Below are positions 1 to 64,000 of a stretch of 64,000 nucleotides of DNA, in pieces. The stretch lies in sequence record MN106245.1. One strand, given 5' to 3'. A program made the position numbers and the translations under genes. Under the pieces are notes generated by a model. That model was not told where the DNA came from and ran no database searches. It saw only the letters and a list, made by a program, of their open reading frames with translations. This DNA comes from Klebsiella phage EI. Numbering within the stretch: position 1 is the stretch's first letter; each line of letters opens with the position of its first letter.

Positions 1-1092
1 GAAGATAATATGACTTATGTAGGCGGTGCTACATTCGGTGGTCTTATGGGCCCTGAATCCAGAGCCAATACTCCAGAATTCGTCGGCCAGGCACCGTATA
101 ATAAAGGTGACTTATTCAAACACGAATCTGTCATCTTTAAAGCTCTTGAAGATAATCCTTTTGCTGGATCTACTGAAACCAGTCATGACGAGCTTATTTC
201 TGAAGCTATTGCGGCCGGAACTATCCGCATGGTTTCTGATGCCGCTCCAACTGCACAGTTTGAAGCTGGTCACCCTGAAATAGCTGAAGCCGGGTTCCGT
301 GTCGATAAATGGCAAACTACGGTTAAATCCCGCAAACTTAAAACTTCTGTTACTGTTGAATTAGCCCAAGATCTAGAAGCTAATGGATTCGATGCCCCTG
401 ATTTCTTAGACGATATGCTAGGTATCCAGATGGCTGAAGAAGTAAACAAAGACATTCTTCAATCGTTGGTTACAGTTTCTAGTAGGTTTAAAGTTCACGG
501 TGTGTCATCTAAAGGGGTTTTAGACCTTACAGATCCTAAATATGATAACGCCCAGGATCGTGCACGTACGCTGTATTACTACATGTGCGAGATGAATTCT
601 GCCGTCCAACGCAATACTTCGTTCGCTGGGACATATGCCGCAGCTAGTTCTCGCTGTGCGGCTATTTTAGCTGCTTCAGGCTGGGTTGAAAAGCGAGATG
701 ACGGTGATGAGTTAGCCTACGGCTATCTGAAGAATGGTCTGCCTCTTTACGCGGATATGAATACGCCGGCAGAATATGTTATTGTTGGTGTTAATGCAGA
801 TATGGGTGAAGGCCAGACGGTGGCATCATTATATTATGCGCCTTATACTGAAGGTATGGATGTAGAAGATGATATTGATCAAATGGGCGAATTCAAGATA
901 GTTGTCGACCCTGATTCTTTACAGCCTACTATTTCTTTACTCGCACGGTATGCTTTGTCTGCTAATCCGTACACTGTTGCTAAAGATGAAAAAGAAGCTC
1001 GAATCATCGATGGTTCTGATATGGATAAGATGGCTGGTCAGAGTCTATTAAGTTCTTACCTCGGCGTTAAGTTACCACCGCTCGAGAAATAA
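1..1092 (+). CDS. 24: Head vertex protein gp24 (gp23 paralog), 5'-truncated at window edge
   Basis: The translation matches the remembered T4 gp24 C-terminal half (NKGDLFK..., KWQTTVKSRKLKT..VELAQDLEANGFDAP, FKIVVDPDSLQPTISLLARYALSANPYTVAKDEKEARIIDG.DMDKMAG). The frame is open to nt 1. The position upstream of rnlB agrees. Confidence 0.7.
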   Translation, partial: EDNMTYVGGATFGGLMGPESRANTPEFVGQAPYNKGDLFKHESVIFKALEDNPFAGSTETSHDELISEAIAAGTIRMVSDAAPTAQFEAGHPEIAEAGFRVDKWQTTVKSRKLKTSVTVELAQDLEANGFDAPDFLDDMLGIQMAEEVNKDILQSLVTVSSRFKVHGVSSKGVLDLTDPKYDNAQDRARTLYYYMCEMNSAVQRNTSFAGTYAAASSRCAAILAASGWVEKRDDGDELAYGYLKNGLPLYADMNTPAEYVIVGVNADMGEGQTVASLYYAPYTEGMDVEDDIDQMGEFKIVVDPDSLQPTISLLARYALSANPYTVAKDEKEARIIDGSDMDKMAGQSLLSSYLGVKLPPLEK

Positions 1093-1096
1093 AAAT

Positions 1097-1114
1097 GGGA
1101 GCCATAAGGCTCCC
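1097..1114. terminator. Bidirectional hairpin GGGAGCC-ATAA-GGCTCCC between convergent genes
   Basis: Perfect 7-bp inverted repeat with T/A-rich flanks, lying between the gene 24 stop and the stop of the minus-strand ORF at 1115. Confidence 0.6.
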
Positions 1115-1660
1115 TTATAAATTAAAAATATCAAACTTTGGCCTATATTTGTCTTCGAATTTTTTAAATACTTCTGAATTGTTCAGATTAATACATTTAA
1201 TACCATACTTTTTAGCTATATCAACTGCAACTCTAGTTCCGCCTTGAACTCTGCCATTTCTAACCGGGGCCCAGTATAAAACTAAATCCACAGGGTTTTG
1301 ACATGATAATCCAAAAACTTGACATGCATTACGAGCAAACAACTTTCTAACTATATCTGAGCAATTTTCCCAGTACGAGGTAACTGATTGGGCTATTCTA
1401 TAACTAGCTGTTTGAACGTCCACTGGTAAGTTTTCAAAACTTACAACCCCTAAGCCAACAAAATGGCCACAGAACCCGTTGTAAGGTATTATCCTCAGAG
1501 ATTTAGACCTATCATATTTTGCCAGCCAAGCTTCATCTGAACCAGGCGCTCCGCCACTATAAGCTAAATATCCTTTATTTGAAAAGTTTTCACCTATAGA
1601 TGTCATCAAATCAAGAACTTTGCGGGGCGCCTTTCGAGAACCAATCAGCGCCACTCTCAT
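1115..1660 (-). CDS. SLOG/DprA(Smf)-like Rossmann-fold protein (accessory, not in T4)
   Basis: 181 aa. It carries an N-terminal IGSRKAP..(20 aa)..SGGAPGSDEAW motif pair resembling the DprA/LOG (SLOG) nucleotide-binding fold. It lies between gene 24 and rnlB, which are adjacent in T4. Confidence 0.45.
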   Translation of the reverse strand: MRVALIGSRKAPRKVLDLMTSIGENFSNKGYLAYSGGAPGSDEAWLAKYDRSKSLRIIPYNGFCGHFVGLGVVSFENLPVDVQTASYRIAQSVTSYWENCSDIVRKLFARNACQVFGLSCQNPVDLVLYWAPVRNGRVQGGTRVAVDIAKKYGIKCINLNNSEVFKKFEDKYRPKFDIFNL

Positions 1661-2658
1661 TAATTACTTACCAATTCAAACCACGCCGGACGAAGCACGT
1701 CTTGTATCAGCTTAGTAATTTCTTTCTTCACGATATCAGGCTGTTCTGCTTGAATGACTTCAAGACCTTCTCGTTCAGCTTCAATAAGGATATCTTGAAC
1801 TGTTAAGCCCATAACCTTTCCAAAGTCTTTAGGACCAACCTTACCGATCTTACTAATAACGTTGTTCACACGCTGAATAGTAACGTATTCAGAGAATTTC
1901 TGCAGAACGTCTTGGTCAATTTCACTCAGAACAGCTTTAGGCTTAATAGGCTTATCAGATTTAGCTTTTTCGCTGAACTTAGAGTTCTTACACTTGATAG
2001 CCACACGACTGCCGTTAGCCAGGAACCGTGGATAATTAGGTTTCAGTACATAGCCTTCAGCCGTATTATCGGTGGCTTCTTCAGCCGGCCAGATGCGGGT
2101 ATTAGCATTTCTGAGGTCTACTTCTGCGGCTTCGTTGTAACGATTAACGTTAATCTGGAACTCATTAGGCAGTTTAATCAGTTCATCAAATGAACCACGA
2201 CCCATCAGAGGTGCAACCTTGAAACCAAAGGTGCAACACATCTGTTCCATCATAAAATCATCTACAAATTGATGAGTACCTTTATCGGTTTTAACCAAGA
2301 TATCAAAGACATAGAAATCTTTCTCGCCGTAATCAACACCTTTCTGGATACCGCCACCAGCGAATTCACCGAAGATCTGCATACTAGAGCCTTCTTTAAT
2401 TGTATTTTGTACGGCTTTAATAGAGTCGTTATATTTCTTTAAAATAACAGTGTACCCAAAGAAGTCTTCAGCTGGAAGAATAGGACCTGTGCGCTTCGCG
2501 CATGTGACTGCATCACGTTCAATGATAATAGAAAAGTTGGTACCATGAATCTTTTCACGTGCACACCAGCCTTCAGTTACATCATAGCCGTGGTGTCGAA
2601 TCTTTTCAATAAATTTATTATTGTAGTGGTTCTCAAGACTAGAATATTTCTCAAACAC
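1660..2658 (-). CDS. rnlB: RNA ligase 2
   Basis: Near-collinear with T4 Rnl2 ([66 protein letters not shown]). The ligase KxHGxN lysine motif is present. Confidence 0.9.
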
Positions 2659-2778
2659 ATTTCACCTCTAAATATCAGAACAAACATAATTAAAAGAGTA
2701 AAGACTTCTACCGCCAGTACTCTTAGCTTAAACCCATTATACCGAATATATCACAAAAATTTTTAAAGCATATTAGAA

Positions 2779-2889
2779 TGTAATTTCTACCCAGTCACCG
2801 TCTCGTTGATCATGCTTCCAATTAACTACCACACCATCGTCTTGCATCCATTTAATCAGCTGGTCTTTATATTTCTTTGCCATTGAGGA
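2779..2889 (-). CDS. Small hypothetical protein (36 aa)
   Basis: ATG-initiated ORF MAKKYKDQLIKWMQDDGVVVNWKHDQRDGDWVEITF. It is below the ORF-track cutoff and has a weak SD. Confidence 0.2.
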
Positions 2890-2899
2890 TGGATACCAA

Positions 2900-3136
2900 T
2901 TAAACTTGGCGTTTGCCTTTCAGAGCATGAGTTTTAAATTCCAGTTCAACTTCGTCTTTGGCTTTTTTCAATTCAGTAGTAGCGACAGAGTCCGCCAGGG
3001 CACCATAGTGTTCTACTAATGTAGAAACACGTGGCTCGTTAACGAGTGCCTTCAGGCCGCCAATAGGTTGCCCTGATTCGTCCCATCCTTGAATACGTCG
3101 AGATTTTAGATCCGGTTGAAATGCAGAATCATGCAT
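2900..3136 (-). CDS. Hypothetical protein (24.x-like)
   Basis: 78-aa ORF in the rnlB-hoc interval, packed against its neighbours. Confidence 0.4.
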   Translation of the reverse strand: MHDSAFQPDLKSRRIQGWDESGQPIGGLKALVNEPRVSTLVEHYGALADSVATTELKKAKDEVELEFKTHALKGKRQV

Positions 3137-3359
3137 TATAACACCTCATTTTTTCAACTAATTTAGTATGGTCTGTAATAAGCCGTTTACGATAAATTAC
3201 TCTTTCTCGAGCCTTGGCTCGCTCTCTGGCTTTTTCGACTTTTATCCATTCCTGCATAGCTTCTTTAGCACTGATACCAAACTGTTTAGCGATATCAATA
3301 AAACTAGTACCAGTTTCATGCATCATATGAATCTTTAATGCTTGCATGGTTAGCTCCAC
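3129..3359 (-). CDS. Small helix-turn-helix protein
   Basis: 76 aa with a TSFIDIAKQFGISAKEAMQEW HTH-like segment. Confidence 0.45.
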   Translation of the reverse strand: MELTMQALKIHMMHETGTSFIDIAKQFGISAKEAMQEWIKVEKARERAKARERVIYRKRLITDHTKLVEKMRCYNA

Positions 3360-3426
3360 TTAGTGATGTTGAGGTTATTAAATCATAAAAATTTTAAAGC
3401 TAACTCTGGAGCCTTTAGATGCCAAT

Positions 3427-3444
3427 GTGGGGCCGAAGCCCCAC
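3427..3444 (-). terminator. C(UUCG)G tetraloop hairpin after hoc (minus-strand transcript)
   Basis: gtGGGGCcgaaGCCCCac; the minus strand reads GGGGC-UUCG-GCCCC. Confidence 0.6.
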
Positions 3445-3466
3445 TATCAATAGATATAGTCGTAGA

Positions 3467-4273
3467 TTATTCCAACATCAAGAGCGGACCGGTGAACAAA
3501 ACACGTCCATTTCTAGATTCTTGGACATCGACTTCAGGGTACTCTTCTAGCATTTTAGCCAGAGTATACCGATGCAGGTAATAATCACTGTCAGGGTCGT
3601 CGAGTTTCCAATCTTTGCCCTCAACAGTCATTCGCTGGATTTCATCCATTACCCACCATCCACACCGGATATAGGCTGTTCCACGGAACGGTAGAGGATG
3701 AATATATGGAAGTTCTCCGTCTGGCTCAGGGGCTACTCTTTTAGTAAAAGCAACAGCAATACCTTTAGTCGCGGTTCCATTATTATAATCCGGCGCAGAA
3801 ACCTTTACTTCACAATTAAGTGTGTAGCTAGTTTCCGCTGATTCAGTTAAGGTAATTGTTTTACCTGTTTGGCCTGCAATAACAGTAGTACCACGTTTCC
3901 ACACGTAAGCAATGCTTGCTCCAGCCGGCGCCCCGCTAACATCCGCTGTAACTACTTGAGATTGGCCAATTTCTTTAGAAACTGAAGTTGGGCTCAAAGT
4001 TAAAGTAATAGCAGGCATGGTTTTGTTCTTAACCGTCAGAGTAGTTTCTGCTTCGGCCGTTTCAGGATCGCCTTCAGCCGGAGTGACGGTAGCAACTACT
4101 TTAATAGTCTTACTACCTGCAGGTCCTGCAGCAACATACTTCATAGCTGCAGTAACAGAAGATTGCTTTACACCATTTACAGTCCACACAAATGATTCTG
4201 TACCTTCGACAGCAGCACCAGACGTGGTTGCAGTAAAATTAGTTGTGGCCCCAATGACTGCTGAAGCAGCCAA
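3467..4273 (-). CDS. hoc: Highly immunogenic outer capsid protein
   Basis: Thr/Ala/Val-rich Ig-like repeats followed by a C-terminal capsid-binding module. Position matches T4 hoc between rnlB and inh. Confidence 0.75.
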   Translation of the reverse strand: MAASAVIGATTNFTATTSGAAVEGTESFVWTVNGVKQSSVTAAMKYVAAGPAGSKTIKVVATVTPAEGDPETAEAETTLTVKNKTMPAITLTLSPTSVSKEIGQSQVVTADVSGAPAGASIAYVWKRGTTVIAGQTGKTITLTESAETSYTLNCEVKVSAPDYNNGTATKGIAVAFTKRVAPEPDGELPYIHPLPFRGTAYIRCGWWVMDEIQRMTVEGKDWKLDDPDSDYYLHRYTLAKMLEEYPEVDVQESRNGRVLFTGPLLMLE

Positions 4274-4310
4274 AGGAGCAATAGATACGCCTATAAGCCA
4301 TAGTCGGTCC

Positions 4311-5030
4311 TTATTTTAAAGTTACAAACGAAGAATTACGGGTTTCACGAATCATAATAGATCCGTTTCTTTTGATGTAATAAATTAAACTAAACAGTGT
4401 CTGGTGTGCACTAGGGTGTGGGAAGCTGGTAGGTCTTGATTTCCAATCAGGCGTATCTTTAATCCACTTATAAATCCACCACGGTAAAGTCACATACCCT
4501 GGATTTCGGCCCATCAGAATAAAATGAGGACTAAAGTTTTCTGGTAGTTCAAAAGTAGTTTCGTCAGCGATAATTTTAGATACGGCTTCTTCAAAGGTAT
4601 TTTCAGAAAGCTTAGCCTTGGGTTCGGAGAATTCACCTATAGGCGCCTCAATATGAATAGCTTTTTCTTCAATAACTGATTGATCTTGAACGGGTTCTTT
4701 GATTTCGTGAATAGATACAGGAATTTCCGGAGAATCAAATAACAGTTTAGCTTCGGGCTTAGCTTCATCATCACCAAGTACAAAGTCGTTCTTGCCTTCA
4801 AGTTCATCATCAGCGGCAATAAGGTCACTGATACTCAGACCTTCGTTATCTTCTGGCATAGGCTCTTCGGCCATCTTTTTAAAAGCTGCTTCGATATCTA
4901 AGACCAGATTTTCAAAGCCTTTACTCTTTTTCAGTTGGATATTAAATCCTTCGGCATATTCAATAAGTTTGGATTTGGCTTCTTTTTTATTTTCAAGACC
5001 ACGAAGGTCATCAATATATTGTTTATCCAT
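4311..5030 (-). CDS. inh: Inh-like protein (inhibitor of prohead protease), acidic
   Basis: 239-aa acidic protein in the T4 inh position, between hoc and uvsW. A late promoter lies upstream. Confidence 0.5.
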   Translation of the reverse strand: MDKQYIDDLRGLENKKEAKSKLIEYAEGFNIQLKKSKGFENLVLDIEAAFKKMAEEPMPEDNEGLSISDLIAADDELEGKNDFVLGDDEAKPEAKLLFDSPEIPVSIHEIKEPVQDQSVIEEKAIHIEAPIGEFSEPKAKLSENTFEEAVSKIIADETTFELPENFSPHFILMGRNPGYVTLPWWIYKWIKDTPDWKSRPTSFPHPSAHQTLFSLIYYIKRNGSIMIRETRNSSFVTLK

Positions 5031-5051
5031 AGTGTCTCTCTCTTTCTAGTG

Positions 5052-5059
5052 TATAAATA
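5052..5059 (+). promoter_or_regulatory. T4 late promoter TATAAATA (drives uvsW)
   Basis: Exact TATAAATA about 30 nt upstream of the uvsW ATG. Confidence 0.6.
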
Positions 5060-5065
5060 TGTATG

Positions 5066-5073
5066 TATTTATA
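5066..5073 (-). promoter_or_regulatory. T4 late promoter TATAAATA on minus strand (drives inh/hoc)
   Basis: TATTTATA on the plus strand is TATAAATA on the minus strand, about 35 nt upstream of the inh start. Confidence 0.55.
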
Positions 5074-5089
5074 ACTGAGGCTATACGCT

Positions 5090-6589
5090 GTGGACATCAA
5101 ATTAAAATTTCATGATTTTAGTCACGTTCTGGTTGAATGCGATGAAGGCATCTTCTATGAACTAAGAGACTTTTTCTCCTTCGAAGCAGAAGGCTATAAG
5201 TTTAATCCAAAATTTCGTTATGGACAGTGGGACGGGCGTATTCGTCTATTAGGTTATGACAGATTACTCCCCTTTGGACTGGTGAACCAGGTACAGAAAT
5301 TCGCCAACAACATGGGATATAAAGTTCATGCCGACCCTATGATTTTTGAAAAAGAAGAAATCACTCAAGAATCTTTTGATAAATGGCTCGATTCTAAAGA
5401 AATCTATTCTGGATTGACTAAGATTACACCTCATTGGTACCAGAAAGAAGCCGTGTTTAAGGGTCTTAAAGAAAGACGTGCTCTGTTGAATTTACCTACA
5501 TCGGCAGGTAAATCATTGATTCAGGCGCTCCTGAGTCGTTATTACGTAGAGAACTACGAAGGTAAAATTCTGATAATTGTTCCTACTACCGCCCTTGTCG
5601 ACCAAATGATCGATGACTTCTGTGATTATCGCCTGTTCAAAAGAGACAATATGCTTGGTATCAGAAGTGGTACTAAGAAAGATTCTTCTGCAGTGGTTTA
5701 TGTTAGTACTTGGCAGACTGCTATTAAACAACCTAAAGAATGGTTCAGCCAGTTTGGTCTTATGATGAATGATGAATGCCATCTTGCGACAGGTAAATCT
5801 ATCTCTACCATTATCGCCGGGTTAAATAACTGTATGTTCAAATTCGGACTTTCCGGTTCTTTGAAAGACGGCAAAGCTAATTTGATGCAGTACCAAGGTC
5901 TGTTTGGTGATATCTTTAAACCGGTATCAACTTCACAGTTGATGGAAGAAGGCGCTGTTACTGAACTTAAAATTAACGCTATCAGACTTCGGTATCCAGA
6001 TAACATTACTGTTGCTTTGAAAGGTAAAACTTACCAAGAAGAGATTAAATATATCACTTCAGTTAAACGCCGTAATAAATGGATTGCAAATCTGGCTGTT
6101 AAATTAGCTAATAAAAACCAAAACGCCTTCGTGATGTTCAAGAACATCAGCCATGGCAAAGAATTATTCCAGATGATTAAAGACCTTGGACACGACAAAA
6201 TATTCTATGTATCTGGTGAAATTGATACAGATACTCGTACTGCTCTTAAAAAGATTGCAGAAAACGAAGCCGGAATTATTGTTGTCGCATCGTACGGCGT
6301 ATTCTCTACCGGAATCAGTATTAAGAATCTACACCATGTTATTTTAGCGCACGGTGTTAAATCAAAGATTATCGTACTTCAGACTATCGGTCGAGTACTT
6401 CGTAAGCATGGCTCTAAAGATGTAGCAACGGTTTGGGACATCATCGATGACTGCGGTGTTAAACCTAAATCTGCCAATGCCAAAAAGACTTACACTCATA
6501 TTAACTATTTGCTCAAACATGGCTTAGAACGTATCCAGCGTTATGCTGATGAGAAATTCGATTACGTCATGAAACTTGTCGAACTCTAA
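5090..6589 (+). CDS. uvsW: UvsW RNA-DNA/DNA helicase
   Basis: Strong match to T4 UvsW end to end (MDIKLKFHDFSHV..., LNLPTSAGKSLIQALL, DECH box MMNDECHLATGKS, VLQTIGRVLRKHGSK). Confidence 0.95.
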   Translation: MDIKLKFHDFSHVLVECDEGIFYELRDFFSFEAEGYKFNPKFRYGQWDGRIRLLGYDRLLPFGLVNQVQKFANNMGYKVHADPMIFEKEEITQESFDKWLDSKEIYSGLTKITPHWYQKEAVFKGLKERRALLNLPTSAGKSLIQALLSRYYVENYEGKILIIVPTTALVDQMIDDFCDYRLFKRDNMLGIRSGTKKDSSAVVYVSTWQTAIKQPKEWFSQFGLMMNDECHLATGKSISTIIAGLNNCMFKFGLSGSLKDGKANLMQYQGLFGDIFKPVSTSQLMEEGAVTELKINAIRLRYPDNITVALKGKTYQEEIKYITSVKRRNKWIANLAVKLANKNQNAFVMFKNISHGKELFQMIKDLGHDKIFYVSGEIDTDTRTALKKIAENEAGIIVVASYGVFSTGISIKNLHHVILAHGVKSKIIVLQTIGRVLRKHGSKDVATVWDIIDDCGVKPKSANAKKTYTHINYLLKHGLERIQRYADEKFDYVMKLVEL

Positions 6590-6598
6590 GGACCCACT

Positions 6599-6826
6599 AT
6601 GGACTTTAAACAATTTTTATACGAAGCCGCCATTGAAGATTTTATGTCTAAAGTAAACTCTTGCCGGACCCTTGATGGCCTTAATGAGTTGGAAAAATAT
6701 TACAAGAAGCGTGTAAAAGAAGCTGATTTGAAAGATTCTGATGATATCACTATCCGTGATGCTTTGGCCGGTAAACGCGCAGAACTGGAATCAATAGATT
6801 CTGATGAGGAAGAAGAAAACTTCTAA
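6599..6826 (+). CDS. uvsW.1: UvsW.1 small acidic protein
   Basis: 75 aa immediately downstream of uvsW with an acidic C-terminus, as in T4 uvsW.1. Confidence 0.65.
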   Translation: MDFKQFLYEAAIEDFMSKVNSCRTLDGLNELEKYYKKRVKEADLKDSDDITIRDALAGKRAELESIDSDEEEENF

Positions 6827-6837
6827 TCTCTAGATAC

Positions 6838-6863
6838 AAAAAAGGCCCTCCATACGGAGAGCC
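6838..6863 (-). terminator. Rho-independent terminator (minus strand): 8-bp stem GGCUCUCC-GUAU-GGAGGGCC plus U-run
   Basis: Read on the minus strand the hairpin is followed by TTTTTT. It sits after the small Cys ORF at 6888..7052. Confidence 0.55.
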
Positions 6864-6887
6864 AAGAATAACCAATAAGGTTACACA

Positions 6888-7052
6888 CTAGATTAAAAGC
6901 TGCACTTCGTTAAGTTGCTGTTCTGTATCCTCAGTAACTGGCATCTCAACTGCATGATTATAGCATTGACCGGGATGAACCGGACCTTTGTCTGATTGAA
7001 CAACCAATACATCATCGATTGGAGTCTTACAGACGACACAAATACACGACAT
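6888..7052 (-). CDS. Small Cys-rich protein (uvsY.-2-like)
   Basis: 54 aa, MSCICVVCKTPIDD..., not in the ORF track because it is under 60 aa. Position matches T4 uvsY.-2. Confidence 0.4.
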   Translation of the reverse strand: MSCICVVCKTPIDDVLVVQSDKGPVHPGQCYNHAVEMPVTEDTEQQLNEVQLLI

Positions 7053-7082
7053 GGTTGTCTCCTCTGTTAATAAACTTATTTA

Positions 7083-7502
7083 TTAAGCTTCACCTGCTTC
7101 GAATTTACGAAGATCAATAATTGCTTTTATTGCGAATCCTCGGGCTTTAATAGCATCCATAGCATCACTACAGAACTCAAGCAGAATACCCCAGTACTGA
7201 AGTTTGGTTTCAGTTCCTAAGATAGTTTCGTCGGCAGCCATTACAGTTTTTAGTTCAGACTTCTCATACGAATCCATACACACTTCTTCGCCAGGCTCTA
7301 CACGTCCCGTGTAGTAATCAAGCCTTTTCTTCATAGCTTGTTTCTTCATGGCTTCAATACGGAGCATTTCTTTACGACATATAGAGTGCTTACGTACCCA
7401 CCGCCCGTAGACAACAGGATTATTGGCAGCTTCATACTGAAGTTTTGTCTGGTCAATAACTAAATCCCGGTCTAATTCATCTTGTAAATCTTCCAACTTC
7501 AT
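7083..7502 (-). CDS. uvsY: UvsY recombination mediator
   Basis: Matches T4 UvsY (MKLEDLQDEL..TKLQYEAANN..LRIEA.KK..LDYY.GR..LQYWGILL.FCS.A.DAIK.RGFAIK). Confidence 0.9.
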   Translation of the reverse strand: MKLEDLQDELDRDLVIDQTKLQYEAANNPVVYGRWVRKHSICRKEMLRIEAMKKQAMKKRLDYYTGRVEPGEEVCMDSYEKSELKTVMAADETILGTETKLQYWGILLEFCSDAMDAIKARGFAIKAIIDLRKFEAGEA

Positions 7503-7546
7503 TTAATCACCAATCTCAATTTAAAGGACCTAAACCATTATACACA

Positions 7547-7939
7547 CTATTGACGAGAAGCACGTAATTTGATCTTGATGCGTTCTAAGACATCTGGGTC
7601 GTCGACGATAGAAAACATCACCGTAACGACTACAGCATTATCATCATATAGCGCCAAGACCTCAACACGTAGACGTTCTACCCGTGGCTCGTAGGTTTGG
7701 ATGGCCGATACAATATTACGCTGGATAGTATCAGCAGTTAATGGGGTCATGTTTTCGAACAACTCATCCGAAAGGCTACACCCAAAGTCTGGATTGAAAG
7801 GGCGACTGCCCTTTCTTGTGGTGATAATTCCTAAGATGCTGTTTTTTACTGCCCTTGCGCCTACAGTTCTTGCAACGTCTTTATCCCAGGCCATTCTAAG
7901 GTCCGGGTCTAAGTCAGAATACATGGTGTCTATATTCAT
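7547..7939 (-). CDS. 25: Baseplate wedge protein gp25
   Basis: Matches T4 gp25 (ITTRKGSRPF.P.FGC.LSD.LFENMTPLTADT..). Confidence 0.9.
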   Translation of the reverse strand: MNIDTMYSDLDPDLRMAWDKDVARTVGARAVKNSILGIITTRKGSRPFNPDFGCSLSDELFENMTPLTADTIQRNIVSAIQTYEPRVERLRVEVLALYDDNAVVVTVMFSIVDDPDVLERIKIKLRASRQ

Positions 7940-8562
7940 TGGATAACCTTAAAGAACTCTTTGAGTCCGGTAATTTGGTGTACATGATTCTTCCCACACT
8001 TGCAAGAAATAGGAACTGCCAGCTGTATCTGTGGCTTCAGTAGCATATCTTTTATTTTCAGGACATCTTCGGTAGTTATAGCAGAATAAAGGTCATCTAT
8101 CTCTTGGTCTGATAAATCGTCAACAAAGATCTGCTCACCGTTAACAATAATGTAATCGATAGATTTAGCTATCATTAAAGCAATATCATTATCATCAAAT
8201 AATTCAGGGTATTTGAACTGGATACGAAGTTCGCCTATGGAATACAAGAGATCGCTAGAGCCCATGATTTGAATACGGTTAGTATTAATTGGCACGTCGA
8301 TTTCGTTGCCACACTCGCACACCCAGGTGGCTGTATGATTAACTTCACCTAATGAATGGGCCCACAGATTAACTAGAAGAAGTTCGGATTCATGTTTATT
8401 TAAGCCTTTAGCATTAGTACAATCTTTAATCAGCTGCTTAATCGTTTTATCAAGAACCTTATCAGCTTTAGCTTTTATAAGATTCAAATATTCTTCTAGT
8501 GTAAACGCTCGGCAAGAAATATTTTTGCCATTTATAGTTAGGTCAAAATTATAAGTTGTCAT
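7936..8562 (-). CDS. 26: Baseplate hub protein gp26
   Basis: 208 aa. Synteny 25-26-51 and the same size as T4 gp26. Confidence 0.75.
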   Translation of the reverse strand: MTTYNFDLTINGKNISCRAFTLEEYLNLIKAKADKVLDKTIKQLIKDCTNAKGLNKHESELLLVNLWAHSLGEVNHTATWVCECGNEIDVPINTNRIQIMGSSDLLYSIGELRIQFKYPELFDDNDIALMIAKSIDYIIVNGEQIFVDDLSDQEIDDLYSAITTEDVLKIKDMLLKPQIQLAVPISCKCGKNHVHQITGLKEFFKVIQ

Positions 8563-8578
8563 ATGTTACCTCTAGACG

Positions 8579-8586
8579 TATTTATA
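8579..8586 (-). promoter_or_regulatory. Late promoter TATAAATA (minus strand) for genes 26/25
   Basis: Half of the palindrome TATTTATAAATA between the divergent genes 26 and 51. Confidence 0.5.
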
Positions 8587-8590
8587 AATA
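8583..8590 (+). promoter_or_regulatory. Late promoter TATAAATA for gene 51
   Basis: Exact TATAAATA 22 nt upstream of the AGAGGA RBS and the ATG at 8613. Confidence 0.6.
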
Positions 8591-8612
8591 CAATAAAATA
8601 AGAGGACTCCCT

Positions 8613-9371
8613 ATGGCTAATATCGTAAGGTGTGAATTACCAGACGGTGTTCATAGATTCTCTCCGTTCACAGTCTCTGATTATAGAGATTTTCTTCTGG
8701 TACGGAACGACATGAACACTAAGTCTCCAGAAGATCAAGAAAAACTTATTGAAGAACTCCAAAACGACTACTTCAGTGATATCCCTAAAGAATATAGAGC
8801 ATTTGTGTTCTTAAAAGTCTATTTATCTAGCATAGGTAAGACTAAAATCCCGGTTAAGGTTGAATGCCCTAAATGTGGAAAAGCTAAAATGGTGCTGATT
8901 AATTTCCACCAAGAAGCAGTTGAGCTTCCTGTAGTCGAAGTGTCCGGGCTTCGACTTAAATTTAAGCATCCATCTAAAAACTATAAAGAAAACATAGCCG
9001 GGCTAGTAACAGAAAACATTTTGACCGTAGAAGATTCTAATGGGGTCTATCAGTGGTCTGAGCTGTCTACAGAAAACAAAGTTCAAGTTGTTGAAGCTAT
9101 TGATATAGAAACCTTAGAACTTATAATCAAAAAATTGAACATATTTGACTTTGTACTAAAATATTCGTGCTGCGATTCTCATGAGATCCATTACACTAAT
9201 TTTATGGATATCTTTAAGCTTCTTCTGAACCCAGATGAAATATTTACATTTTATAAAATCAATCACTTGATAGTTAAACAAGGCTACGATCTTTCGTCTA
9301 TTATGAATATGATTCCTATTGAGCGAAGCATCACATTATCTCTGATTGAAAAGGACCTAGCACAAAAATGA
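8613..9371 (+). CDS. 51: Baseplate hub assembly catalyst gp51
   Basis: Start trimmed to the ATG at 8613 preceded by AAGAGGA. 252 aa against 249 in T4 gp51. The TGA overlaps the gene 27 ATG. Confidence 0.7.
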
Positions 9372-10510
9372 TTTCACACCGTCCCGGATTTCCAAATGTT
9401 AGTATTAAGCTTTATCAAAACTATGATAAGTGGCTTGATAATAGCTTCGTTGAACTCGGCGCCACATTTACCACCTTGACCATGAGAGATAGTTTGTCTG
9501 GTATTAATGAAGGTATGCTCCAGTTCTATGATTCTAAAAATATTCACAACAAGATGAACGGAGACCAAATTATTCAGATCTCTGTTTCTAATAGCAATAC
9601 ATCGAGAACACAAACACGAATCTATGGAATAAAACATTTCACAGTTCGAGTCGATGATAAGGGCGATAATATTATAGCTATCCAGCTTAGTACGCTCCAT
9701 GATATAATGAATTTGAAGTTCAGCCGTTGCTTCTTCAGTTCAGCTTATGAAACTCTGGTTGAAATGATAGGCGTGATTTACCAAAAATATCCTAAGCTGG
9801 CTCCTCCTATAAACGGAATAAACACATATGTTCCTAGGATCCCTTGGACTTCTAATATAAAGGAATTCATGCAATATATCCGAGATGTAGGTCTATCTGT
9901 AGAAAGTGACCAGTTTGTTTTTGCTTGGGAAGACATAACAGGTATAAACATGATGGACTACAATGCGATGATTGCTCAGAACGCTGCATCTTTTGTTGTC
10001 GGCGCACCTCAGACTATTGGGCAATTCGCAGACCAGCTACCAGTATCTTTAGCTTGGGATTTTGAATGGCTTGTAAAAGCTAATGCTTATACTAGAAACC
10101 CATTCAAAGACGCTACATTCTATGCCCAGAGTTTTACAGACAAAGAAATCACAAAAATAACTGTAGGTGAAGGTTCTAATAGTATCTATATTAATAGAAG
10201 CGGCGGTTATTCAGAAATGATTTATCGTAATGGTTACGAAGAAGCTAACCGCATCGTTACTATGTCTCAGTACGATGGCTACGCGTCTGCTAAAATATAT
10301 GGTAACTTTGAAGTGACCCCTGGGATGAAGTTAAACTTCTACGATCCTAAAGAACAGTTCCGTACTGATTTCTATGTTGATGAAGTTATCCATGAAGTTA
10401 GTAATAACCAGTCAATCACTAACATCTATATGTTTACTAACGGTTCTACTATCGAACCAGTTCAAATAGCGAAGGTAAAAAATGAACTTAAACGTGATTC
10501 TGCCTATTAA
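9368..10510 (+). CDS. 27: Baseplate hub protein gp27
   Basis: 380 aa in the T4 gp27 position and of the same size; translationally coupled to gene 51. Confidence 0.8.
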
Positions 10511-11009
10511 GAAAATTACAATTGATGGTATTGAAATTTCATTGCCTAAGCTTGGACTTAAGCACCACAACTTAATGAAAGAAGTAAAAATGCCGGACGA
10601 AAATCTGGCAATTCTTTTAGATTCTATTAAACCAGGTCTAGATGCCGTGCAAAGTGATATTGTTCTATTACAACTTTTGGCCTTTAACGGTAAGATTAAA
10701 GAAGAAGTTGAAAAGGATGGATTCACCTATCGCTTATCAGATGTGTACGGATGCCGTATATTAACACACCGTTTAAACGGTCAAGAATATAAATTTAATG
10801 CCCCAGAAAGGTTTAGTAAATTCGGCTCGGCTGACGCAATTCTTGACAAGTATTTTTCTTCTGTAGATGGCAGAACAGAGAAGCCTGATTTTATGAAGCT
10901 TCCAGCATTCGTAATTAAATGGGTTGACGGTATCATTAATACCGTAGCTATTCCTGGCCCTAATGGCCCTATAAAAGGAATTGGCAATATAATAAGGCTC
11001 TTTGAATAA
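10482..11009 (+). CDS. 28: Baseplate hub distal subunit gp28
   Basis: 175 aa against 177 in T4, by synteny. Confidence 0.75.
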
Positions 11010-12709
11010 TGGCTAGAAAAGTAAACAGTAAAACACAATCTCTGCGTCGGGTAATCGCCGACGCAGCACCACAAAAACGTAACGAAGCACTACAAGAAGA
11101 ACAAAACAATTCACTAGGCACTATTAATGGAACCCTTGAAGGGATCCAAGCTGCTGCTGAAATGGGTGCCGAAGCTACAGAGAATGGTCTTGCTAATGTA
11201 GGAAATTCTTTATCCGATACTAATGCTGGCATCGAACTTCAATTAGATGAATTAAGTGCTCTTAATACCACAGCCTCTTTAATAAGTGACAGAATCAATA
11301 AATTGGCTGAAAAACTAGGAGTAAAAGTCGAACAAGCCACTCCGCAGACAGCAAATGTTCCGTCTGTCGAGGTTGTACAGGATTCTATTCCTGAGCCGGT
11401 TCCGGAGATTCCATCGTTAGACGATCTTCTTCAAGACCTTATTCCGCCGCATGAAAACAGACGTCCAGATTCTGATGTATTACCACAGGAAGAACCTAAA
11501 GTAATTCCAAAAAAGGAAGATGACGAAAAGAAAAAGAAGGATGATACAGACCTTCTTAAAGCCCTTTTAGATACCACTAAAGCCGGATTTAAGAAATCAA
11601 TTTCGTTAACTGACAGAATTTCCAGTATGCTCTTTAGCTATACTGTGTCCGCTGTTGCTAATATGGCCAAAACAGCCGCTATGGTTTTAGCTTTGATTAT
11701 GGCTATTGATATTATCAAAATCCATTTCAAATATTGGACCGAACTGTTCAAATCAAATTTTGAAGAGTTCACTAAATTGGCCGGGACTTGGGCTCCTATA
11801 TTAACATCTATCAGCGAAATGGCTCAAAGCATTCAAGATACTTTTAATGAAGGTTCTTGGTTAGGATTAGCTGAAGCTATTGTTAAAGGTCTTGTCGGCG
11901 TTTTAGATACTTTAGGCGAAACAATTATGTTTGGTCTTTCTAAATTGGTTGCTGCTGTTCTTAGTAAAGTTCCTGGTATGGGCGATGCCGCTGATAATAT
12001 TCGCGGTTCTGCTGCAGATCGTTTCCAGTATCGTACTGGTGCCGAACTTTCTGAAGAAGACCAAGATTACGTAGCTAAATATAAAGATAATCAGCGCTTG
12101 AAAGAAGAGCAGGATTCTCCGATGGAACGTAAAATTACTGCTTGGGGCGATAGATATTTACTTGGTAAGATTGATGATGCTGAATACGAAAAACGTATGA
12201 AATTAGCTGATTCTGATACTAAAGACCCGGCCTTTGAAGGTAAAACCCGTGAACAGCGCTTAGAAATGTATAAAGCCCAAGGCAAAATGCAGGCTGAATT
12301 AAAAAGAACTTCTGAATATGCTCAGAACACTCGACCTGAAAATACCGAGCGTATGGAGTCTGCCGCTAACGCTGTTGCTAAAGCTTCTAAGAACTTCGAA
12401 GAGTTCAAGAAGAATAACCCTAGTTTAGCTAAAGAACTAGAGCCTCAGTATCGCTTTATGCAGGATGAGTGGAACAAAAAACGATTCCCGACTGTTAGTC
12501 CAGAACCGACAGAAGACAAGCAAGAATCTCAGCAAGTTAAGGTTATTGAGAAAATCGAAGCCCAACATAAAGTTGGTGATAAACTAGCTTCTCAAGCTTC
12601 TGTGAATGTTAACACAGCCATTAACAAAAATAACACTACCGTTATGCCTATGCAGCCGGTTACTAGTTCTCCAGCTCCAGGTATGGTCGGATTTACAAAA
12701 TCTAATTAA
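11009..12709 (+). CDS. 29: Tail tube length determinator / tape measure gp29
   Basis: 566 aa, with a coiled/low-complexity N-half and the T4 gp29 position. TAATG overlap with gene 28. Confidence 0.8.
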   Translation: MARKVNSKTQSLRRVIADAAPQKRNEALQEEQNNSLGTINGTLEGIQAAAEMGAEATENGLANVGNSLSDTNAGIELQLDELSALNTTASLISDRINKLAEKLGVKVEQATPQTANVPSVEVVQDSIPEPVPEIPSLDDLLQDLIPPHENRRPDSDVLPQEEPKVIPKKEDDEKKKKDDTDLLKALLDTTKAGFKKSISLTDRISSMLFSYTVSAVANMAKTAAMVLALIMAIDIIKIHFKYWTELFKSNFEEFTKLAGTWAPILTSISEMAQSIQDTFNEGSWLGLAEAIVKGLVGVLDTLGETIMFGLSKLVAAVLSKVPGMGDAADNIRGSAADRFQYRTGAELSEEDQDYVAKYKDNQRLKEEQDSPMERKITAWGDRYLLGKIDDAEYEKRMKLADSDTKDPAFEGKTREQRLEMYKAQGKMQAELKRTSEYAQNTRPENTERMESAANAVAKASKNFEEFKKNNPSLAKELEPQYRFMQDEWNKKRFPTVSPEPTEDKQESQQVKVIEKIEAQHKVGDKLASQASVNVNTAINKNNTTVMPMQPVTSSPAPGMVGFTKSN

Positions 12710-12718
12710 GGATTCTTT

Positions 12719-13774
12719 ATGTTTTTCGAAGAATTAAAAGATGGGCTAGAGAATATTAAGAAATCCGGTTCTAAGATTTCTCAAGGTACATCTAAGCACA
12801 CTTTAAAAAATGCTGCCAGCACCGTGACGGCTCAATACCCGGCAGAACGTTCTGCCGGGAACGATTCAAGTCAAGATATGAGAGTTCATGATTTGTATCA
12901 GAACGGGCTTTTGTTTACTGCATACGATTTTAAATCTCGTGTTTCTCCAGATTTACGAGATTTCCGAAGTGCTGTTAGTAAATCATCTGTTTTTGATGCT
13001 CCGGAAAAAACTAACACCGGCTCCCAGAGACTTTCTAAAGCCCCTGTAGCTAACATCCTGTTGCCTAAGTCTAAGTCTGATGTAGATTCTGTGTCTCACA
13101 AATTTAATGATGTAGGCGAATCCCTGATCACACGAGGCGGCGGCTCTGCTACCGGTGTTTTAAGTAATGTGGCTTCTACCGCTGTATTCGGCGGGTTGGA
13201 ATCTCTAACCCAAGGAGTGATGGCAGATAAAGGGGAACAAATCTATAATACTGCCCGCAGTATGTATGCTGGTGCAGAAAATAGAACTAAGGTTTTTACT
13301 TGGGATCTTACGCCAAGAACTCCTCAAGATCTTATTCAAATTGTTAAAATCTATGAGATCTTTAACTATTATTCTTATGGTGCCACAGGAACATCAGACT
13401 TTGCTAAAGAAGTTAAAGAACAAATAGATGAATGGTATAAAAGCACTTTAGAGTACGCCACTCCGGAAGGGTCCTCTAAAAGCGGGACTATGTTTGAGTC
13501 TATTACTTCTTTCCTTACTAATGTAATTGTTGTAAGCAACCCAACTATTTGGACGGTTCGTAACTTCGGATACACTAGTTCTTATGACGGGAGAGAAGAT
13601 ATATTCGGGCCTTGCCAAATTCAAAGTCTTAGGTTCGATAAAACCCCTAATGGTCACTTCAATGGTCTGGCTATTGCTCCTAACTTGCCTAGCACTTTTA
13701 CCCTTGAATTAACCATGAGAGAAATCTTGACTTTGAACCGTAGTTCTCTATATTCTAAAGGATTCCAATCGTAA
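12719..13774 (+). CDS. 48: Baseplate-tail tube junction protein gp48
   Basis: 351 aa against 364 in T4, by synteny. Confidence 0.8.
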   Translation: MFFEELKDGLENIKKSGSKISQGTSKHTLKNAASTVTAQYPAERSAGNDSSQDMRVHDLYQNGLLFTAYDFKSRVSPDLRDFRSAVSKSSVFDAPEKTNTGSQRLSKAPVANILLPKSKSDVDSVSHKFNDVGESLITRGGGSATGVLSNVASTAVFGGLESLTQGVMADKGEQIYNTARSMYAGAENRTKVFTWDLTPRTPQDLIQIVKIYEIFNYYSYGATGTSDFAKEVKEQIDEWYKSTLEYATPEGSSKSGTMFESITSFLTNVIVVSNPTIWTVRNFGYTSSYDGREDIFGPCQIQSLRFDKTPNGHFNGLAIAPNLPSTFTLELTMREILTLNRSSLYSKGFQS

Positions 13775-14691
13775 TGTATACTTTAGATGAATTCGTGGCA
13801 CAGGCTGCTAATAGTGATTTTCAGAGAACTAACATGTTCTCTGTTATTTTTGCTACAGCGCCATCGAGTAAAACTCAGACTCTACTAAATGAATTTGGTG
13901 GGGAACTTTATAATAACGTAGGTCTTAATGACAACTGGCTTGGATTAACACAAGGTGAATTTACGAGAGGTGTTACATCTCTTATTACTGCCGGGACCCA
14001 GCGATTGGTTAGAAAATCAGGCGTAAGTAAATTTTTGATAGGAGCCATGACTCAACGCACCATCCAATCGTTATTAGGGGAATTCACTGTAGGGACCTAT
14101 CTGCTTGATTTCTTTAATATGGCTTTCCCTACTACAGGATTATTGATTCATTCAGTTCAGATTCCTGAAAATAGGTTAGCCCATGAAATGGACACCTTCC
14201 ATAACAGCCCTAACATCAAAATTACAGGACGAGAATATGCTCCGTTGGTTATAACATTCCGTATGGATTCAGAGGCCAGTAATTTCCGAGCTATGCAAGA
14301 TTGGGTAAATGCAGTTGAAGACCCTGTAACAGGATTAAGAGCATTGCCTTCTGATGTTGAAGCGGATATCCAAGTTAACTTGCATGCCCGTAATGGATTA
14401 CCTCACACGGTGTGTATGTACACAGGATGCATCCCTGTGGGCGTCAGTGCACCCCAATTTAGCTATGAAGATAATAATCAGATAGCTACATTCGAAGTCA
14501 CCTTCGCTTACAGAGTTGCACAGATCGGTGCCGTCGGTAAACAAGCTGCGATGGATTGGTTAGAAGATAAAATTGTTCAGAAGATTGATACTATTAACCC
14601 AAATCTAAGTGCTCAAGGATTAGGTAGTATTTCAAGTAGATTAAGCCGTGTTGCAGGCGTTGGGAATGGACTTAGTAAGATTTTAACCTAA
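13774..14691 (+). CDS. 54: Baseplate-tail tube initiator gp54
   Basis: 305 aa against 320 in T4; TAATG coupling to gene 48. Confidence 0.8.
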   Translation: MYTLDEFVAQAANSDFQRTNMFSVIFATAPSSKTQTLLNEFGGELYNNVGLNDNWLGLTQGEFTRGVTSLITAGTQRLVRKSGVSKFLIGAMTQRTIQSLLGEFTVGTYLLDFFNMAFPTTGLLIHSVQIPENRLAHEMDTFHNSPNIKITGREYAPLVITFRMDSEASNFRAMQDWVNAVEDPVTGLRALPSDVEADIQVNLHARNGLPHTVCMYTGCIPVGVSAPQFSYEDNNQIATFEVTFAYRVAQIGAVGKQAAMDWLEDKIVQKIDTINPNLSAQGLGSISSRLSRVAGVGNGLSKILT

Positions 14692-14695
14692 AAAA

Positions 14696-14718
14696 GGGAG
14701 CCTCACGGCTCCCTTAGG
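14696..14718. terminator. Bidirectional hairpin GGGAGCC-TCAC-GGCTCCC between 54 and alt-region genes
   Basis: Perfect 7-bp stem preceded by an A-run and followed by TT-rich sequence, between convergent genes. Confidence 0.6.
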
Positions 14719-14722
14719 GGGT

Positions 14723-15010
14723 TTATTTACGGAAACCAAAAAACGCGGTAGAAGTGGCGATTAAACCGGTTTCATCAGCAACCTGAATTTGTACCGGAGC
14801 TTCAGATTCAAGCTGGCCAGATATAATACCATCAAAGATAGTGTCTGTTTGGTCCGGGTTGGTAAAGTTCTGCATCGGGGCGAAAGCAAAGAGTTTATCG
14901 CCATAGACTTTCTGCAGCTCTTTTACTACAACTTCATTAAACTGCTCTGAAGCAGGGATAACGTCATCGATAGAAGCTTCGATACCATTTAAACGGATGA
15001 ATGAACGCAT
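14723..15010 (-). CDS. Hypothetical protein (alt.-1-like)
   Basis: ORF trimmed to the internal ATG (MRSFIRLNG...) preceded by GAGGAAATCAAA. The longer form would overlap the alt stop. Confidence 0.4.
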   Translation of the reverse strand: MRSFIRLNGIEASIDDVIPASEQFNEVVVKELQKVYGDKLFAFAPMQNFTNPDQTDTIFDGIISGQLESEAPVQIQVADETGLIATSTAFFGFRK

Positions 15011-15071
15011 TTTGATTTCCTCATTTGTATGTTGTAATAAGACTAATACCACATCCATGCGGTGTTGTAAA

Positions 15072-17216
15072 CTAGCCTTGTACAAATTTTTCCGGGGTAT
15101 CTTCAATATCGATAAACGAAGCCAAGATGCTAAGGATGTCCCGTTTAGTAGTCAAGAACGTAGAAGCACTGATATCAGTATCTTCGCCGTCAACAGTAAC
15201 GATAGTACCAGAACCTACCGGAACCAGTTCACCGGATTCTACCAGAACATCGCCGTCATAAACAACCATAGATTCTTCAATTTGGTCTGAAGTCATAACC
15301 TCAGCCTGAATGAATTTTTGGTTATCATGTACTATGCCGTCAGAATAAGATGCATCTACAATCTTATTAATTTGAAGCATAGTCCCTCGCGGCAAGATAA
15401 CTTCCATTTCACCAGACATATTACTTAAGTCGCCTGGATAAACGACGTTGGTTTTATGGCCGCCTTCAATAGCCCAACCGATCATAACTTTATTAAGTTC
15501 GGCCTGCTTACGGTTATCGACAACCTCACTTTCGCCATTAGTATCTACCTCGGCGTTAAGCCAACTGGCCGGTTTAACTGTTTCTGCGCTATTGCCAGGA
15601 GTGTTTAAAACAGCCCTAGTATTATCTGAAGTCATTGCTACAGATTGATTACCTTTCCAGCCACCAAAAATAATAGGCATCAAAGACGTCGAAACGTAGT
15701 TTCGGAAATAAAATACCCTATTTTTAACAAGAGATTCAAAAATAGGCTGACGAACAGTCTGAGAGCGCCATAAAGTAAGTCCTTCTGGTAAACGGTCACC
15801 TTTCTTAAATGCATCATCAAGATTTTTAATAGCCGTTGTAACTTCTTTAGCGCTTAATGTATCATAGTTGTCTTCTGTATATCTTCCAAGAAGCATATTA
15901 TTGATACCAGTGTACCCAGAACCTACGTATTCTCTAATTCCGCGCTTTTCTGCAGGAGTATACTGGGCAGGACTGCGAGTCATTGTAATTAACTCAATTC
16001 CTGAAGAAACATTTTTGGCATACCCTTGGAGAGCTGATTTGATTAATTTAGTCCGTTCGATGTTCCAAAGATTTCTGGCCATAGCTTCGCGTTCAGACTG
16101 TTCCAGGTACTCTGGAGTACGAGACATGATGTGTTCCATGGCCTCGTATTCACGTTCGGCTAAAGCATCTAAAAGAGTCTGGGCATAAGCCTGCATGCTC
16201 TTAACAGAAGTTAACGGGGCATCGCCGATTCTTTTAATAAGCTCTTTAGAGAAATACTCTTCAAACTGATCTCGTTCACTTAGTTTAATAGTAATTAAAG
16301 AGCTTAATTGGAAAGCTGCACCGGATGCCGCTAATTTTGCGGATTGGGCTCTAGAAGCTTTAGAACTGACAGAGTCTAATATTTGGGCTGCTTCAGGAAT
16401 TTCCTGAGCAGTACTAGGCTTAATGAATTCTATAGCAGAAGCTTCATATTCTTCAAACTTAGAAGGGTCCATAATCACATCAGTAGAAAGAGCCTGGCTA
16501 GCAGCAACTTGTCGACGAGAAATTTTAGTACGACGAATAACAGCGATATCTGTACGAGTTTTCTCTACCTCGGCAATAGAGCCGGCGATAGCTTCATCTT
16601 TAGTGACTTGAATACCGTCTTTCTTGGATACCCATACATCGCCTACGGCAGAATCAACTTTAGTATATAGCTCAGTATTGATACCAGGAATCCCAGAGAT
16701 GTCCTCTAAGGGTTTATTTTTACGGTAGATAAGAATATATGTATGTTTACCGGTAAAGTTATAGAGAGCATCCAGGACTTTAAATTTACCACCAGTGCGG
16801 GACATACACAGACGAGCAATAAGACGTTGCAGAACAGGACCTTGGCCTTTCATCTTTTTAGTCGGGAACCGGAACATCACAGCATCCATTCTTAGCTGTT
16901 TTACTTGCTCATAAACAGTATCAAAAATTGTATTAATCGCCCCGATTGGATTACTACCCAAGCCACCTTTAAGCTCGGCTGGGGCCCCTTTAGCACTAAG
17001 AGACATTAAAATTAAATGGGCGTATTTGTCACCCATTTTAACCTGTTTAATAGCATCGCCTTCAGATTGGTATGATACCATTCTAGCTACTAAGTTTTCA
17101 TTTCCAGGTACTTTAATAGCCCAGATCTGTGGTACTTTAGATTTTAAATTCAAGTTCACGACAGGATAGTTCTTATCACTATCAGAGTCGAAAACTTCGT
17201 TAAGTTGTTCAGACAT
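15072..17216 (-). CDS. alt: Alt ADP-ribosyltransferase (packaged, modifies host RNAP)
   Basis: 714 aa in the T4 alt position between 54 and 30. The C-terminal region has ART-like R/S-T-S/E-x-E elements (YTGINNML.., WRSQTV, ESEVV). Confidence 0.65.
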   Translation of the reverse strand: MSEQLNEVFDSDSDKNYPVVNLNLKSKVPQIWAIKVPGNENLVARMVSYQSEGDAIKQVKMGDKYAHLILMSLSAKGAPAELKGGLGSNPIGAINTIFDTVYEQVKQLRMDAVMFRFPTKKMKGQGPVLQRLIARLCMSRTGGKFKVLDALYNFTGKHTYILIYRKNKPLEDISGIPGINTELYTKVDSAVGDVWVSKKDGIQVTKDEAIAGSIAEVEKTRTDIAVIRRTKISRRQVAASQALSTDVIMDPSKFEEYEASAIEFIKPSTAQEIPEAAQILDSVSSKASRAQSAKLAASGAAFQLSSLITIKLSERDQFEEYFSKELIKRIGDAPLTSVKSMQAYAQTLLDALAEREYEAMEHIMSRTPEYLEQSEREAMARNLWNIERTKLIKSALQGYAKNVSSGIELITMTRSPAQYTPAEKRGIREYVGSGYTGINNMLLGRYTEDNYDTLSAKEVTTAIKNLDDAFKKGDRLPEGLTLWRSQTVRQPIFESLVKNRVFYFRNYVSTSLMPIIFGGWKGNQSVAMTSDNTRAVLNTPGNSAETVKPASWLNAEVDTNGESEVVDNRKQAELNKVMIGWAIEGGHKTNVVYPGDLSNMSGEMEVILPRGTMLQINKIVDASYSDGIVHDNQKFIQAEVMTSDQIEESMVVYDGDVLVESGELVPVGSGTIVTVDGEDTDISASTFLTTKRDILSILASFIDIEDTPEKFVQG

Positions 17217-17276
17217 AATTATTCCCCTTATAAGATACTACTATTTATGCCAAAAAGGCTCCAGAAGGCTCCTTAA

Positions 17277-18755
17277 TTAGAACGGCCAATCGCCAAACAC
17301 CTCTTCAAAGGTATCAGCTTTTTCTTTATCAAATCGCCAACCTTTAATAATTGGTAAAAACAAGCCTACAGTTCCGTCTTTACGGCCTTTAGAAGTCGTC
17401 CAGCCATTACATTCACAATCGGCAATACGGTCAATTAACTTACCAGCAATAGCATCTTGCATCAGAGATTCACGGTCAAGTTCGCCACGTTGGTCGATAG
17501 GAATCAGAATCCATTCACCATCAATTTTCTTATGGGTTGTATCTGTGAAACCTGAACCACAGTCAGTAGTAATACGTCCACATTCAGAAGCTAGGTTAAC
17601 ACCACCAATTTTATTCGGATCTTTAGAGTGAGCATAGTACCCAGTAACTCGTAAAGCAATATCTATTACTGCTTTGAACTTAAACTGGTTCTTAGAGCGA
17701 GCATCTTCCCACAGGCCATCTGTATTCTTAAGAATGATGCCTTCTAAGCCCTGGTCACGGTATTTCTGGTAAACGGCTCGAGCTTCTTCAAGGCTATTAA
17801 CCAAATGATTTTCGATAAGAACAATCTGGCTGAAGGATTCAGCCATAAGTTCTAATGCACGGAAACGTACATCGTACTTAAAGCTCTTGAGTTTACCTTC
17901 AGAATAAATTACATCTAGAGGAACGTAATCCCAGACCTGGAATTTCATACCTTCGGCTTCTTCAGGAGTAATTGTGCCCTTCAGAGATTTGTTTGCTAAC
18001 CCATTTGAAGTGCTGCGGTCAGCAACAGTTTCTTCTTGTTCTTCAACAACGTCGCCGAACAGGAAGTCAAGAGAATCTTTCTCTTTGAAATTGGCCGGGG
18101 CATGATAAACTAGCTCACCATCAATCATTACACCGCCAGGGTGTTTCTCGCGGGCTTCTTTAGTCATTTCCATTAGCTGTTCAGCCAATTTATCTAGATC
18201 TAAATAATTGTTACCAGAGCGAGAAAAGAACAAAACCCCATCATCACGTACTTCAGCAAAGCACCGTGCACCGTCAGCCTTTAGCTGAGCATACGCTGGA
18301 AACTTAATATGCTTTTTAATTTTGGCTTCGTCAAAAGATGAAGCCAACATCTGTGGGTACTCAGGAACTAGGTTTTTCCAGGTTTTATTAGCAATCGTTG
18401 TACCTGTGCCACATTCAAGGTCCCGCATCAGAACACGGCGTAAAACTTCTATAATTTCCGGAGAACCATCTGCGATATACGAGGCTAACTCAGCAATGGC
18501 CGCATTACCTGTTACCTTTCTAGGAGCTAAAGTAAACTCTGCGAAATCCAAGCAATCTTCTAAAGTTAAAAGGCCCGCGGCTTGTGTGGGTTCACCGGCC
18601 TGTGGCCATTTTTTGATACCATAGTTCAAACGACGAGAATACGCCATTCTGAATACACGCTTCAGAAGTTCGTTATTCTTTTCGCGATTCATAATCGCTT
18701 TCTTTTCGTTAGTTGAATCCGTAGCAGCAAGTTCGTTAAGGATATCTAAAATCAT
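17277..18755 (-). CDS. 30: ATP-dependent DNA ligase gp30
   Basis: Collinear with T4 DNA ligase (MILDILNE..., KADGARCFAEVR adenylation motif, DGELVY, EGIILK, CECNGW). Confidence 0.95.
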   Translation of the reverse strand: MILDILNELAATDSTNEKKAIMNREKNNELLKRVFRMAYSRRLNYGIKKWPQAGEPTQAAGLLTLEDCLDFAEFTLAPRKVTGNAAIAELASYIADGSPEIIEVLRRVLMRDLECGTGTTIANKTWKNLVPEYPQMLASSFDEAKIKKHIKFPAYAQLKADGARCFAEVRDDGVLFFSRSGNNYLDLDKLAEQLMEMTKEAREKHPGGVMIDGELVYHAPANFKEKDSLDFLFGDVVEEQEETVADRSTSNGLANKSLKGTITPEEAEGMKFQVWDYVPLDVIYSEGKLKSFKYDVRFRALELMAESFSQIVLIENHLVNSLEEARAVYQKYRDQGLEGIILKNTDGLWEDARSKNQFKFKAVIDIALRVTGYYAHSKDPNKIGGVNLASECGRITTDCGSGFTDTTHKKIDGEWILIPIDQRGELDRESLMQDAIAGKLIDRIADCECNGWTTSKGRKDGTVGLFLPIIKGWRFDKEKADTFEEVFGDWPF

Positions 18756-19027
18756 TTAATTCGCCTTCCGTTATAAGTAGTCTTATTATAAGCTACTTCT
18801 TCCAGAAGCAGATCTAGCTTCTTATGATAAGTAATCATAGCTCTCTGGCCATTAACTGTATCGCAGAGGTATTCGCTTATATAAATGAACCCTTGTTCAA
18901 TGCACTGTTTAAAGATTTCTTCATCTTTAGCTTGCCTGAACAGTGGATTTTCGCGAAAGAACATATTAACGTGACCGAAGTCACGTGTACTATGTTTTCC
19001 ATCAATAAGAGTGTGAACTACAAACAT
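18752..19027 (-). CDS. Hypothetical protein (30.1-like)
   Basis: 91 aa directly downstream of the ligase. Confidence 0.4.
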   Translation of the reverse strand: MFVVHTLIDGKHSTRDFGHVNMFFRENPLFRQAKDEEIFKQCIEQGFIYISEYLCDTVNGQRAMITYHKKLDLLLEEVAYNKTTYNGRRIK

Positions 19028-19034
19028 AGTTACC

Positions 19035-19877
19035 TCAGAAGGATGCTCTTAAAGCAGACGGACTTTTAGCAGTCCATTTGTCTCTGCAATTGATGTACGG
19101 CTCTGGAGTAAATGGGACAAACGGACGTAAAGGTGTTTGGGCCCAAGGCTTATTTTTATTAGCTTCTTGAGCTTTACGGATTAATTCCCAAATGGCATCT
19201 TCATGATCTTTACGGGTCCCAGGAGTACCTGCTATTTTATGAAGAGTAGCCAGGTTCCCAATATCAGAAGAACGCTTAGAAATCATATACTGAACTTCGG
19301 CCCAGTCTTTAACAAAATAAGCACCAGTTTTCTCGGCTCTTTCGCCGCGAGGCATAAAGAACACATCGACATCAGTTCCTTTGAATACCTTCATGGCGGC
19401 TTCACAGTGAGAAGGCAGATCATCGATATAACAAACAATCCGGGATCCATACTTTTCTTTAGCCTGAGAAAGAAGGGCGTCCTTAGACTCTGAATGGCCG
19501 CACATCAGGATCTCCTGGAATGCGCCAGGGAACAAAGAATTCAGATTGAACTGTCTATTCAGCTTAGCATCAATACTGTTGCCTAGCGCAGTTATAGCTA
19601 CAAATTCGTAGTCTTTCTTTAGGTCATTGATGACCTTAAGGGCATCTTTATACGCGGCAAGGTATCGAATAAAATCAGAGTTATTGTACTTTTCCATAAG
19701 CTGCCTTCCAGTAGCAAGGTCAGTTTGGAAAATATCTGAAGCGCACCGGAACTTTTCGTCTGAAATCATCTCAATAATGACGTCAGTTTTGATACCATAT
19801 TTGTGTGCAAAATAAGCCAGGCCTGATTGCCACTGGATAACCACACCGTCGATATCAGTAAGAATAACCTTCTTCAT
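19035..19877 (-). CDS. HAD-superfamily hydrolase-like protein (30.2-like)
   Basis: N-terminal LTDIDGVV (DxDG motif I) and a later CYIDD motif. 280 aa. Confidence 0.5.
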   Translation of the reverse strand: MKKVILTDIDGVVIQWQSGLAYFAHKYGIKTDVIIEMISDEKFRCASDIFQTDLATGRQLMEKYNNSDFIRYLAAYKDALKVINDLKKDYEFVAITALGNSIDAKLNRQFNLNSLFPGAFQEILMCGHSESKDALLSQAKEKYGSRIVCYIDDLPSHCEAAMKVFKGTDVDVFFMPRGERAEKTGAYFVKDWAEVQYMISKRSSDIGNLATLHKIAGTPGTRKDHEDAIWELIRKAQEANKNKPWAQTPLRPFVPFTPEPYINCRDKWTAKSPSALRASF

Positions 19878-20067
19878 TGGTTAAATCTCTTAGTTTAGAT
19901 ATTTTAAAAAGCTCGCTTTCAGCGTGCAGTGAAGTATTACCATCAACCCAGTTTACATTATACCACGGTTCGATGTGGTACTGTGGAATTGCTTCTAAAC
20001 AATAGATAACAACACCTGGGATACCAGAGATGCCTAATGAGACTGTATCATGTCTTCTAAAGCGCAT
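19855..20067 (-). CDS. Hypothetical protein (30.3-like)
   Basis: 70-aa ORF, by synteny. Confidence 0.35.
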   Translation of the reverse strand: MRFRRHDTVSLGISGIPGVVIYCLEAIPQYHIEPWYNVNWVDGNTSLHAESELFKISKLRDLTNEEGYSY

Positions 20068-20239
20068 AGCGGTCCTTTAATTTTTCAAGGTCTACAGATG
20101 ACTCGAAGTCCGTTATAACTATGTAATTTCCTTGTTCGAGTCGTTTCTTCAGGACTTCCATATAGAAGCCTGATTTAGGCCACCCAGCCGTGATTAGATG
20201 GATTTCGCCTTGTTTAAAACCATTAGCTACTTGAATCAT
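20057..20239 (-). CDS. Hypothetical protein
   Basis: 60-aa ORF packed in the 30.x cluster. Confidence 0.3.
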   Translation of the reverse strand: MIQVANGFKQGEIHLITAGWPKSGFYMEVLKKRLEQGNYIVITDFESSVDLEKLKDRYAL

Positions 20240-20463
20240 TGCACTGTAACCCAGTTAGGAAACTCAAAGAACTCTGGAGCATCTACGTAATAAACCACTT
20301 TATTACTTTCAACTTCACAACTAATAACTTCGATCATTTCGTTATTCATCAAGCAACGAGCCAGACGTGGAGCTTGGGCTTTAGGAACAGAAACACGCAT
20401 AATATTTTCCTCAGAACTTAGTTTTGAATTTATTAGGCTCTTTAGGCATAACGGCGTTATCAC
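20236..20463 (-). CDS. Hypothetical protein
   Basis: 75-aa ORF with overlap coupling to its neighbour. Confidence 0.3.
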   Translation of the reverse strand: MITPLCLKSLINSKLSSEENIMRVSVPKAQAPRLARCLMNNEMIEVISCEVESNKVVYYVDAPEFFEFPNWVTVQ

Positions 20464-20695
20464 CGTTATCGTCAGAATAACCTACAGGACAGCCTGTAAC
20501 TAATTTTTCCAGATGTGCGTTGATATAGTTGATCTGCAAAGAGTCAACGCCGTTGATAAGACGAAACTCTACAGGACAATATTTATCAATATACTTACGA
20601 ACAGCATCAATAGTAGGTACTTTACCATCGAAGGTATCACTAATGATAGTTTCGATGCCTTTACGTTTTTCGTTCCAGAAGCTTGATACGATCAT
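20411..20695 (-). CDS. Hypothetical protein
   Basis: 94-aa ORF. Confidence 0.35.
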   Translation of the reverse strand: MIVSSFWNEKRKGIETIISDTFDGKVPTIDAVRKYIDKYCPVEFRLINGVDSLQINYINAHLEKLVTGCPVGYSDDNGDNAVMPKEPNKFKTKF

Positions 20696-21168
20696 TTGAA
20701 TTTTACCTCTACAGATGCAGTAGCTTCGATTTTCAGAACCTGAACAACCACTTCAGGAACAGCATTAAGAGCTTGACGTTCAGCGAACTCATAAGCATCT
20801 TTAGAAGTCAAAGGACCTAAAATAGCTTTGGAGTCTTTGTTAACGGTAAGAACGTAATAATCGGCTTCTTCAGAAGGAGCCACCACAGGATCTGTCTCAA
20901 TCAAATGGAACCCGGGAATAGCACTATTGTACGCGGTATCTAAGAAGATACACCAGTACTCGGAAAGCTCACCTTCGTAGGCTCGAAGGACTTTGCCACC
21001 TGGGATCTCAATAGCTAGAATGTTACCGCCTTCATCAGAATCCAAAACCTTGAATGGTAAATTAGTAGGATTACAGTCAACAAAAACTTCATCTATTTTG
21101 CTATAACGACCTAAGTATTCATTGAACTTCTCTGTAGACACTTTAAATGTTTTACCAGTAACGCTCAT
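20692..21168 (-). CDS. Hypothetical protein (30.7-like)
   Basis: Start moved to the internal ATG (MSVTGKTFKV) preceded by GAGGAAATCACT. The longer form would run through the UUCG hairpin at 21185. Confidence 0.45.
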   Translation of the reverse strand: MSVTGKTFKVSTEKFNEYLGRYSKIDEVFVDCNPTNLPFKVLDSDEGGNILAIEIPGGKVLRAYEGELSEYWCIFLDTAYNSAIPGFHLIETDPVVAPSEEADYYVLTVNKDSKAILGPLTSKDAYEFAERQALNAVPEVVVQVLKIEATASVEVKFK

Positions 21169-21184
21169 AGTGATTTCCTCAAAG

Positions 21185-21202
21185 ATGGGGCCGAAGCCCC
21201 AT
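21185..21202 (-). terminator. C(UUCG)G tetraloop hairpin
   Basis: atGGGGCcgaaGCCCCat. Confidence 0.55.
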
Positions 21203-21379
21203 TCAATTAACCGATAAAGGTCCAATGAGTTAAATCAATAAGACCTTTAGCTTTCATTTTTTCAATCAGGTCATCAGCCACTTGACGACCGTTTTTGTAA
21301 TACGTTACATCTTCTGAGTAACCGTCTTCATCTTCGTAAGTCACGGAAATGATTTTACCAACAACAATGGTTTTCAAAA

Positions 21380-21571
21380 CTACTCTTCACCAGTGAAGAA
21401 ATTAGTCAAACGAATTTTCCATGAGAAATCATCTGAAGGGCCTTCAGGAGTCATACAGTAAACCAGTTCGAATTGCTCTTTGCTAAGCATCCACTGGGCT
21501 TCGTGAACTACTTGGGCTTTATAGCCGTCATGGTCTTTACACTTAACAGTAGCATTCAGATTGATTTTCAT
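21380..21571 (-). CDS. Hypothetical protein
   Basis: 63-aa ORF. Confidence 0.4.
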   Translation of the reverse strand: MKINLNATVKCKDHDGYKAQVVHEAQWMLSKEQFELVYCMTPEGPSDDFSWKIRLTNFFTGEE

Positions 21572-21675
21572 TTTATTCTCCGGTTTGTCGGTGTAAGAGT
21601 ACTATACCACAACCTAAAGGTGATGTAAACACCGCTACTAAAACAAAAAAGGGACTCCCGTAGGAGTCCCTAAAC

Positions 21676-21858
21676 TTATGCCTTCGGCTTACCAAAACGA
21701 GAAGCATCATCGCGAAGAACCGCACGAGCCCGACGCATGATTTTCTCAACCGTCTGATTGATACGCTTGTTCGACGCACGCTTGTAGCCAGCGCGTTTAG
21801 AGGTACCAACAACTTCTTTTACTGCAGTTTTTGCTTTTGCTTTTGCTTGTTTAGCCAT
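21676..21858 (-). CDS. Small basic Lys/Ala-rich protein (30.9-like)
   Basis: Trimmed to the ATG GCT start (MAKQAKAKAKTAVKEV...) with GGAAGA upstream. Confidence 0.45.
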   Translation of the reverse strand: MAKQAKAKAKTAVKEVVGTSKRAGYKRASNKRINQTVEKIMRRARAVLRDDASRFGKPKA

Positions 21859-22227
21859 TATAAAGTCTTCCATTTTGGAGAAATACATGGGAGCACGTTC
21901 TTCCGAGGTTCAACTTCTTTCGACAGTTCTTTCGGTTGTAGCTCCCGCAAGCCCTCAAGGGGCAACGTTTAAACTCTTATCTGTTGCACACCGTTAGCTT
22001 AAAGGTTCCGGGTCCGATTTATCGGGGATAAGATATACACCGATGGATGTATAGGCCTTGAGGCGTACTCCCGATTGGCCATCGCCTCGGGGTAGCATGC
22101 ACTTGCCGTTTATTTTCTAGCTGCACTTTGGTAGCAAATCACCGTTGGTTTCGGGTGTTTTACGTGGGGATAACCAACAACGTCCACATCATACGTTACC
22201 CATGCGTACACATGGTGGGCGTACAAA

Positions 22228-22476
22228 TTACTTCAGCGTCACCACAAAGTGGCGAACAGCTTTATGAGCCTTAGCACACAGAGGCTTAGCATATTTCAGT
22301 TCATCTTTAGCAGCTAGTTCAGCTTCAAGAGCTTTCTGGGCCGGATTTAGATGTTTGAAGTAACCAAGCAGATCAAGCATTGCTGCTTCGACGTCGATGG
22401 AGGCACCGTAGTTCTCGTGGCCATTGTTCCAGGATTGACGCTGGATGTCAAGTACAAATTTGATAGTATCTTTCAT
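22228..22476 (-). CDS. rIII: rIII lysis-inhibition accessory protein
   Basis: 82 aa, the same length and position as T4 rIII, upstream of gene 31. Confidence 0.7.
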   Translation of the reverse strand: MKDTIKFVLDIQRQSWNNGHENYGASIDVEAAMLDLLGYFKHLNPAQKALEAELAAKDELKYAKPLCAKAHKAVRHFVVTLK

Positions 22477-22581
22477 TATAGAACCTCAAGTGAGGTGGAT
22501 AAAAGGTGGAACCTTAAGACTCATTTAGCTTAACGCATCTCCACCACATAGAAGAGTCATCTCTTCATACTTTTATTTATA

Positions 22582-22911
22582 TCACTTATAAACACACGTC
22601 AAATTTTTATAGTGTACAGTGACGAATTTCTGCTTAATATCTTTGGCTTTAGCTATACCAGCAGCAACCAAAGGATGGGTTACGTGTTTAATACTACCTA
22701 AAGGAGTAGGGGTCAGATCACCGACTTCAACGAACCCTTTAGGAACATCTTCACCGATAGAATAGATTTCACATAGTTCAGGAACTTCGCCTTGAGAGCG
22801 GCGTTGTTCAATGATAATACCGCCAGCAGAAACTTCTGGCTCGCCAGCCTGGGCAGGTTCAGACACTAAAATAACATACTCACCAAGAGCACGAATTGGT
22901 AAATCAGTCAT
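22582..22911 (-). CDS. 31: Co-chaperonin gp31 (GroES analogue)
   Basis: Matches T4 gp31 ([52 protein letters not shown]). Confidence 0.9.
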
Positions 22912-22975
22912 AGTTATCTCTTTTGTTGTTAGGATAGAATAATAATATCAAAACATTCTTAAAGCATATAACAGA

Positions 22976-23299
22976 TTAGCCAACAAATTGGAGTAAATGC
23001 TCTGCTTTCATACCGTTAACAGAGATCAGTTTGTCGATGCTGAATCCACGCCATTGTTTTAATTCGGTATCAAACAGAGGAACCATATCGGTGGATTCTT
23101 TACGTGGCTTAGAAGGATTCACATAACTTTCATAGATCTCAGCGCCAACTAGAGAAGAAACTACATCTTTATCACGGGTACCTTTCATAGTACGAATAGT
23201 GCCGTCTGCTTTTTCGAAAACTATATCTGATACGCCCATAGATAGTTTGACTTTCAGAACTTCACGCAGAGCAATTTTTTGGTCAGTAGTTAATTTCAT
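22976..23299 (-). CDS. Hypothetical protein (31.1-like)
   Basis: 107-aa ORF, by synteny. Confidence 0.4.
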   Translation of the reverse strand: MKLTTDQKIALREVLKVKLSMGVSDIVFEKADGTIRTMKGTRDKDVVSSLVGAEIYESYVNPSKPRKESTDMVPLFDTELKQWRGFSIDKLISVNGMKAEHLLQFVG

Positions 23300-23631
23300 A
23301 CTTCTACCTTAATAAAGTTAAAGCGAACAGTGTATGCAGGTTTACCTTCAATTTCAGTAAAGTCTTTTACTTCACGTAGATAAACTACATCCGGATTAAA
23401 TTTCACGATCTCAGAAACCAGGTGATCCAGATCCTGGGCCTTGAAAGATGCAATATCAACTTTGTAACGCTCACCACGTTTTATAGTTTGTACAGAAAAC
23501 GAAGGAGCGCCGATAACAATTACATTAATACCAGCGGCTTTAAGCATAGATGCAAATTCTTCAGTTGCATCCACAGGCTCTGGCATGGGCGGATTAATAT
23601 TTACGACAGAGTCGAATTCGTTAAGATTCAT
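23296..23631 (-). CDS. Hypothetical protein (31.2-like)
   Basis: 111-aa ORF; ATGA coupling to cd. Confidence 0.4.
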   Translation of the reverse strand: MNLNEFDSVVNINPPMPEPVDATEEFASMLKAAGINVIVIGAPSFSVQTIKRGERYKVDIASFKAQDLDHLVSEIVKFNPDVVYLREVKDFTEIEGKPAYTVRFNFIKVEV

Positions 23632-24191
23632 TATTCACCACAAAAATTACGAATCTGTTCCCAGTTCAGAGAGTTAAGATTCTTACGGTTATATTCAATA
23701 ACTTCAATTCCGGCTTCAACTAGAATATCGGCCCAGTCATCAGGAGAGCGATCATAGCGCTCTGCATAAACAACTTTTTTAATACCTGACTGAGAAATAG
23801 CTTTAGTACAATCAGGGCAAGGAGACGCGGTGCAATACAGCGTAGAGCCTTCAATTGAAGAACCTTTACGGGCCGCGAACAAAATAGCGTTCAGTTCGGC
23901 ATGGATTTCATTTTTAGAAGACCATTCACTATGTGCAGGTCTGTGTTCTTTAGCCAAAACCACTCGGCCACCTTTACCTGAAATTCGCCCAGACCCAGAA
24001 TTAGGAATAAACCTGGTCCAACCTTGCTGTGCAGCATGGTCACAACAGTTAGTTCCACCAGCCGGAGAACCGTTATACCCTGTAGAAATGATGCGACCAT
24101 CTTTTTCGATAACCGCACCTACTTTCCAAGAGCAACACTTTGATTCTTGGGAAATCAGATACGCGATTTGAAGATACGTAGCAGCCCTCAT
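23631..24191 (-). CDS. cd: dCMP deaminase
   Basis: Cytidine/dCMP deaminase zinc motifs H(A)E...PCxxC (HAELNAILFAA, SPCPDCTKAI) and an allosteric-site region. 186 aa. Confidence 0.9.
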   Translation of the reverse strand: MRAATYLQIAYLISQESKCCSWKVGAVIEKDGRIISTGYNGSPAGGTNCCDHAAQQGWTRFIPNSGSGRISGKGGRVVLAKEHRPAHSEWSSKNEIHAELNAILFAARKGSSIEGSTLYCTASPCPDCTKAISQSGIKKVVYAERYDRSPDDWADILVEAGIEVIEYNRKNLNSLNWEQIRNFCGE

Positions 24192-24194
24192 TTT

Positions 24195-24416
24195 TTATTT
24201 CCTCAGTTTACAATTATCATAGTGCCATCGAACGGCAGTAGCTTTATTACATATTTTACCACAATGCGGGCAAGGAGGAACTTTAGCTTTAGGAACACCT
24301 TTTAATTTTTCAGAGATGGCAGCTTTTTGACTCTCAGAATTCGGTATTCCTGTCCGTGTAGCACATTTGGCTCTAAGAACTGGATTCTTCATTCTATCTC
24401 TTTGAGCTTTTGCCAT
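24195..24416 (-). CDS. NUMOD3 + Cys4 zinc-finger DNA-binding module (C-terminal part of the adjacent HNH homing endonuclease, separate frame)
   Basis: Contains NUMOD3-like repeats (GIPNSESQKAAISEKLKG) and CPHCGK...WHYDNCK. The same finger type appears at the C-terminus of the nrdB-intron endonuclease. Confidence 0.55.
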   Translation of the reverse strand: MAKAQRDRMKNPVLRAKCATRTGIPNSESQKAAISEKLKGVPKAKVPPCPHCGKICNKATAVRWHYDNCKLRK

Positions 24417-24451
24417 TTTGGCTTTAGTCTCTTCAGAACGAGGAACTCCTT

Positions 24452-24763
24452 TTAATTTTCGGATAAAAGCTTTTTAGCTAAAGTGTAATCTCTAGAAGAG
24501 ACTTTGTATCTTTCAACCCCGTGCTCATTTATCCTAGAATTGCACATCATTAAAAAGGCATAAATCATCGGCCCTTCATAAATTTTAGCTAATAATTTGT
24601 GAGCTAAAAAGTGTTCTCTTCCTGTTAAATCGACTATGTTGGATTTGTCGTCAGAACCTCCCATAGACTTAGGGAGTATATGATGAGATTCTGTATACCC
24701 AGAAACTTCTTTTCTGAGTGAGGCCTTTGCCATTAAGGCCTCATAAGCTTTTCTATAGTCCAT
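24452..24763 (-). CDS. HNH homing endonuclease, catalytic domain
   Basis: ESHHILPKSMGGSDDKSNIVDLTGREHFLAH is an H-N-H motif. It overlaps the DAHP synthase stop by 11 nt. It ends at TAA just after an in-phase AAA-AAG, and the -1 frame continues into the ORF at 24195..24416. Confidence 0.7.
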   Translation of the reverse strand: MDYRKAYEALMAKASLRKEVSGYTESHHILPKSMGGSDDKSNIVDLTGREHFLAHKLLAKIYEGPMIYAFLMMCNSRINEHGVERYKVSSRDYTLAKKLLSEN

Positions 24764-25742
24764 TCAGATTACGGAGAACCATTTCAGTGGTTTCCCAGCC
24801 AATACACGGGTCAGTAATTGACACGCCATATTCAAGGTCTGTAGAAATCTTTTGATTACCTTGTTTAAGATTAGATTCTAACATAATTCCTCGAACGTTA
24901 GCCAATTCTGCTGCTTCAGCACAAACTGCAACCTGGTTCAAGAAAGAACCTTGGGCGTTAGCATGAGAGCAATCAACCATCAAGTATTGGTTAACGCCTG
25001 CCTTCTGTGCCTGGGCGATAGCATCAAAGACTGATTCTTTATCGTAGTTAGTTCCTTCGGAACCGCCACGCAGAACAATATGAGTGCTCTTGTTACCTGG
25101 TGCTGAGACGATACCGACTACACCGTTTTGGTCCATACCCATATAGTGGTGTGGGAACGCAGCCGATTGCATAGCGTCAGTAGCAACCTTAATAGAGCCA
25201 TTTGTCCCGTTCTTAAAACCGACAGTCATTGGCAGACCTGAAGCAATTTCACGATGAGTCTGTGATTCGGTAGTGCGAGCACCGATTGCAACCCAAGAGA
25301 AAATACCAGACAGATATTTGATAGTGAACGGATCAAGAACTTCTGTTGCCAGTGGTAAACCCATTCGCAAAAGCTTGCGACATAAGGTGCGAGCAATACC
25401 CAGCCCAGTATTAATTTCAAATGAACCATCTAAGAACGGGTCATTGATAAGACCTTTCCAACCGACAGTTGTACGAGGTTTTTCAAAATAAACACGCATA
25501 CAAAGCAGAAGATTAGGAAGTTCTTTTTGGAGTTCAGCCAGGCGCTCGCCATAATCAACTGCAGCAACTACGTCATGGATTGAACAAGGCCCTACTACAA
25601 CCAGACGGCGTTTATCGCGCCCAGTCATAATCTTATCGATTTCTTGGCGGTGTAAACTGACTTGATTTTGCAGCTCTGGAGAAATCCTACAACGACGCTC
25701 AAGTTCAGCCGGGCTTATCATTCTTTCAATTAAAGGTCTCAT
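24753..25742 (-). CDS. aroF: 3-deoxy-D-arabino-heptulosonate-7-phosphate (DAHP) synthase, class I-alpha (AroF/AroG-like)
   Basis: Near-collinear with E. coli AroF/AroG (RLLVVVGPCSIHD, MRVYFEKPRTTVGWKGLINDP, AIGARTTESQTHRE.ASGL, VGFKNGT.G, IVLRGG, DCSHANA, DPCIGWE). Good AAGGAA RBS. Confidence 0.9.
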   Translation of the reverse strand: MRPLIERMISPAELERRCRISPELQNQVSLHRQEIDKIMTGRDKRRLVVVGPCSIHDVVAAVDYGERLAELQKELPNLLLCMRVYFEKPRTTVGWKGLINDPFLDGSFEINTGLGIARTLCRKLLRMGLPLATEVLDPFTIKYLSGIFSWVAIGARTTESQTHREIASGLPMTVGFKNGTNGSIKVATDAMQSAAFPHHYMGMDQNGVVGIVSAPGNKSTHIVLRGGSEGTNYDKESVFDAIAQAQKAGVNQYLMVDCSHANAQGSFLNQVAVCAEAAELANVRGIMLESNLKQGNQKISTDLEYGVSITDPCIGWETTEMVLRNLNGL

Positions 25743-25771
25743 ATGGTTCCTTACTTACATTATTCTCCAGT

Positions 25772-25787
25772 AAGAGCCGAAGCCCTT
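25772..25787 (-). terminator. UUCG tetraloop hairpin (with G-U wobble) upstream of aroF
   Basis: The minus strand reads AAGGGC-UUCG-GCUCUU. Confidence 0.4.
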
Positions 25788-26022
25788 AGAAAGCATATAC
25801 TGAGGTAGATTGAATATGACTATTAGGCAATAGCTCAATCAAGTAGTACTCTGACTTGAAACCTTTAACGGTAAATAGATAAGACGCAGGTGTTTCCTGC
25901 GTCACATTTAGCTTTGCGCTTGGGTTACGTTCAGATATCTTATTAATCAAAGATTGAGCAAACTTAGGAATTAGCTCGGCAAACTCTGAAGTTGTGAAGG
26001 TCTTATCACTGTACATAAACAT
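25786..26022 (-). CDS. Hypothetical protein (cd.x-like)
   Basis: 78-aa ORF. Confidence 0.35.
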   Translation of the reverse strand: MFMYSDKTFTTSEFAELIPKFAQSLINKISERNPSAKLNVTQETPASYLFTVKGFKSEYYLIELLPNSHIQSTSVYAF

Positions 26023-26284
26023 TAACCTCTTGGGTGCCGAAAATGCCTGTTACTTCAACAGTGAATCCACCACCGCCTTCAAAGACAATTTCGACAACTG
26101 CCTGAAGGCCAATGCTATTTACTTCGAGAGATACTTTACCATGATTTGGAATAAGCGTATTAATAGCACTTGTGAAATCCGCGTGCATTTTAGCTTTCAA
26201 GGAGTTGTCAAGAGTATCAGCACAGTAATTACCAACAATCTGCAATGCAACTACTTTAACTACTTCAGAATATTTAGGGAACAT
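26006..26284 (-). CDS. Hypothetical protein (cd.x-like)
   Basis: 92-aa ORF. Confidence 0.4.
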   Translation of the reverse strand: MFPKYSEVVKVVALQIVGNYCADTLDNSLKAKMHADFTSAINTLIPNHGKVSLEVNSIGLQAVVEIVFEGGGGFTVEVTGIFGTQEVNVYVQ

Positions 26285-26293
26285 AGCTTTTCC

Positions 26294-26509
26294 TTAATGA
26301 ACGGTGTGTACTTTAACATTAACAACGAAATGCGTATTAACATTAGAAAGAGGTAAAAACTCAACGTGGTACTCATCTTTGTAACGAGTGTTCAGGTCTG
26401 TACGAATACGCGCCAGTTCATTAATCAAAGCTGGGGTCACGCCCATTCCAACACATTTCCGAAGCATTTTGTAAGCTTCTTCTTCAACTTCATGATGCTT
26501 ATTGTACAT
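26294..26509 (-). CDS. Hypothetical protein (cd.x-like)
   Basis: 71-aa ORF. Confidence 0.4.
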   Translation of the reverse strand: MYNKHHEVEEEAYKMLRKCVGMGVTPALINELARIRTDLNTRYKDEYHVEFLPLSNVNTHFVVNVKVHTVH

Positions 26510-26667
26510 ATCATTTTCCTCAAGTACAAGTAGACTGGAAGTACATCATATCATGCCTTCCAGCCGTTGTAAACAGCTAGAAATCTTTCCACTTTCGGCC
26601 TTGCTGCCAGTCTGGGTGATTCAATCTTGGGTCATTAGGATCTGTGGTAGAAGACTTCTCTCCGGTT

Positions 26668-27262
26668 CTAGAAATGAGCCATTTTTCTAGATTTAGCAAT
26701 TTCAGAATATTTCTTTTTAGCTTCATCAGTTCTTATTTTACCTGTGTTGGCTTCAGAGATTCTAGCGCTCCACTGCTTAATAGCAGATTCACTCATAAAA
26801 TCTTTTACATTTTTACCGAACATAGGGTTAGAAGAACCTTCAAAGGACCCACCTCGTTCTAATCTAGTATCTCTGGATTTTAGCCCATGCCCCGGAAGTT
26901 TTTTACCTTTTATCCAGGGTTCTGCACCTGAAGCGTATCGAGCCCTTTTGGCTTTTTGATATTTTACGAGAAGTTTCTTCACTAGAATTGTTGTTAAGCC
27001 CGTTATCGTTAATAAAATCCCAGCCGCCTTCTCCACCAGGCTTTAAGTTGTAGTTAGTATCTAAGCTAACAAACTGCTCGGTTACTAAGTCTTTTTCAAG
27101 AGAATAAGCTTCTTCTTTCGTATCGAAGATTGCTAAAATCTCTTTAACAAAGGAAGATTTACCGTACTTGGCTTCAGCATTCTTAAATGCTGTCCCAGAC
27201 CCTAAATAAGAATCGTTCTCTTCTAATGTCTTGTGAACACCGATGTAAATTTTGTTATTCAC
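26668..27262 (-). pseudogene. GIY-YIG (Seg-like) homing endonuclease split into two overlapping frames
   Basis: The N-terminal ORF (27262..26903) has GIY-YIG-like KIYIGVH...YLGSG and a NUMOD3 motif (SSEETSRKISKSQKG). The C-terminal ORF (27036..26668) is in the +1 frame and carries further NUMOD-like repeats (NPMFGKN, SESAIKQWSARISEANTGK). The overlap runs through A5/A4/G3 homopolymers. Confidence 0.55.
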
Positions 27263-27353
27263 AAAGACATGTTGTTTTATATACCGTATGTTTTTCCATA
27301 AACACCTCTAATGTTATAAAGGTATTTATTAAGTAAACTACGGTGATTTCTAA

Positions 27354-28268
<915 letters not shown>

Positions 28269-28425
28269 CTAAACATATTTTTAATAATGGTCTTTTGCAC
28301 ATCAATAAGAGATAAATGCCTTTTCTCGCATTCTTGAGAACAGCCTTTCTCTACCAGATCGCACAGTGTAAGCCATAATTTATCATACCTGTTAAGAGCA
28401 AGTAAGAACTGGCGCATATTCTCTG

Positions 28426-28635
28426 TCATTTCACTAACCCGTTTAAAAAGACATGCAACTTATTAGATGCTTCGGTCCAAGCCTGATGTTTATTGGTTCG
28501 ATATTTCTTTAAAGCTGGGAACCGAGAGTATTCATCGTTCAAATCGTGCCGCTCACAAGCTCGACCATAAATAAGGCATTTCATTTCAACTTCGGAAATA
28601 AGACCACGTAGTTCTTCGAGTTGTTCTTTAGTCAT
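28426..28635 (-). CDS. Hypothetical protein (pseT.1-like)
   Basis: Trimmed to the internal ATG (MTKEQLEELRG) with a GAGGAA RBS. The longer form would overlap the UUCG hairpin. Confidence 0.4.
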   Translation of the reverse strand: MTKEQLEELRGLISEVEMKCLIYGRACERHDLNDEYSRFPALKKYRTNKHQAWTEASNKLHVFLNGLVK

Positions 28636-28665
28636 AATAAGTTCCTCAAAAATTTTATCATCCGA

Positions 28666-28683
28666 GTGAGGCCGAAGCCTCAC
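28666..28683 (-). terminator. C(UUCG)G-type tetraloop hairpin
   Basis: gtGAGGCcgaaGCCTCac, overlapping the o-spanin stop. Confidence 0.5.
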
Positions 28684-28973
28684 TGACATTTCGGCTCTTT
28701 TAATGGAGCGCGATAATAACATATCACGTTATTAGATTGTTGTACATACCGAAGGATGTCGTTAGTCCAGATACGGAAATCCTGGAACTCGGTGAACGGC
28801 ATGCCGACCCATTTCTGTCCGTCGATTTCATGCACCTGCCATTCTGCCTGATATTCTTTAATCGGGTCAGGCCAAGTAGCATCTACTCTTGGCGCAGGTT
28901 TCACTTCAGGAATCGCCTGAGAACATCCTACCAGAGCAAGAGATAAACATACAGCTGGTATCATTCTTTTCAT
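28680..28973 (-). CDS. Outer-membrane lipoprotein o-spanin (pseT.2/Rz1 analogue)
   Basis: Signal peptide plus lipobox (MKRMIPAVCLSLALVGC|SQA). 97 aa, immediately downstream of the i-spanin-like gene. Confidence 0.6.
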   Translation of the reverse strand: MKRMIPAVCLSLALVGCSQAIPEVKPAPRVDATWPDPIKEYQAEWQVHEIDGQKWVGMPFTEFQDFRIWTNDILRYVQQSNNVICYYRAPLKEPKCQ

Positions 28974-29320
28974 CTGGTCGCTTCCTGGAGCTCTCTAGCG
29001 AACTCATTAAATGGATCGTTTACTATTTCTTTTACTGCTTTAGGGTCTACTAATTCAGCTTCACGCTTTTTATTAGCGGTCAAGGTTTTATCTTTTGCAT
29101 TACGAGCATCGATAGCAGCCTTGTTCTTTTCTGTAAGAGCTTGGATACCTTGCAGCTGTGTAGCAATAAGATCAATCTGCAGCTGCTGAGCTTTTGCTAC
29201 ACCTTCAGTCTGGGCTACTTGTTCTTTGAGCGTATCTACGCGATAACTCAGGTACTTTGTAGTACCAAATAGACCTGCAATTAGTAGACCGACTATAATG
29301 TAAATTTTTAGTTTAGACAT
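28970..29320 (-). CDS. i-spanin (pseT.3/Rz analogue)
   Basis: N-terminal TM helix (IYIIVGLLIAGLFG) followed by a Q/A/L-rich coiled coil. ATGA-type coupling to the lipoprotein gene. Confidence 0.55.
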   Translation of the reverse strand: MSKLKIYIIVGLLIAGLFGTTKYLSYRVDTLKEQVAQTEGVAKAQQLQIDLIATQLQGIQALTEKNKAAIDARNAKDKTLTANKKREAELVDPKAVKEIVNDPFNEFARELQEATR

Positions 29321-29817
29321 AACTTTTTGATTACCTCAACAATCTCATCACGAGACAAGTTGTTGACGAGAATATGCTTAGGAGCTTTGTCTACCTGGAT
29401 TTTATAGCCGTCGAGTTCAAGGGCCATATCCTCGCTGGTTTTATACAAATGCTTAATACCTAAGCGATTGAACTTGTCAGAAAGAGGATCACAAATAATG
29501 TAGCATTTATGACCATTCAGATGAACATTAGGCTGGGTGATATTGATTTTCACTTCAGCCCAGTACTTAGTCAACTGATTTTCAAGAAATGAATGCATTT
29601 CTTCTACTGCGGCCGGCATTGCTTCTCGGCGTTCTTCGGCTTGCTTAGTTGAATACTGTTTTTGCTTAAACTTAGTAGCCAGTTTTCGACCCATGGTAAC
29701 GCGCAAGTCCGTAATGAATCCAAGTTTCTTTTGGCCTTTATAAACATAGATCCCGTCATGAGAAGTACCTTCGAAGTGAGCAACAACGTCATCATTAGAA
29801 ATGGTTTGTAGGTTCAT
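29308..29817 (-). CDS. alc: Alc-like protein (host transcription shutoff), by position
   Basis: 169 aa against 167 in T4 Alc, located between rnlA and the spanins as in T4. An early promoter lies upstream. Confidence 0.5.
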   Translation of the reverse strand: MNLQTISNDDVVAHFEGTSHDGIYVYKGQKKLGFITDLRVTMGRKLATKFKQKQYSTKQAEERREAMPAAVEEMHSFLENQLTKYWAEVKINITQPNVHLNGHKCYIICDPLSDKFNRLGIKHLYKTSEDMALELDGYKIQVDKAPKHILVNNLSRDEIVEVIKKLCLN

Positions 29818-29846
29818 TTTGGTTCCTCGTTTGTTGGTATATGGGT

Positions 29847-29876
29847 ATCATAACACGAACAAACGAGGTTGTAAAC
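29847..29876 (-). promoter_or_regulatory. T4-type early promoter (GTTTAC-N18-TATGAT)
   Basis: The minus strand reads GTTTACaacctcgtttgttcgtgtTATGATaccc, followed by the conserved ...ACCAACAAACGAGG tail. Confidence 0.55.
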
Positions 29877-31060
29877 TACTCTTCAACCATTTTGATTTCT
29901 TTACTATAAAGAGCAGGCACGTATTTGGGCCAGACCTTCAAGAAGGCCTTTTCAATACCTTTAACAATAGCTTCAGAGCTCATAGTACCTGAGTACATCT
30001 GCATCATAAGGCTGAACAGTTCAGGCTTACCATTTTTTGTGGCTGTTTCCTGGCCTTTGATGGCATAGTCTTTACGGTCTCGCCCGCGCATGGCGTCGTA
30101 GTAACCTTGGACTTCTAGCAGTGCACTAGACAAATACTGGATATACTCGCTTTCAAACGCTGCAATTTTAGAGACAGCATAAGTATCACCATCAAACATG
30201 GCGCGAAGGTCATCAGCGGCACCACCTACGATTGCTTCATACAGACGTTCATTAGAAGTAATCGAGTCTTTAGTATGGTGAAGCAGACAGTACCAATCAG
30301 TTTTAAGCTTGAACCACTGGCCGCTTTCAAGAACAGCAATGTAGCCTTCAATGCCTTCTGCTTTGCGAGTTTCTTTGACCCAGGCTTCACCGTCATCAAT
30401 TACGTGAGAAGGAATTAGATACTGGCGCAGAACAGCATCGGCATAAAGGTCAGCATAAGGAACATACTCGCCGGTATCGTTATGACGCACGTTCAGCAGG
30501 AAGATAGTTGGCTCTTCATAATATAAAACAACACGGTTGTTTGGGGCTGCGTATTCTAAGTTAAACGTATAGCCTTTAGGCGCCAGTTCTTCCATCTTAA
30601 GATACAAAGGAAGGTACTTATCTTGGTACAGAAGACGTTCGGCAGCAAAAGCCTGCTCTGAAGTAGTAGAAGTTTTAGATTTCACAAGAACTTTATCGCC
30701 TTCGCAATAAGTCGAAATCAAAGAACCATCGGCCTTATCCATAACGTATTGGATTTTAGAAAGATCTAAGTTCATCGTCAATGGATTTTCGTTCAGATTA
30801 AAGAACTTTTCCATAGGGCGAGAGGCAATGCGGACAGGGCCGTTGTCGTCCATCTCGAACATAATGCCACGGGCTTCCAGAGCGCCGTCTAAGAGCCAAT
30901 CACTGTACGAGGCATAGTGATAGCTGAAGATACGGAACTTAGTCCCGTAGCGTCCCGTAACATCTTTATAAAAGAACTTAGAGGCTTCAGTCTTATCGCA
31001 GACCGCCATGAGATTATCGTATAATTCGATCATTTCTTTATCCTGTGTTGGGTGTTCCAA
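29876..31060 (-). CDS. rnlA: RNA ligase 1
   Basis: Collinear with T4 Rnl1 (RIFSYHYASYSDWLL.ALE.RGIMFEMD, RIASRPMEKFFNLNENP, KADGSLISTY with the ligase lysine, EGYIAV). Confidence 0.9.
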   Translation of the reverse strand: MEHPTQDKEMIELYDNLMAVCDKTEASKFFYKDVTGRYGTKFRIFSYHYASYSDWLLDGALEARGIMFEMDDNGPVRIASRPMEKFFNLNENPLTMNLDLSKIQYVMDKADGSLISTYCEGDKVLVKSKTSTTSEQAFAAERLLYQDKYLPLYLKMEELAPKGYTFNLEYAAPNNRVVLYYEEPTIFLLNVRHNDTGEYVPYADLYADAVLRQYLIPSHVIDDGEAWVKETRKAEGIEGYIAVLESGQWFKLKTDWYCLLHHTKDSITSNERLYEAIVGGAADDLRAMFDGDTYAVSKIAAFESEYIQYLSSALLEVQGYYDAMRGRDRKDYAIKGQETATKNGKPELFSLMMQMYSGTMSSEAIVKGIEKAFLKVWPKYVPALYSKEIKMVEE

Positions 31061-31446
31061 GGTGGATTGAACTTTTTGATGAACATAGGTTCCTCAAGAT
31101 CCATAGTCGAAATCGACATCTCACCAAGTTCATTGTTAATGAGTAGGTTGAAACACTGACGTGCATAGAATTCAACCTTCTTACCGGATATTAACGCGTC
31201 AAAAATTTTAGCAGATTTGACAGAATCTGAGTTCGTGTCTCGTCTGTTAATCGATGTCCGGTAGTAATTGATACGTTTGCGAAGATTCTTAGTTTTACCT
31301 ATGTAGACTAGTTCATCATCGACCGCTATGGCGTATACTACATTAAATTTGTTTGGTACCTCCAGCTGCTTTATAGTACAGTCTGATTCATCTAGTTCTA
31401 GACTAACATACTTAATGAAGCTAAATTCATCTGCGATTTCTTTCAT
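31030..31446 (-). CDS. denA: Endonuclease II (GIY-YIG)
   Basis: 138 aa with VYAIAVDDELVYIGKTKNLRKRINYY (GIY-YIG), in the T4 denA position. Confidence 0.8.
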   Translation of the reverse strand: MKEIADEFSFIKYVSLELDESDCTIKQLEVPNKFNVVYAIAVDDELVYIGKTKNLRKRINYYRTSINRRDTNSDSVKSAKIFDALISGKKVEFYARQCFNLLINNELGEMSISTMDLEEPMFIKKFNPPWNTQHRIKK

Positions 31447-31453
31447 ATAACAA

Positions 31454-31469
31454 AGGGGCCGAAGCCCCT
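31454..31469 (-). terminator. C(UUCG)G tetraloop hairpin after nrdB
   Basis: aGGGGCcgaaGCCCCt. Confidence 0.6.
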
Positions 31470-31473
31470 ATCC

Positions 31474-31976
31474 TTATAAAGATTTGCGAATTCTGGCCAG
31501 TACTTCAGAATCCACATCGTTATCGATTTGGGCTACAAGATAAGAAGAGATTTCTACTTCTTGTGGGGCAGATTGTACTGTATCACTATTTAAGTATTCG
31601 CGAATCCATGGAATAGGATGGTGAGTACTTTCAAGAATGATAGAGCACGGCAGCCCGACAGCCTTCATACGAGAAACAGTAAGATAATCAATAAACTTGT
31701 GTAAGATCTCAACATTAAGCCCTGGAAGACCGCCAGCACGGAAAAGATGGATGGCCCAGTCTTTTTCCTGCTGATTAACTTCCATGAAGATACGAACAGC
31801 TTCTTCTTCGCATTCTTTTGCTACTTGGACCCATTCGTCGCCATCAGTACCAAGTTGCCATTGACGAATCTGGTACTGGGTTCCTTTAAGATGGAGCTGT
31901 TCATCACGAGCGATGAACTTCATAATCTTAGCATTGCCTTCCATGATTTCCATATTCTTATGGAAATTGAATGTAC
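31474..31976 (-). CDS. nrdB: Ribonucleotide reductase small subunit NrdB, exon 2
   Basis: Joins to exon 1 to give ...[35 protein letters not shown]... (compare E. coli ...FACSFAFAERELMEGNAKI...). The intron ends in G before GTACATTC. Confidence 0.8.
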
Positions 31977-33066
31977 CGTTATGTTCGATTGAGCTCGCTA
32001 ATTCTCAACCCGTTCTCTTATGAACTGCTGCATATTACTATGCAGACCAGACTATATCACAATCCCGGAGGGATTCTCCCCATTTCGAGTCGCTTGACCC
32101 TACGTCCGAAGACTAGTCGTTGAACCTTGTTTTGCAATTGTCGCCGTGCCATCGTTTATATGTTGATGGTGATAAATCTTTCTTATCACAGTATGGACAA
32201 TTCAATTGAATTCTATTTGGATTTAATTTACATCTGTCATTATGTTTTAGATAAAACCCAGGACCTTTACCAATGTGACCACAAAAATCACATGTGATTT
32301 CTTTTTGTGCAGGATGGGTCCAGTTCTTAACCATTTCTAATGTTTTTGCTGATGTTCTTTTCTTATGGTCTTCTGATAAGAAATGATGTGAACCGTCATT
32401 TACCCGTTTTGATTGGGTTTCTGACTGCATTTTACCACCGCAAAATACATGGGTACCTTCTTTTATAGCTGCAATATTACGTTCTTTAACTTTTGCAATA
32501 TGCTCAGCTTGTTGAAAATTATGTATACCTAATGCAACTCTATTTAAATTAGATTTACGCTGTATTTCACCATCTAAAAGATGAAATGTACCATTTTCTA
32601 TCTTAGATTTAATAGAGGCAATATTTTTAGCTCGTACTTCAGGGATATTAAAAATCTGAATTTCTCTAGATTTTGCGGCTTTAGAAGCTAATTCAGAAAT
32701 TTCTTCAGGAGAATATTTCATTCTAAGCTTTATAGCATGACAAGCCTGGTAATCTTTTTGAGCTAAATGTATATCATAATGTTCCTGTATAGAAAGGCAC
32801 ATCAAATTATCTAAATCATTATTTTCACGGTTACCGTCTTTATGATGGATTTCGTATGTTCTTCCATCAGAATCTTTAGGTATAGGTCCGTTAGCATCTA
32901 TCCAAATTTTTCTATAGTTTCAATTGTGCATCCTCTTAAAAGCATAATCATTTTATATTATACTAATTAAAGGTGCAAGCAAAACCTTGGCTGCTAGTTT
33001 TCCATAAAGGACTTTCCAGCAATTAAAGGAGTTTTCGATAAACGTTACCGTTTAAAGGCGCATTTT
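31977..33066 (-). other. Group I self-splicing intron in nrdB (~1090 nt) carrying an HNH homing-endonuclease ORF
   Basis: The reading frame breaks at an exon-terminal U. The 5' end reads TAAAATGCGCCTTTAAACGGTAACG... The 3' region (31985..32110) shares structured core/3'-end motifs with the td intron. The last nucleotide is G. Confidence 0.8.
32113..32931 (-). pseudogene. I-TevIII-like HNH homing endonuclease (intron ORF) with an in-frame TGA at codon 4
   Basis: Frame reads ATG CAC AAT TGA then NYRKIWIDANGPIPKDSDGRTYEIHHKDGNRENNDLDNL(M)CLSIQEHYDIH..., ending in two Cys4 fingers. The ORF-track ORF (32113..32805) starts only after the HNH His-His. Confidence 0.6.
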
Positions 33067-33706
33067 ACGCAAAAGATACATAAAAACGAATAGCTTCAAG
33101 AGCGTTCACTACATGCATGCAAAGGTACATTGCCTTCATCAGGTCATGCTTGGCTTGTTTAATCTCAATATTATCCGGATTAAAGCAACGTTCTTGAGCA
33201 TTCTGGTACCGACGATGGGCTTCAGTAACCGCATCATAGTAAACACCGATTGATTCAGCCCGTTTCATGATGGCTTTGTCGAGAACAATTTCGTCGAAGA
33301 CCTTAGCCGGATCAGTGAATAAGTTACGCATAATATGCGTATAAGAACGAGAGTGAATTGTTTCACTGAATGTCCAGGTCTGGAACCAAGTATCAAGGCT
33401 CGGATCAGAAATCAACGGGGCAAATACTGCTGAAGGGGCACGGCCTTGAATCGAATCGAGAAGACTTTGATACTTCAGGTTATCTGTAAACAGGTTCTGT
33501 TGGTGCTCTGGCAGCTTTTCAAATTGCCCACGGTCCATCATTAGGTTGACTTCTTCCGGACGCCAAAAGAATGACAGCTGCTTTTCAATAAGGTCTTCAA
33601 AAACTTTATGTCGCTGCTGATCATATCGTGCAATGCCTAGTCCTGAACCAAGGAACATCGGTTCGGTCATGATATCTACTTGCTTGGTGTTAAAAACTGT
33701 TGTCAT
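33067..33706 (-). CDS. nrdB: Ribonucleotide reductase small subunit NrdB, exon 1
   Basis: N-terminal di-iron R2 region (…FWRPEEV…, TFSETIHSRSYTHI…, AIRFYVSFA). Its 'stop' TAA is the intron start. Confidence 0.85.
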
Positions 33707-33874
33707 TTAGAATCCTTGAATTTGCATTTATCATAATGCCAACGAAGAGCATTACCTTGTTAACTTTTTACCACAGTGAGGGCCTGGTGGGTACTCAGCA
33801 GACGATGAAGAGAGGCGTAAAGCCTCTCCACTAAGCTATCATATATTTTTTTGATAATTCGTGCAAGTACTATA

Positions 33875-36130
33875 CTACAACTTACAGGACGAACATTCTT
33901 CTGCTGAAGGCTGTTCAATTTCGTAATCATCTGTACCGGACCCATCACGAGTATTATGGTAATAAGCAGTCTTACCACCAAGAGACCAAAAATACAGCAT
34001 ATCACGAATCATCACAGACATAGGAACCTTGCCTTTAGGGAACACCGCCGGGTCGTAACTAAAGTTGGTAGAAATACTTTGACAAACAAACTTCTGCATA
34101 ATAGCCGCTTGCGTCAAGTAACCTCTCATACCACGTTTGGTCATACGCCACAGATAATCGTATAAATCGATGTTGTGTTCGATATTCGGCACGACCTGAT
34201 TAAATGAACCTTCTTTAGATTCTTTAACACTTACCGGCCCGCGCGGAGGCTCAATACCGTTAGTAGAGTTGGATACCTGGCTAGATGATTCGCATGGCAT
34301 TAGTGCAGAAAGGGTGCTGTTACGAATACCGTACTTAACCAAGTCTTCCCGCAACGACGCCCAGTCACAAACATAGTTCGGCGCCACAACGGTGTCAACG
34401 CGTTTGTTGTACCAGTCAATCGGCAGTTCGCCGCGGGACCAGCGAGTTTCTTCGAAATAATCGCAGCGACCTTTTTCTTTGGCCAGTTTAACTGATGCCG
34501 TAATAAGTCCGAATTGAAGCCGTTCAAATAGTTCATGGGTTAAATCATTAGCATCATCATAAGTAGCAAAGTTAGAAGCAAGGAATCCGGCATAGTTCGT
34601 TACACCAATACCTAATGCACGACGCTTTTTAGCTTTCAGAGCCTGATGAACAGGATAACTCTGGTAATCTAAAAGATTGTCAAGTGCACGAACCATGATT
34701 TCAGCTAGAGTATTCACTTCATCTTGGTCTTGATAATCAAAGCTATCCAATACAAATGCGGCTAGAGTACACAAGGAGATTTCTGGGTCATCGCCGCCAA
34801 CGTCCTTAGTAGGCAATGCAATTTCACAGCAAAGGTTGCTCTGCTTAACAGGAGCAATCTCAGGGATAAATGGGCCGTGTTTATTAACGTTATCGTTAAA
34901 GAATGGGTAGATCCTTGCTGTACCAGCACGTTCTGTAAAGAACAGTTCCCACAGTTCAAGAGCCTTGATGCGTTTCTTACGAATTGCTGGGTTCTTTTCT
35001 AATGACTCGTACAGTTGTTTGAATTTTTCTGGGTCGCCGAAGTAAGAAGTGTACAATTCGCCATTTGCAACATCTGGGCTGAACAAAGTAATGTAATCAT
35101 CATTCAGAAGACGTTCAATCATCAGGTCACCGATCTGAAGGCCGTAGTCCATATGACGAATGCGGTTCTCATCGATACCTTTATTGTTTTTCAGAACAAG
35201 TAGGTTTTCAACTTCTAAGTGCCACATCGGATAGTACATAGTAGCCGCGCCACCACGGACACCGCCTTGAGAACAGGATTTCACTGCAGTCTGGAAGTGT
35301 TTCCAGAACGGAATAACACCAGTGTGTTTTACTTCACCTGCGCCGATCTTAGAACCTTCAGCACGAATCATACCACCGTTGATGCCAATACCAGCACGTT
35401 TAGAAATATACTTGATGATTGAGTTAGCGGCTTCATTAATGCTATCTAAAGAATCGCCTGCTTCAATAACCACGCAAGAACTAAACTGCCGTGTCGGAGT
35501 ACGAACACCTGCCATAATCGGAGTTGGTAAAGAAATCTGACGCTTACTTACTGCATGGTAGAAACGAACAACGTGCAGCAAACGATCAGTAGGTTCATCT
35601 TGGTGCAGACACATACCAATCAGCATAAAGGCAAACTGAGGCGTTTCGTAGATTACACCTGTACTACGGTTCTTAACGAGATATTTCTCTTTAAGCTGCA
35701 TAGTCCCTGCATAAGTCAGTTCGAAATCTCGGTTGTGGTCGATAATGGTGTCAAGATAACCGATCTCTTCTGCTGAGTACTTAGACAAGATTTCCGAGTC
35801 GTATAGACCTTCGTTAACAACACGAGTGATATGATCAATGAACGCGGGAGGCTCGAACTGACCGTATACGTCTTTGCGGAGCGCAAACATAGCCAGATTA
35901 GAAGCAACATATTGATAGTCCGGTTCATTAATAGAGATACTGTTAGCAGCAACTTTAACACAGGCGATTTGGATATCGCGAGTACTCATGTTGTCAACAA
36001 TATAAGGCTTAATGCGATCGTACAATTCGTACGGGTCTACTGAGGTATTAGCTGTAGCCCAAGTAAGAACTTGGATAATTTTATTTGGAGTGAAAACTTG
36101 GCTGCAGCCACTGGATTTTACTACGTTCAT
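33875..36130 (-). CDS. nrdA: Ribonucleotide reductase large subunit NrdA (class Ia)
   Basis: 751 aa with an ATP-cone N-terminus and RNR catalytic motifs (SNLCCEI, C-terminal ..CSSCKL Cys pair). Confidence 0.95.
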   Translation of the reverse strand: MNVVKSSGCSQVFTPNKIIQVLTWATANTSVDPYELYDRIKPYIVDNMSTRDIQIACVKVAANSISINEPDYQYVASNLAMFALRKDVYGQFEPPAFIDHITRVVNEGLYDSEILSKYSAEEIGYLDTIIDHNRDFELTYAGTMQLKEKYLVKNRSTGVIYETPQFAFMLIGMCLHQDEPTDRLLHVVRFYHAVSKRQISLPTPIMAGVRTPTRQFSSCVVIEAGDSLDSINEAANSIIKYISKRAGIGINGGMIRAEGSKIGAGEVKHTGVIPFWKHFQTAVKSCSQGGVRGGAATMYYPMWHLEVENLLVLKNNKGIDENRIRHMDYGLQIGDLMIERLLNDDYITLFSPDVANGELYTSYFGDPEKFKQLYESLEKNPAIRKKRIKALELWELFFTERAGTARIYPFFNDNVNKHGPFIPEIAPVKQSNLCCEIALPTKDVGGDDPEISLCTLAAFVLDSFDYQDQDEVNTLAEIMVRALDNLLDYQSYPVHQALKAKKRRALGIGVTNYAGFLASNFATYDDANDLTHELFERLQFGLITASVKLAKEKGRCDYFEETRWSRGELPIDWYNKRVDTVVAPNYVCDWASLREDLVKYGIRNSTLSALMPCESSSQVSNSTNGIEPPRGPVSVKESKEGSFNQVVPNIEHNIDLYDYLWRMTKRGMRGYLTQAAIMQKFVCQSISTNFSYDPAVFPKGKVPMSVMIRDMLYFWSLGGKTAYYHNTRDGSGTDDYEIEQPSAEECSSCKL

Positions 36131-36426
36131 AGATCCTCTATAGTGAATTCATCTTTGAATAATTTGTTAACCACCTGAGCAATTATATCACCATGACATG
36201 GCTTAGGTTTACATGTGCATCCTAGACGCATTCCACGTAAAGTCTCAAGATGCTCCTTTTTGATTACTCCGGTTCTGAGTTTATTATAAAACTCTTTCTT
36301 AAATGCAAGAATAGCAGCCTCACGACTGCCAGCATTCTTACCTACCTCGTTCCCCCACATAGTACCTCGATGAATGTTTACATCGAAGTCGGAGTGGTAT
36401 TTATTCACTACACGACAGATCTTCAT
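36127..36426 (-). CDS. Hypothetical Cys/His-motif protein (nrdA.1-like)
   Basis: 99 aa with GCTCKPKPCHGD; ATGA-type coupling to nrdA. Confidence 0.4.
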   Translation of the reverse strand: MKICRVVNKYHSDFDVNIHRGTMWGNEVGKNAGSREAAILAFKKEFYNKLRTGVIKKEHLETLRGMRLGCTCKPKPCHGDIIAQVVNKLFKDEFTIEDL

Positions 36427-36629
36427 GTGATATCAACTTCGAACCAGCAAATTAATTCACTTTTACCAGAGGTCCACTCGTATGATTTAGTAATAGACAG
36501 GACCCTTTGTTCTATTTTATCAAAAACTACCGTGTCATTAATTTCAGGCAACTCAATAGGAGACGTATCAAACATTTCGCCTAATATAGTTTTAGATTGG
36601 TGCCTATTACGGACAAATCTGATATTCAT
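36423..36629 (-). CDS. Hypothetical protein
   Basis: 68-aa ORF in the coupled small-gene chain downstream of td. Confidence 0.35.
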   Translation of the reverse strand: MNIRFVRNRHQSKTILGEMFDTSPIELPEINDTVVFDKIEQRVLSITKSYEWTSGKSELICWFEVDIT

Positions 36630-36732
36630 TCACAGACCCTTAATGCAGCTTCTAGAACTTCTATTAAAGAACGAGCATGGTCTTTATTGATTTCAAAACC
36701 AAGCCCGGGAGTATTCATCTTAAGACGAATCC

Positions 36733-36849
36733 TATTACAATAGTTTAGGATAAACCACTGCTTGGATTTTCTCCCAGTGGTTATCTGTAACGAATTCTAT
36801 CTTAACCTGGTGAAGCTTATCACCAGTGTTAGTGTCTTTTCGTTTAATC
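36733..36849 (-). CDS. Small hypothetical protein (38 aa) translationally coupled to td
   Basis: Its ATG overlaps the td stop (ATGA). MIKRKDTNTGDKLHQVKIEFVTDNHWEKIQAVVYPKLL. Confidence 0.3.
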
Positions 36850-37159
36850 ATACTGCCATCTTAGCTGTGATAGCTGGGTGACTTTTGTACCCTTGAAGTT
36901 TGAAGTCTTTATGAGACATAGATGTAGTGACCCAATCCAATTGAGTCTCTGTCGGCCAGTTTTCAAAATTACTAGGCCAGGTAATTTCTAAGTTACAAAG
37001 TTCTTTAGGTTCACGTCTCAGAACTTCTTCGCACTGTTCCATATGGTTCATATAGATGTGCGTATTGCCGCCTGAGAACACGAGGTCGCCTGGAATAAGA
37101 TTACACATCTTAGCAACAATATGCACAAGAGCGGCGTACGACGCAATATTAAACGGTAG
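36848..37159 (-). CDS. td: Thymidylate synthase, exon 2
   Basis: Begins LPFNIASYAALVHIVAK... exactly as T4 td exon 2. Exon 1 plus exon 2 gives 286 aa, the T4 TS length. Confidence 0.9.
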   Translation of the reverse strand, partial: LPFNIASYAALVHIVAKMCNLIPGDLVFSGGNTHIYMNHMEQCEEVLRREPKELCNLEITWPSNFENWPTETQLDWVTTSMSHKDFKLQGYKSHPAITAKMAV

Positions 37160-37474
37160 CATTATGTTCAGATAAGGTCGTTAATCTTATCCCGGAATTA
37201 TATCCAGCTGCATGTCGCCATGCAGAGCAGACTATATCTCCAACTTCTTAAAGCGAAGTTGTCTATCGTTTCGAGTCACTTGACCCTACTCCCTAAAGGG
37301 ATAGTCGTTAGGCATTTATGTAAAACCGATTCCACTTTTCATAAACACCTCTTTAAAATATAGAAGTACTTATTAAATGGAGGTCCTACAATTTAGCACG
37401 GGATTGTCTACTAGAGAGGTTCCCCGTTTAGATAGATTACAAGTATAAGTCACCTTATACCCAGGCCTAAATTA
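37160..37474 (-). other. Group I intron in td, ORF-less (315 nt)
   Basis: The 5' end TAATTTAGGCCTGGGTATAAGGTGACTTATACTTGTAATCTATCTAAACGGGGAACCTCTCTAGTAGACAATCCCGTGCTAAATTGTAGGAC is nearly identical to the T4 td intron. The 3' end reads ...GAACATAATG then CTACCG. There is no I-TevI ORF. Confidence 0.85.
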
Positions 37475-38023
37475 ACCTAAGAACACGTCAACAGAACGTT
37501 GATACCACTGTAAGTCGAGGTACCCATTACGAACGTTGAATTGATAAAAACAGTGGCATGGTGGAAGCGCCATCTTATCGATTTCAGCCGGGTTCCAAGC
37601 AGAAACAATTTGCCGACGATCTGTAGGCATCTGTTTAATACGATTAATGACTAATTTCAACTGGTCAATACCGCCAAAATCACGCCATTGCTTGCCATAA
37701 ACAGGGCCTAAAGCACCGTCCATATAACCTAGTTGACGGGCTTGAGTCTCGTAGTTCTCGTCCCAAATAGTTTTGCCTTCGTCTCGAGAGCCATGAGTAC
37801 GTTCACGAAGATCGTCAACATTAGTAGAGCCTGACAAGAACCAAAGCAGCTCAGAGATACAAGCTTTCCAGGCCAGTTTTTTAGTTGTTACTGCCGGGAA
37901 CCCACGAGTTAAATCAAATCGAATCTTCGTGCCGAAGACGGCGCGTGTTCCAGTTCCGGTACGGTCATCAGTGTCATAGCCGTCAGTAAGAATGTGTTTA
38001 ATTAGATCTTGGTATTGTTTCAT
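37475..38023 (-). CDS. td: Thymidylate synthase, exon 1
   Basis: Ends ...QRSVDVFLG followed by the TAA that opens the intron, as in T4. Confidence 0.9.
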
Positions 38024-38234
38024 TAGTCCATCCAGGAATAAGAAGATTCATAACGAGGATATTTTGGTTTATATCCTAGCTTAATCATTTGTTTTGCTTT
38101 TTTAGTGAACCCTAGAGAACGCTCACCTTTATCTTGTTGACGTGGAGTCATCGGCCCCTTGATGCATCTGCCGACAAATAAAAAGTACCATTGCATTAGG
38201 TACATCTTTAACTTTAAGTTTATTGCTCATTATT

Positions 38235-38600
38235 CTACTCTGCGCATGGTTTAAAATTAATTTCTGAGCCCTGTTTAACGAACCGTCCGGTAATAGAGAA
38301 CTTAGACCCATTATACGGCAGAATTCCATTAGCAATTAATACCAGAGTGAATCTGGTATTCATAAGAACAGAAATAACTACATTAGGCGCCAGCCTGACA
38401 CGGATACCTTCATCACGGCTCCAAATAGCATTAGGGTCCAGTTCGAAATCAAGCTGATAAAGACCGTGCTCAATTGTATTATATTTGCCAGGGTTACGTT
38501 TATATTGCTCTATGGTAGGAGCATTACCTTCAATAACCAAGGCCCAGTTCTTTTGGACCTTATCAGCTTCAAGTAAAGTCAGTTTCATATGATTTCTCAT
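38235..38600 (-). CDS. Hypothetical protein, paralog A (C-terminal ...SITGRFVKQGSE)
   Basis: 121 aa; shares its C-terminal motif with the ORF at 38621..38905. Confidence 0.45.
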   Translation of the reverse strand: MRNHMKLTLLEADKVQKNWALVIEGNAPTIEQYKRNPGKYNTIEHGLYQLDFELDPNAIWSRDEGIRVRLAPNVVISVLMNTRFTLVLIANGILPYNGSKFSITGRFVKQGSEINFKPCAE

Positions 38601-38620
38601 GTTCAGGAGAAAAATACAGC

Positions 38621-38905
38621 TTAGAAGCCGTGTTTAACAAATCTACCGTAGATAGATGCTTCACCGTTTTTAACTTCAATGTTTTTAAGCTCGACTGCTT
38701 TAAGCCACTGCTCAATTTTGTAAGTTAGGGTAAATGACGGGGCCCCTTTGATTTGCCGAACAGTTGTTTCTGTTCCGTATGCAGAAGAAAGCTCTTCTAG
38801 AGGAACTTTAAGTTTATAGATGCCATGCTTCATATTAAAGCGTTGCCACTTTTTCTGAATAACATCTTCTTTAACTAGAAAAATTTTAGCCACGGAATTC
38901 ACCAT
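38621..38905 (-). CDS. Hypothetical protein, paralog B (C-terminal ...SIYGRFVKHGF)
   Basis: 94 aa; overlaps the frd stop. Confidence 0.45.
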   Translation of the reverse strand: MVNSVAKIFLVKEDVIQKKWQRFNMKHGIYKLKVPLEELSSAYGTETTVRQIKGAPSFTLTYKIEQWLKAVELKNIEVKNGEASIYGRFVKHGF

Positions 38906-39491
38906 ATACAGATTCTGTAATTTGAGTCATCTCATCACACTGGTACCAGTGTGATTCCTTAAGCATACGGGTCATTGGAAGAGTATTCAAGAACTCTCGA
39001 GTCATCTGTACGGTCGAGTTCACACGGTGCTTCTTAATAATGCTAGTGTGTACAACCAGATCAGCGTGAGGGACCGCCTGCTCAATTAAACCTTTACCGC
39101 CGATGATACTTACATCGTAAGTGTTCCGGTCCACTACAGTGTCCCAGGGATAATCTGAGGTGGCTGTAGAAGTAACAATACTCACACCTTCTAAGAAGGC
39201 CATAAACTCGACCGGATACATAATTTCATCAGGCGAAGTACCATTTTTAGTTTTAGGCTTACCGCGGCCAGGACTAATAACTACAATAGATCGACGCCCG
39301 GGTAAAGGATCTTTCAACGACTGCCAAGTTTTAGCACCCATAATCAGCACGGTATTATTAGTACGATTACGGAAGTTAACCATATCCTGGCGGATATGAC
39401 CCCAAGGCAACCCGTCATCTAACCCAAAAGCAATTTCAGTATTACCATCTACAGTTTTGGTTGCGCACGTAGCGAATACGACCTGTAACAT
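38886..39491 (-). CDS. frd: Dihydrofolate reductase
   Basis: Trimmed to MLQVVFA... The KTVDG..ELAFGL.DGLPWG, IMGAKT, VNSTVQ and SVY motifs match T4 Frd. Confidence 0.85.
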   Translation of the reverse strand: MLQVVFATCATKTVDGNTEIAFGLDDGLPWGHIRQDMVNFRNRTNNTVLIMGAKTWQSLKDPLPGRRSIVVISPGRGKPKTKNGTSPDEIMYPVEFMAFLEGVSIVTSTATSDYPWDTVVDRNTYDVSIIGGKGLIEQAVPHADLVVHTSIIKKHRVNSTVQMTREFLNTLPMTRMLKESHWYQCDEMTQITESVYGEFRG

Positions 39492-39582
39492 TAGCCTTGC
39501 CTCATTCCACATTTAAAACAACGGCCGCCTAATTGCCATAGACCGCCACCACAATATTTACACTCCCAACCAGTTAAAATCT

Positions 39583-39861
39583 TCATTTCTTAGCCTTAGC
39601 AAGTTTGAATGCTGCTTTGAAAGCAGGAACATCGTCGATATCGATCCAGAAACCAGAACCAAACCCATCTTCATAGCTCGGGCAGCCATCACAGTAGTCG
39701 TTCCAAGTGCGTGTTTCACCGCCCATAGTGAACCCAGTATCCATTTCGCACAGAGCTTCTTCAACGCGCTCTAGTTCTTCAGGATTGTTGTCATAAATGC
39801 AGAACTGCCACTTACCACGATATTCAGAACCTAATTTAATGCTTTCACGTTGAAGTTTCAT
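39583..39861 (-). CDS. Hypothetical protein (frd.1-like)
   Basis: 92 aa with a CDGCPSYEDGFGSGFW motif. An early promoter lies upstream. Confidence 0.4.
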   Translation of the reverse strand: MKLQRESIKLGSEYRGKWQFCIYDNNPEELERVEEALCEMDTGFTMGGETRTWNDYCDGCPSYEDGFGSGFWIDIDDVPAFKAAFKLAKAKK

Positions 39862-39886
39862 TTATTCTCCTTGTTGGTGTAGAAGC

Positions 39887-39916
39887 ATAATACTATACCT
39901 CTACACCATTGTAAAC
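39887..39916 (-). promoter_or_regulatory. T4-type early promoter (GTTTAC-N18-TATTAT)
   Basis: The minus strand reads GTTTACaatggtgtagaggtatagTATTATgcttctacaccaacaaggag. Confidence 0.55.
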
Positions 39917-40296
39917 TATTTCTTGAAATTTTTTATGATTAAATCAATCATGGCTTCGAAGTTCTGGTGATTCACCTCGATTTTCATAGAAAGCAGACCT
40001 TCAGCCTGGTCTTCATTTTCAGCATCGGTGACTTCTTCAAAGAACTTGAACTCGCCTTCTTCCAGCTCAAAGTATGCATCGTAGTCACCGTCAGAATCGA
40101 AACGGGCCCCATCTGCCATTTCGACAGCGCTGACATAGTGGGTCCCATCTTCTACAGCTGTATGAGTCGGGGTAAAACTACCGCCGTGTTCTTTAATTAA
40201 GTCGACCATCCGATAATTACTGGTAGAATATCGGGTAAAGTCGTCTTCAAATGCAGGGCGGACACGATAGTACTTGCCACTAACTAAAGCATTCAT
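39916..40296 (-). CDS. Hypothetical acidic protein (frd.2-like)
   Basis: 126-aa ORF. Confidence 0.4.
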   Translation of the reverse strand: MNALVSGKYYRVRPAFEDDFTRYSTSNYRMVDLIKEHGGSFTPTHTAVEDGTHYVSAVEMADGARFDSDGDYDAYFELEEGEFKFFEEVTDAENEDQAEGLLSMKIEVNHQNFEAMIDLIIKNFKK

Positions 40297-40518
40297 TTAA
40301 AAATCCTCAATATAAGTAAAAAGTTCAGCTTTCATTTCATCATCCATGCCTTGACAATACAGCTCAGTAAGGAATTTATGAATCATTGGATAGGTACCTT
40401 CGATGGTGGCATCATACCCAGCACATTCCTGAGATAGATTGACAATATTAAGCCCGTAGGTTTTAATATCTTCTTCAAACTTATCGATCAAAACAACGAA
40501 TAATGAAATCTTAGCCAT
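40297..40518 (-). CDS. Hypothetical protein (frd.3-like)
   Basis: Trimmed to the internal ATG (MAKISLFVV...). The longer form would run through the promoter/hairpin region. Confidence 0.4.
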   Translation of the reverse strand: MAKISLFVVLIDKFEEDIKTYGLNIVNLSQECAGYDATIEGTYPMIHKFLTELYCQGMDDEMKAELFTYIEDF

Positions 40519-40548
40519 TTTTGTTCTCCCATTTGTTGGTGTAGGGAT

Positions 40549-40578
40549 ATAGTAACTCGTTCTAAAGTGGATGTAAAC
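40549..40578 (-). promoter_or_regulatory. T4-type early promoter (GTTTAC-N18-TACTAT)
   Basis: GTTTACatccactttagaacgagtTACTATatccctacaccaacaaatggg on the minus strand. Confidence 0.5.
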
Positions 40579-40593
40579 CCTTAGATACCAAAA

Positions 40594-40613
40594 TGGGAGA
40601 CCGAAGTCTCCCA
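40594..40613 (-). terminator. C(UUCG)G tetraloop hairpin after gene 32
   Basis: tGGGAGAccgaaGTCTCCCa; the minus strand reads GGGAGAC-UUCG-GUCUCCC. Confidence 0.6.
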
Positions 40614-40620
40614 ATCATTA

Positions 40621-41517
40621 TTACAGGCCAGCTAACAGATCGTCCAGATCACCGTCGTCATCAGAAGACGAAGTGTTCAGTGGGGCAGATTGCTGTTTAG
40701 GTTTAGAGTCAAAAGCAGCCATATCGGCATCAAAAGCATCAAGATCGTCACTGAGCTTATCAGCTTGTGCTGCTGCATTACCAGCAACCAGAGAAGTACC
40801 CATGATTTGTACAAATTTAGCGTGGTTTACATCGTAAGACTTGAATTTGTCTTTAGATACGATGTCATTCAGCTGTACCATACCATCATCGAGTTCTTTC
40901 TGATAAGCTTCATCGTTGATGTTAGGAATTTCAGACTGAGCACCAAACTTACAGTCATCATAGTTAGTGAAACCGCCAACTTTCTTAACTTTCAGGCTGA
41001 AGTGCTTACCTTCAAACGGACAAGTCACATCAACCGGAACTTCGCCAAGATCAGTATCAACTTCGATCTCAGCGTTGATTTTGTCCATGATTTTCTGACC
41101 GAAACGATATTTAAATACTTTACCTTCGTTTTCTGGAGCCGCAGGGTCTTTAAGAACCAGAATGTTAGCCCAGTAAGAAGATTTGCGTTTCAGCAGTTTA
41201 TATTCTTCTTGGTTGGTGTTATATGAATCATTAGAGCTCAGATGCTGGCAAACTGGGCAAGAATCATAGTCACCGTGGGTAGAAGTACAGTTTTCGATGT
41301 ACCATTTACCATTTTTCTTGAAGCCGTGGTTAATCAGTTTGACGAACGGAAGACCTTCATCACCTTTACCAGGCAGGAAGCGAATTACTGCGGAGCCATT
41401 ACCAGCATTATCGGTCTTCAGTTTCCATTCACCTTTATCGTCGGAAGAGAAAGAAGAACCACCTTTCAGGGAAGCCAGTTGAGCTTGAAGTTCTGCAGGG
41501 TTTTTACGCTTAAACAT
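40621..41517 (-). CDS. 32: Single-stranded DNA-binding protein gp32
   Basis: Collinear with T4 gp32 ([42 protein letters not shown], acidic C-terminal tail). Confidence 0.95.
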
Positions 41518-41596
41518 TTAATATACCTTTTATTTAATTTAACAGTTATTTACGATTGGTGGTGCAACATGAGTCCTTGCACCTGGACAAGACTTA

Positions 41597-42250
41597 TTAT
41601 ATCTTACATTTATTTATAGCATCAATAAAGAGCTTTTTAGCATCTTTACCGTCGACTTCAAGCAATTTTCTATAAGCTTTGAGCTTAGTAGAATATGTTT
41701 CCCAAACTAAGTTGTTGGTAGCTGAATCATGTTTATTTATTATGTCTAGAAATGAATCAAGCATAATAAACGTCTCGAATGAAATAACATTCGACTGAAG
41801 GAGCTTAAAGATATAGCTCGTTTGTACCTTTTCATTATACTCAAAGATTTCAGAAAGCGCGTTAACTTCAACTTTCTTAGCAAAATAGTAAATGTTCTTT
41901 ACATCATCTTCGAACGTATTTTTAATCATCTTAAGTTTACCGATATACTCACGGTAAAAGACGAGGGCGTCAGCATCACTGATGTCGCCGATCCAGGCAT
42001 CTTGGTTAGCAACCAAGTTACTCATGAAAATTAATGTAAGCTCTTTAAGAGTGTGTTTCTCTGCGAGCTTTTCAAAGAAATACTTGTCACGTCGTTTTTG
42101 ATAAGCTTTATCAGACACCCGCATAACCCAGTTGTACTTGATAACATCATATCGTCCAGCGAAGTGATTTTTAAGCATTAAGTACAATAAATAAACACTT
42201 TTACCGTTAACGTAACGAGCGTTATTTGGAGGCATGCGGAGACGAATCAT
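41597..42250 (-). CDS. 59: Helicase loader gp59
   Basis: 217 aa, collinear with T4 gp59 (MIRLRMP..YVNGKSVY.LYLM.K.H..G.YDVIKYNW.MRVSD.AYQKRRDKYFF.KL). Confidence 0.9.
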   Translation of the reverse strand: MIRLRMPPNNARYVNGKSVYLLYLMLKNHFAGRYDVIKYNWVMRVSDKAYQKRRDKYFFEKLAEKHTLKELTLIFMSNLVANQDAWIGDISDADALVFYREYIGKLKMIKNTFEDDVKNIYYFAKKVEVNALSEIFEYNEKVQTSYIFKLLQSNVISFETFIMLDSFLDIINKHDSATNNLVWETYSTKLKAYRKLLEVDGKDAKKLFIDAINKCKI

Positions 42251-42540
42251 AATAAGAAATCCAAAGTATTTGTTTTCTGTGTTTTACTTATAGATGGGCG
42301 AAGCATGTATTCATTAACAGCTTCAGCTTTAATTTTTTCAACTATTGTAGAAGGAATAAATCTATTGAAATTTCCTTCAGGAATACTGTTTTCTTCTAGC
42401 CACTGTGAAGTAGCCTGAAGATAACCCAGTTCACCTTCAGCAACTATGGCTTCAATAGCGAAGCCATTTGCTTGTTTGTCAAGAAGTGAATTTAAGTCAT
42501 CGATCTTGACTTCATCGTTATTAATCAAAGAGGCTGTCAT
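42247..42540 (-). CDS. 33: Late transcription co-activator gp33
   Basis: Resembles T4 gp33 (DGFAIEA..AEGELGYL.ATSQWLEEN.SIPEGNFNR.IPS.IV.KIK..AVNEYMLRPS). Confidence 0.65.
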   Translation of the reverse strand: MTASLINNDEVKIDDLNSLLDKQANGFAIEAIVAEGELGYLQATSQWLEENSIPEGNFNRFIPSTIVEKIKAEAVNEYMLRPSISKTQKTNTLDFLL

Positions 42541-42790
42541 AGGTTTCTACCACTTCATCTTTTTCGGTTGCGAAACGTTCACGAGTGCCTTTATGATACA
42601 TGGTCAGAAGCTGATTAAACAGTTTTGCCTCGACGCCAATAGCTTTTGCTTCAGCCCGGTTGCTTGCGACCTCGTCCATATAACCTTCGGCCTTTAGTTT
42701 AGCGTCACTAGCAGCTTTAATTAGATTTTTTAGTGTTTCGCCGTCTTGGGCTTCATCAAATTCAACTTTTTCTTTTTTCTGTTTAGCCAT
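42521..42790 (-). CDS. dsbA: dsDNA-binding protein DsbA (late transcription)
   Basis: Trimmed to MAKQKKEK...; 90 aa, in the T4 dsbA position between 33 and rnh. Confidence 0.55.
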   Translation of the reverse strand: MAKQKKEKVEFDEAQDGETLKNLIKAASDAKLKAEGYMDEVASNRAEAKAIGVEAKLFNQLLTMYHKGTRERFATEKDEVVETYDSLFD

Positions 42791-42800
42791 TATATTCACC

Positions 42801-43742
42801 TTAATAAAATTCAGCAATGTTGTTGGTTAACTTGGACAGACCATTCTTAACAAAGTAAGTATAGATCTTACCTTTAGCCGGAACTGTGTAGTTATTATAC
42901 CGTTCCATGATTGAAGCAACAATGTCATCACGGATGAAATCCATATCGATTAAGATTTGGTTTTCTTTAAAACGTTCATACTGTTCAGCAGTAAGAAGTT
43001 CTTGTAATTTAGAGTGGTCATAATAATTCATCGCGATCTGTTCAATTTCAGATGCTTTAGTTGGAGGAGTACGTTCACCTTCAACCATAGTAAGCCAGTA
43101 GTTACCGCGGACTTTAATAGAAGCAACGTTATCTTTACGGTCACCTTTAACGACTTTAGTCACACAATCAAGTAACGCATCGCCAGATTTAGTTTTAACA
43201 TATTTTTTCTGCATTGGAGACCACTGCTTCACATTTGGATATTTGTGAAGTTGTGTAAAGTCGCCATCAGATGAAACGATTTGGACTGGAATACCTTGGC
43301 TAGCCAAGAACTTTGTTAACACAGCAATATGATCATCGGCTTCTACCTTATCAATATTCATAACAATATAAGGCATGTTTTTCTCAAGTTCTTCGATGAT
43401 TTTATGCATTGCCGTGAATAATCCTTCCCAATCAAATGGAGATTCTTCACGATCTTTAGAACGGTTTTTCTTATAATAATGACTCGCGTCACGACGCCAG
43501 TAACCAGACTTAGAGTTATCTACACAGATAATCTGGCGGGTGTACCCTTCTTTTTTAAACTGTTTGATGTTTTTACGCATACTGTTCAAAACAAGATGTC
43601 GTAGCATAGCTTCAGATATTTTAGGAAAGCCTGCTTTTTCACCGAACTCGGTGAAGGCTGCCGCCATAATAATTTGACTGAAGTCAATAAGAGTTACACC
43701 TTCTTTCTTTTCTTCTTCACCGAACATAAAATTTAGAGACAT
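42801..43742 (-). CDS. rnh: RNase H (FEN-1 family 5'-3' exonuclease)
   Basis: 313 aa with flap endonuclease acidic clusters (IDFSQIIM.AAF, DNS, IVSSDGDF). Confidence 0.85.
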   Translation of the reverse strand: MSLNFMFGEEEKKEGVTLIDFSQIIMAAAFTEFGEKAGFPKISEAMLRHLVLNSMRKNIKQFKKEGYTRQIICVDNSKSGYWRRDASHYYKKNRSKDREESPFDWEGLFTAMHKIIEELEKNMPYIVMNIDKVEADDHIAVLTKFLASQGIPVQIVSSDGDFTQLHKYPNVKQWSPMQKKYVKTKSGDALLDCVTKVVKGDRKDNVASIKVRGNYWLTMVEGERTPPTKASEIEQIAMNYYDHSKLQELLTAEQYERFKENQILIDMDFIRDDIVASIMERYNNYTVPAKGKIYTYFVKNGLSKLTNNIAEFY

Positions 43743-43777
43743 TGAATAACCTATTCAGTAGTAATGGACAGATCCAT

Positions 43778-43785
43778 TATAAATA
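43778..43785 (+). promoter_or_regulatory. Late promoter TATAAATA for gene 34
   Basis: Exact match about 40 nt upstream of the gene 34 ATG. Confidence 0.6.
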
Positions 43786-43827
43786 CTCCTATAATGAAGC
43801 ATATTTCTAATACCATAAGGAATAAAA

Positions 43828-46800
43828 ATGAGCGACTTAATCAAACAGCATTTTAGAGCAACCAACGGGCTTGATGCTGGTGGAAACAAAGTAATCAACG
43901 TCGCTAAAGCCGATCGTAATGTGATGGACGATGGGGTCAACGTTGAGTATCTTATCCAAGAAAATACCATCCAGCCTTGGGCCAATGATCGTGGGTATCC
44001 TGAAGGCTTTGCGGTTACCATGGAAAAACGTATCTGGGTAGCACGTGCAGATATTGCGGCTCCTATCCCGCCCGCAGTAAACACCTTTAAACAAGGTGAG
44101 TGGATTTCCATGCGTGTTGACCCGAAGTGGGAACAGTATAGTTCAGGGACCACAGAACTTTTACCAGGGACCTATGCAAACATCGATACTCGTGTTAACC
44201 CGGTTACACTGGTTCTTCCTAAAAATAAAGTAGAACAAGGTGATACGATTGTTATCCGGGATATCGGTGGTAAACCAGGTATCAACCAGGCATTAATTAA
44301 AGTACAAGACTCTGCGCCAGCAATGATCTTCCAAGGAAGTATCCTTCGTGAACTGCAGCTGACTCGTCCTTATAGTATGCTTCTGCTGACGTTTACATCG
44401 GCCGGGTGGTACGTAACTCTTTCAGATCTAAGTTCTTTGGCTCGTACCATTGATTCTACCACACTGGATGCTGCTACCGATGTTGGCGCTCAAGTACAGA
44501 GTTCTGAGTACATTGTACGTTATTATACTTCTAATAAAAAATTAACAGTTCGTCTTCCTCGTTATGCTAACCATGGTGATATGATTACCTTTGCTGAACC
44601 GGAAGGCAAAACACCATTATACCATTTTACCATTAAGACTTATGATGCAAATAGTTCTATTGGAACTGAAGGGACTACATCCTGGACATCTAAGATTAAA
44701 GGCGGCGGTGTTCTGATTTATGATGGTCCACGTAAGGTATGGCGCATCAACTCTATTGACATGCAGCAACGTATCAAAATCGTTACTGACGATGTAGTGA
44801 TGCAACCTAACGAAGCTATTACCATATTCGGTGCTAACAACTCAACAGTAAAAACTATTTCTGTTACTTTGCCTACTCAAGTTGCTCCAGGTGATACTGT
44901 TAGAATCGGTATGAACTACATGCGCAAAGGGCAAACAGTCAACATCGTTACTCCTCCTGCTCCGGCTAATGGGACCAAAGATAGGATTGCATCCACAGTT
45001 GGCTTACTCCAGTTCCCTAAACGCTCTGAGTATCCGCCTGATGCCGCGTGGACTCAAGTTGATAGTTTATCATTCAATGGAACTTCGGACTATCCTCCAG
45101 TCCTAGAGTTGGCCTATGTAGAAGCTACACCTAATAATTATTGGATCGTTTCGGAGAACATTCCTAGTGTAGAACGTGTTGATTGGACCAATGATACCAC
45201 AAGAGCCCGTGTAGGCGTTATTGCGTTGGCTACCCAAGCTAATTTAGAGGCAAATAGTTCTAATTTGGTCGATGGTGTTGCTGTTACTCCGCATACCTTA
45301 AGTAAAAGAACAGCTACAGAAGCTCGTACTGGTATTGCTGCTATTGCATTAAGCACAGATGTTTTACAAAATAGTAACTATGCTTTTATTAACGATAAGA
45401 TTATTACTCCTAAACGTCTTAATGAAAGAACTGCTACAGAAACGCGTAGAGGATTAGCTGAAATAGCTACCCAAGCCGAAACAGATGCTGGTACTGATGA
45501 TACAACTATCGTAAGTCCTAAAAAGCTTAATGCTCGTAAAGCTACTGCTACACTTGATGGCATCATTCAACTGGTTAATATAGGCGGAACTCCTGCTACA
45601 GTAAATAGAGAAGATGCCGGTCAAGGAATTTATGACCATAATGACTTTTCAAAAGCTGTAACTCCTAAAACTCTTCGTGGGTATAAAGCTACTGAAATTG
45701 CTTCTGGTTGTGTATGGTTAGCTAAAGATAGTGAAGTCCGAAATCCACCGGCTATAAATTCTAATATCCCGTTAGTTGTTACACCGCAATCTCTTCACAA
45801 GAAAGTTGCAGACACGGGCAATATAGGATTTATCCAAATTGCCACTCAAGCAGAAGTTAACGCGGGTACAGATAACACTAAAGCAGTTACTCCTAAAACG
45901 TTTAACGATCGTATTGCTTCTGAAACTTTGACTGGTATTGCACGTTTTGCTACTCAAAAAGAATTTGATGAAAATACCGGCGGCGGTATGATGGTATCAA
46001 CTTCTAAGATTTCTACATTCTTTAATAGACCTGAACGAGTAGCGGTAAGAACAGAAGCTGGGTTAACCCAACAAGGAACTTTATGGGGACAGTTGGTTCT
46101 TAATATCCAGACTCCAACAGAAACTCAACGCGGTACGCCTAAGATTGCAACTCAGACGCTTGTCAATGCAGGAACTGATGATGTTGATTATCTGACATCT
46201 AAAAAGCTTCAAGCTAAAAAGGGTACCGAATCAGCTTACGGTATTGTTAAATATGCCACTCAGGCTGATACCAATACTGGCACTGCTAATGATGTGGCTG
46301 TTTCTCCGGTTCACTTGAAGTACGTTATTCAGACTTCTGCTGATTGGCGCGCTCAGGATAACGTTCGCGGCACGGTCCGTGTAGCTAACGGCGATACTGC
46401 TTGGACTGGTAATAGTACTACTGGCTCTGATGATAAACCTAAAGAAGTTAATGGTTACGCAGTTTCACCTAACGGTTTAAAGCAAGCCTTAGCTAATTAT
46501 CTTCCTTTGAATGCTAAAGCTGATAACTCTGGTTTATTAAATGGCCTTACTTCAGACCAATTTATTAGACGTGACATAGATCAAACCGTTAATGGTAAAT
46601 TGACTCTTACCAAATCTACAGACTTTAATTCAGACGTCAATGTTAAGGGCCTTGGTAATTTTACCGGTGGCGAGGTTAAGGTATTTGCTACTTCGTCTAC
46701 AGCCAATTCTCACGTCAGATTTTTAAACTCAGATGGAAATGAACGTGGAATAATTTACGCTAGACCGGTAGCTGCAGGAAATTCTCAGCAGCTTACACTA

Positions 46801-47706
46801 CGTGTTAAAGGTTCAGCCCCTGATACAGGTAAAGAATTTTCTTTTGGTAATAATGGTGAGTTTGTTGCACCTGATAAAATAACCTCTAACGGGACAATTC
46901 ATTCTGCTTCAGATGTTAACTCAAACACCGTATACCGTGTTAAAAATGCTTCAGTAATCCAACTCCAGGATTCTGATAGTGTAGCATCTTTTGGTAATCT
47001 TGCTAAGAAAGGAAGAATCTTAACAAACGATGCTAGCCAAACACAAGTTACCGACAACTCCGGAAATTATGTCATTTTAACCACTAAAAATAAGGATACC
47101 ATTTTAGATACCAGGTATGTTAAAAAAGGTGGCGATACCATGACGGGCTCGTTAACAATAAACAACGCATCTGTTGTTGTTAACGGTTCTGAAAATTGGT
47201 ATAAAAATGATACCTCTGCTGATACAGAAAAATATATGCAGCCGGGTTCTTGGACAGTAGAAATTAAAAATGCTTCTAAGCTAGCTTCGCTTCGTGGTTA
47301 TATGGTGCCTGTCAGAGAAGAAAATCCTTTAATCCCAGGCTCTATGATTGTAACCGGCTACGAAGAAAAAACAGCAGGTGGTGGTTTACTTGCCCAATTT
47401 AGCGTTTCTTCTGGATACACCTATCAGACTTGGACCCCTTATCCTAAAGCTGGCGAAAATTCAGAGAAAAACTACGCCCATACAATGTGGACTAGAGTTT
47501 ATAATCCACTTAAAGGCAAGTTTGATGAATGGATGCGTGTATTTACTAGCGCCACTCCTCCTACAGCTGCAGATATAGGTGCTCCGAGTTCAGTAAGTAC
47601 TTCTGTTAAAACCTTGGAAGTTCAAGAATGGATTAAGATTGGCCCTGTCAAGATTTATCCTGATCGTACTTCTCAGACCGTTAAGTTTGAATGGGTAGGT
47701 GATTAA
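43828..47706 (+). CDS. 34: Long tail fibre proximal subunit gp34
   Basis: 1292 aa against 1289 in T4. Contains a series of ~7 tandem ~30-40-aa repeats (VTPKTL../ITPKRLNERTATE../ATQAE.NAGTD) and a GGDTMTG motif. Confidence 0.9.
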   Translation: MSDLIKQHFRATNGLDAGGNKVINVAKADRNVMDDGVNVEYLIQENTIQPWANDRGYPEGFAVTMEKRIWVARADIAAPIPPAVNTFKQGEWISMRVDPKWEQYSSGTTELLPGTYANIDTRVNPVTLVLPKNKVEQGDTIVIRDIGGKPGINQALIKVQDSAPAMIFQGSILRELQLTRPYSMLLLTFTSAGWYVTLSDLSSLARTIDSTTLDAATDVGAQVQSSEYIVRYYTSNKKLTVRLPRYANHGDMITFAEPEGKTPLYHFTIKTYDANSSIGTEGTTSWTSKIKGGGVLIYDGPRKVWRINSIDMQQRIKIVTDDVVMQPNEAITIFGANNSTVKTISVTLPTQVAPGDTVRIGMNYMRKGQTVNIVTPPAPANGTKDRIASTVGLLQFPKRSEYPPDAAWTQVDSLSFNGTSDYPPVLELAYVEATPNNYWIVSENIPSVERVDWTNDTTRARVGVIALATQANLEANSSNLVDGVAVTPHTLSKRTATEARTGIAAIALSTDVLQNSNYAFINDKIITPKRLNERTATETRRGLAEIATQAETDAGTDDTTIVSPKKLNARKATATLDGIIQLVNIGGTPATVNREDAGQGIYDHNDFSKAVTPKTLRGYKATEIASGCVWLAKDSEVRNPPAINSNIPLVVTPQSLHKKVADTGNIGFIQIATQAEVNAGTDNTKAVTPKTFNDRIASETLTGIARFATQKEFDENTGGGMMVSTSKISTFFNRPERVAVRTEAGLTQQGTLWGQLVLNIQTPTETQRGTPKIATQTLVNAGTDDVDYLTSKKLQAKKGTESAYGIVKYATQADTNTGTANDVAVSPVHLKYVIQTSADWRAQDNVRGTVRVANGDTAWTGNSTTGSDDKPKEVNGYAVSPNGLKQALANYLPLNAKADNSGLLNGLTSDQFIRRDIDQTVNGKLTLTKSTDFNSDVNVKGLGNFTGGEVKVFATSSTANSHVRFLNSDGNERGIIYARPVAAGNSQQLTLRVKGSAPDTGKEFSFGNNGEFVAPDKITSNGTIHSASDVNSNTVYRVKNASVIQLQDSDSVASFGNLAKKGRILTNDASQTQVTDNSGNYVILTTKNKDTILDTRYVKKGGDTMTGSLTINNASVVVNGSENWYKNDTSADTEKYMQPGSWTVEIKNASKLASLRGYMVPVREENPLIPGSMIVTGYEEKTAGGGLLAQFSVSSGYTYQTWTPYPKAGENSEKNYAHTMWTRVYNPLKGKFDEWMRVFTSATPPTAADIGAPSSVSTSVKTLEVQEWIKIGPVKIYPDRTSQTVKFEWVGD

Positions 47707-48839
47707 TGAGTAATTTAATGGCTGCATTTGGTGAAGATTTTGTCGAGACTAACATCTTGTCAGAATCCAACCAAGTGAGATATTGGATAGAACTTATAGC
47801 CACACACGCTAATGCTGTTCCTAATACGCATGTGCTTAAAATTAATCAAGTCAATACTGGAGGTGCCCCAGGACGGGGCATCAACATTTGGCAGATTAAT
47901 ACTTCGGCAGCTGACGGCACTCCTAAAACTATTGATTTAACAAACGGTGAATCTGCGGCTAACGCCGCATTCGTCGAGTACATGAATAGTAAAACATCAG
48001 GTCTGTACGCAATAATGACTAATCAGAGATGTTTAACTTCTCCTTCTGTAACCGCCTGGTTCAAATCAAAAAGATCAGTTGTTTGGCCTGAACAACATTA
48101 TACTGAATTATATCCTAATAGCGCGTATTGCGCCATATTTGCTGCAGGCAAAGGATTAATTTTGTATGAGGCTTTCACTGGAAATGACGGAATCATTAAA
48201 GAAGATTCTAGAGCAAAACTTGCAGCAGTTTACGATAATGTAGGCACTGTAGGGCTATGCGGTATTCCTGAAAGAGCTTATGAAAATAACGAGACTTATC
48301 GTGATACAACAGGGTATGAATATAAACGATACCCTCAACAAGATGTGGTTATTTCTAAACTAGCTGATTATGGTCTGCAGCAAAACTTATGGGTTAGATT
48401 TACTGCAGATCTTTTTGCTTCGCAGGCTTTAATATCTGCTAATTGCACTACGAGAATGTCTGTAAGGTGGTTCAACGGATCAACCATGTTAGATTCATTT
48501 ACAATGGAAGTTCCTGCGGCTTCTGCTGATAAATGGGTTCGTTTTGAAAAGGACCTAAGAATCCCATCCGGTGCAGACGGTTTCACTGCTGTAGTTTCTA
48601 GGTACCCTAGAACTTCAGTTGTTGCTGAAAGTGCTGTTCAAAATGTCATGATGGTTCAAATTGTAGAACCAGCTCCTATACAATCAGCTACTCAAGCTGA
48701 ATTTGGTGTTAATGGTATTCGAATGAATAAAGCTATAGAAGGTTCTTTAACTCCTGAAGCTGTTATGTTTGAACTGCCTAATACTAAAGTTGACAGTAGT
48801 GGTGATCGTACTGCTAAAGAATTCAGGGAATCACAATAA
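47706..48839 (+). CDS. 35: Long tail fibre hinge connector gp35
   Basis: 377 aa against 372 in T4; TAATG coupling to gene 34. Confidence 0.8.
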   Translation: MSNLMAAFGEDFVETNILSESNQVRYWIELIATHANAVPNTHVLKINQVNTGGAPGRGINIWQINTSAADGTPKTIDLTNGESAANAAFVEYMNSKTSGLYAIMTNQRCLTSPSVTAWFKSKRSVVWPEQHYTELYPNSAYCAIFAAGKGLILYEAFTGNDGIIKEDSRAKLAAVYDNVGTVGLCGIPERAYENNETYRDTTGYEYKRYPQQDVVISKLADYGLQQNLWVRFTADLFASQALISANCTTRMSVRWFNGSTMLDSFTMEVPAASADKWVRFEKDLRIPSGADGFTAVVSRYPRTSVVAESAVQNVMMVQIVEPAPIQSATQAEFGVNGIRMNKAIEGSLTPEAVMFELPNTKVDSSGDRTAKEFRESQ

Positions 48840-48861
48840 GGAGCCTTCGGGCTCCTTTTTT
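48840..48861 (+). terminator. Rho-independent terminator GGAGCC-UUCG-GGCUCC plus U6
   Basis: Perfect stem with a UUCG loop followed by TTTTTT after gene 35. Confidence 0.8.
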
Positions 48862-48863
48862 CG

Positions 48864-48871
48864 TATAAATA
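48864..48871 (+). promoter_or_regulatory. Late promoter TATAAATA for gene 36
   Basis: Exact match immediately after the terminator, 25 nt before gene 36. Confidence 0.6.
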
Positions 48872-48895
48872 CGTTCATATTATAAGGGGACGAAA

Positions 48896-49573
48896 ATGGC
48901 TGATTTAAAAGCAGGTTCTACAGTCGGAGGTTTACCCATTTGGCACCAAGGTACTATGCCATTGGTCCCGGTTGGAAACTCTTTGACTTATCGTGGTTAT
49001 ACGGTTTACACGACTAATGATAAACCGCAAGCAGCAGATAATGACTTTGTATCTAAGGCTAACGGTGGCACAGGTTCTCAAGCTTTCCAAAAAGAAGTAG
49101 AATTTAAAGAAGGCATAAAAGTTTCTGCGACCTTCAGTGGCGGCAATAGTTTAAACGGGCTTTATTCTGGTAATGGAGACTCAGCATCTCTAACAACAGC
49201 GAACATTGACATTGTTTCATGGTACGGTGTCGGTATTCGTACTTCACTAGATAATAAAGAACGGACCGTAGTTTGGAACGCTAGAACCGGTGATCAAATA
49301 AACAAAGGAAGTATAACAGCTTCTATTCTTAGTTCTAATAATGCTCCTACAGCTGCTCAACATTTAACGCGTAAAGACTACGTTGACGGGCGAATAAATA
49401 CTGTTACTACTAATGCAAACAGCCGGGTTTTGAAATCTGGTGATACTATGACTGGCGTACTTAGAGCTGAAGCTGGCGTAGTTATAGTAAATAAAGCGAC
49501 ATCCGGTGAATATGCTCCTAGATTAGATCAGGTTATTTCGCGCGGAGTAACAATAGATTTTGGCACATACTAA
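48896..49573 (+). CDS. 36: Long tail fibre distal connector gp36
   Basis: 225 aa against 221 in T4; SGDTMTGVL motif. Confidence 0.85.
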   Translation: MADLKAGSTVGGLPIWHQGTMPLVPVGNSLTYRGYTVYTTNDKPQAADNDFVSKANGGTGSQAFQKEVEFKEGIKVSATFSGGNSLNGLYSGNGDSASLTTANIDIVSWYGVGIRTSLDNKERTVVWNARTGDQINKGSITASILSSNNAPTAAQHLTRKDYVDGRINTVTTNANSRVLKSGDTMTGVLRAEAGVVIVNKATSGEYAPRLDQVISRGVTIDFGTY

Positions 49574-49582
49574 GAGGTAGCC

Positions 49583-52500
49583 ATGGCCGATCAAAACTTA
49601 AAACAAATACAATTTAAAAGAACTAGCACAGAGAATAAAGCACCAGGTGCAGATATCGTAGCCCGTGGCGAAATCGCATTGAATACCCATGGTCGTACTC
49701 TTGCCATTTATACTAAAGATGAAAATGATAAAGTAGTACAGTTAGCTGGTAAAGGTGTTCCATTTTTAGATACCTCCGGTACCCTTAGTGTTGGTGGAAC
49801 CACCACATTAAAAGATAACGTTACTATTTCTCCAAATAAAGCAATTAGTTTTGAAACCACTGATTTAAGCGGTGAAATAACACGCCATATTGTCGGTAAA
49901 TGCGCTACTAATGATGGGTGGTATATTGGATCCGGTGGTACAAGCAATAGCGGTATTCTTGAGATCGGTACTATTGACGACGGGAATGAAACCATCCAAT
50001 TCGTACAGCGTGGGGCCGGAAATATAGAAGCCAGAAAATTAGTTTTACTTGATGGCTCTGGTAATACTACTCTTCCAGGCGATTTAAGATTAACTACTAA
50101 TAAAGCCGTTAAAATTAGTAATGGAAGTGACCTTGTTCTTGAAATGGGTGTAGGCGCTAATGACGTTTATATTAAAAACCAGCGAGGCATAGGGGTTCTT
50201 CAACTAACTAATGATAGTAATCTGACGTTTAGAAGTTCCCAGGTTTATTACGCCATGGATGGAAGAGGTCCTGGTAAATCCGGTACTCTTCTGACAAACG
50301 TAGAAAATGAGCGCCAGCTTAAACAGGATAATTTCCCTATAACTACCGGTTCCGAAACTAGATGGACTAAAGTTGCTCTTTTAAAAGACCCTGGATCAAG
50401 CCAGAGCCGCCTGCAATTAATGGTGACTAATGGCGGTAATTATGGCAGTACTTACAGCTCTATCGACTTTATCGATTGTAGCGCTAGAAACTTTCCATCT
50501 TCGTTAACAAGCAGTAACATTCGTAACCACCTACAGGTCCGTCGTCTCGGTAATCCAGCGCTTGATGACACAAACCAATTGCGTTATAGTTTAATTCTTA
50601 CCTCTGAAGGTTTAGAACTGTGGTTTATGCAACGAGCATTCATCGGTGGTGTTAAAGTTGCACTGTTATCTATTGCTGGTGGTACTGAATATTATCTACC
50701 TAACGGTTACACGTCTTCTTCAACTGCACCAGAAGGTTTAGTTGAGAGTACAGCTATTCGTATCTATGATGAATTTAACAAGCCTAACATTGACGGTGGT
50801 ACTGAGGGTATTCTGCCTATTAGCAGAGGCGGTACCGGCGGCACTTCTTCTGCTGCTGCTCGTAATAACTTAGGTCTAGGTACTGCTGCTATTCGCGACG
50901 TCGGCGAATCCACCGGCAACCTTTTAGAAAACGGTGCTTACGGTTTAGGTGGTAATGGTGGTAAATCCATCAACGACATTATCTCTAATGCGGATATGCT
51001 GAATCGTTTAAAAGCATATGGCGGTACTTTCTGGCGTGGTGTTACTAAATCTGGTGTTAGCGTTCAAAATGGCCTTTATAGCCACGGCTCCGGTATTTTT
51101 ATGAATGCTGGTGATACCATGTCAGCTATTAATATCGACTATGCTAGTGCTAAAGTTCGTGTATATGCAGCTAACAACAGTGGTCTTGCTGCAGGAAATG
51201 TTAACTATAACGAACTTTACGGTACAGCAAATAAACCGTCTAAGGCCGACGTAGGGCTTGGTAATCTGACAAACGACACCCAGGTTAAAAAAGCCGGCGA
51301 CACCATGACCGGTGATTTGACGGTTCCTAATTTACATGCTTCCGGTACCGGCACCGCATCGGTATATGTTAATGCCGGGACTGGGAATGCACATGTATGG
51401 TTTAGAACCGATGGTAATGAACGCGGTGTAATCTGGGCAACACCTAATACTACGGATTTAGGTCAGATTAATATTCGTGCAAAAACCACAGCTGGTGTTT
51501 CTGCTGGTGATTTTAGCTTCCGTTCTGATGGCCGCCTTGATGTCCCTGTAGCGGTTAAAATTGGCGGTGCCGCAATGTTAACTAAAGACGGGAACATCAC
51601 CTCCGGCTCTATGTTTGGTGGTAACCTTAACAACTACTTGACTTCTATTAAAAATGATATCACCGCTGGTGATAGTAAGCAAGTAAGTAAAACCGGTGAC
51701 ACAATGACCGGCAACTTGACTATTAATGCTAACTTAAAAGTCGAAAACCCTAATGGAACAATGGTTGATTTAGGTTCAGAGAACTCAGACAAGTACAGCA
51801 GACTGACCCTCGCGCGAAAAATTGGTGACGGCTCAGCTGTGGCAATGCTTAAAATTACTCCTGAAGGACACGTACAATTTGGGTATCAAACTGCAGTTGC
51901 TACTCCAGCTCCTAGCAAGTACATCCTAGTTAAACCCGACGGTCTTGCTGTAGAAGGCGATTTGGTTTTTAATCAGACATATCGTGGCGCTGAAGATGCA
52001 GTTGATATTTCTGATAAGACTATCGACCTTAATAGTCTGATTATTAGGTTCAGTGATTTAGGTACTCGCCAATTGTATAAATGTAGGTCGTCTGGTGGCG
52101 GAAGTAATATATCAAACAAACCTACCTCTGATGGCAACTTTGTTCTTGAAGTTCTGTCTTTGCGTAAGGTTTCTGATACCGATTGGTCGTGTAAGCAGAC
52201 CTTTACCACAAAGAACGATGCCGTTGAAGGTGTATATGTTCGCTACGGACAAAACGGCGGATGGTCTGCCTGGAAAGAGGTTGTCGCAGGTGTTCAACCG
52301 ATTAATCTTGGCGGTACTGGAGCAACTTCTGTAGCTTCTGCTCGTAATAACCTTGGCGTTGGCGAAGGTCAAACGGTGACGTTCGGCGGATTGAAAGTTA
52401 ACGGTATTGGAACAAATGACCCCTATCTAACATTTAAAAATGGGGCCGCAGTTCGCGAAGCCCAAGGTGGTAGTACCGGTGCATTACTCATATCAGCTTC

Positions 52501-53935
52501 TTCTACAGCCGCGGCAGGAGCTAAATATATTGCTTTTAGGCCATTCGGTGATTCGTCCAATTCTGAGATTAGAGTTAAAGCTAATGGTTCTGATCCTCTG
52601 CTTGAATGGTCTTATGGCCCAGGCATTCGTTCAAACGACTCTGGTGCTTTTGTTGTCTATGCAAAAACAGGTCAGGCACTCCATTTAAGACCGAACGGCG
52701 ACAGTGCGAGCCAAGCTACTGTTATCGATCAGAATGGTAAAATGGTTGTCGGTGGTGAGTTCGAGGCGCAGAACTCGAAAATCACAGGCAACCTGAACGT
52801 CTCTGAAGATAACAGAATGATCGTTCTTGGTAAAAACTCTGATATAGGTTTAGTCAAGAAAAACGGTATGCCAGGAAAAATGGCTATCAGTAAATCTAAT
52901 TCGTTTACTGTTATGGCATCAACCAATACCAATAACCAAATTAATCCTGCTGACACGTTTAACGACATATTCAAGGTAGATGCTGACGGAAACCAAACTG
53001 TTTATGGAAATGCCCAAATCAATAGACAGTTAACTGTTTCTAGTGCAGCCACTGTTACGGGTACTATTAATGCCAACGGCGGTATTATTGTTCCTACTAC
53101 CAAGTATGTTCAAATTGCCGATGCTCCTACGCAGAATAACCAAGCCACTAACAAGAAATATGTTGATGATAAGGTTGCTTCTGCTATTAGTAATGCTGGC
53201 GACACGTATCTTCCATTAGCGGGTGGTACTGTAACTGGTAGATTAATAATTACAGGTGATCAGTTAAAAACTACATCGCTCTGGGTTACCGGAGCTTCGG
53301 CCCTTAACGGTAATTTAGAAGTAGGCGGTAATGTTGTTAGTAATACTGGTATTGGTAGTTTTGTTGGTGCTGTAGATGTTAAGGCCCCTGCCGTAGATAA
53401 TGGTACAACGCACCTTTGGTTCCGACATTCTAATGGTGGCGAGCGTGGTGTGATTTACATGCCAGGTAACAATAATACCATGATGGGATTAAGAGCCGCT
53501 TCTAGTGAATGGCAATTCCACGGTGCTACAGGACAAATTACTGGCCCTGGAGCGCGTTGGACGTTGCATTCTGACGGTAACTTACAATCTAGCCTATTCA
53601 CTTCATATGGTGTAGGTGGCGAAGGTTATATTAATAACTGGGTTCCTGGCGTAGCTAATAAGGTATCTAATGATAATATTTGGGCCTGGCGTATTAGTCA
53701 AGGCGCATTTGATGTCGGTATGTATATTATGGCAGCTACCCACAATGACTGGACTGGATCTCAGGAATTTACACCAGGGCAAACTATAGCAGGAAGTAAT
53801 CTTTTTTGGACAACCTCTGATGGTGGAGATTGGGATTATGGCGCTAAACGCCTTTCTGGTACTTGGATGGCATGTGGATTCTCTGCTAACCGTAATAATG
53901 TCCACCGCACAACTATTTGGAAAAGAATTGCATGA
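49583..53935 (+). CDS. 37: Long tail fibre distal subunit gp37 (receptor-binding)
   Basis: 1450 aa. The N-terminus is T-even gp37-like. Repeated GDTMTG and H.WFR.DGNERGVI modules are shared with gp34. Confidence 0.85.
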   Translation: MADQNLKQIQFKRTSTENKAPGADIVARGEIALNTHGRTLAIYTKDENDKVVQLAGKGVPFLDTSGTLSVGGTTTLKDNVTISPNKAISFETTDLSGEITRHIVGKCATNDGWYIGSGGTSNSGILEIGTIDDGNETIQFVQRGAGNIEARKLVLLDGSGNTTLPGDLRLTTNKAVKISNGSDLVLEMGVGANDVYIKNQRGIGVLQLTNDSNLTFRSSQVYYAMDGRGPGKSGTLLTNVENERQLKQDNFPITTGSETRWTKVALLKDPGSSQSRLQLMVTNGGNYGSTYSSIDFIDCSARNFPSSLTSSNIRNHLQVRRLGNPALDDTNQLRYSLILTSEGLELWFMQRAFIGGVKVALLSIAGGTEYYLPNGYTSSSTAPEGLVESTAIRIYDEFNKPNIDGGTEGILPISRGGTGGTSSAAARNNLGLGTAAIRDVGESTGNLLENGAYGLGGNGGKSINDIISNADMLNRLKAYGGTFWRGVTKSGVSVQNGLYSHGSGIFMNAGDTMSAINIDYASAKVRVYAANNSGLAAGNVNYNELYGTANKPSKADVGLGNLTNDTQVKKAGDTMTGDLTVPNLHASGTGTASVYVNAGTGNAHVWFRTDGNERGVIWATPNTTDLGQINIRAKTTAGVSAGDFSFRSDGRLDVPVAVKIGGAAMLTKDGNITSGSMFGGNLNNYLTSIKNDITAGDSKQVSKTGDTMTGNLTINANLKVENPNGTMVDLGSENSDKYSRLTLARKIGDGSAVAMLKITPEGHVQFGYQTAVATPAPSKYILVKPDGLAVEGDLVFNQTYRGAEDAVDISDKTIDLNSLIIRFSDLGTRQLYKCRSSGGGSNISNKPTSDGNFVLEVLSLRKVSDTDWSCKQTFTTKNDAVEGVYVRYGQNGGWSAWKEVVAGVQPINLGGTGATSVASARNNLGVGEGQTVTFGGLKVNGIGTNDPYLTFKNGAAVREAQGGSTGALLISASSTAAAGAKYIAFRPFGDSSNSEIRVKANGSDPLLEWSYGPGIRSNDSGAFVVYAKTGQALHLRPNGDSASQATVIDQNGKMVVGGEFEAQNSKITGNLNVSEDNRMIVLGKNSDIGLVKKNGMPGKMAISKSNSFTVMASTNTNNQINPADTFNDIFKVDADGNQTVYGNAQINRQLTVSSAATVTGTINANGGIIVPTTKYVQIADAPTQNNQATNKKYVDDKVASAISNAGDTYLPLAGGTVTGRLIITGDQLKTTSLWVTGASALNGNLEVGGNVVSNTGIGSFVGAVDVKAPAVDNGTTHLWFRHSNGGERGVIYMPGNNNTMMGLRAASSEWQFHGATGQITGPGARWTLHSDGNLQSSLFTSYGVGGEGYINNWVPGVANKVSNDNIWAWRISQGAFDVGMYIMAATHNDWTGSQEFTPGQTIAGSNLFWTTSDGGDWDYGAKRLSGTWMACGFSANRNNVHRTTIWKRIA

Positions 53936-54333
53936 TAAATTTTGATAAAGCAACAAATCCTAGGTCAAATGACTTAGAGAATTATATCGATGTGGATGTC
54001 CCCTTTGGGGACATCATTATTCCGTATACTTTAACACCTGATGACAATGCTTCTAAAGAAGCTTATTATAAATTTAAATCTTCCGGAACCGTTAAGATTA
54101 AACCTGATGGTGATTATAAATGGGAAACCGATGATTGGGTCCCGTTCGGTATTAAGGAATATTCTAATATTGCTGAATCTCAAAAACTGGAAAGAGAAGC
54201 TAAGATAAGAGAATTAACGCCTATTATCGATGCATTATCTGATAAAATTGAATTTGGCATGTCTGATGATATTGAAGCAGATAAAGCAGAACTATTACAA
54301 CTACGCAAGGAAAGAGCGTCCCTTATGAGATAA
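53932..54333 (+). CDS. 38: Tail fibre assembly chaperone (gp38-like/Tfa-like)
   Basis: The ATG overlaps the gene 37 TGA (ATGA). 133 aa with a coiled C-terminal region. Lies between 37 and t as gene 38 does in T4. Confidence 0.5.
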   Translation: MINFDKATNPRSNDLENYIDVDVPFGDIIIPYTLTPDDNASKEAYYKFKSSGTVKIKPDGDYKWETDDWVPFGIKEYSNIAESQKLEREAKIRELTPIIDALSDKIEFGMSDDIEADKAELLQLRKERASLMR

Positions 54334-54352
54334 ATATAAGTGAGGAGGGCAC

Positions 54353-55009
54353 ATGGCCAATAAAATATCTATACCTATATCGGATATTCTATTTGGGGTG
54401 CTTGACCGCTTGTTTAAAGATAACGCCTCTGGAAAGCTTTTGTTTTCCAGAGTTATAGTAGTTGTAATCTTATTTGGGCTTACTTTTATTTGGTATAAAT
54501 CCGATGCTATAGCTAACGCATACGTAAAGAGTTCGTATGAAAGTTATAACGAGATTCTAGTAAAAACTCAAGAGCTTAAATTTGAGAACACAGCGCTCGA
54601 GCAACTTCAAATAGTTCATGTATCTAGTGGTGCTGATTTTAGTGCAGTATTTAATTTCAGGCCAAAGAACTTAAACTATTTCGTAGATTTAATAGCTTTT
54701 GAAGGAAAATTACCAAGCACAGTCGATCCTAAAAACTTAGGTGGGTATCCTATAGATAAAACAACGCCAGAATATACCACACACTTGTCCGGAAGAAACT
54801 ATTGGAGTGAGAATGAATTTGTTTTCTTACCAACTAAGAAGAAGCCTGAAGAAGTGACTTATATGTTTTCTTGTCCGTATTTTAACTTGGATAACATTTA
54901 TTCTGGGGCTGTTGAGATGTATTGGTATGGCAAACGACCAACTATAACGGAAGATCGTTTGTCATCAATATGCGGGCAGGCTGTAAGGGCTTTAGGAAGG
55001 AGTAAGTGA
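54353..55009 (+). CDS. t: Holin T
   Basis: 218 aa, collinear with T4 T holin (SDILFGVLDRLFKDNA.GKLL.SRV, LEQLQIVH.SSGADFSAV.NFRPKNLNYFVD.IA.EGKLPST, CPYFNLDNIY). Confidence 0.9.
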   Translation: MANKISIPISDILFGVLDRLFKDNASGKLLFSRVIVVVILFGLTFIWYKSDAIANAYVKSSYESYNEILVKTQELKFENTALEQLQIVHVSSGADFSAVFNFRPKNLNYFVDLIAFEGKLPSTVDPKNLGGYPIDKTTPEYTTHLSGRNYWSENEFVFLPTKKKPEEVTYMFSCPYFNLDNIYSGAVEMYWYGKRPTITEDRLSSICGQAVRALGRSK

Positions 55010-55282
55010 TTAATTGTTAGCGTACATTTCCATATGGCGGTATACGCTTTCATGACCTACATTAAATTCTTGAATCAGCTGTTTCTTTTCGTCATCAGAT
55101 AACTCGGCTACCATCTTACGGAAATTAGCCGAGTTTAATTCCCTTCCGAACTCATTTCTAATCCCACACTCATTTAAAAATGCAATAAACCCTTCACGAT
55201 TTTCTAAAATATCTTCACGTTGAAATTTAATCAGTAATGAAGCCATAGTAATAATTTCAGAAACTATTTCAAACTTAGACAT
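55010..55282 (-). CDS. asiA: Anti-sigma-70 factor AsiA
   Basis: Trimmed to MSKFEIVSEIITMASLLIKFQREDILENREGFIAFLNE..., which matches T4 AsiA (90 aa). Confidence 0.85.
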   Translation of the reverse strand: MSKFEIVSEIITMASLLIKFQREDILENREGFIAFLNECGIRNEFGRELNSANFRKMVAELSDDEKKQLIQEFNVGHESVYRHMEMYANN

Positions 55283-55324
55283 ACTATTCCTTAACAGACA
55301 TCTCACTTGTTTTGGTATACGAAT

Positions 55325-55354
55325 ACTATACCTTGTTACACTACCATTGTAAAC
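55325..55354 (-). promoter_or_regulatory. T4-type early promoter upstream of asiA
   Basis: GTTTACaatggtagtgtaacaaggTATAGTattcg on the minus strand. Confidence 0.55.
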
Positions 55355-55641
55355 CCATGTTTTTGGCTTATCTTTTTGACACGATTCAGAGCATCAAAAA
55401 CTACACTACGAGAAGGGCCGTGTAATGTATACGTCTGATGAGCCTGGGTTAGCCTGACGCCGCCTGGTTCACTATTGAAGTCGGCCTTAAGTGCATGATT
55501 AAGCTTGAATTTAGGTTCAGCTTCGTTGCTCCTGTAGAACTTGATGTCTACACGGAATTCTTCTACGATACTAGACATCAAGTATTCGAACAAGTCATAG
55601 GCTTCACGTTCGCGTTCAAGTTGTTCATGAGCTACATTCAT
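55336..55641 (-). CDS. Hypothetical early protein (Arn-like by position)
   Basis: Trimmed to MNVAHEQLEREREAYDLFEY... (101 aa) with an AAGGTAAAG RBS. Lies in the T4 arn position next to asiA. Confidence 0.35.
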   Translation of the reverse strand: MNVAHEQLEREREAYDLFEYLMSSIVEEFRVDIKFYRSNEAEPKFKLNHALKADFNSEPGGVRLTQAHQTYTLHGPSRSVVFDALNRVKKISQKHGFTMVV

Positions 55642-55749
55642 TATCTTTACCTTTATGCTTTTGTTTACGTTTGGAATCTTTAGCAGCGCGCTTTTTGTCC
55701 TTATGAGCACCACCCTTGTTAAAGTCGTTCTTCGCTACCAAGTTATTCA

Positions 55750-56211
55750 TTAATAAAGGTCCTCTGAGTATAATTCATCAGCCGGGCCACCACGCTCAAT
55801 ACGCACCTGATTAGCATATGTGGCAATAATCATAGCTTCTTTGCGGGTCCAATAGTTGCTGTATTGATCGATGAAGCCTTGGTCATCGCCAACGGCTTGG
55901 TCTGAAACTAATTTATCAGAAACCACATCCAACACAGCTGCCATGCACTTAGAATAATGGCGTGCGCCCGGAATAACTAAAGTTCCGCCATCTTTCAATT
56001 TGAAGCGATTAGCTGCTGAAACAATTCGACGTTGGAACTTACGGTCTTCGTACCAATACGCAGTTTCCCAACAGATTTCAGGTACTTCGTCCAGAACATT
56101 TTGCTCTGTATATTCGCCACCATAAGAGGCTAATTTTTTAGCTAGACTCTCGGGGGTTTCGCGCGCTAAGGCTTCGTCTAACAATGCTAAGCGCTCTTTA
56201 AATGGAAGCAT
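55750..56211 (-). CDS. Hypothetical early protein
   Basis: 153-aa ORF between the arn-like gene and motA. Confidence 0.4.
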
Positions 56212-56401
56212 AATGTTTGATAACCTCTTTTAAGCATCTGGTTGAAATGTGAAACCGTTTTGCAAGGCCGCATTCTTGGATGTGCATGCTCAGCATATGT
56301 GCTTCGACATATCCAAGCTCAGTTATAAACCGTTTAATTTGAGCCTTTTCTGAACGGTTTAGCGAATTAAAGTATTCACTAGAGGTCATCAGTACTCTCA
56401 T
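56198..56401 (-). CDS. Hypothetical small protein
   Basis: 67-aa ORF. Confidence 0.35.
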
Positions 56402-56577
56402 TTATTTGACCTCGTTAGTTAGTTTTTCATTAAGGACTCTAATGACATAGCGACCGTGGTCTGCACCTAGTTTACAATCAGCCATTGTCCAAGAGTCGCC
56501 TACTTGGTACTTATGCAAGGCTCTGGTATTAATATCCTTTACCAGGCCCATAATCAGATCATTAATCTCTTGTTCAC

Positions 56578-56901
56578 TCATTTAAAGAATCCTTTAATCT
56601 TCTGCCAGATACTTTTCTTAGGTGCTTCACCAATCTGGCGAATAACAGGTTGAGCCGTTTGAAGTTCGATGTAATCTGCAATACGAATCTTATTAGCATC
56701 TTCAACATAAGAAGAAATCGCAGCCATGAAATTAGTTCTGAACCCTAACGGAGCCACATCATCATTACGTAAAATGCCGTATTGCCCAGCTTTAACCTTA
56801 ACGATAGTGCCTAGATAAGCACCGTGATACCATATGTCCCAACCAGCTTGAGTTGGCTCGGCGCACTTACGGAGTTCATTGATGATTTCTAACTTGTTCA
56901 T
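56578..56901 (-). CDS. Hypothetical protein
   Basis: 107-aa ORF. Confidence 0.4.
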   Translation of the reverse strand: MNKLEIINELRKCAEPTQAGWDIWYHGAYLGTIVKVKAGQYGILRNDDVAPLGFRTNFMAAISSYVEDANKIRIADYIELQTAQPVIRQIGEAPKKSIWQKIKGFFK

Positions 56902-56902
56902 A

Positions 56903-57088
56903 TTAACCTCTCATTACTAAACGGATGCCAACCACTTTTATTTCCAGGTCTTCGCGGTAAGTTTTATCATCGCCGTATATTTGTCCTAACCGAACTAAAG
57001 CGTCCTGTTCGGTTTCTGCCGGAATATTATACGTGTTAGGTAAAACATTGTCGCCTTTATAAAAGGTTACTTCATAAAGATTTTTCAT
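56903..57088 (-). CDS. Hypothetical small protein
   Basis: Trimmed to the internal ATG (MKNLYEVTFYKG...) with a GAGGAAAAT RBS, starting just after the motA stop. Confidence 0.35.
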   Translation of the reverse strand: MKNLYEVTFYKGDNVLPNTYNIPAETEQDALVRLGQIYGDDKTYREDLEIKVVGIRLVMRG

Positions 57089-57095
57089 ATTTTCC

Positions 57096-57728
57096 TCAGA
57101 ATACGTTTGCAATGATTGAAGCCATTTCAGAAGTAATGTTTGGGAAATCGATGTAAGTGTTTTTGCCACCCACTTTGACCTTAACATCCGAACTTAAAGA
57201 TGTGAACACCTTAGTCTCAGACTCGGCCATGTTATAACCAAAGACACGAAGTGAGCCATCACGGCGGATTTCGATTTGACGAACACCGTTAGTACGCTTA
57301 ACCAACTGAACTTCTAAGTTGCTACGGTTTTCGATGATACCTTTGAGATCAACCCGGGCTTCGAGAATAGTTTTAACTTCTTCAGCCAGTTTAGTCATTT
57401 CTTCAGTAACACCACGAGCACTACGAGTTCTGCGTTTCTGGAGAAGCTCTGGCTTATTTTCTTCAGCGTGAAGAACTGCCGCAGCCTGGATGATATCCAT
57501 TGCTTCACCGGTAGCAATCAGGCCATCTTCAGATTTTTCGATTAAGCCTTTCTTCAGAAGAACACCGATGTTGGAGTTCACTGAAGAAGCATTCATAGTT
57601 TCAGACAGAAGGTCACGAATTTCTGCAGAAGTGATGTAGTTGTTTTTGATAACCTGAATCAGAATCGATGCAGTTTTTTCGTTCAGAACGTTATTAGAAG
57701 CTTTGATGATGTAAGTAACTTTAGACAT
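57096..57728 (-). CDS. motA: Middle transcription activator MotA
   Basis: Trimmed to MSKVTYIIKASNNVLNEKTASILI..., collinear with T4 MotA (211 aa). Confidence 0.85.
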   Translation of the reverse strand: MSKVTYIIKASNNVLNEKTASILIQVIKNNYITSAEIRDLLSETMNASSVNSNIGVLLKKGLIEKSEDGLIATGEAMDIIQAAAVLHAEENKPELLQKRRTRSARGVTEEMTKLAEEVKTILEARVDLKGIIENRSNLEVQLVKRTNGVRQIEIRRDGSLRVFGYNMAESETKVFTSLSSDVKVKVGGKNTYIDFPNITSEMASIIANVF

Positions 57729-57766
57729 TTTATTTCTCCAATTCATTCGTTTGTTTTGATAGGTCT

Positions 57767-57795
57767 ATAATAACACGTTTGAAGCAGAAGTAAAC
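57767..57795 (-). promoter_or_regulatory. T4-type early promoter upstream of motA
   Basis: GTTTACttctgcttcaaacgtgtTATTATagacc on the minus strand. Confidence 0.55.
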
Positions 57796-57802
57796 ATTTA
57801 AA

Positions 57803-58450
57803 TCACATCTTTTTGCAAAGTTTCCACTGAACTACGGCGTAGTCAAACTTGTAGCCTAGGCTCATGAACTGCTCGATGAAATCACTACGTGTAGGAGCAT
57901 TAGCTTGGTTGTAGATAGCCATTGCCTTGCGAGTGGGCTTAGCAACGCGTTTCTTTTCACCACCAAAGTTTGGAGAACTTGGCTTCTTAGAACGAGGCAG
58001 CTCTTTAGAAGTAAAAGCTACTGCATCAAACTCGGTTTCATACCGGGTTCCGTGATTAATCATCCATTCTTCCATGAAACCTACACCAGTACGAATAGGA
58101 GTTGTAGCACGAGCATGAGTGTCACCCAGTTCAATAGCTTTAGCTCTCCACACTGCATCATGGTTATGACCTTTAGTCAATGCATGCGCTAATTCATGGA
58201 GGATAGTTTCTTCAACTTGAGCTCCTGACATTGCGTAGAAATAGCGAGCTTGGATAGCGATGCGGCGCTTGTAATAAGAGCAGTACCCGATGTTATTTTT
58301 CTTTGCAGAAGATACAACCATGAAGTGCCAATCCTCAAGGCCATGCTGCTTACATTTAGCTTCAAAGAAACCTTGAGCCGATTCAATAGAATGATAGAAA
58401 ACACCGTTACGGTAAAAAGCTTTAGAAGCTACTCGTTCGATAAGGTTCAT
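57803..58450 (-). CDS. SprT-like zinc metalloprotease-domain protein
   Basis: Trimmed to MNLIERV...; contains an ILHELAHAL (HExxH) motif. Basic C-terminal tail. Confidence 0.55.
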   Translation of the reverse strand: MNLIERVASKAFYRNGVFYHSIESAQGFFEAKCKQHGLEDWHFMVVSSAKKNNIGYCSYYKRRIAIQARYFYAMSGAQVEETILHELAHALTKGHNHDAVWRAKAIELGDTHARATTPIRTGVGFMEEWMINHGTRYETEFDAVAFTSKELPRSKKPSSPNFGGEKKRVAKPTRKAMAIYNQANAPTRSDFIEQFMSLGYKFDYAVVQWKLCKKM

Positions 58451-58488
58451 TTTATTTCTCCGATTCAACGTTTTGTTGGGGTAGGAGT

Positions 58489-58518
58489 ACTATAACCTGT
58501 TTTGAAAGCAAAGTAAAC
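58489..58518 (-). promoter_or_regulatory. T4-type early promoter
   Basis: GTTTACtttgctttcaaaacaggtTATAGTactcctaccccaacaaaacg on the minus strand. Confidence 0.55.
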
Positions 58519-58701
58519 TGGTGGATTTAAAAATTTTTGAATTGGCAGGAATTGCCTAGGGAGACTTTTAAAGGAAGGATGATGAAACATAAAGGGTGCC
58601 TGAACAGAATGTCCAGGCGACCACTTAGAAGGTATAGTCGATAATCAGAGTGATTACCATCAAAGAAAAGACCATTCCTACGAACAGCCAGTGTAGCGTA
58701 A

Positions 58702-58881
58702 TCATCTGGTGGCCAGTGCGGCACCAATAGCTATCAGAACGACAACTAGAATCCAGATAACAACTGCACTGCCGATCCAGAATGCAATTCCCCATAAAGC
58801 AGCGGTAGACCAAACCATGCCACCTGACAGGTTAATTAGAAAAGCTACTAAACCGATAATAAAAGCTAAGCTAAATTTCAT
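58702..58881 (-). CDS. Small membrane protein (59 aa), translationally coupled to gene 52
   Basis: MKFSLAFIIGLVAFLINLSGGMVWSTAALWGIAFWIGSAVVIWILVVVLIAIGAALATR. Its ATG overlaps the gp52 TGA. Not in the ORF track because it is under 60 aa. Confidence 0.5.
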   Translation of the reverse strand: MKFSLAFIIGLVAFLINLSGGMVWSTAALWGIAFWIGSAVVIWILVVVLIAIGAALATR

Positions 58882-60242
58882 TTGATTTCCTCGAGGTCTT
58901 TAAGATATTCAGTTTGAACATCAGTCTGTTTCCAATATTCATGTTCATCACGCTTAGTACGAGCTTCTTCGGCCAGCTTCTTGGCTTCATCACTAGTAAT
59001 ATGATAAATGTTCATGCTTACAAGTTTTTCAGCATAATCTGCTAGTTCGTCGAATTCTTTAACTTCTTCGACCAGTTTGGCTCTGGTCTTACCGGCAATA
59101 GTGATATCACCGTCAATAACCTTCTTAATGAACTTGGCTTTAGCTAAGGCCAGTTTGAAAGCCTCTTCGGTTTCGCAGATTTTAAGGTCGATACGTTTCT
59201 GAACGAAAACCTTACGAACTTCTACAAAGTCACGAATCAAATCGGCAGCGCATTTGTATTCTTTCAACTTACCGGCATGATTGATAACTGTGATGTTCTG
59301 AGAACGACGTTCGATTAATTTGAAGTCCTTCATGATTTTTTCATGTCGTTCTTCTTCAGTTTCACCTAAGTTGTATTCCTTACGGAATTTAACTTTAAAC
59401 CCAAAACCGTGCTTGCCACAGTCATCATCGTATGTAATGAACCCTTTATCTTCTAAAGCATCGAGGATTTTAACATAAGATGCACGATCATACTTATACG
59501 GAATCTCAGAGATGTACATTACATTACGAGATTTCATTTCGTATATTCCGTGAAGTTCAAATGCGCCGTCAACAGGAATTATCTTTCCTTTAAACTGTGG
59601 AAAGCTTACCTTCGGCTCAGAAATCTTCTTACCTTCGAGAGCTTGGATAACACTTTTCTTAACAGAAGAAATGCTATGAGGCAGAATATCAGTAGCATAA
59701 CCAGTCGCAATACCGGAAATACCATTAAGAAGAACAGTAGGAATAATAGGCAGATAATAAGCCACCGGGACATGCTCATCGTCTTTATGGGCTGGGGCAT
59801 ATTCTGTATCCTTGTACAGTTTGTAGAAATTTTCTGAAATACGTGCAAAGATATAACGAGATGCGCCAGCTTCTTGAACCAACCGAGAACCAAAGTTACC
59901 TTGGCCATCTAAGAATGGGACATTGTTATTCCAGTCGTTAGCCATCAGTGCGCCAGTTTCTTGTGCAGAACCTTCACCATGGTGGTATCCAAGGTCAGCT
60001 ACACCGCCTGCAATAGAGGCCAGTTTATGGAATTTGTTTTTATCACTCTTACCAAGCATCAAAGTGCGAGCAATAACAAAGCGTTGAACCGGCTTAAAGC
60101 CATCAATCATATTTGGAATTGCACGACTCTCTACAGTATACATGGCATACGCAAGAGCTTCGTTATTAATTATACTTTCTAAGCTACGAACATTAAAAGT
60201 ATCACTAGCTTGTTTTGTCATCATATCAAAAATATCAGACAT
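58878..60242 (-). CDS. 52: DNA topoisomerase II medium subunit gp52
   Basis: Trimmed to MSDIFDMM.... Collinear with T4 gp52 (NEALAYAMYTVE.RAIPNMIDGFKPVQRFVIAR, active-site region, ..KDLEEIK end). Confidence 0.9.
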   Translation of the reverse strand: MSDIFDMMTKQASDTFNVRSLESIINNEALAYAMYTVESRAIPNMIDGFKPVQRFVIARTLMLGKSDKNKFHKLASIAGGVADLGYHHGEGSAQETGALMANDWNNNVPFLDGQGNFGSRLVQEAGASRYIFARISENFYKLYKDTEYAPAHKDDEHVPVAYYLPIIPTVLLNGISGIATGYATDILPHSISSVKKSVIQALEGKKISEPKVSFPQFKGKIIPVDGAFELHGIYEMKSRNVMYISEIPYKYDRASYVKILDALEDKGFITYDDDCGKHGFGFKVKFRKEYNLGETEEERHEKIMKDFKLIERRSQNITVINHAGKLKEYKCAADLIRDFVEVRKVFVQKRIDLKICETEEAFKLALAKAKFIKKVIDGDITIAGKTRAKLVEEVKEFDELADYAEKLVSMNIYHITSDEAKKLAEEARTKRDEHEYWKQTDVQTEYLKDLEEIK

Positions 60243-60247
60243 AGTAC

Positions 60248-60388
60248 CTACCAAATAAATGAACCGAGATGCACTATAACATCAGAAATGAAAAGCACAA
60301 TATAAACTACTCCATATATCATACCATAGTACATCGCTAAAGCAAGAATAGCCATCACAAGGATGGCTAAGAAAATTTTCTTAATCAT
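60248..60388 (-). CDS. Small hydrophobic peptide (46 aa; ac/52.1-like)
   Basis: MIKKIFLAILVMAILALAMYYGMIYGVVYIVLFISDVIVHLGSFIW, read by eye. Confidence 0.35.
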   Translation of the reverse strand: MIKKIFLAILVMAILALAMYYGMIYGVVYIVLFISDVIVHLGSFIW

Positions 60389-60563
60389 TGGCGGTGCAGG
60401 CCTTTAAAAAGTCAATTACCGCAGCTAAAACAAACCAACAGACCATGAACCCAACTTGAGCCGATGTAGGAACCCAGGCACCAGCAAAGAACATAGTACA
60501 CAGAACGATACAAATAATCATCCAGAAGAAAGCGTATATCCGATTCACTTGTATACCCCACAC
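60381..60563 (-). CDS. Small membrane protein
   Basis: 60 aa with two hydrophobic helices. Confidence 0.4.
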   Translation of the reverse strand: MWGIQVNRIYAFFWMIICIVLCTMFFAGAWVPTSAQVGFMVCWFVLAAVIDFLKACTAND

Positions 60564-60730
60564 ATTTTAGAAATTCTTTCGAAACAAATAAAGCCTACAG
60601 AGAACAACATCAGCGATATAAGTTTGCTTGTAACGGGAAGACCCAAGGTAACATAAGTCCCAGCGCAAATCATCAATGCTAGGACTAACAAGTAGCCCAT
60701 AGCAAAGAGCATTTTCATAAAACTACTCAT
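60545..60730 (-). CDS. Small membrane protein
   Basis: 61 aa, hydrophobic. Confidence 0.4.
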   Translation of the reverse strand: MSSFMKMLFAMGYLLVLALMICAGTYVTLGLPVTSKLISLMLFSVGFICFERISKMCGVYK

Positions 60731-61188
60731 TAGTAGCTCTGAAGAATGAATTTGAAGTTGTCATTCAGAATACGATTCAGCTCAGACAAAGTCTGCATTT
60801 CAGAACTGTGCTGACGTGTGAATGCCATGGCCAGTTGACCTTTCTTGAAGCCAGTAGTCAAAGGTTTCATTTTAGATTGTGGGAGATACAAAACTTCATA
60901 AACAATATTATTGCTAGCCATAGTACGAGCCAGCTGGCTACGACCTTGACGAATATGGGACACCGTAGCATTAAAACCTTGTGCAGAACGTTGGTTGCCT
61001 ACAAAGAACCGTGCTCCTACTGTACGATTTTCACCGGCGCCTTTAACCATAAAGTAGAAACCTGGTTGAGCCAGAACTTCAGGCATAACGAAGCCGACAG
61101 TATGGCCGTTTTTAACGTGGGCCACAGTTACAGCACCAGCTTTAGTCAGATCGCCACGGGTCATGTAGTTGCGGGTATCAATAGTCAT
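60730..61188 (-). CDS. ndd: Nucleoid disruption protein Ndd
   Basis: 152 aa, matching T4 Ndd ([60 protein letters not shown]). Confidence 0.8.
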
Positions 61189-61499
61189 AACAATTTCCTC
61201 AATAAAGTTTAAGTTTTATCCTCTATGGGAGCTAGGCTCCCAGATGTTATGGCTTAAAGAACCATAACATAGTATCAGACCATCCGAGCCAATATGGCAC
61301 ATTACACCCAATAATAAAAGCCGCTGCGTTAATCCAGCCTAATACTGCGTTCATAATAATTTCCTCAGAACAAGTGTCTTAAATTTATGATAATCACGTC
61401 GATAAAGAACACTACAGGCATTATCATCAGTACGATAGCTAAAACGATAAAGTTGAAAATGTTCTTAAGCATGATTTCCTCCATTTTGTCTGTAGGAAC

Positions 61500-61529
61500 A
61501 TAGTATCATGACCTACAGACGTTGTAAAC
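61500..61529 (-). promoter_or_regulatory. T4-type early promoter
   Basis: GTTTACaacgtctgtaggtcatgaTACTATgttcctacagacaaaatgg on the minus strand. Confidence 0.5.
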
Positions 61530-61531
61530 AC

Positions 61532-61771
61532 TTAGAGGTGAATTTCTTTCACAATGATTTCACCACGTTTAATCTCTTCATCTGTTTTAGGACTAGTGAG
61601 ATATCCAGAACGTCCTGAAAGAGCTCGCATAGCATCGTGCTCAGAGCGCGTCATAAACACTTGGTCATCGTCATAGTCAAGATAGTGGTCCACATGTCCT
61701 TCAAATGTTCCGGTATGCCAAGTAGTTAGCCACTCATTTCTTACAGTATTAAACAACCCAAACCGTTTCAT
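61532..61771 (-). CDS. Hypothetical protein (ndd.x-like)
   Basis: 79-aa ORF. Confidence 0.4.
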   Translation of the reverse strand: MKRFGLFNTVRNEWLTTWHTGTFEGHVDHYLDYDDDQVFMTRSEHDAMRALSGRSGYLTSPKTDEEIKRGEIIVKEIHL

Positions 61772-61983
61772 TTAGACATTTCCTCGATTTGATGACGATA
61801 CCCATCACGGACTTCACGAAGAGCTTCAACACCGCACGCCGGAGCAATTCCAGATACGGCAGCTGAATTCAATTGAGCTTCTACATCAAGAAGTTGATAG
61901 TAAACATACTCACGCTCAGCTGAACAACCATATTTTGCTTTTCCGAAACGTTGATTTAAAGATTTCATTTTAGTACTCCTCAT
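61768..61983 (-). CDS. Hypothetical protein
   Basis: 71-aa ORF directly downstream of an early promoter. Confidence 0.4.
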   Translation of the reverse strand: MRSTKMKSLNQRFGKAKYGCSAEREYVYYQLLDVEAQLNSAAVSGIAPACGVEALREVRDGYRHQIEEMSK

Positions 61984-61998
61984 TGTTGGTGTAGGAGT

Positions 61999-62028
61999 AC
62001 TATACCACAGTCTAATCAGTATGTAAAC
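61999..62028 (-). promoter_or_regulatory. T4-type early promoter
   Basis: GTTTACatactgattagactgtggTATAGTactcctacaccaacaatgagg on the minus strand. Confidence 0.55.
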
Positions 62029-62663
62029 CTTTTAAACTGGTATTCTTCTTCAGAGCAAGAGCGTAAGTACCAACCACCGTTTTCATACTTGCTTTCTTGA
62101 ACTAAACCAGACCCAGGCAGAAAGGCAGTTTGGTCGCCCATCATACGAGGGATAAACCTGTAGACGCCTGGGCCCACTTCTTCTACATCTAATATGATTA
62201 TTAAGTCAGATAATCGATACGTCAGGAACCCATCTAGGTCAATCCCTGACCCATAAGGGTAGGGATGTCTTCCTTTAGTGTGGACCGAAATCCATCGAGA
62301 ATCAGACTGGTGGGTCTTGACCTCGATGCGCACGCCTTCTTCAGAGATAACATCGAAGGAGTAACTGAATGGATTGGCTTTGTTAAACTCTGTATCCATT
62401 ACTCGGCCATTAGTACACTGAGCAATCAGTTGCTCGCCTAATGTTGCTATTACACATCGCTTTAAAGCAGAGCGTTGTTCTTGAGAGTTATCTAAGGACA
62501 TCGAGTGTTCTGATTCTTTCAAGGCCTTAATTTTGTTTTCTCTACTAAGATTTTCAACCGTTAAATTAACCGGCTTCAGATTCAGTAGTTGTTTCCAAGT
62601 CAAGCTCATCGATACCATATAAACCTCTGATGTGTAATTCACCATAATAAATCCTATCGTCAA
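62016..62663 (-). CDS. Hypothetical protein, DenB (endonuclease IV) candidate by position only
   Basis: 215-aa ORF between ndd and rIIB, where T4 has denB. I recognise no diagnostic motif, and the 5' end overlaps its upstream neighbour. Confidence 0.3.
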   Translation of the reverse strand: MTIGFIMVNYTSEVYMVSMSLTWKQLLNLKPVNLTVENLSRENKIKALKESEHSMSLDNSQEQRSALKRCVIATLGEQLIAQCTNGRVMDTEFNKANPFSYSFDVISEEGVRIEVKTHQSDSRWISVHTKGRHPYPYGSGIDLDGFLTYRLSDLIIILDVEEVGPGVYRFIPRMMGDQTAFLPGSGLVQESKYENGGWYLRSCSEEEYQFKRFTY

Positions 62664-62850
62664 ATTCTAGGGTACTAGAACCGACTAAAGGAAACTCACC
62701 TTCAACAACCTCATCACATTCAAGCCAGCCGTAATGAACGTCACCCGGGTGCTTGACCAATTTCAGACAATAGACTGTAGCTGCCTTATGATTTCCACGA
62801 AGATTTGAGACTGCGATTTTACGATCGCCGGCATTGAATGGATTAATCAT
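62566..62850 (-). CDS. Hypothetical acidic protein
   Basis: 94-aa ORF. Confidence 0.35.
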   Translation of the reverse strand: MINPFNAGDRKIAVSNLRGNHKAATVYCLKLVKHPGDVHYGWLECDEVVEGEFPLVGSSTLEFDDRIYYGELHIRGLYGIDELDLETTTESEAG

Positions 62851-63041
62851 TAAAACCTCTGAATACGTTTTTCCAGAATGTGTCGGTACGCAGACATTGT
62901 ATCAAGCTGTCTAAGAAGCAAACTTTGGTCTACAGGATCAAGCGATTTGAATACACTGCCGATAGTGAATGCAGTCAGAGCATTAATTTTCAGATTCAGT
63001 TCAGATAATTCATCAACAACACGAGATTGGAAGCCAGTCAT
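62850..63041 (-). CDS. Hypothetical small protein
   Basis: 63-aa ORF immediately downstream of rIIB. Confidence 0.35.
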   Translation of the reverse strand: MTGFQSRVVDELSELNLKINALTAFTIGSVFKSLDPVDQSLLLRQLDTMSAYRHILEKRIQRF

Positions 63042-63059
63042 AAGTCACCTTATAAGAAA

Positions 63060-63075
63060 GGGGACCGAAGTCCCC
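63060..63075 (-). terminator. C(UUCG)G tetraloop hairpin after rIIB
   Basis: GGGGACcgaaGTCCCC; the minus strand reads GGGGAC-UUCG-GUCCCC. Confidence 0.6.
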
Positions 63076-63081
63076 GTTTAA

Positions 63082-63987
63082 TTAACCACGCAGTTCGTTG
63101 TTCCAACGAGCAGTTACGTCTTCAAGGACTTTATAGCCACAGGTACGCATTTTAGCATCGTTGTAATCAACAGGAATACTTACTACATCACGAGGATGTA
63201 CTTTAACCGAAACGATACGGTCTGAACCACTACCGAAGTGTCGGATATAAGATTTAGAGCAAACGTGCAGACCAGTAGAGCAGGTGCGTTCGTCGTCTTC
63301 ATCAACCTGGTTACGAGGCATGGTAACTTCTTTACCAGGACTGTTATCAAACTTACCAGATGCACAGTCAAAGTAGTTAGAACGAACCACCTTCCAACCG
63401 ATAAAGTGACCATCGTCAGTAATTTCGATGTCGTTTGCATTCAGGAAGTCAAACAGACGATAAACAGCTTTACGGCTCGGGTTCAGCATCAGGTTTTCCA
63501 GGAACGGCAGATAACGTTCGAAGTCTTCACCATTTTCCATCGCTGAAATAATACGTTCAGTCAGACCAGATTTCAGTTCAATGTCCTTATAATACAGAGC
63601 ACCATCTTCGATACGGACGTTGCCTTTAACAAATTTAGCAATACCGCGTTCGATGTTGATATGGTCGATGGCTTCTTCAATTTTGCCTTCAGCCAGTTTC
63701 ATCAGGGCCGATTTAAACCCTGGATGACTTGGGTCTGCGTTATAAGTGGTACGCCCTTCAGTGATAGAAATGAACTTGCTTGAGGCAGCCCACTGGAATT
63801 CACGAGGAGCCGGAGCTTTTACTTTAGCCGGTTCATTTGGAGAAATAGTACGTTCTTTAAAGACACGGCGAATGGTATCAGTCGAAACACCATAAATTTC
63901 AGCCAGTTCTTTTTTATTGTAAAGGCCGCCGTTAAAACCTTTTACGATTGCATCTTTTTCATTCTCGGACAGACATAATACAGCCAT
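63082..63987 (-). CDS. rIIB: rIIB protein
   Basis: Collinear with T4 rIIB (SENEKDAIVK...ELAEIYGVSTDTIRRV, KFISIT, IERGIAKFVKGNVRIEDGALYYKDIELKSGL, LMLNPSRKAVYRLFDFL.ANDIEIT.DG.F..WKVVRSNYFDC, VHPRDVVSIPVDYNDAKMRTC). Confidence 0.85.
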   Translation of the reverse strand: MAVLCLSENEKDAIVKGFNGGLYNKKELAEIYGVSTDTIRRVFKERTISPNEPAKVKAPAPREFQWAASSKFISITEGRTTYNADPSHPGFKSALMKLAEGKIEEAIDHINIERGIAKFVKGNVRIEDGALYYKDIELKSGLTERIISAMENGEDFERYLPFLENLMLNPSRKAVYRLFDFLNANDIEITDDGHFIGWKVVRSNYFDCASGKFDNSPGKEVTMPRNQVDEDDERTCSTGLHVCSKSYIRHFGSGSDRIVSVKVHPRDVVSIPVDYNDAKMRTCGYKVLEDVTARWNNELRG

Positions 63988-64000
63988 TATTCACCTCTAT

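Follow-up and report, generated by a model that had tools for sequence, protein, structure and literature searches.

Loss of one A, very probably not programmed frameshifting, divides a MobE-like homing endonuclease gene in the record of Klebsiella phage EI

Among the questions raised by the genome record of Klebsiella phage EI (MN106245.1, of which a stretch of 64,000 nt, hereafter the window, was analysed here), one relates to a MobE-like, free-standing HNH homing endonuclease gene that is written in two reading frames. The gene occupies positions 24195..24763 of the window on the minus strand, as do all of its features and both neighbours mentioned below. Its nuclease half is an ORF of 103 aa (ORF1, 24452..24763) that ends in TTA GCT AAA AAG CTT TTA TCC GAA AAT TAA, with a premature TAA at 24454..24452. 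Its DNA-binding half lies in the -1 frame (24195..24473), inside which a second ORF of 73 aa is called (ORF2, 24416..24195), and GenBank accordingly lists two products, QEM42435.1 (93 aa, “homing endonuclease”) and QEM42434.1 (73 aa). Upstream of the premature stop, an AAA AAG hexamer (Lys-Lys, 24470..24475) sits in the zero frame, and the -1 frame continues as K AFIRKLKGVPRSEETKAK MAKAQ..., open down to 24195. A previous sequence-only reading had described ORF1 and its 3′ end, the in-phase hexamer and the stop-free passage into ORF2, all of which are present in the sequence. From them it proposed a programmed -1 frameshift of the dnaX/IS911 type at AAA AAG. A signal of this kind would deliver a full-length enzyme and a nuclease-only product in a set ratio. 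Is this frame break a recoding signal, or is it damage to an ordinary gene?

That the two ORFs are halves of one HNH-NUMOD3-zinc-finger gene, as had been suggested, was borne out by profile searches. When a single A is restored between them, the resulting protein matches the phrog_655 family (“homing endonuclease”) in one stretch over residues 1-186 (E=1.2e-54), ORF1 alone reaching E=2e-42. The first NUMOD3 repeat, KGVPRSEETKAKMAKAQRDRM (24390..24452), escapes Pfam in the separate ORFs and is detected once they are joined (residues 108-128, 20.4 bits, a score equal to the cut-off); because this homology starts 5′ of the ORF2 ATG, which it straddles, the two ORFs are taken as parts of one gene. 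The HNH catalytic motif HHILPKSMGGSDDKSNIVDLTGREH (24611..24685) is intact and conserved in all homologues (T4 MobE, JSE, PSTRCR_121 and Phi_KR1), and an alignment pairs it with the HNH segment of PDB chain 6me0_C, a group II intron maturase, the Pfam HNH match being weak (18-20 bits vs a cut-off of 21.4). A second NUMOD3-like repeat, TGIPNSESQKAAISEKLKG (24297..24353), shows in the alignment a repetition of the SEKLKGVP signature. The C-terminal tail had been read as NUMOD3 followed by a Cys4 finger, and the first part of that description stands. The finger itself (CPHC-x12-H-x3-C, 24210..24272, with a weak zf-C2H2 match) is of the CCHC kind and not Cys4, because its ligands C49, C52, H65 and C69 of ORF2 are kept in all homologues, including T4 nrdB.1, and the “KIC” cysteine is not conserved among the aligned homologues. 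By these similarities, together with tblastn identities of 45% to T4 mobE+nrdB.1 and 44% to the 215-aa protein of phage JSE, the locus is a MobE-type free-standing HNH homing endonuclease gene, a kind already known and so annotated in relatives.

The resemblance to T4 MobE and the JSE protein extends over the whole length (~45% identity), and comprises an N-terminus of the form M-D/N-Y-x-K-x-Y, the HNH motif, the NUMOD3 repeats and the C-terminal CxxC...H...C finger. As in T4, the gene stands between two nucleotide-metabolism genes, its presence is polymorphic among close relatives, and its start overlaps or abuts the upstream stop; in EI, the first ATG (24763) lies within the aroF ORF (DAHP synthase, 24753..25742), an 11-nt overlap that had been reported correctly. 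The second ATG (M11, 24733), which has GAGG upstream and no overlap with aroF, was considered as the true start and rejected, residues 1-10 being conserved in T4 MobE, JSE, PSTRCR_121 and Phi_KR1. Since the N-terminus MDYRKAYEAL aligns with MNYQKIYNDL of T4 MobE, the first ATG is, judging from this alignment, the real start; the annotations of MY02, Biddle_MM4 and EI nevertheless begin at M11, and the product listed for MY02 and Biddle_MM4 is thus 179 aa long. A hairpin with a 9-bp stem and a 7-nt loop (24718..24744) begins 19 nt after the AUG, with GAGG in the stem and the second AUG in the loop. In T4 mobE, too, a hairpin is found some 20-27 nt from the start of the ORF, and the two are analogous in position, although that of T4 is an internal terminator (PMC2790892) and that of EI has no U tract. 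The site also differs, nrdA|nrdB in T4 and aroF|cd in EI, and with it presumably the target.

The position of the frame break could be fixed by comparison with close orthologues. The region was matched in 23 Marfavirus genomes, three of which carry the gene: MY02 (WVW37186.1), vB_Kpn_P545 (QGZ15230.1) and vB_KpnM_Biddle_MM4 (XNS48787.1, “homing endonuclease”). These genes occupy the same site, are 98.5-98.9% identical to EI at the nucleotide level, and are annotated in each case as one contiguous CDS. The same uninterrupted 570-nt CDS of 189 codons was found in six Logan assemblies from six independent public sequencing runs, all with the order aroF, one ORF, cd, so that nine orthologous DNAs (~99% identical) are available. 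All nine share with EI the sequence GCT AAA AAG CTT TTA TCC G, with the hexamer in the zero frame, and continue with a run of five A (six in two of the Logan assemblies, both of which also have a G-to-A change). In a four-way nucleotide alignment of EI with the three phages there is a single indel within the gene: GCTAAAAAGCTTTTATCCG is shared by all four, and is followed by AAAAA in the relatives but by AAAA in EI (24456..24459). The missing A is also the sole gap in 4.6 kb around the gene when EI is compared with Biddle_MM4, and it turns GAA AAA TTA AAA into GAA AAT TAA. The EI gene had been described as split exactly at AAA-AAG; this proved not to be the case, as the only indel relative to intact orthologues maps 11-14 nt downstream of the hexamer. 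Nor does the -1 frame open three codons before the hexamer, as had been stated. That frame is closed for the last time by the TAA at 24476..24474 (GC-TAA-AA), and it therefore opens within the hexamer itself.

Both domains are thus encoded in an uninterrupted frame in the nine orthologous DNAs, and in EI this frame is closed by the TAA at 24454..24452. The zero-frame product of the orthologues reads ...LAKKLLSEKLKGVPRSEE... across the region. In the 90% protein cluster, all ten members other than EI are contiguous proteins of 179 or 189 aa (...KKLLSEKLKGVP...), nine with LAKKLLSEKLKGVPRSEE and one with LLSKK, and the split products (93 and 73 aa) occur there only in EI, on one contig each. Apart from the indel, the EI gene is undamaged, with one unique amino-acid change (A76S). 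Because close orthologues are contiguous with the hexamer in frame, the native reading passes the Lys-Lys pair without leaving the zero frame, and AAA AAG represents there two ordinary codons.

More distant homologues lead to the same reading. Contiguous proteins of Providencia phage PSTRCR_121 (65% identity), Klebsiella phage Phi_KR1 (60%) and phage JSE (44%) align in one frame through the break point, where PSTRCR_121 has LARKMISDKL, Phi_KR1 LAKKLYALSR, JSE QARVLISEQR and T4 MobE HAKKLNSQFR. The codons at the Lys pair are CGT AAA, AAG AAA, AGG GTA and AAG AAG, respectively, so neither the AAA-AAG hexamer nor the two-frame layout is conserved in these four phages. What the distant homologues do keep are the zero-frame residues after the Lys pair (L-x-S-E/D, as in LLSE, MISD and LISE). 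A check of homologues for a contiguous frame had been proposed along with the frameshift. Its outcome, single frames in 10/10 cluster members and 9/9 DNAs and a hexamer that is not conserved, refutes programmed frameshifting at this site.

The signals expected around a recoding site tell against it as well. AAA AAG is decoded by the shift-prone tRNA-Lys(UUU). The likeness to the dnaX and IS911 sites holds for the in-phase AAA AAG with an open -1 frame downstream, and it is incomplete in the heptamer, which is U_AAA_AAG and not A_AAA_AAG: the A site has the tetramer A_AAG, but in the P site the tRNA would have to re-pair with UAA, and hence imperfectly. A_AAG is, in favour of a shift, the most shift-prone tetramer in E. 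coli (PMC4066793). Measured without stimulators, however, such tetramers shift at 0.15% against a background of 0.11%, and the best V_VVA_AAG heptamers at ~0.3% (Sharma et al. 2014, PMC4066793), and it is because of these values for unstimulated motifs that slippage at the EI site should, by our analysis, stay at the background level of 0.1-0.3%. The two kinds of stimulator that the earlier proposal had called for did not materialize. In the 20 nt upstream of the hexamer (TCTTCTAGAGATTACACTTTAGCT) there is no GGAG, GAGG or AGGA that could act as a Shine-Dalgarno-like element, which a site of this type would have ~10-14 nt before the motif. Downstream, a 90-nt fold contains a bulged hairpin (-18.5 kcal/mol, z=-2.1; 3/200 shuffles fold as well) that starts 20 nt past the motif, where a stimulator would be expected at ~5-9 nt. 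In a 181-nt context this hairpin is missing from the centroid (z=-0.7), and the intact orthologues carry the sequence that forms it unchanged. As a candidate stimulator it was rejected as marginal, wrongly spaced and equally present where no shift is needed.

Other tests of the motif were no more favourable. AAAAAG is not enriched in the window (74 observed vs 92 +/- 8 expected from shuffles), and a count at or below chance was discarded as evidence of a shift signal; since the hexamer is no more frequent than shuffles predict, its occurrence in a Lys-rich linker is unremarkable. In the intact orthologues, as read from their sequence, a -1 slip at the hexamer would be terminated after 12 codons. 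We also considered transcriptional slippage and phase variation, and set both aside, as A runs of 4-5 are too short for either. Scoring against phrog_655 gave 187.5 bits for the protein with the A restored, 186.1 for a slip at AAA-AAG and 188.3 for a slip at AAU-UAA, which means that the hypothetical product of a programmed shift nearly equals the restored one. All three variants resemble family members and lie just 1-2 bits apart, and the score was therefore abandoned as a means to separate the junctions; its direction favours the zero-frame LLSE, and is not decisive alone. With a two-frame layout in one record only, a frame change that maps to a one-base deletion elsewhere, a heptamer that begins with U and not A, no SD-like element upstream, and no properly spaced stem-loop or pseudoknot, we regard a programmed -1 shift as very unlikely.

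A less demanding alternative supposes that the run of four A is real and that incidental (“savior”) -1 slippage still provides traces of a near-native enzyme, leaving an accidentally attenuated homing endonuclease. The slip could take place at U_AAA_AAG, or by movement of the P-site tRNA-Asn from AAU to AAA while UAA waits in the A site. Both products keep the phrog_655 score of the restored protein, the shift window is just 9 codons, and the downstream hairpin would begin ~5 nt after the UAA. Homing endonucleases are moreover held at very low expression, as illustrated by the internal terminator of T4 mobE, so traces might matter. Against this stand the background efficiency expected, the marginal nature of the hairpin and the restriction of the four-A allele to one contig, with no matches in three other collections and hence no sign of persistence; the alternative also needs a real deletion, itself about an even chance. 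We consider it very improbable, if slightly less so than a programmed shift.

A two-piece enzyme might also be imagined, in which a DNA-binding polypeptide of 73 aa, started on its own at ATG 24416, would associate with the nuclease of 103 aa or act in trans. The same might be imagined for T4, where a comparable split separates MobE (141 aa) from NrdB.1 and mobE is genetically active (PMC2790892). Yet the ATG at 24416 has no good Shine-Dalgarno sequence before it, the start codon of ORF2 lies halfway through the first NUMOD3 repeat, and the arrangement is not conserved. The T4 nuclease piece also retains one NUMOD3 repeat, whereas the break in EI leaves ORF1 with none. The T4 split itself speaks of decay rather than design. 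When compared with the unbroken 215-aa JSE protein, T4 mobE matches its N-terminal part and the neighbouring “hypothetical” nrdB.1 (83 aa) its C-terminal part, with a NUMOD3-like TGLRLTEETKHKISAATKGRAKSEET stranded in a third frame between them. This layout fits a three-frame remnant of a JSE-like protein, produced by two frameshifts in the same A-rich NUMOD3 linker that is broken in EI, and is what mutational decay of such linkers, and not recoding, would leave behind. A functional two-piece enzyme in EI is accordingly the least credible of the alternatives, and anything programmed or functionally maintained has, in total, only a small chance.

There remains, with a very high probability, a MobE-type gene between aroF and cd that has suffered a non-programmed one-base loss. 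Loss of one A from the run of five, past an incidental AAA AAG, puts TAA after codon 103 and shifts the DNA-binding half into the -1 frame. The sequence-only reading had kept a decayed gene as its fallback and a base-call error at the A-run as a caveat. Taken together, the results favour these two over a programmed shift, and the evidence divides between them as follows.

For comparison, frameshift-like junctions were sought in the EI window and in four relatives (MY02, Biddle_MM4, Marfa and HMGUkp2). In ORFs conserved in at least two other genomes, EI has five such junctions in 38.8 kb (at about 3500, 21381, 24458, 36745 and 38155), and the four relatives have none in 40-66 kb each. In local alignments each of these junctions comes down to one or two bases changed in EI alone, in most cases within a short homopolymer, and two more changes of that kind are found at 2906 and 38625. 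In addition, a seg-like GIY-YIG gene (27299..26577), present only in EI among Marfaviruses, is broken into four frame segments by three one-base insertions when compared with a relative of 83% identity in Enterobacter phage EnC07, the segments being otherwise intact. The excess of frameshifts, the bias to insertions in short runs and the lack of other decay point to errors in the EI record. Real mutation is disfavoured because four relatives of similar or greater divergence keep their ORFs intact and because the broken halves in EI show no further decay. On the other side, at most one of the 7-10 EI-specific frameshifts falls in an ORF of at least 200 aa, even though 56-58% of the region consists of ORFs of that size (P ~0.002-0.04). 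This scarcity argues against pure random sequencing error, and looks like selection on real mutations or manual curation of well-known genes.

An exact-pattern scan of IMG/VR, JGI metagenomes and GTDB genomes gave no matches for either allele, an exact look-up of the EI 73-aa product on contigs had none on record, the collections searched contained neither reads nor a second assembly of EI, and a literature search found no description of phage EI or of its sequencing platform. We place about an even chance on a homopolymer error in the deposited sequence, the gene being really intact and encoding 189 aa, and a little under an even chance on a real and recent inactivating mutation, the EI homing endonuclease gene being then in decay; our preference for the record error is slight. 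Homing endonuclease genes pass through a cycle of gain, fixation and decay, and the defective T4 I-TevIII is a known example of a degenerating one. The EI gene shares with such genes a lesion confined to one lineage with intact close relatives, and a second homing endonuclease gene of EI, the seg-like one, is also frameshifted; the parallel disappears, with no decay in EI at all, if the lesion is a sequencing error.

Whatever the origin of the missing base, the gene can be placed in an insertion site. In 20/23 Marfavirus records the site is empty and reads aroF..CTGAAT|AACAAAGGCTAAAA-ATG(cd), as in Marfa and HMGUkp2, where aroF ends in CTG AAT AAC AAA GGC TAA AA before the ATG of cd (dCMP deaminase, 23631..24191 in EI); the other three carry the nuclease gene. 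Because the insertion begins right after CTGAAT, the nuclease ATG spans the junction, and the last codons of AroF have been rewritten from ..NLNNKG* to ..NLNGL*. On the other side, genomes that carry the nuclease gene differ from those that lack it at eight positions within the first ~55 nt of cd. As these differences cluster there, the 5′ end of cd is the likely target or co-conversion tract. Comparison of EI with MY02 and P545 in 100-nt windows shows 99-100% identity throughout the gene and on into cd for its first 100 nt, with 83-95% in the flanks. Such an island of identity is what recent lateral spread, accompanied by co-conversion of a short tract, should leave, and on this basis the lineage appears to have been recently mobile among Marfaviruses.

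The overlap with the aroF stop had been taken to tie the nuclease physically to aroF as its cargo. Comparison does not support such a link: aroF is present and the nuclease absent in 20 Marfavirus genomes, and in Phi_KR1 the nuclease gene precedes cd with no aroF. A related gene is the immediate 5′ neighbour of cd both in PSTRCR_121, where it stands between aroF and cd, and in Phi_KR1, and because both adjoin cd, the association is, on this genomic context, with cd rather than with aroF.

The history that we favour, drawn in part by analogy with T4 MobE, whose nicking and homing have been shown (PMC2790892), is then the following. A minority of the Marfaviruses (T4-like phages of Klebsiella) carry a gene with an N-terminal HNH domain, two NUMOD3 repeats and a CCHC finger, placed exactly at the boundary of aroF and cd. 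In mixed infections its intact enzyme would nick or cut nuclease-free genomes near the 5′ end of cd, and recombinational repair would copy the gene, together with a short flanking tract, into those genomes.

These observations advise caution, as an in-phase AAA-AAG beside a frame break resembles a recoding signal. In Lys- and A-rich NUMOD3 linkers, a hexamer of this kind is a pair of ordinary codons, and runs of A are the places in which single bases are lost or gained, be it in reality or by artefact; a single orthologue comparison suffices to settle the recoding question. In terms of annotation, QEM42435.1 and QEM42434.1 represent one disrupted homing endonuclease gene, and frequent frameshifts should be reckoned with throughout the EI record. 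If the very improbable savior slippage were true, the frameshift would be an accidental attenuator of the expression of a toxic mobile nuclease and not its death, and the same logic might extend to the mobE/nrdB.1 split of T4. What has been gained for the family is the definition of the insertion site of this MobE-like lineage, together with its probable target region at the 5′ end of cd.

The free-standing MobE-like HNH endonuclease gene of phage EI (24195..24763, minus strand) lies between aroF and cd, the genes for DAHP synthase and dCMP deaminase, and it has been annotated from its second ATG (M11, 24733) in MY02, Biddle_MM4 and EI, with products of 179 or 93 aa. The conservation of residues 1-10 with T4 MobE, JSE and PSTRCR_121, however, indicates that the real start is the first ATG (24763), overlapping aroF. 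A hairpin (24718..24744, minus strand; 9-bp stem, 7-nt loop) follows this AUG by 19 nt, with a GAGG in its stem and the second AUG in its loop. It sits where T4 mobE has its weak internal intrinsic terminator but has no U tract, and so it may hide the internal start M11; its opposite strand is terminator-like by score.

Insertion of the nuclease has rewritten the 3′ end of aroF (24753..24770), and the AroF C-terminus reads ...RNLNGL* where the nuclease gene is present, whereas nuclease-free genomes have ...RNLNNKG*. Between EI and MY02 or P545, identity is 99-100% over an island that covers the nuclease gene and the initial ~100 nt of cd (24100..24800), within flanks (23400..25900) that are only 83-95% identical. 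When genomes with and without the nuclease gene are compared, the first ~55 nt of cd show a cluster of eight differences, and this 5′ stretch is the probable target and co-conversion tract of the nuclease.

EI-specific indels of 1-2 nt occur at ~2906, 3498-3500, 21381, 36745, 38155 and 38625, where they disrupt the frame of small ORFs that two to four relatives keep intact. No comparable frameshifting indels were found in the relatives compared, and ORFs of at least 200 aa are almost entirely free of EI-only indels. The EI record is either rich in errors or unusually mutated. A seg-like GIY-YIG homing endonuclease gene (26577..27299, minus strand), flanked by pseT and the next small ORF, is missing from every other Marfavirus in the comparison; the Seg-like CDS in Enterobacter phage EnC07 shares 83% identity with it. 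In the EI record the gene is broken into four frame segments by three one-base insertions, and each segment is otherwise intact.

There is also an insertion of ~1.1 kb in the nrdB of EI relative to MY02 (~31977..33068). The corresponding place in Biddle_MM4 is annotated as “intron-like DNA endonuclease”, and therefore nrdB of EI presumably contains the group I intron that carries an endonuclease of its own.

In T4 itself (AF158101.6, 1201..1901), two frameshifts break mobE/nrdB.1 and leave a NUMOD3-like stretch stranded in the third frame. In the searched passages of the MobE paper (PMC2790892), no mention was found of the pair as one broken gene. T4 mobE (141 aa) and the “hypothetical” nrdB.1 (83 aa) are remnants of a single Mob endonuclease like the contiguous 215-aa protein of phage JSE.

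Follow-up and report, generated by a model that had tools for sequence, protein, structure and literature searches.

Gene content of the cd-pseT interval

The analysed 64-kb stretch of DNA (hereafter the window) comes from a Marfavirus-like Klebsiella phage, in which the interval from cd to pseT lies entirely on the minus strand, in the order cd, HNH gene, aroF, cd.2, cd.3, a 71-aa ORF, seg and pseT. The two outer genes are intact and encode a dCMP deaminase (cd, 23631-24191; Pfam dCMP_cyt_deam_1, 1.5e-26) and a polynucleotide kinase/phosphatase (pseT, 27354-28256). Between them are a MobE-like HNH gene with a 1-nt deletion (24195-24763), an intact aroF-like gene for a type I-alpha DAHP synthase of 329 aa (24753-25742; Pfam DAHP_synth_1, 4.4e-76), a cd.2-like ORF (DUF7320, 25786-26022), a cd.3-like ORF (DUF7355, 26006-26284), the 71-aa ORF (phrog_3609, 26294-26509) and a Seg-like GIY-YIG pseudogene (26577..27299). 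A sigma-70-like promoter on the same strand (TTTACA, 17 nt, TATGAT, with TG; 26545..26573) precedes the 71-aa ORF on its 5' side; it is conserved in Marfa, Biddle, F48 and PEi20 and bounds, on the downstream side, the variable slot in which seg lies. The cd.2, cd.3 and 71-aa ORFs keep their order in relatives free of homing endonuclease genes (HEGs), and cd.2 and cd.3 are annotated in the PEi20 record.

ORF and profile annotation bear out the gene content and order given for this interval in the preliminary description. The same description had two disrupted endonuclease genes flanking aroF, and both are indeed real and broken; it understated the span and the damage of seg, and its view of the enclosed genes as cargo is unsupported (see below).

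A MobE-like HNH gene split by one deleted base

The HNH gene is present as two ORFs of 103 aa (24452-24763) and 73 aa (24195-24416), separated by the loss of one base from an A5 run (A5 to A4) near 24456-24459. We called this deletion against the intact copies of Biddle_MM4, MY02 and P545 (99.3-99.6% nucleotide identity), and the split HNH gene noticed earlier at 24195..24763 is thus accounted for by a single missing base relative to three relatives. The N-terminal ORF retains the HNH motif (...ESHHILPKSMGGSDDKSNIVDLTGREHFLAH...) and the C-terminal ORF retains NUMOD3-like repeats and a CxxC...H...C finger, i.e. the beta-beta-alpha-metal catalytic motif is still there although the reading frame is no longer intact. 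The product matches phrog_655 (homing endonuclease, 1.2e-54) and is 46% identical in amino acid sequence to T4 MobE over its full length, and 98-99.5% identical to the proteins of MY02, Biddle and P545. Because Pfam gives only weak matches to NUMOD3 and to HNH (18-20 bits for the latter, cut-off 21.4), the family assignment draws mainly on PHROGs and the identity to T4 MobE. The HNH start codon overlaps the final codons of aroF, the C-terminus of which is changed at the insertion from ...NLNNKG* to ...NLNGL*, and a promoter scan gave no match for a promoter of its own.

Three of the 24 Klebsiella records matching the interval carry the HNH gene (Biddle_MM4, MY02 and P545), while it is absent, leaving a clean junction, from Marfa, F48 and the other Marfavirus records inspected; it is a free-standing gene with a presence/absence polymorphism at one fixed site. 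Across the four HNH+ genomes, which have two different backbones, the insert together with the first 44 nt of cd is 99.3-100% identical, whereas between lineages the bodies of cd are only 90.6-91.9% identical and cd.2-cd.3 only 82-84%. This contrast between insert plus 44 nt and backbone is a signature of recent horizontal transfer of the HNH gene among Marfavirus lineages, its flank being co-converted with it.

The flank in question (24151..24194, minus strand) consists of the cd 5' end and a 3-nt spacer, and the four HNH+ Marfavirus genomes share one identical haplotype of it regardless of backbone. In these genomes cd begins ATG AGG GCT GCT ACG (MRAAT) instead of the widely conserved ATG AAA GCT AGC AC (MKAST). 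Over a wider sample, ATGAAAGCTAGCAC is kept at the cd start in 6 HNH-free genomes of four genera, and codons 2-5 deviate in all six HNH+ genomes, from three genera. We consider 24151..24194 a candidate co-conversion tract or immunity polymorphism, and a candidate target site; the reading as an immunity polymorphism is not clean, since the Marfa group, which is HNH-free, also departs from the conserved form at the start of cd.

In three genera a homologue of the HNH gene is the immediate upstream neighbour of cd, and aroF need not be present: Providencia phage PSTRCR_121 (66% amino acid identity) has the order aroF, HNH, cd, and Jiaodavirus ATCCa (60%) has the HNH gene before cd and no aroF. 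Going by these neighbourhoods, the HNH lineage tracks cd, the outer conserved neighbour, and not aroF or the interior genes.

The arrangement resembles that of T4 MobE, which according to PMC2790892 is promoterless, is co-transcribed with nrdA and nicks nrdB, the next gene downstream, in its 5' region. Both genes sit between two nucleotide-metabolism genes in the same orientation, and the HNH gene, with no promoter match of its own and a start that overlaps the end of the upstream gene, parallels the promoterless state of MobE; the HEG-linked polymorphisms found here fall at the 5' end of cd, in the position that corresponds to the nicked region of nrdB. In contrast to T4, the locus is aroF/cd and not nrdA/nrdB, so the target is presumably different, and the present protein of ~189 aa is frameshifted between its catalytic and DNA-binding halves.

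A Seg-like gene with three insertions beside pseT

The seg gene extends from an ATG at 27299 to a stop at 26577 (723 nt) and carries three +1 insertions, at ~27265, ~26945 and ~26686, which leave it in four frame segments; the insertions were called against the intact 239-aa Seg-like genes of Enterobacter phages. A frame-broken GIY-YIG gene had previously been placed at 26668..27262. The gene is broken as claimed, but that span covers just the two middle fragments of a gene that occupies 26577-27299 and has been hit three times.

Once the three inserted bases are removed no internal stops are left, and the reconstructed protein of 239 aa shares 89% identity with its intact Seg-like counterpart in EnC07. 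It scores 31.4 bits with Pfam GIY-YIG (cut-off 22.6) and matches phrog_314 (8e-44); the motifs VYK...IYIG, the glutamate in EEAYSLE, and NYNLKPGG were located by eye, with no formal alignment. The GIY-YIG catalytic domain is hence recognisable in a gene whose ORF is not intact. Differences from EnC07 are distributed over codon positions 1/2/3 as 25/11/85, and 78 codon changes are synonymous against 27 non-synonymous. As divergence is mainly at third positions and no stops remain, the frameshifts are probably recent. Three separate frameshifts in an otherwise undecayed gene are slightly odd for neutral degeneration.

The part of the sequence without homology to other Marfavirus genomes, i.e. 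the full seg cassette, covers 26575..27362 (minus strand). It fills the slot from the pseT stop to the promoter, in which all other Marfavirus genomes hold an ORF of 87-97 aa (phrog_35148); none of the 24 Klebsiella records matching the interval has seg, and a 97-aa ORF is found there instead. Outside this phage, seg follows the pseT stop directly in Karamvirus (EnC07, KMB20 and vB_Ent31) and in Mosigvirus (WFbE185, P896 and PNJ-9), making three genera in all, and it is absent from HX01, which belongs to the same genus as WFbE185. Like the HNH gene, seg is thus free-standing and shows a presence/absence polymorphism at a fixed site beside a conserved gene.

We read the seg junction at sequence level in three seg+ genomes, one per genus (this phage, EnC07 and WFbE185), and the end of pseT, GACTTTTAG, followed by TTAGAAATC, is common to all three. 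Except for its last ~20 nt, pseT has a Marfavirus-like backbone, and it is in this terminal stretch that the seg-linked substitutions cluster. The pseT-attached lineage was found in only 12 phage records, at 60-89% identity, and by its placement it tracks pseT, the outer conserved neighbour, and not the interior genes. Searches for a donor of the seg cassette did not find one.

With the T4 Seg family (SegA-SegG) the reconstructed protein shares an N-terminal GIY-YIG domain and a C-terminal region with NUMOD3-like repeats, and the gene is likewise free-standing and adjoins a conserved gene. The presence/absence polymorphism within a genus is also shared, as in the marker-exclusion systems treated in PMC2988022 and PMC2330249. 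The closest annotated relatives are SegB/SegD-like, but identity to them is only ~33-37%, which sets this Seg apart as a distinct, pseT-attached lineage; the present copy further differs from the T4 family by its three frameshifts, and T4 itself has no homing endonuclease between cd and pseT.

aroF is a long-standing resident of the locus

The aroF product matches DAHP_synth_1 over profile positions 8-269 of 270 and E. coli AroF (6AGM) at 3e-98, with GPCSIHD, KPRTTVGW, DCSH and ITD conserved in the alignment, i.e. a full-length domain with its active-site motifs at the sequence level. Its gene adjoins cd in every Marfavirus record examined, HNH+ or HNH-free, and also in the examined genomes of Mosigvirus (HX01, WFbE185), Kanagawavirus (PEi20, CIP9) and Gualtarvirus (PSTRCR_121). 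Amino acid identity is 62-67% for several related genera and ~58-59% for Proteus phages, and AroF homologues were detected by tblastn in 212 phage records.

The preliminary description had suggested that the DAHP synthase gene was acquired, or is being swept, by the endonucleases. In such a model HEGs would have brought in, or would now sweep, the aroF and cd.x block as cargo by co-conversion. Free-standing endonucleases can mobilise nearby DNA in trans, as T4 MobE does with the defunct I-TevIII and its intron (PMC2790892), and two features of the sequence could be read in this way, namely that the 3' third of aroF is 97-99% identical among HNH+ genomes and that the aroF 3' end of Biddle_MM4 contains an F48-like stretch. 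However, the HNH-free PWKp16 and NIH6 share the high 3' identity, with 1 difference in 150 nt, and the HNH-free HMGUkp2 has the same F48-like stretch. Additionally, all HEG-free relatives examined, as well as the genomes examined from other genera, have aroF and the cd.x ORFs in an unchanged order, the AroF of this phage is identical to that of the HEG-free Marfa at 327 of 327 aligned residues, and cd.2-cd.3 are only 82-84% identical between HNH+ genomes. The interior genes follow the backbone lineage and not HNH status, this phage apart, both endonucleases together were found in none of the 16 genomes in which the region was inspected, and both are predicted to be inactive in this phage. The cargo model is already contradicted by these distribution data, as read from sequence, and we regard it as extremely improbable; aroF as endonuclease cargo was rejected on its synteny across genera and its retention in HEG-free relatives. 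On the same grounds we take aroF to be an old, vertically inherited resident, and aroF with the cd.x ORFs to be ancestral, vertically inherited content.

Aligning the interval to relatives, as the earlier reader had proposed, showed that both endonuclease genes, which are of homing type, are present in some relatives and absent from others. The accompanying idea of a recombination hotspot fared less well. In a closest-relative scan of 22.6-29 kb the closest relative changes every few hundred bases throughout, and the switches are not concentrated at the endonuclease boundaries, so mosaicism is pervasive over the region rather than focused there. This differs from the situation in PMC10448857, where nuclease genes lie at the boundaries of genetic exchange between phages. 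Endonucleases at the edges of a variable region and linked flank haplotypes are shared with that system, but here the mosaic breakpoints are region-wide.

Origin of the frameshifts

The 64-kb window has three detectable endonuclease genes, and 1-nt indels are present in each of them. Five frame-shifting indels fall within 2.1 kb of endonuclease sequence and the others are intergenic or in small hypothetical ORFs; over ~46 kb compared with Biddle_MM4, the large conserved genes are all free of frame-shifting indels. Of the 853 homopolymer runs of >=4 bases in the window, 56 lie in endonuclease sequence, which yet has 5 of the ~10 coding frameshifts, against a Poisson expectation of ~0.6 (P ~6e-4).

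If the endonuclease genes were in fact intact, the four 1-nt indels of the HNH gene and seg would be sequencing or assembly errors in homopolymers. Short A, T or G runs contain or adjoin all four, seg shows no other signs of decay and its insertions sum to +3, several other small ORFs also have 1-nt indels relative to Biddle_MM4, which could mean an error-prone assembly, and no other record has exactly these broken protein fragments. However, errors should hit essential genes too, whereas real mutations filtered by selection would spare them, and it is the latter pattern that the large conserved genes show; the excess over the share of homopolymer runs argues in the same direction. We therefore consider error unlikely, and real mutations that would abolish endonuclease activity the better account.

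Such mutations might also have been positively selected, if seg cut its new host genome or was toxic after a move between genera; an addition to this idea is that the split HNH fragments might keep a function. The three independent hits in seg, the indels in all three detectable endonuclease genes and the fact that this phage is the sole Marfavirus in the data with seg would fit, but one frameshift is enough for inactivation, small ORFs other than endonucleases are also hit, and the data do not separate selection from neutral decay of dispensable genes. We hold this explanation to be quite improbable.

Two decayed homing endonuclease genes, probably inserted independently

We read the observed family memberships, indels, junctions, presence/absence patterns, HEG-linked flank haplotypes and aroF synteny as the outcome of two unrelated HEGs that inserted independently, one by cd and one by pseT, and are now frameshifted relics, with aroF and the cd.x ORFs as ancestral content (probability roughly 0.8). 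Each endonuclease gene would have inserted beside a conserved nucleotide-metabolism gene, and cd and pseT would simply happen to border the variable cd.x region. We infer the cleavage sites from linked polymorphisms and conserved adjacency, and likewise the direction of transfer. The MobE-like gene is inserted exactly at the junction of the aroF stop and the cd start; its intact product most likely attacks the cd 5' end of HNH-less genomes by nicking or cutting, whereupon recombinational repair would copy in the gene along with ~20-45 nt of cd. Intact Seg most likely targets the 3' end of pseT, and its gene would have reached this lineage from an unsampled donor, displacing the 97-aa ORF of other Marfavirus genomes. 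A single slippage-type 1-nt frameshift in the HNH gene and three such frameshifts in seg would then have knocked out both, and what is left would be relics that have entered the degeneration phase of their homing cycle and no longer drive conversion.

In the homing cycle an endonuclease gene passes through invasion, fixation, degeneration and loss; in keeping with this, frameshifted copies are kept here beside intact ones in sister genomes. Endonuclease degeneration in phages is discussed in section 16 of PMC2988022, and the defunct T4 I-TevIII of PMC2790892 is likewise an inactivated endonuclease kept in place. Unlike these cases, the damage here consists of point frameshifts only, with no deletions, and affects all three endonucleases at once.

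A more far-reaching interpretation would see two undescribed homing systems, each specific to a target gene, with the MobE-like enzyme directed at the first codons of cd (ATGAAAGCTAGCAC) and Seg at the last codons of pseT, moving across genera within the Straboviridae. Intact copies would exert marker exclusion on the hyperplastic cd-pseT region with short-range hitch-hiking of aroF and cd.x, and the simultaneous frameshifting of all three endonucleases might reflect selection against self-targeting after transfer and not neutral decay; we regard this as doubtful. The two predicted targets, which place the MobE-like enzyme at the start of cd and the Seg-like one around the stop of pseT, could in themselves extend the small set of characterised free-standing phage endonucleases. 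In other respects the locus is an unexceptional case of homing endonucleases passing through their ordinary cycle, here at the decay stage, and of the mosaicism that pervades the accessory regions of T4-like phages. It also corrects a tempting wrong inference, that of a metabolic gene delivered by homing endonucleases, as the phage DAHP synthase gene is a long-standing syntenic gene of several T4-like genera.

Finally, the last 9 nt of seg (GATTTCTAG) resemble the pseT 3' end (GATTTCTAA) of PEi20, which has no seg, and may represent a duplicated pseT end.

Endonuclease genes flanking aroF

Two ordinary free-standing homing endonuclease genes of known kinds, one MobE-like and one Seg-like and both in decay, flank an ancestral aroF block in the window; this is a coincidence that stems from where their separate putative targets, the genes cd and pseT, lie. 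The phage is T4-like, infects Klebsiella and falls in the Marfavirus group, with ~95% identity to Marfa, F48, Biddle_MM4 and PWKp16. All genes from 23.6 to 28.3 kb are carried on the minus strand, namely cd (dCMP deaminase, 23631-24191), the MobE-like HNH gene (24195-24763), the gene for an AroF-like DAHP synthase (aroF, 24753-25742), cd.2-like (DUF7320, 25786-26022) and cd.3-like (DUF7355, 26006-26284) ORFs, a 71-aa ORF (26294-26509), the Seg-like GIY-YIG gene (26577-27299) and pseT (polynucleotide kinase/phosphatase, 27354-28256). tRNA and Rfam scans of 20-34.5 kb returned no RNA genes, and the T4 late promoter motif TATAAATA has no match within 23.5-28.4 kb.

The preliminary description proposed aroF as cargo of the two endonuclease genes, and this does not hold. 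cd adjoins aroF in Marfa, F48, HMGUkp2, Clarke, PWKp16, pzk-kv8 and PhiKpNIH-6, none of which has either endonuclease gene, the cd-aroF-cd.x-pseT order (cd.x being the small ORFs cd.2, cd.3 and the like) is also found in Kanagawavirus (PEi20, CIP9), Mosigvirus (HX01, WFbE185) and Gualtarvirus (PSTRCR_121), and the AroF of the window is identical to that of Marfa at 327/327 aligned residues. AroF homologues were detected by tblastn in 212 phage records, most of them at 60-80% amino acid identity. The HNH insertion alters nothing in aroF but its last codons (NNKG-stop to NGL-stop), because the start of the HNH gene overlaps the aroF end. aroF is thus not endonuclease cargo but part of the ancestral block. 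Both endonuclease boundaries do show presence/absence polymorphism.

A literature search on phage DAHP synthases yielded nothing useful, and the gene goes unmentioned in the F48 paper. Residue 8 of the phage enzyme aligns with residue 17 of the E. coli Tyr-sensitive AroF (6AGM), so that it is shorter by ~9 N-terminal residues, and there are small internal gaps. As the N-terminus of AroF plays a part in feedback inhibition, the phage enzyme might be feedback-insensitive.

The HNH gene tracks cd

With its frameshift repaired, the HNH gene matches PHROG 655 'homing endonuclease' (1e-54) and shares 46% identity with T4 MobE along its full length. It is split, as had been described: compared with the intact Biddle_MM4 copy it carries three substitutions and has lost one A from a five-A run near 24456-24459. 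The loss leaves two parts, an N-terminal one of 103 aa with the HNH motif and a C-terminal one of 73 aa with NUMOD3-like repeats and a Cys/His finger.

Immediately upstream of cd, Providencia phage PSTRCR_121 has an HNH homologue of 66% amino acid identity (order aroF/HNH/cd), and the Klebsiella Jiaodavirus ATCCa, with no aroF at the site, has one of 60%. The start of cd reads ATGAAAGCTAGCAC in six HNH-free genomes from four genera, and cd codons 2-5 are altered in all six HNH-bearing genomes. Among four HNH-bearing Marfavirus genomes the insert together with the first 44 nt of cd is 99.3-100% identical, on two backbones whose cd bodies are ~91% identical and whose cd.2-cd.3 stretches are only 82-84% identical. 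Such a pattern is the hallmark of recent homing, with a short tract that was either co-converted or immunising. This parallels T4 MobE, for which PMC2790892 describes nicking of the 5′ region of nrdB, the gene downstream. The earlier description is partly confirmed: the mobility and co-conversion it proposed stand for the HNH gene; the cargo does not.

A co-conversion tract on the aroF side was also considered and rejected, as an HNH-specific site at 24807 among six genomes vanished with 11 genomes. The HNH-free phages Marfa, HMGUkp2 and Clarke have the cd start ATGAAAGCATCTACC in place of the widely conserved sequence, by synonymous changes; the variant may confer resistance or may be what an earlier loss of the HNH gene left behind.

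The Seg-like gene tracks pseT

The Seg-like gene had been described as frame-broken, which is correct but understates the damage. An alignment with its intact 239-aa counterpart in Enterobacter phage EnC07 (83% nucleotide identity) shows three single-base insertions, at ~27265, 26945 and 26686, giving four frame segments. Without the three inserted bases the gene is open throughout with no stop, and its product shares 89% identity with the EnC07 protein and clears the Pfam GIY-YIG cut-off. Differences between the two genes at codon positions 1/2/3 number 25/11/85, so that purifying selection must have acted on the Seg-like gene until very recently.

Three Karamvirus and three Mosigvirus records have the gene at the position it takes in the window, immediately behind the pseT stop; HX01, of the same genus as WFbE185, is without it. 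Read at sequence level in three seg-bearing genomes, one per genus (window, EnC07 and WFbE185), the junction GACTTTTAG + TTAGAAATC is common to all. Seg-linked substitutions cluster in the final ~20 nt of pseT, upstream of which pseT follows the local backbone. The seg cassette (26575 to ~27362) stands in place of an 87-97-aa ORF found in all other Marfavirus genomes, its end coincides exactly with a conserved promoter, and its final 9 nt (GATTTCTAG) are similar to how pseT ends (GATTTCTAA) in PEi20, a phage without seg. Each endonuclease thus belongs with its outer neighbour, the HNH gene with cd and the Seg-like gene with pseT.

A protein-guided scan of IMG/VR for the cassette donor gave N-terminal matches only (42-53% identity), and exact scans of viral and metagenome contigs for the junction sequence gave no match, so that no closer donor was found. 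The 97-aa ORF of the other Marfavirus genomes was considered as a seg remnant and rejected, since it has no Pfam match and its own PHROG (phrog_35148, function unknown). The best sigma-70-like promoter in the region, at 26545-26573 on the minus strand (TTTACA, 17 nt, TATGAT, with TG), overlaps an inverted repeat at 26530-26560 (CTGGAAG...CTTCCAG) that places the -10 element in the loop; both lie directly upstream of the 71-aa ORF and are kept from Marfavirus to Kanagawavirus PEi20.

Frameshifts in the endonuclease genes

We compared indels between the window and Biddle_MM4 over ~46 kb aligned at ≥91% identity. Frame-shifting indels lay between genes, in endonuclease genes or in a few small hypothetical ORFs, and none occurred in the large conserved genes. 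Of the 853 homopolymer runs of at least 4 bases in the window, only 56 fall in the endonuclease genes, yet these carry about half of the coding frameshifts. Random assembly error would be expected to hit essential genes as well, so the endonuclease frameshifts are very probably (roughly 85%) real mutations. An exact look-up of the four broken protein fragments found 0/4 on record.

Among the hypothetical genes, a 1-nt deletion at 21381 breaks one of 122 aa, whole in Marfa, Biddle_MM4 and other genomes, into 21207-21377 and 21380-21571 (minus strand), and 1- or 2-nt indels relative to Biddle_MM4 fall in a few other small ORFs, near 2905, 36744 and 58534. The reverse case is at 3498, where a Hoc-like gene is split in Biddle_MM4 and not in the window.

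A third endonuclease gene of the window also bears a 1-nt indel. This I-TevIII-like HNH ORF (32113-32925, minus strand) lies between the two halves of nrdB (31474-31953 and 33065-33706) in a group I intron-like arrangement, and its protein is 99% identical to the Biddle_MM4 'intron-like DNA endonuclease'; no Rfam intron match reached gathering score at the nrdB gap. With an extra A near 32920 (CAATTGAAACTATAG vs CAATTGAACTATAG), the TTG start is no longer in frame, so that the next in-frame start would leave out the HNH motif's first His residues.

Mosaicism of the region

The interval had also been proposed as a recombination hotspot. It is mosaic, but its breakpoints are not focused on the endonuclease edges. 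Which relative is closest to the window changes every few hundred bases across the whole of 22.6-29 kb, and a concentration at those edges was accordingly rejected. The region is mosaic as T4-like accessory regions are in general, and no more so at the endonucleases than elsewhere.

At 21800-22200 GC is raised (0.46-0.48), with very short ORFs only, no tRNA or Rfam family in the scans, and strong, indel-rich divergence from Biddle_MM4. At ~28629, between a 69-aa ORF and an Rz1-like gene, the window and Biddle_MM4 lack a 485-nt gene (161 aa, Marfa_238) that is found in Marfa, F48, MY02 and P545, a further presence/absence polymorphism near pseT.
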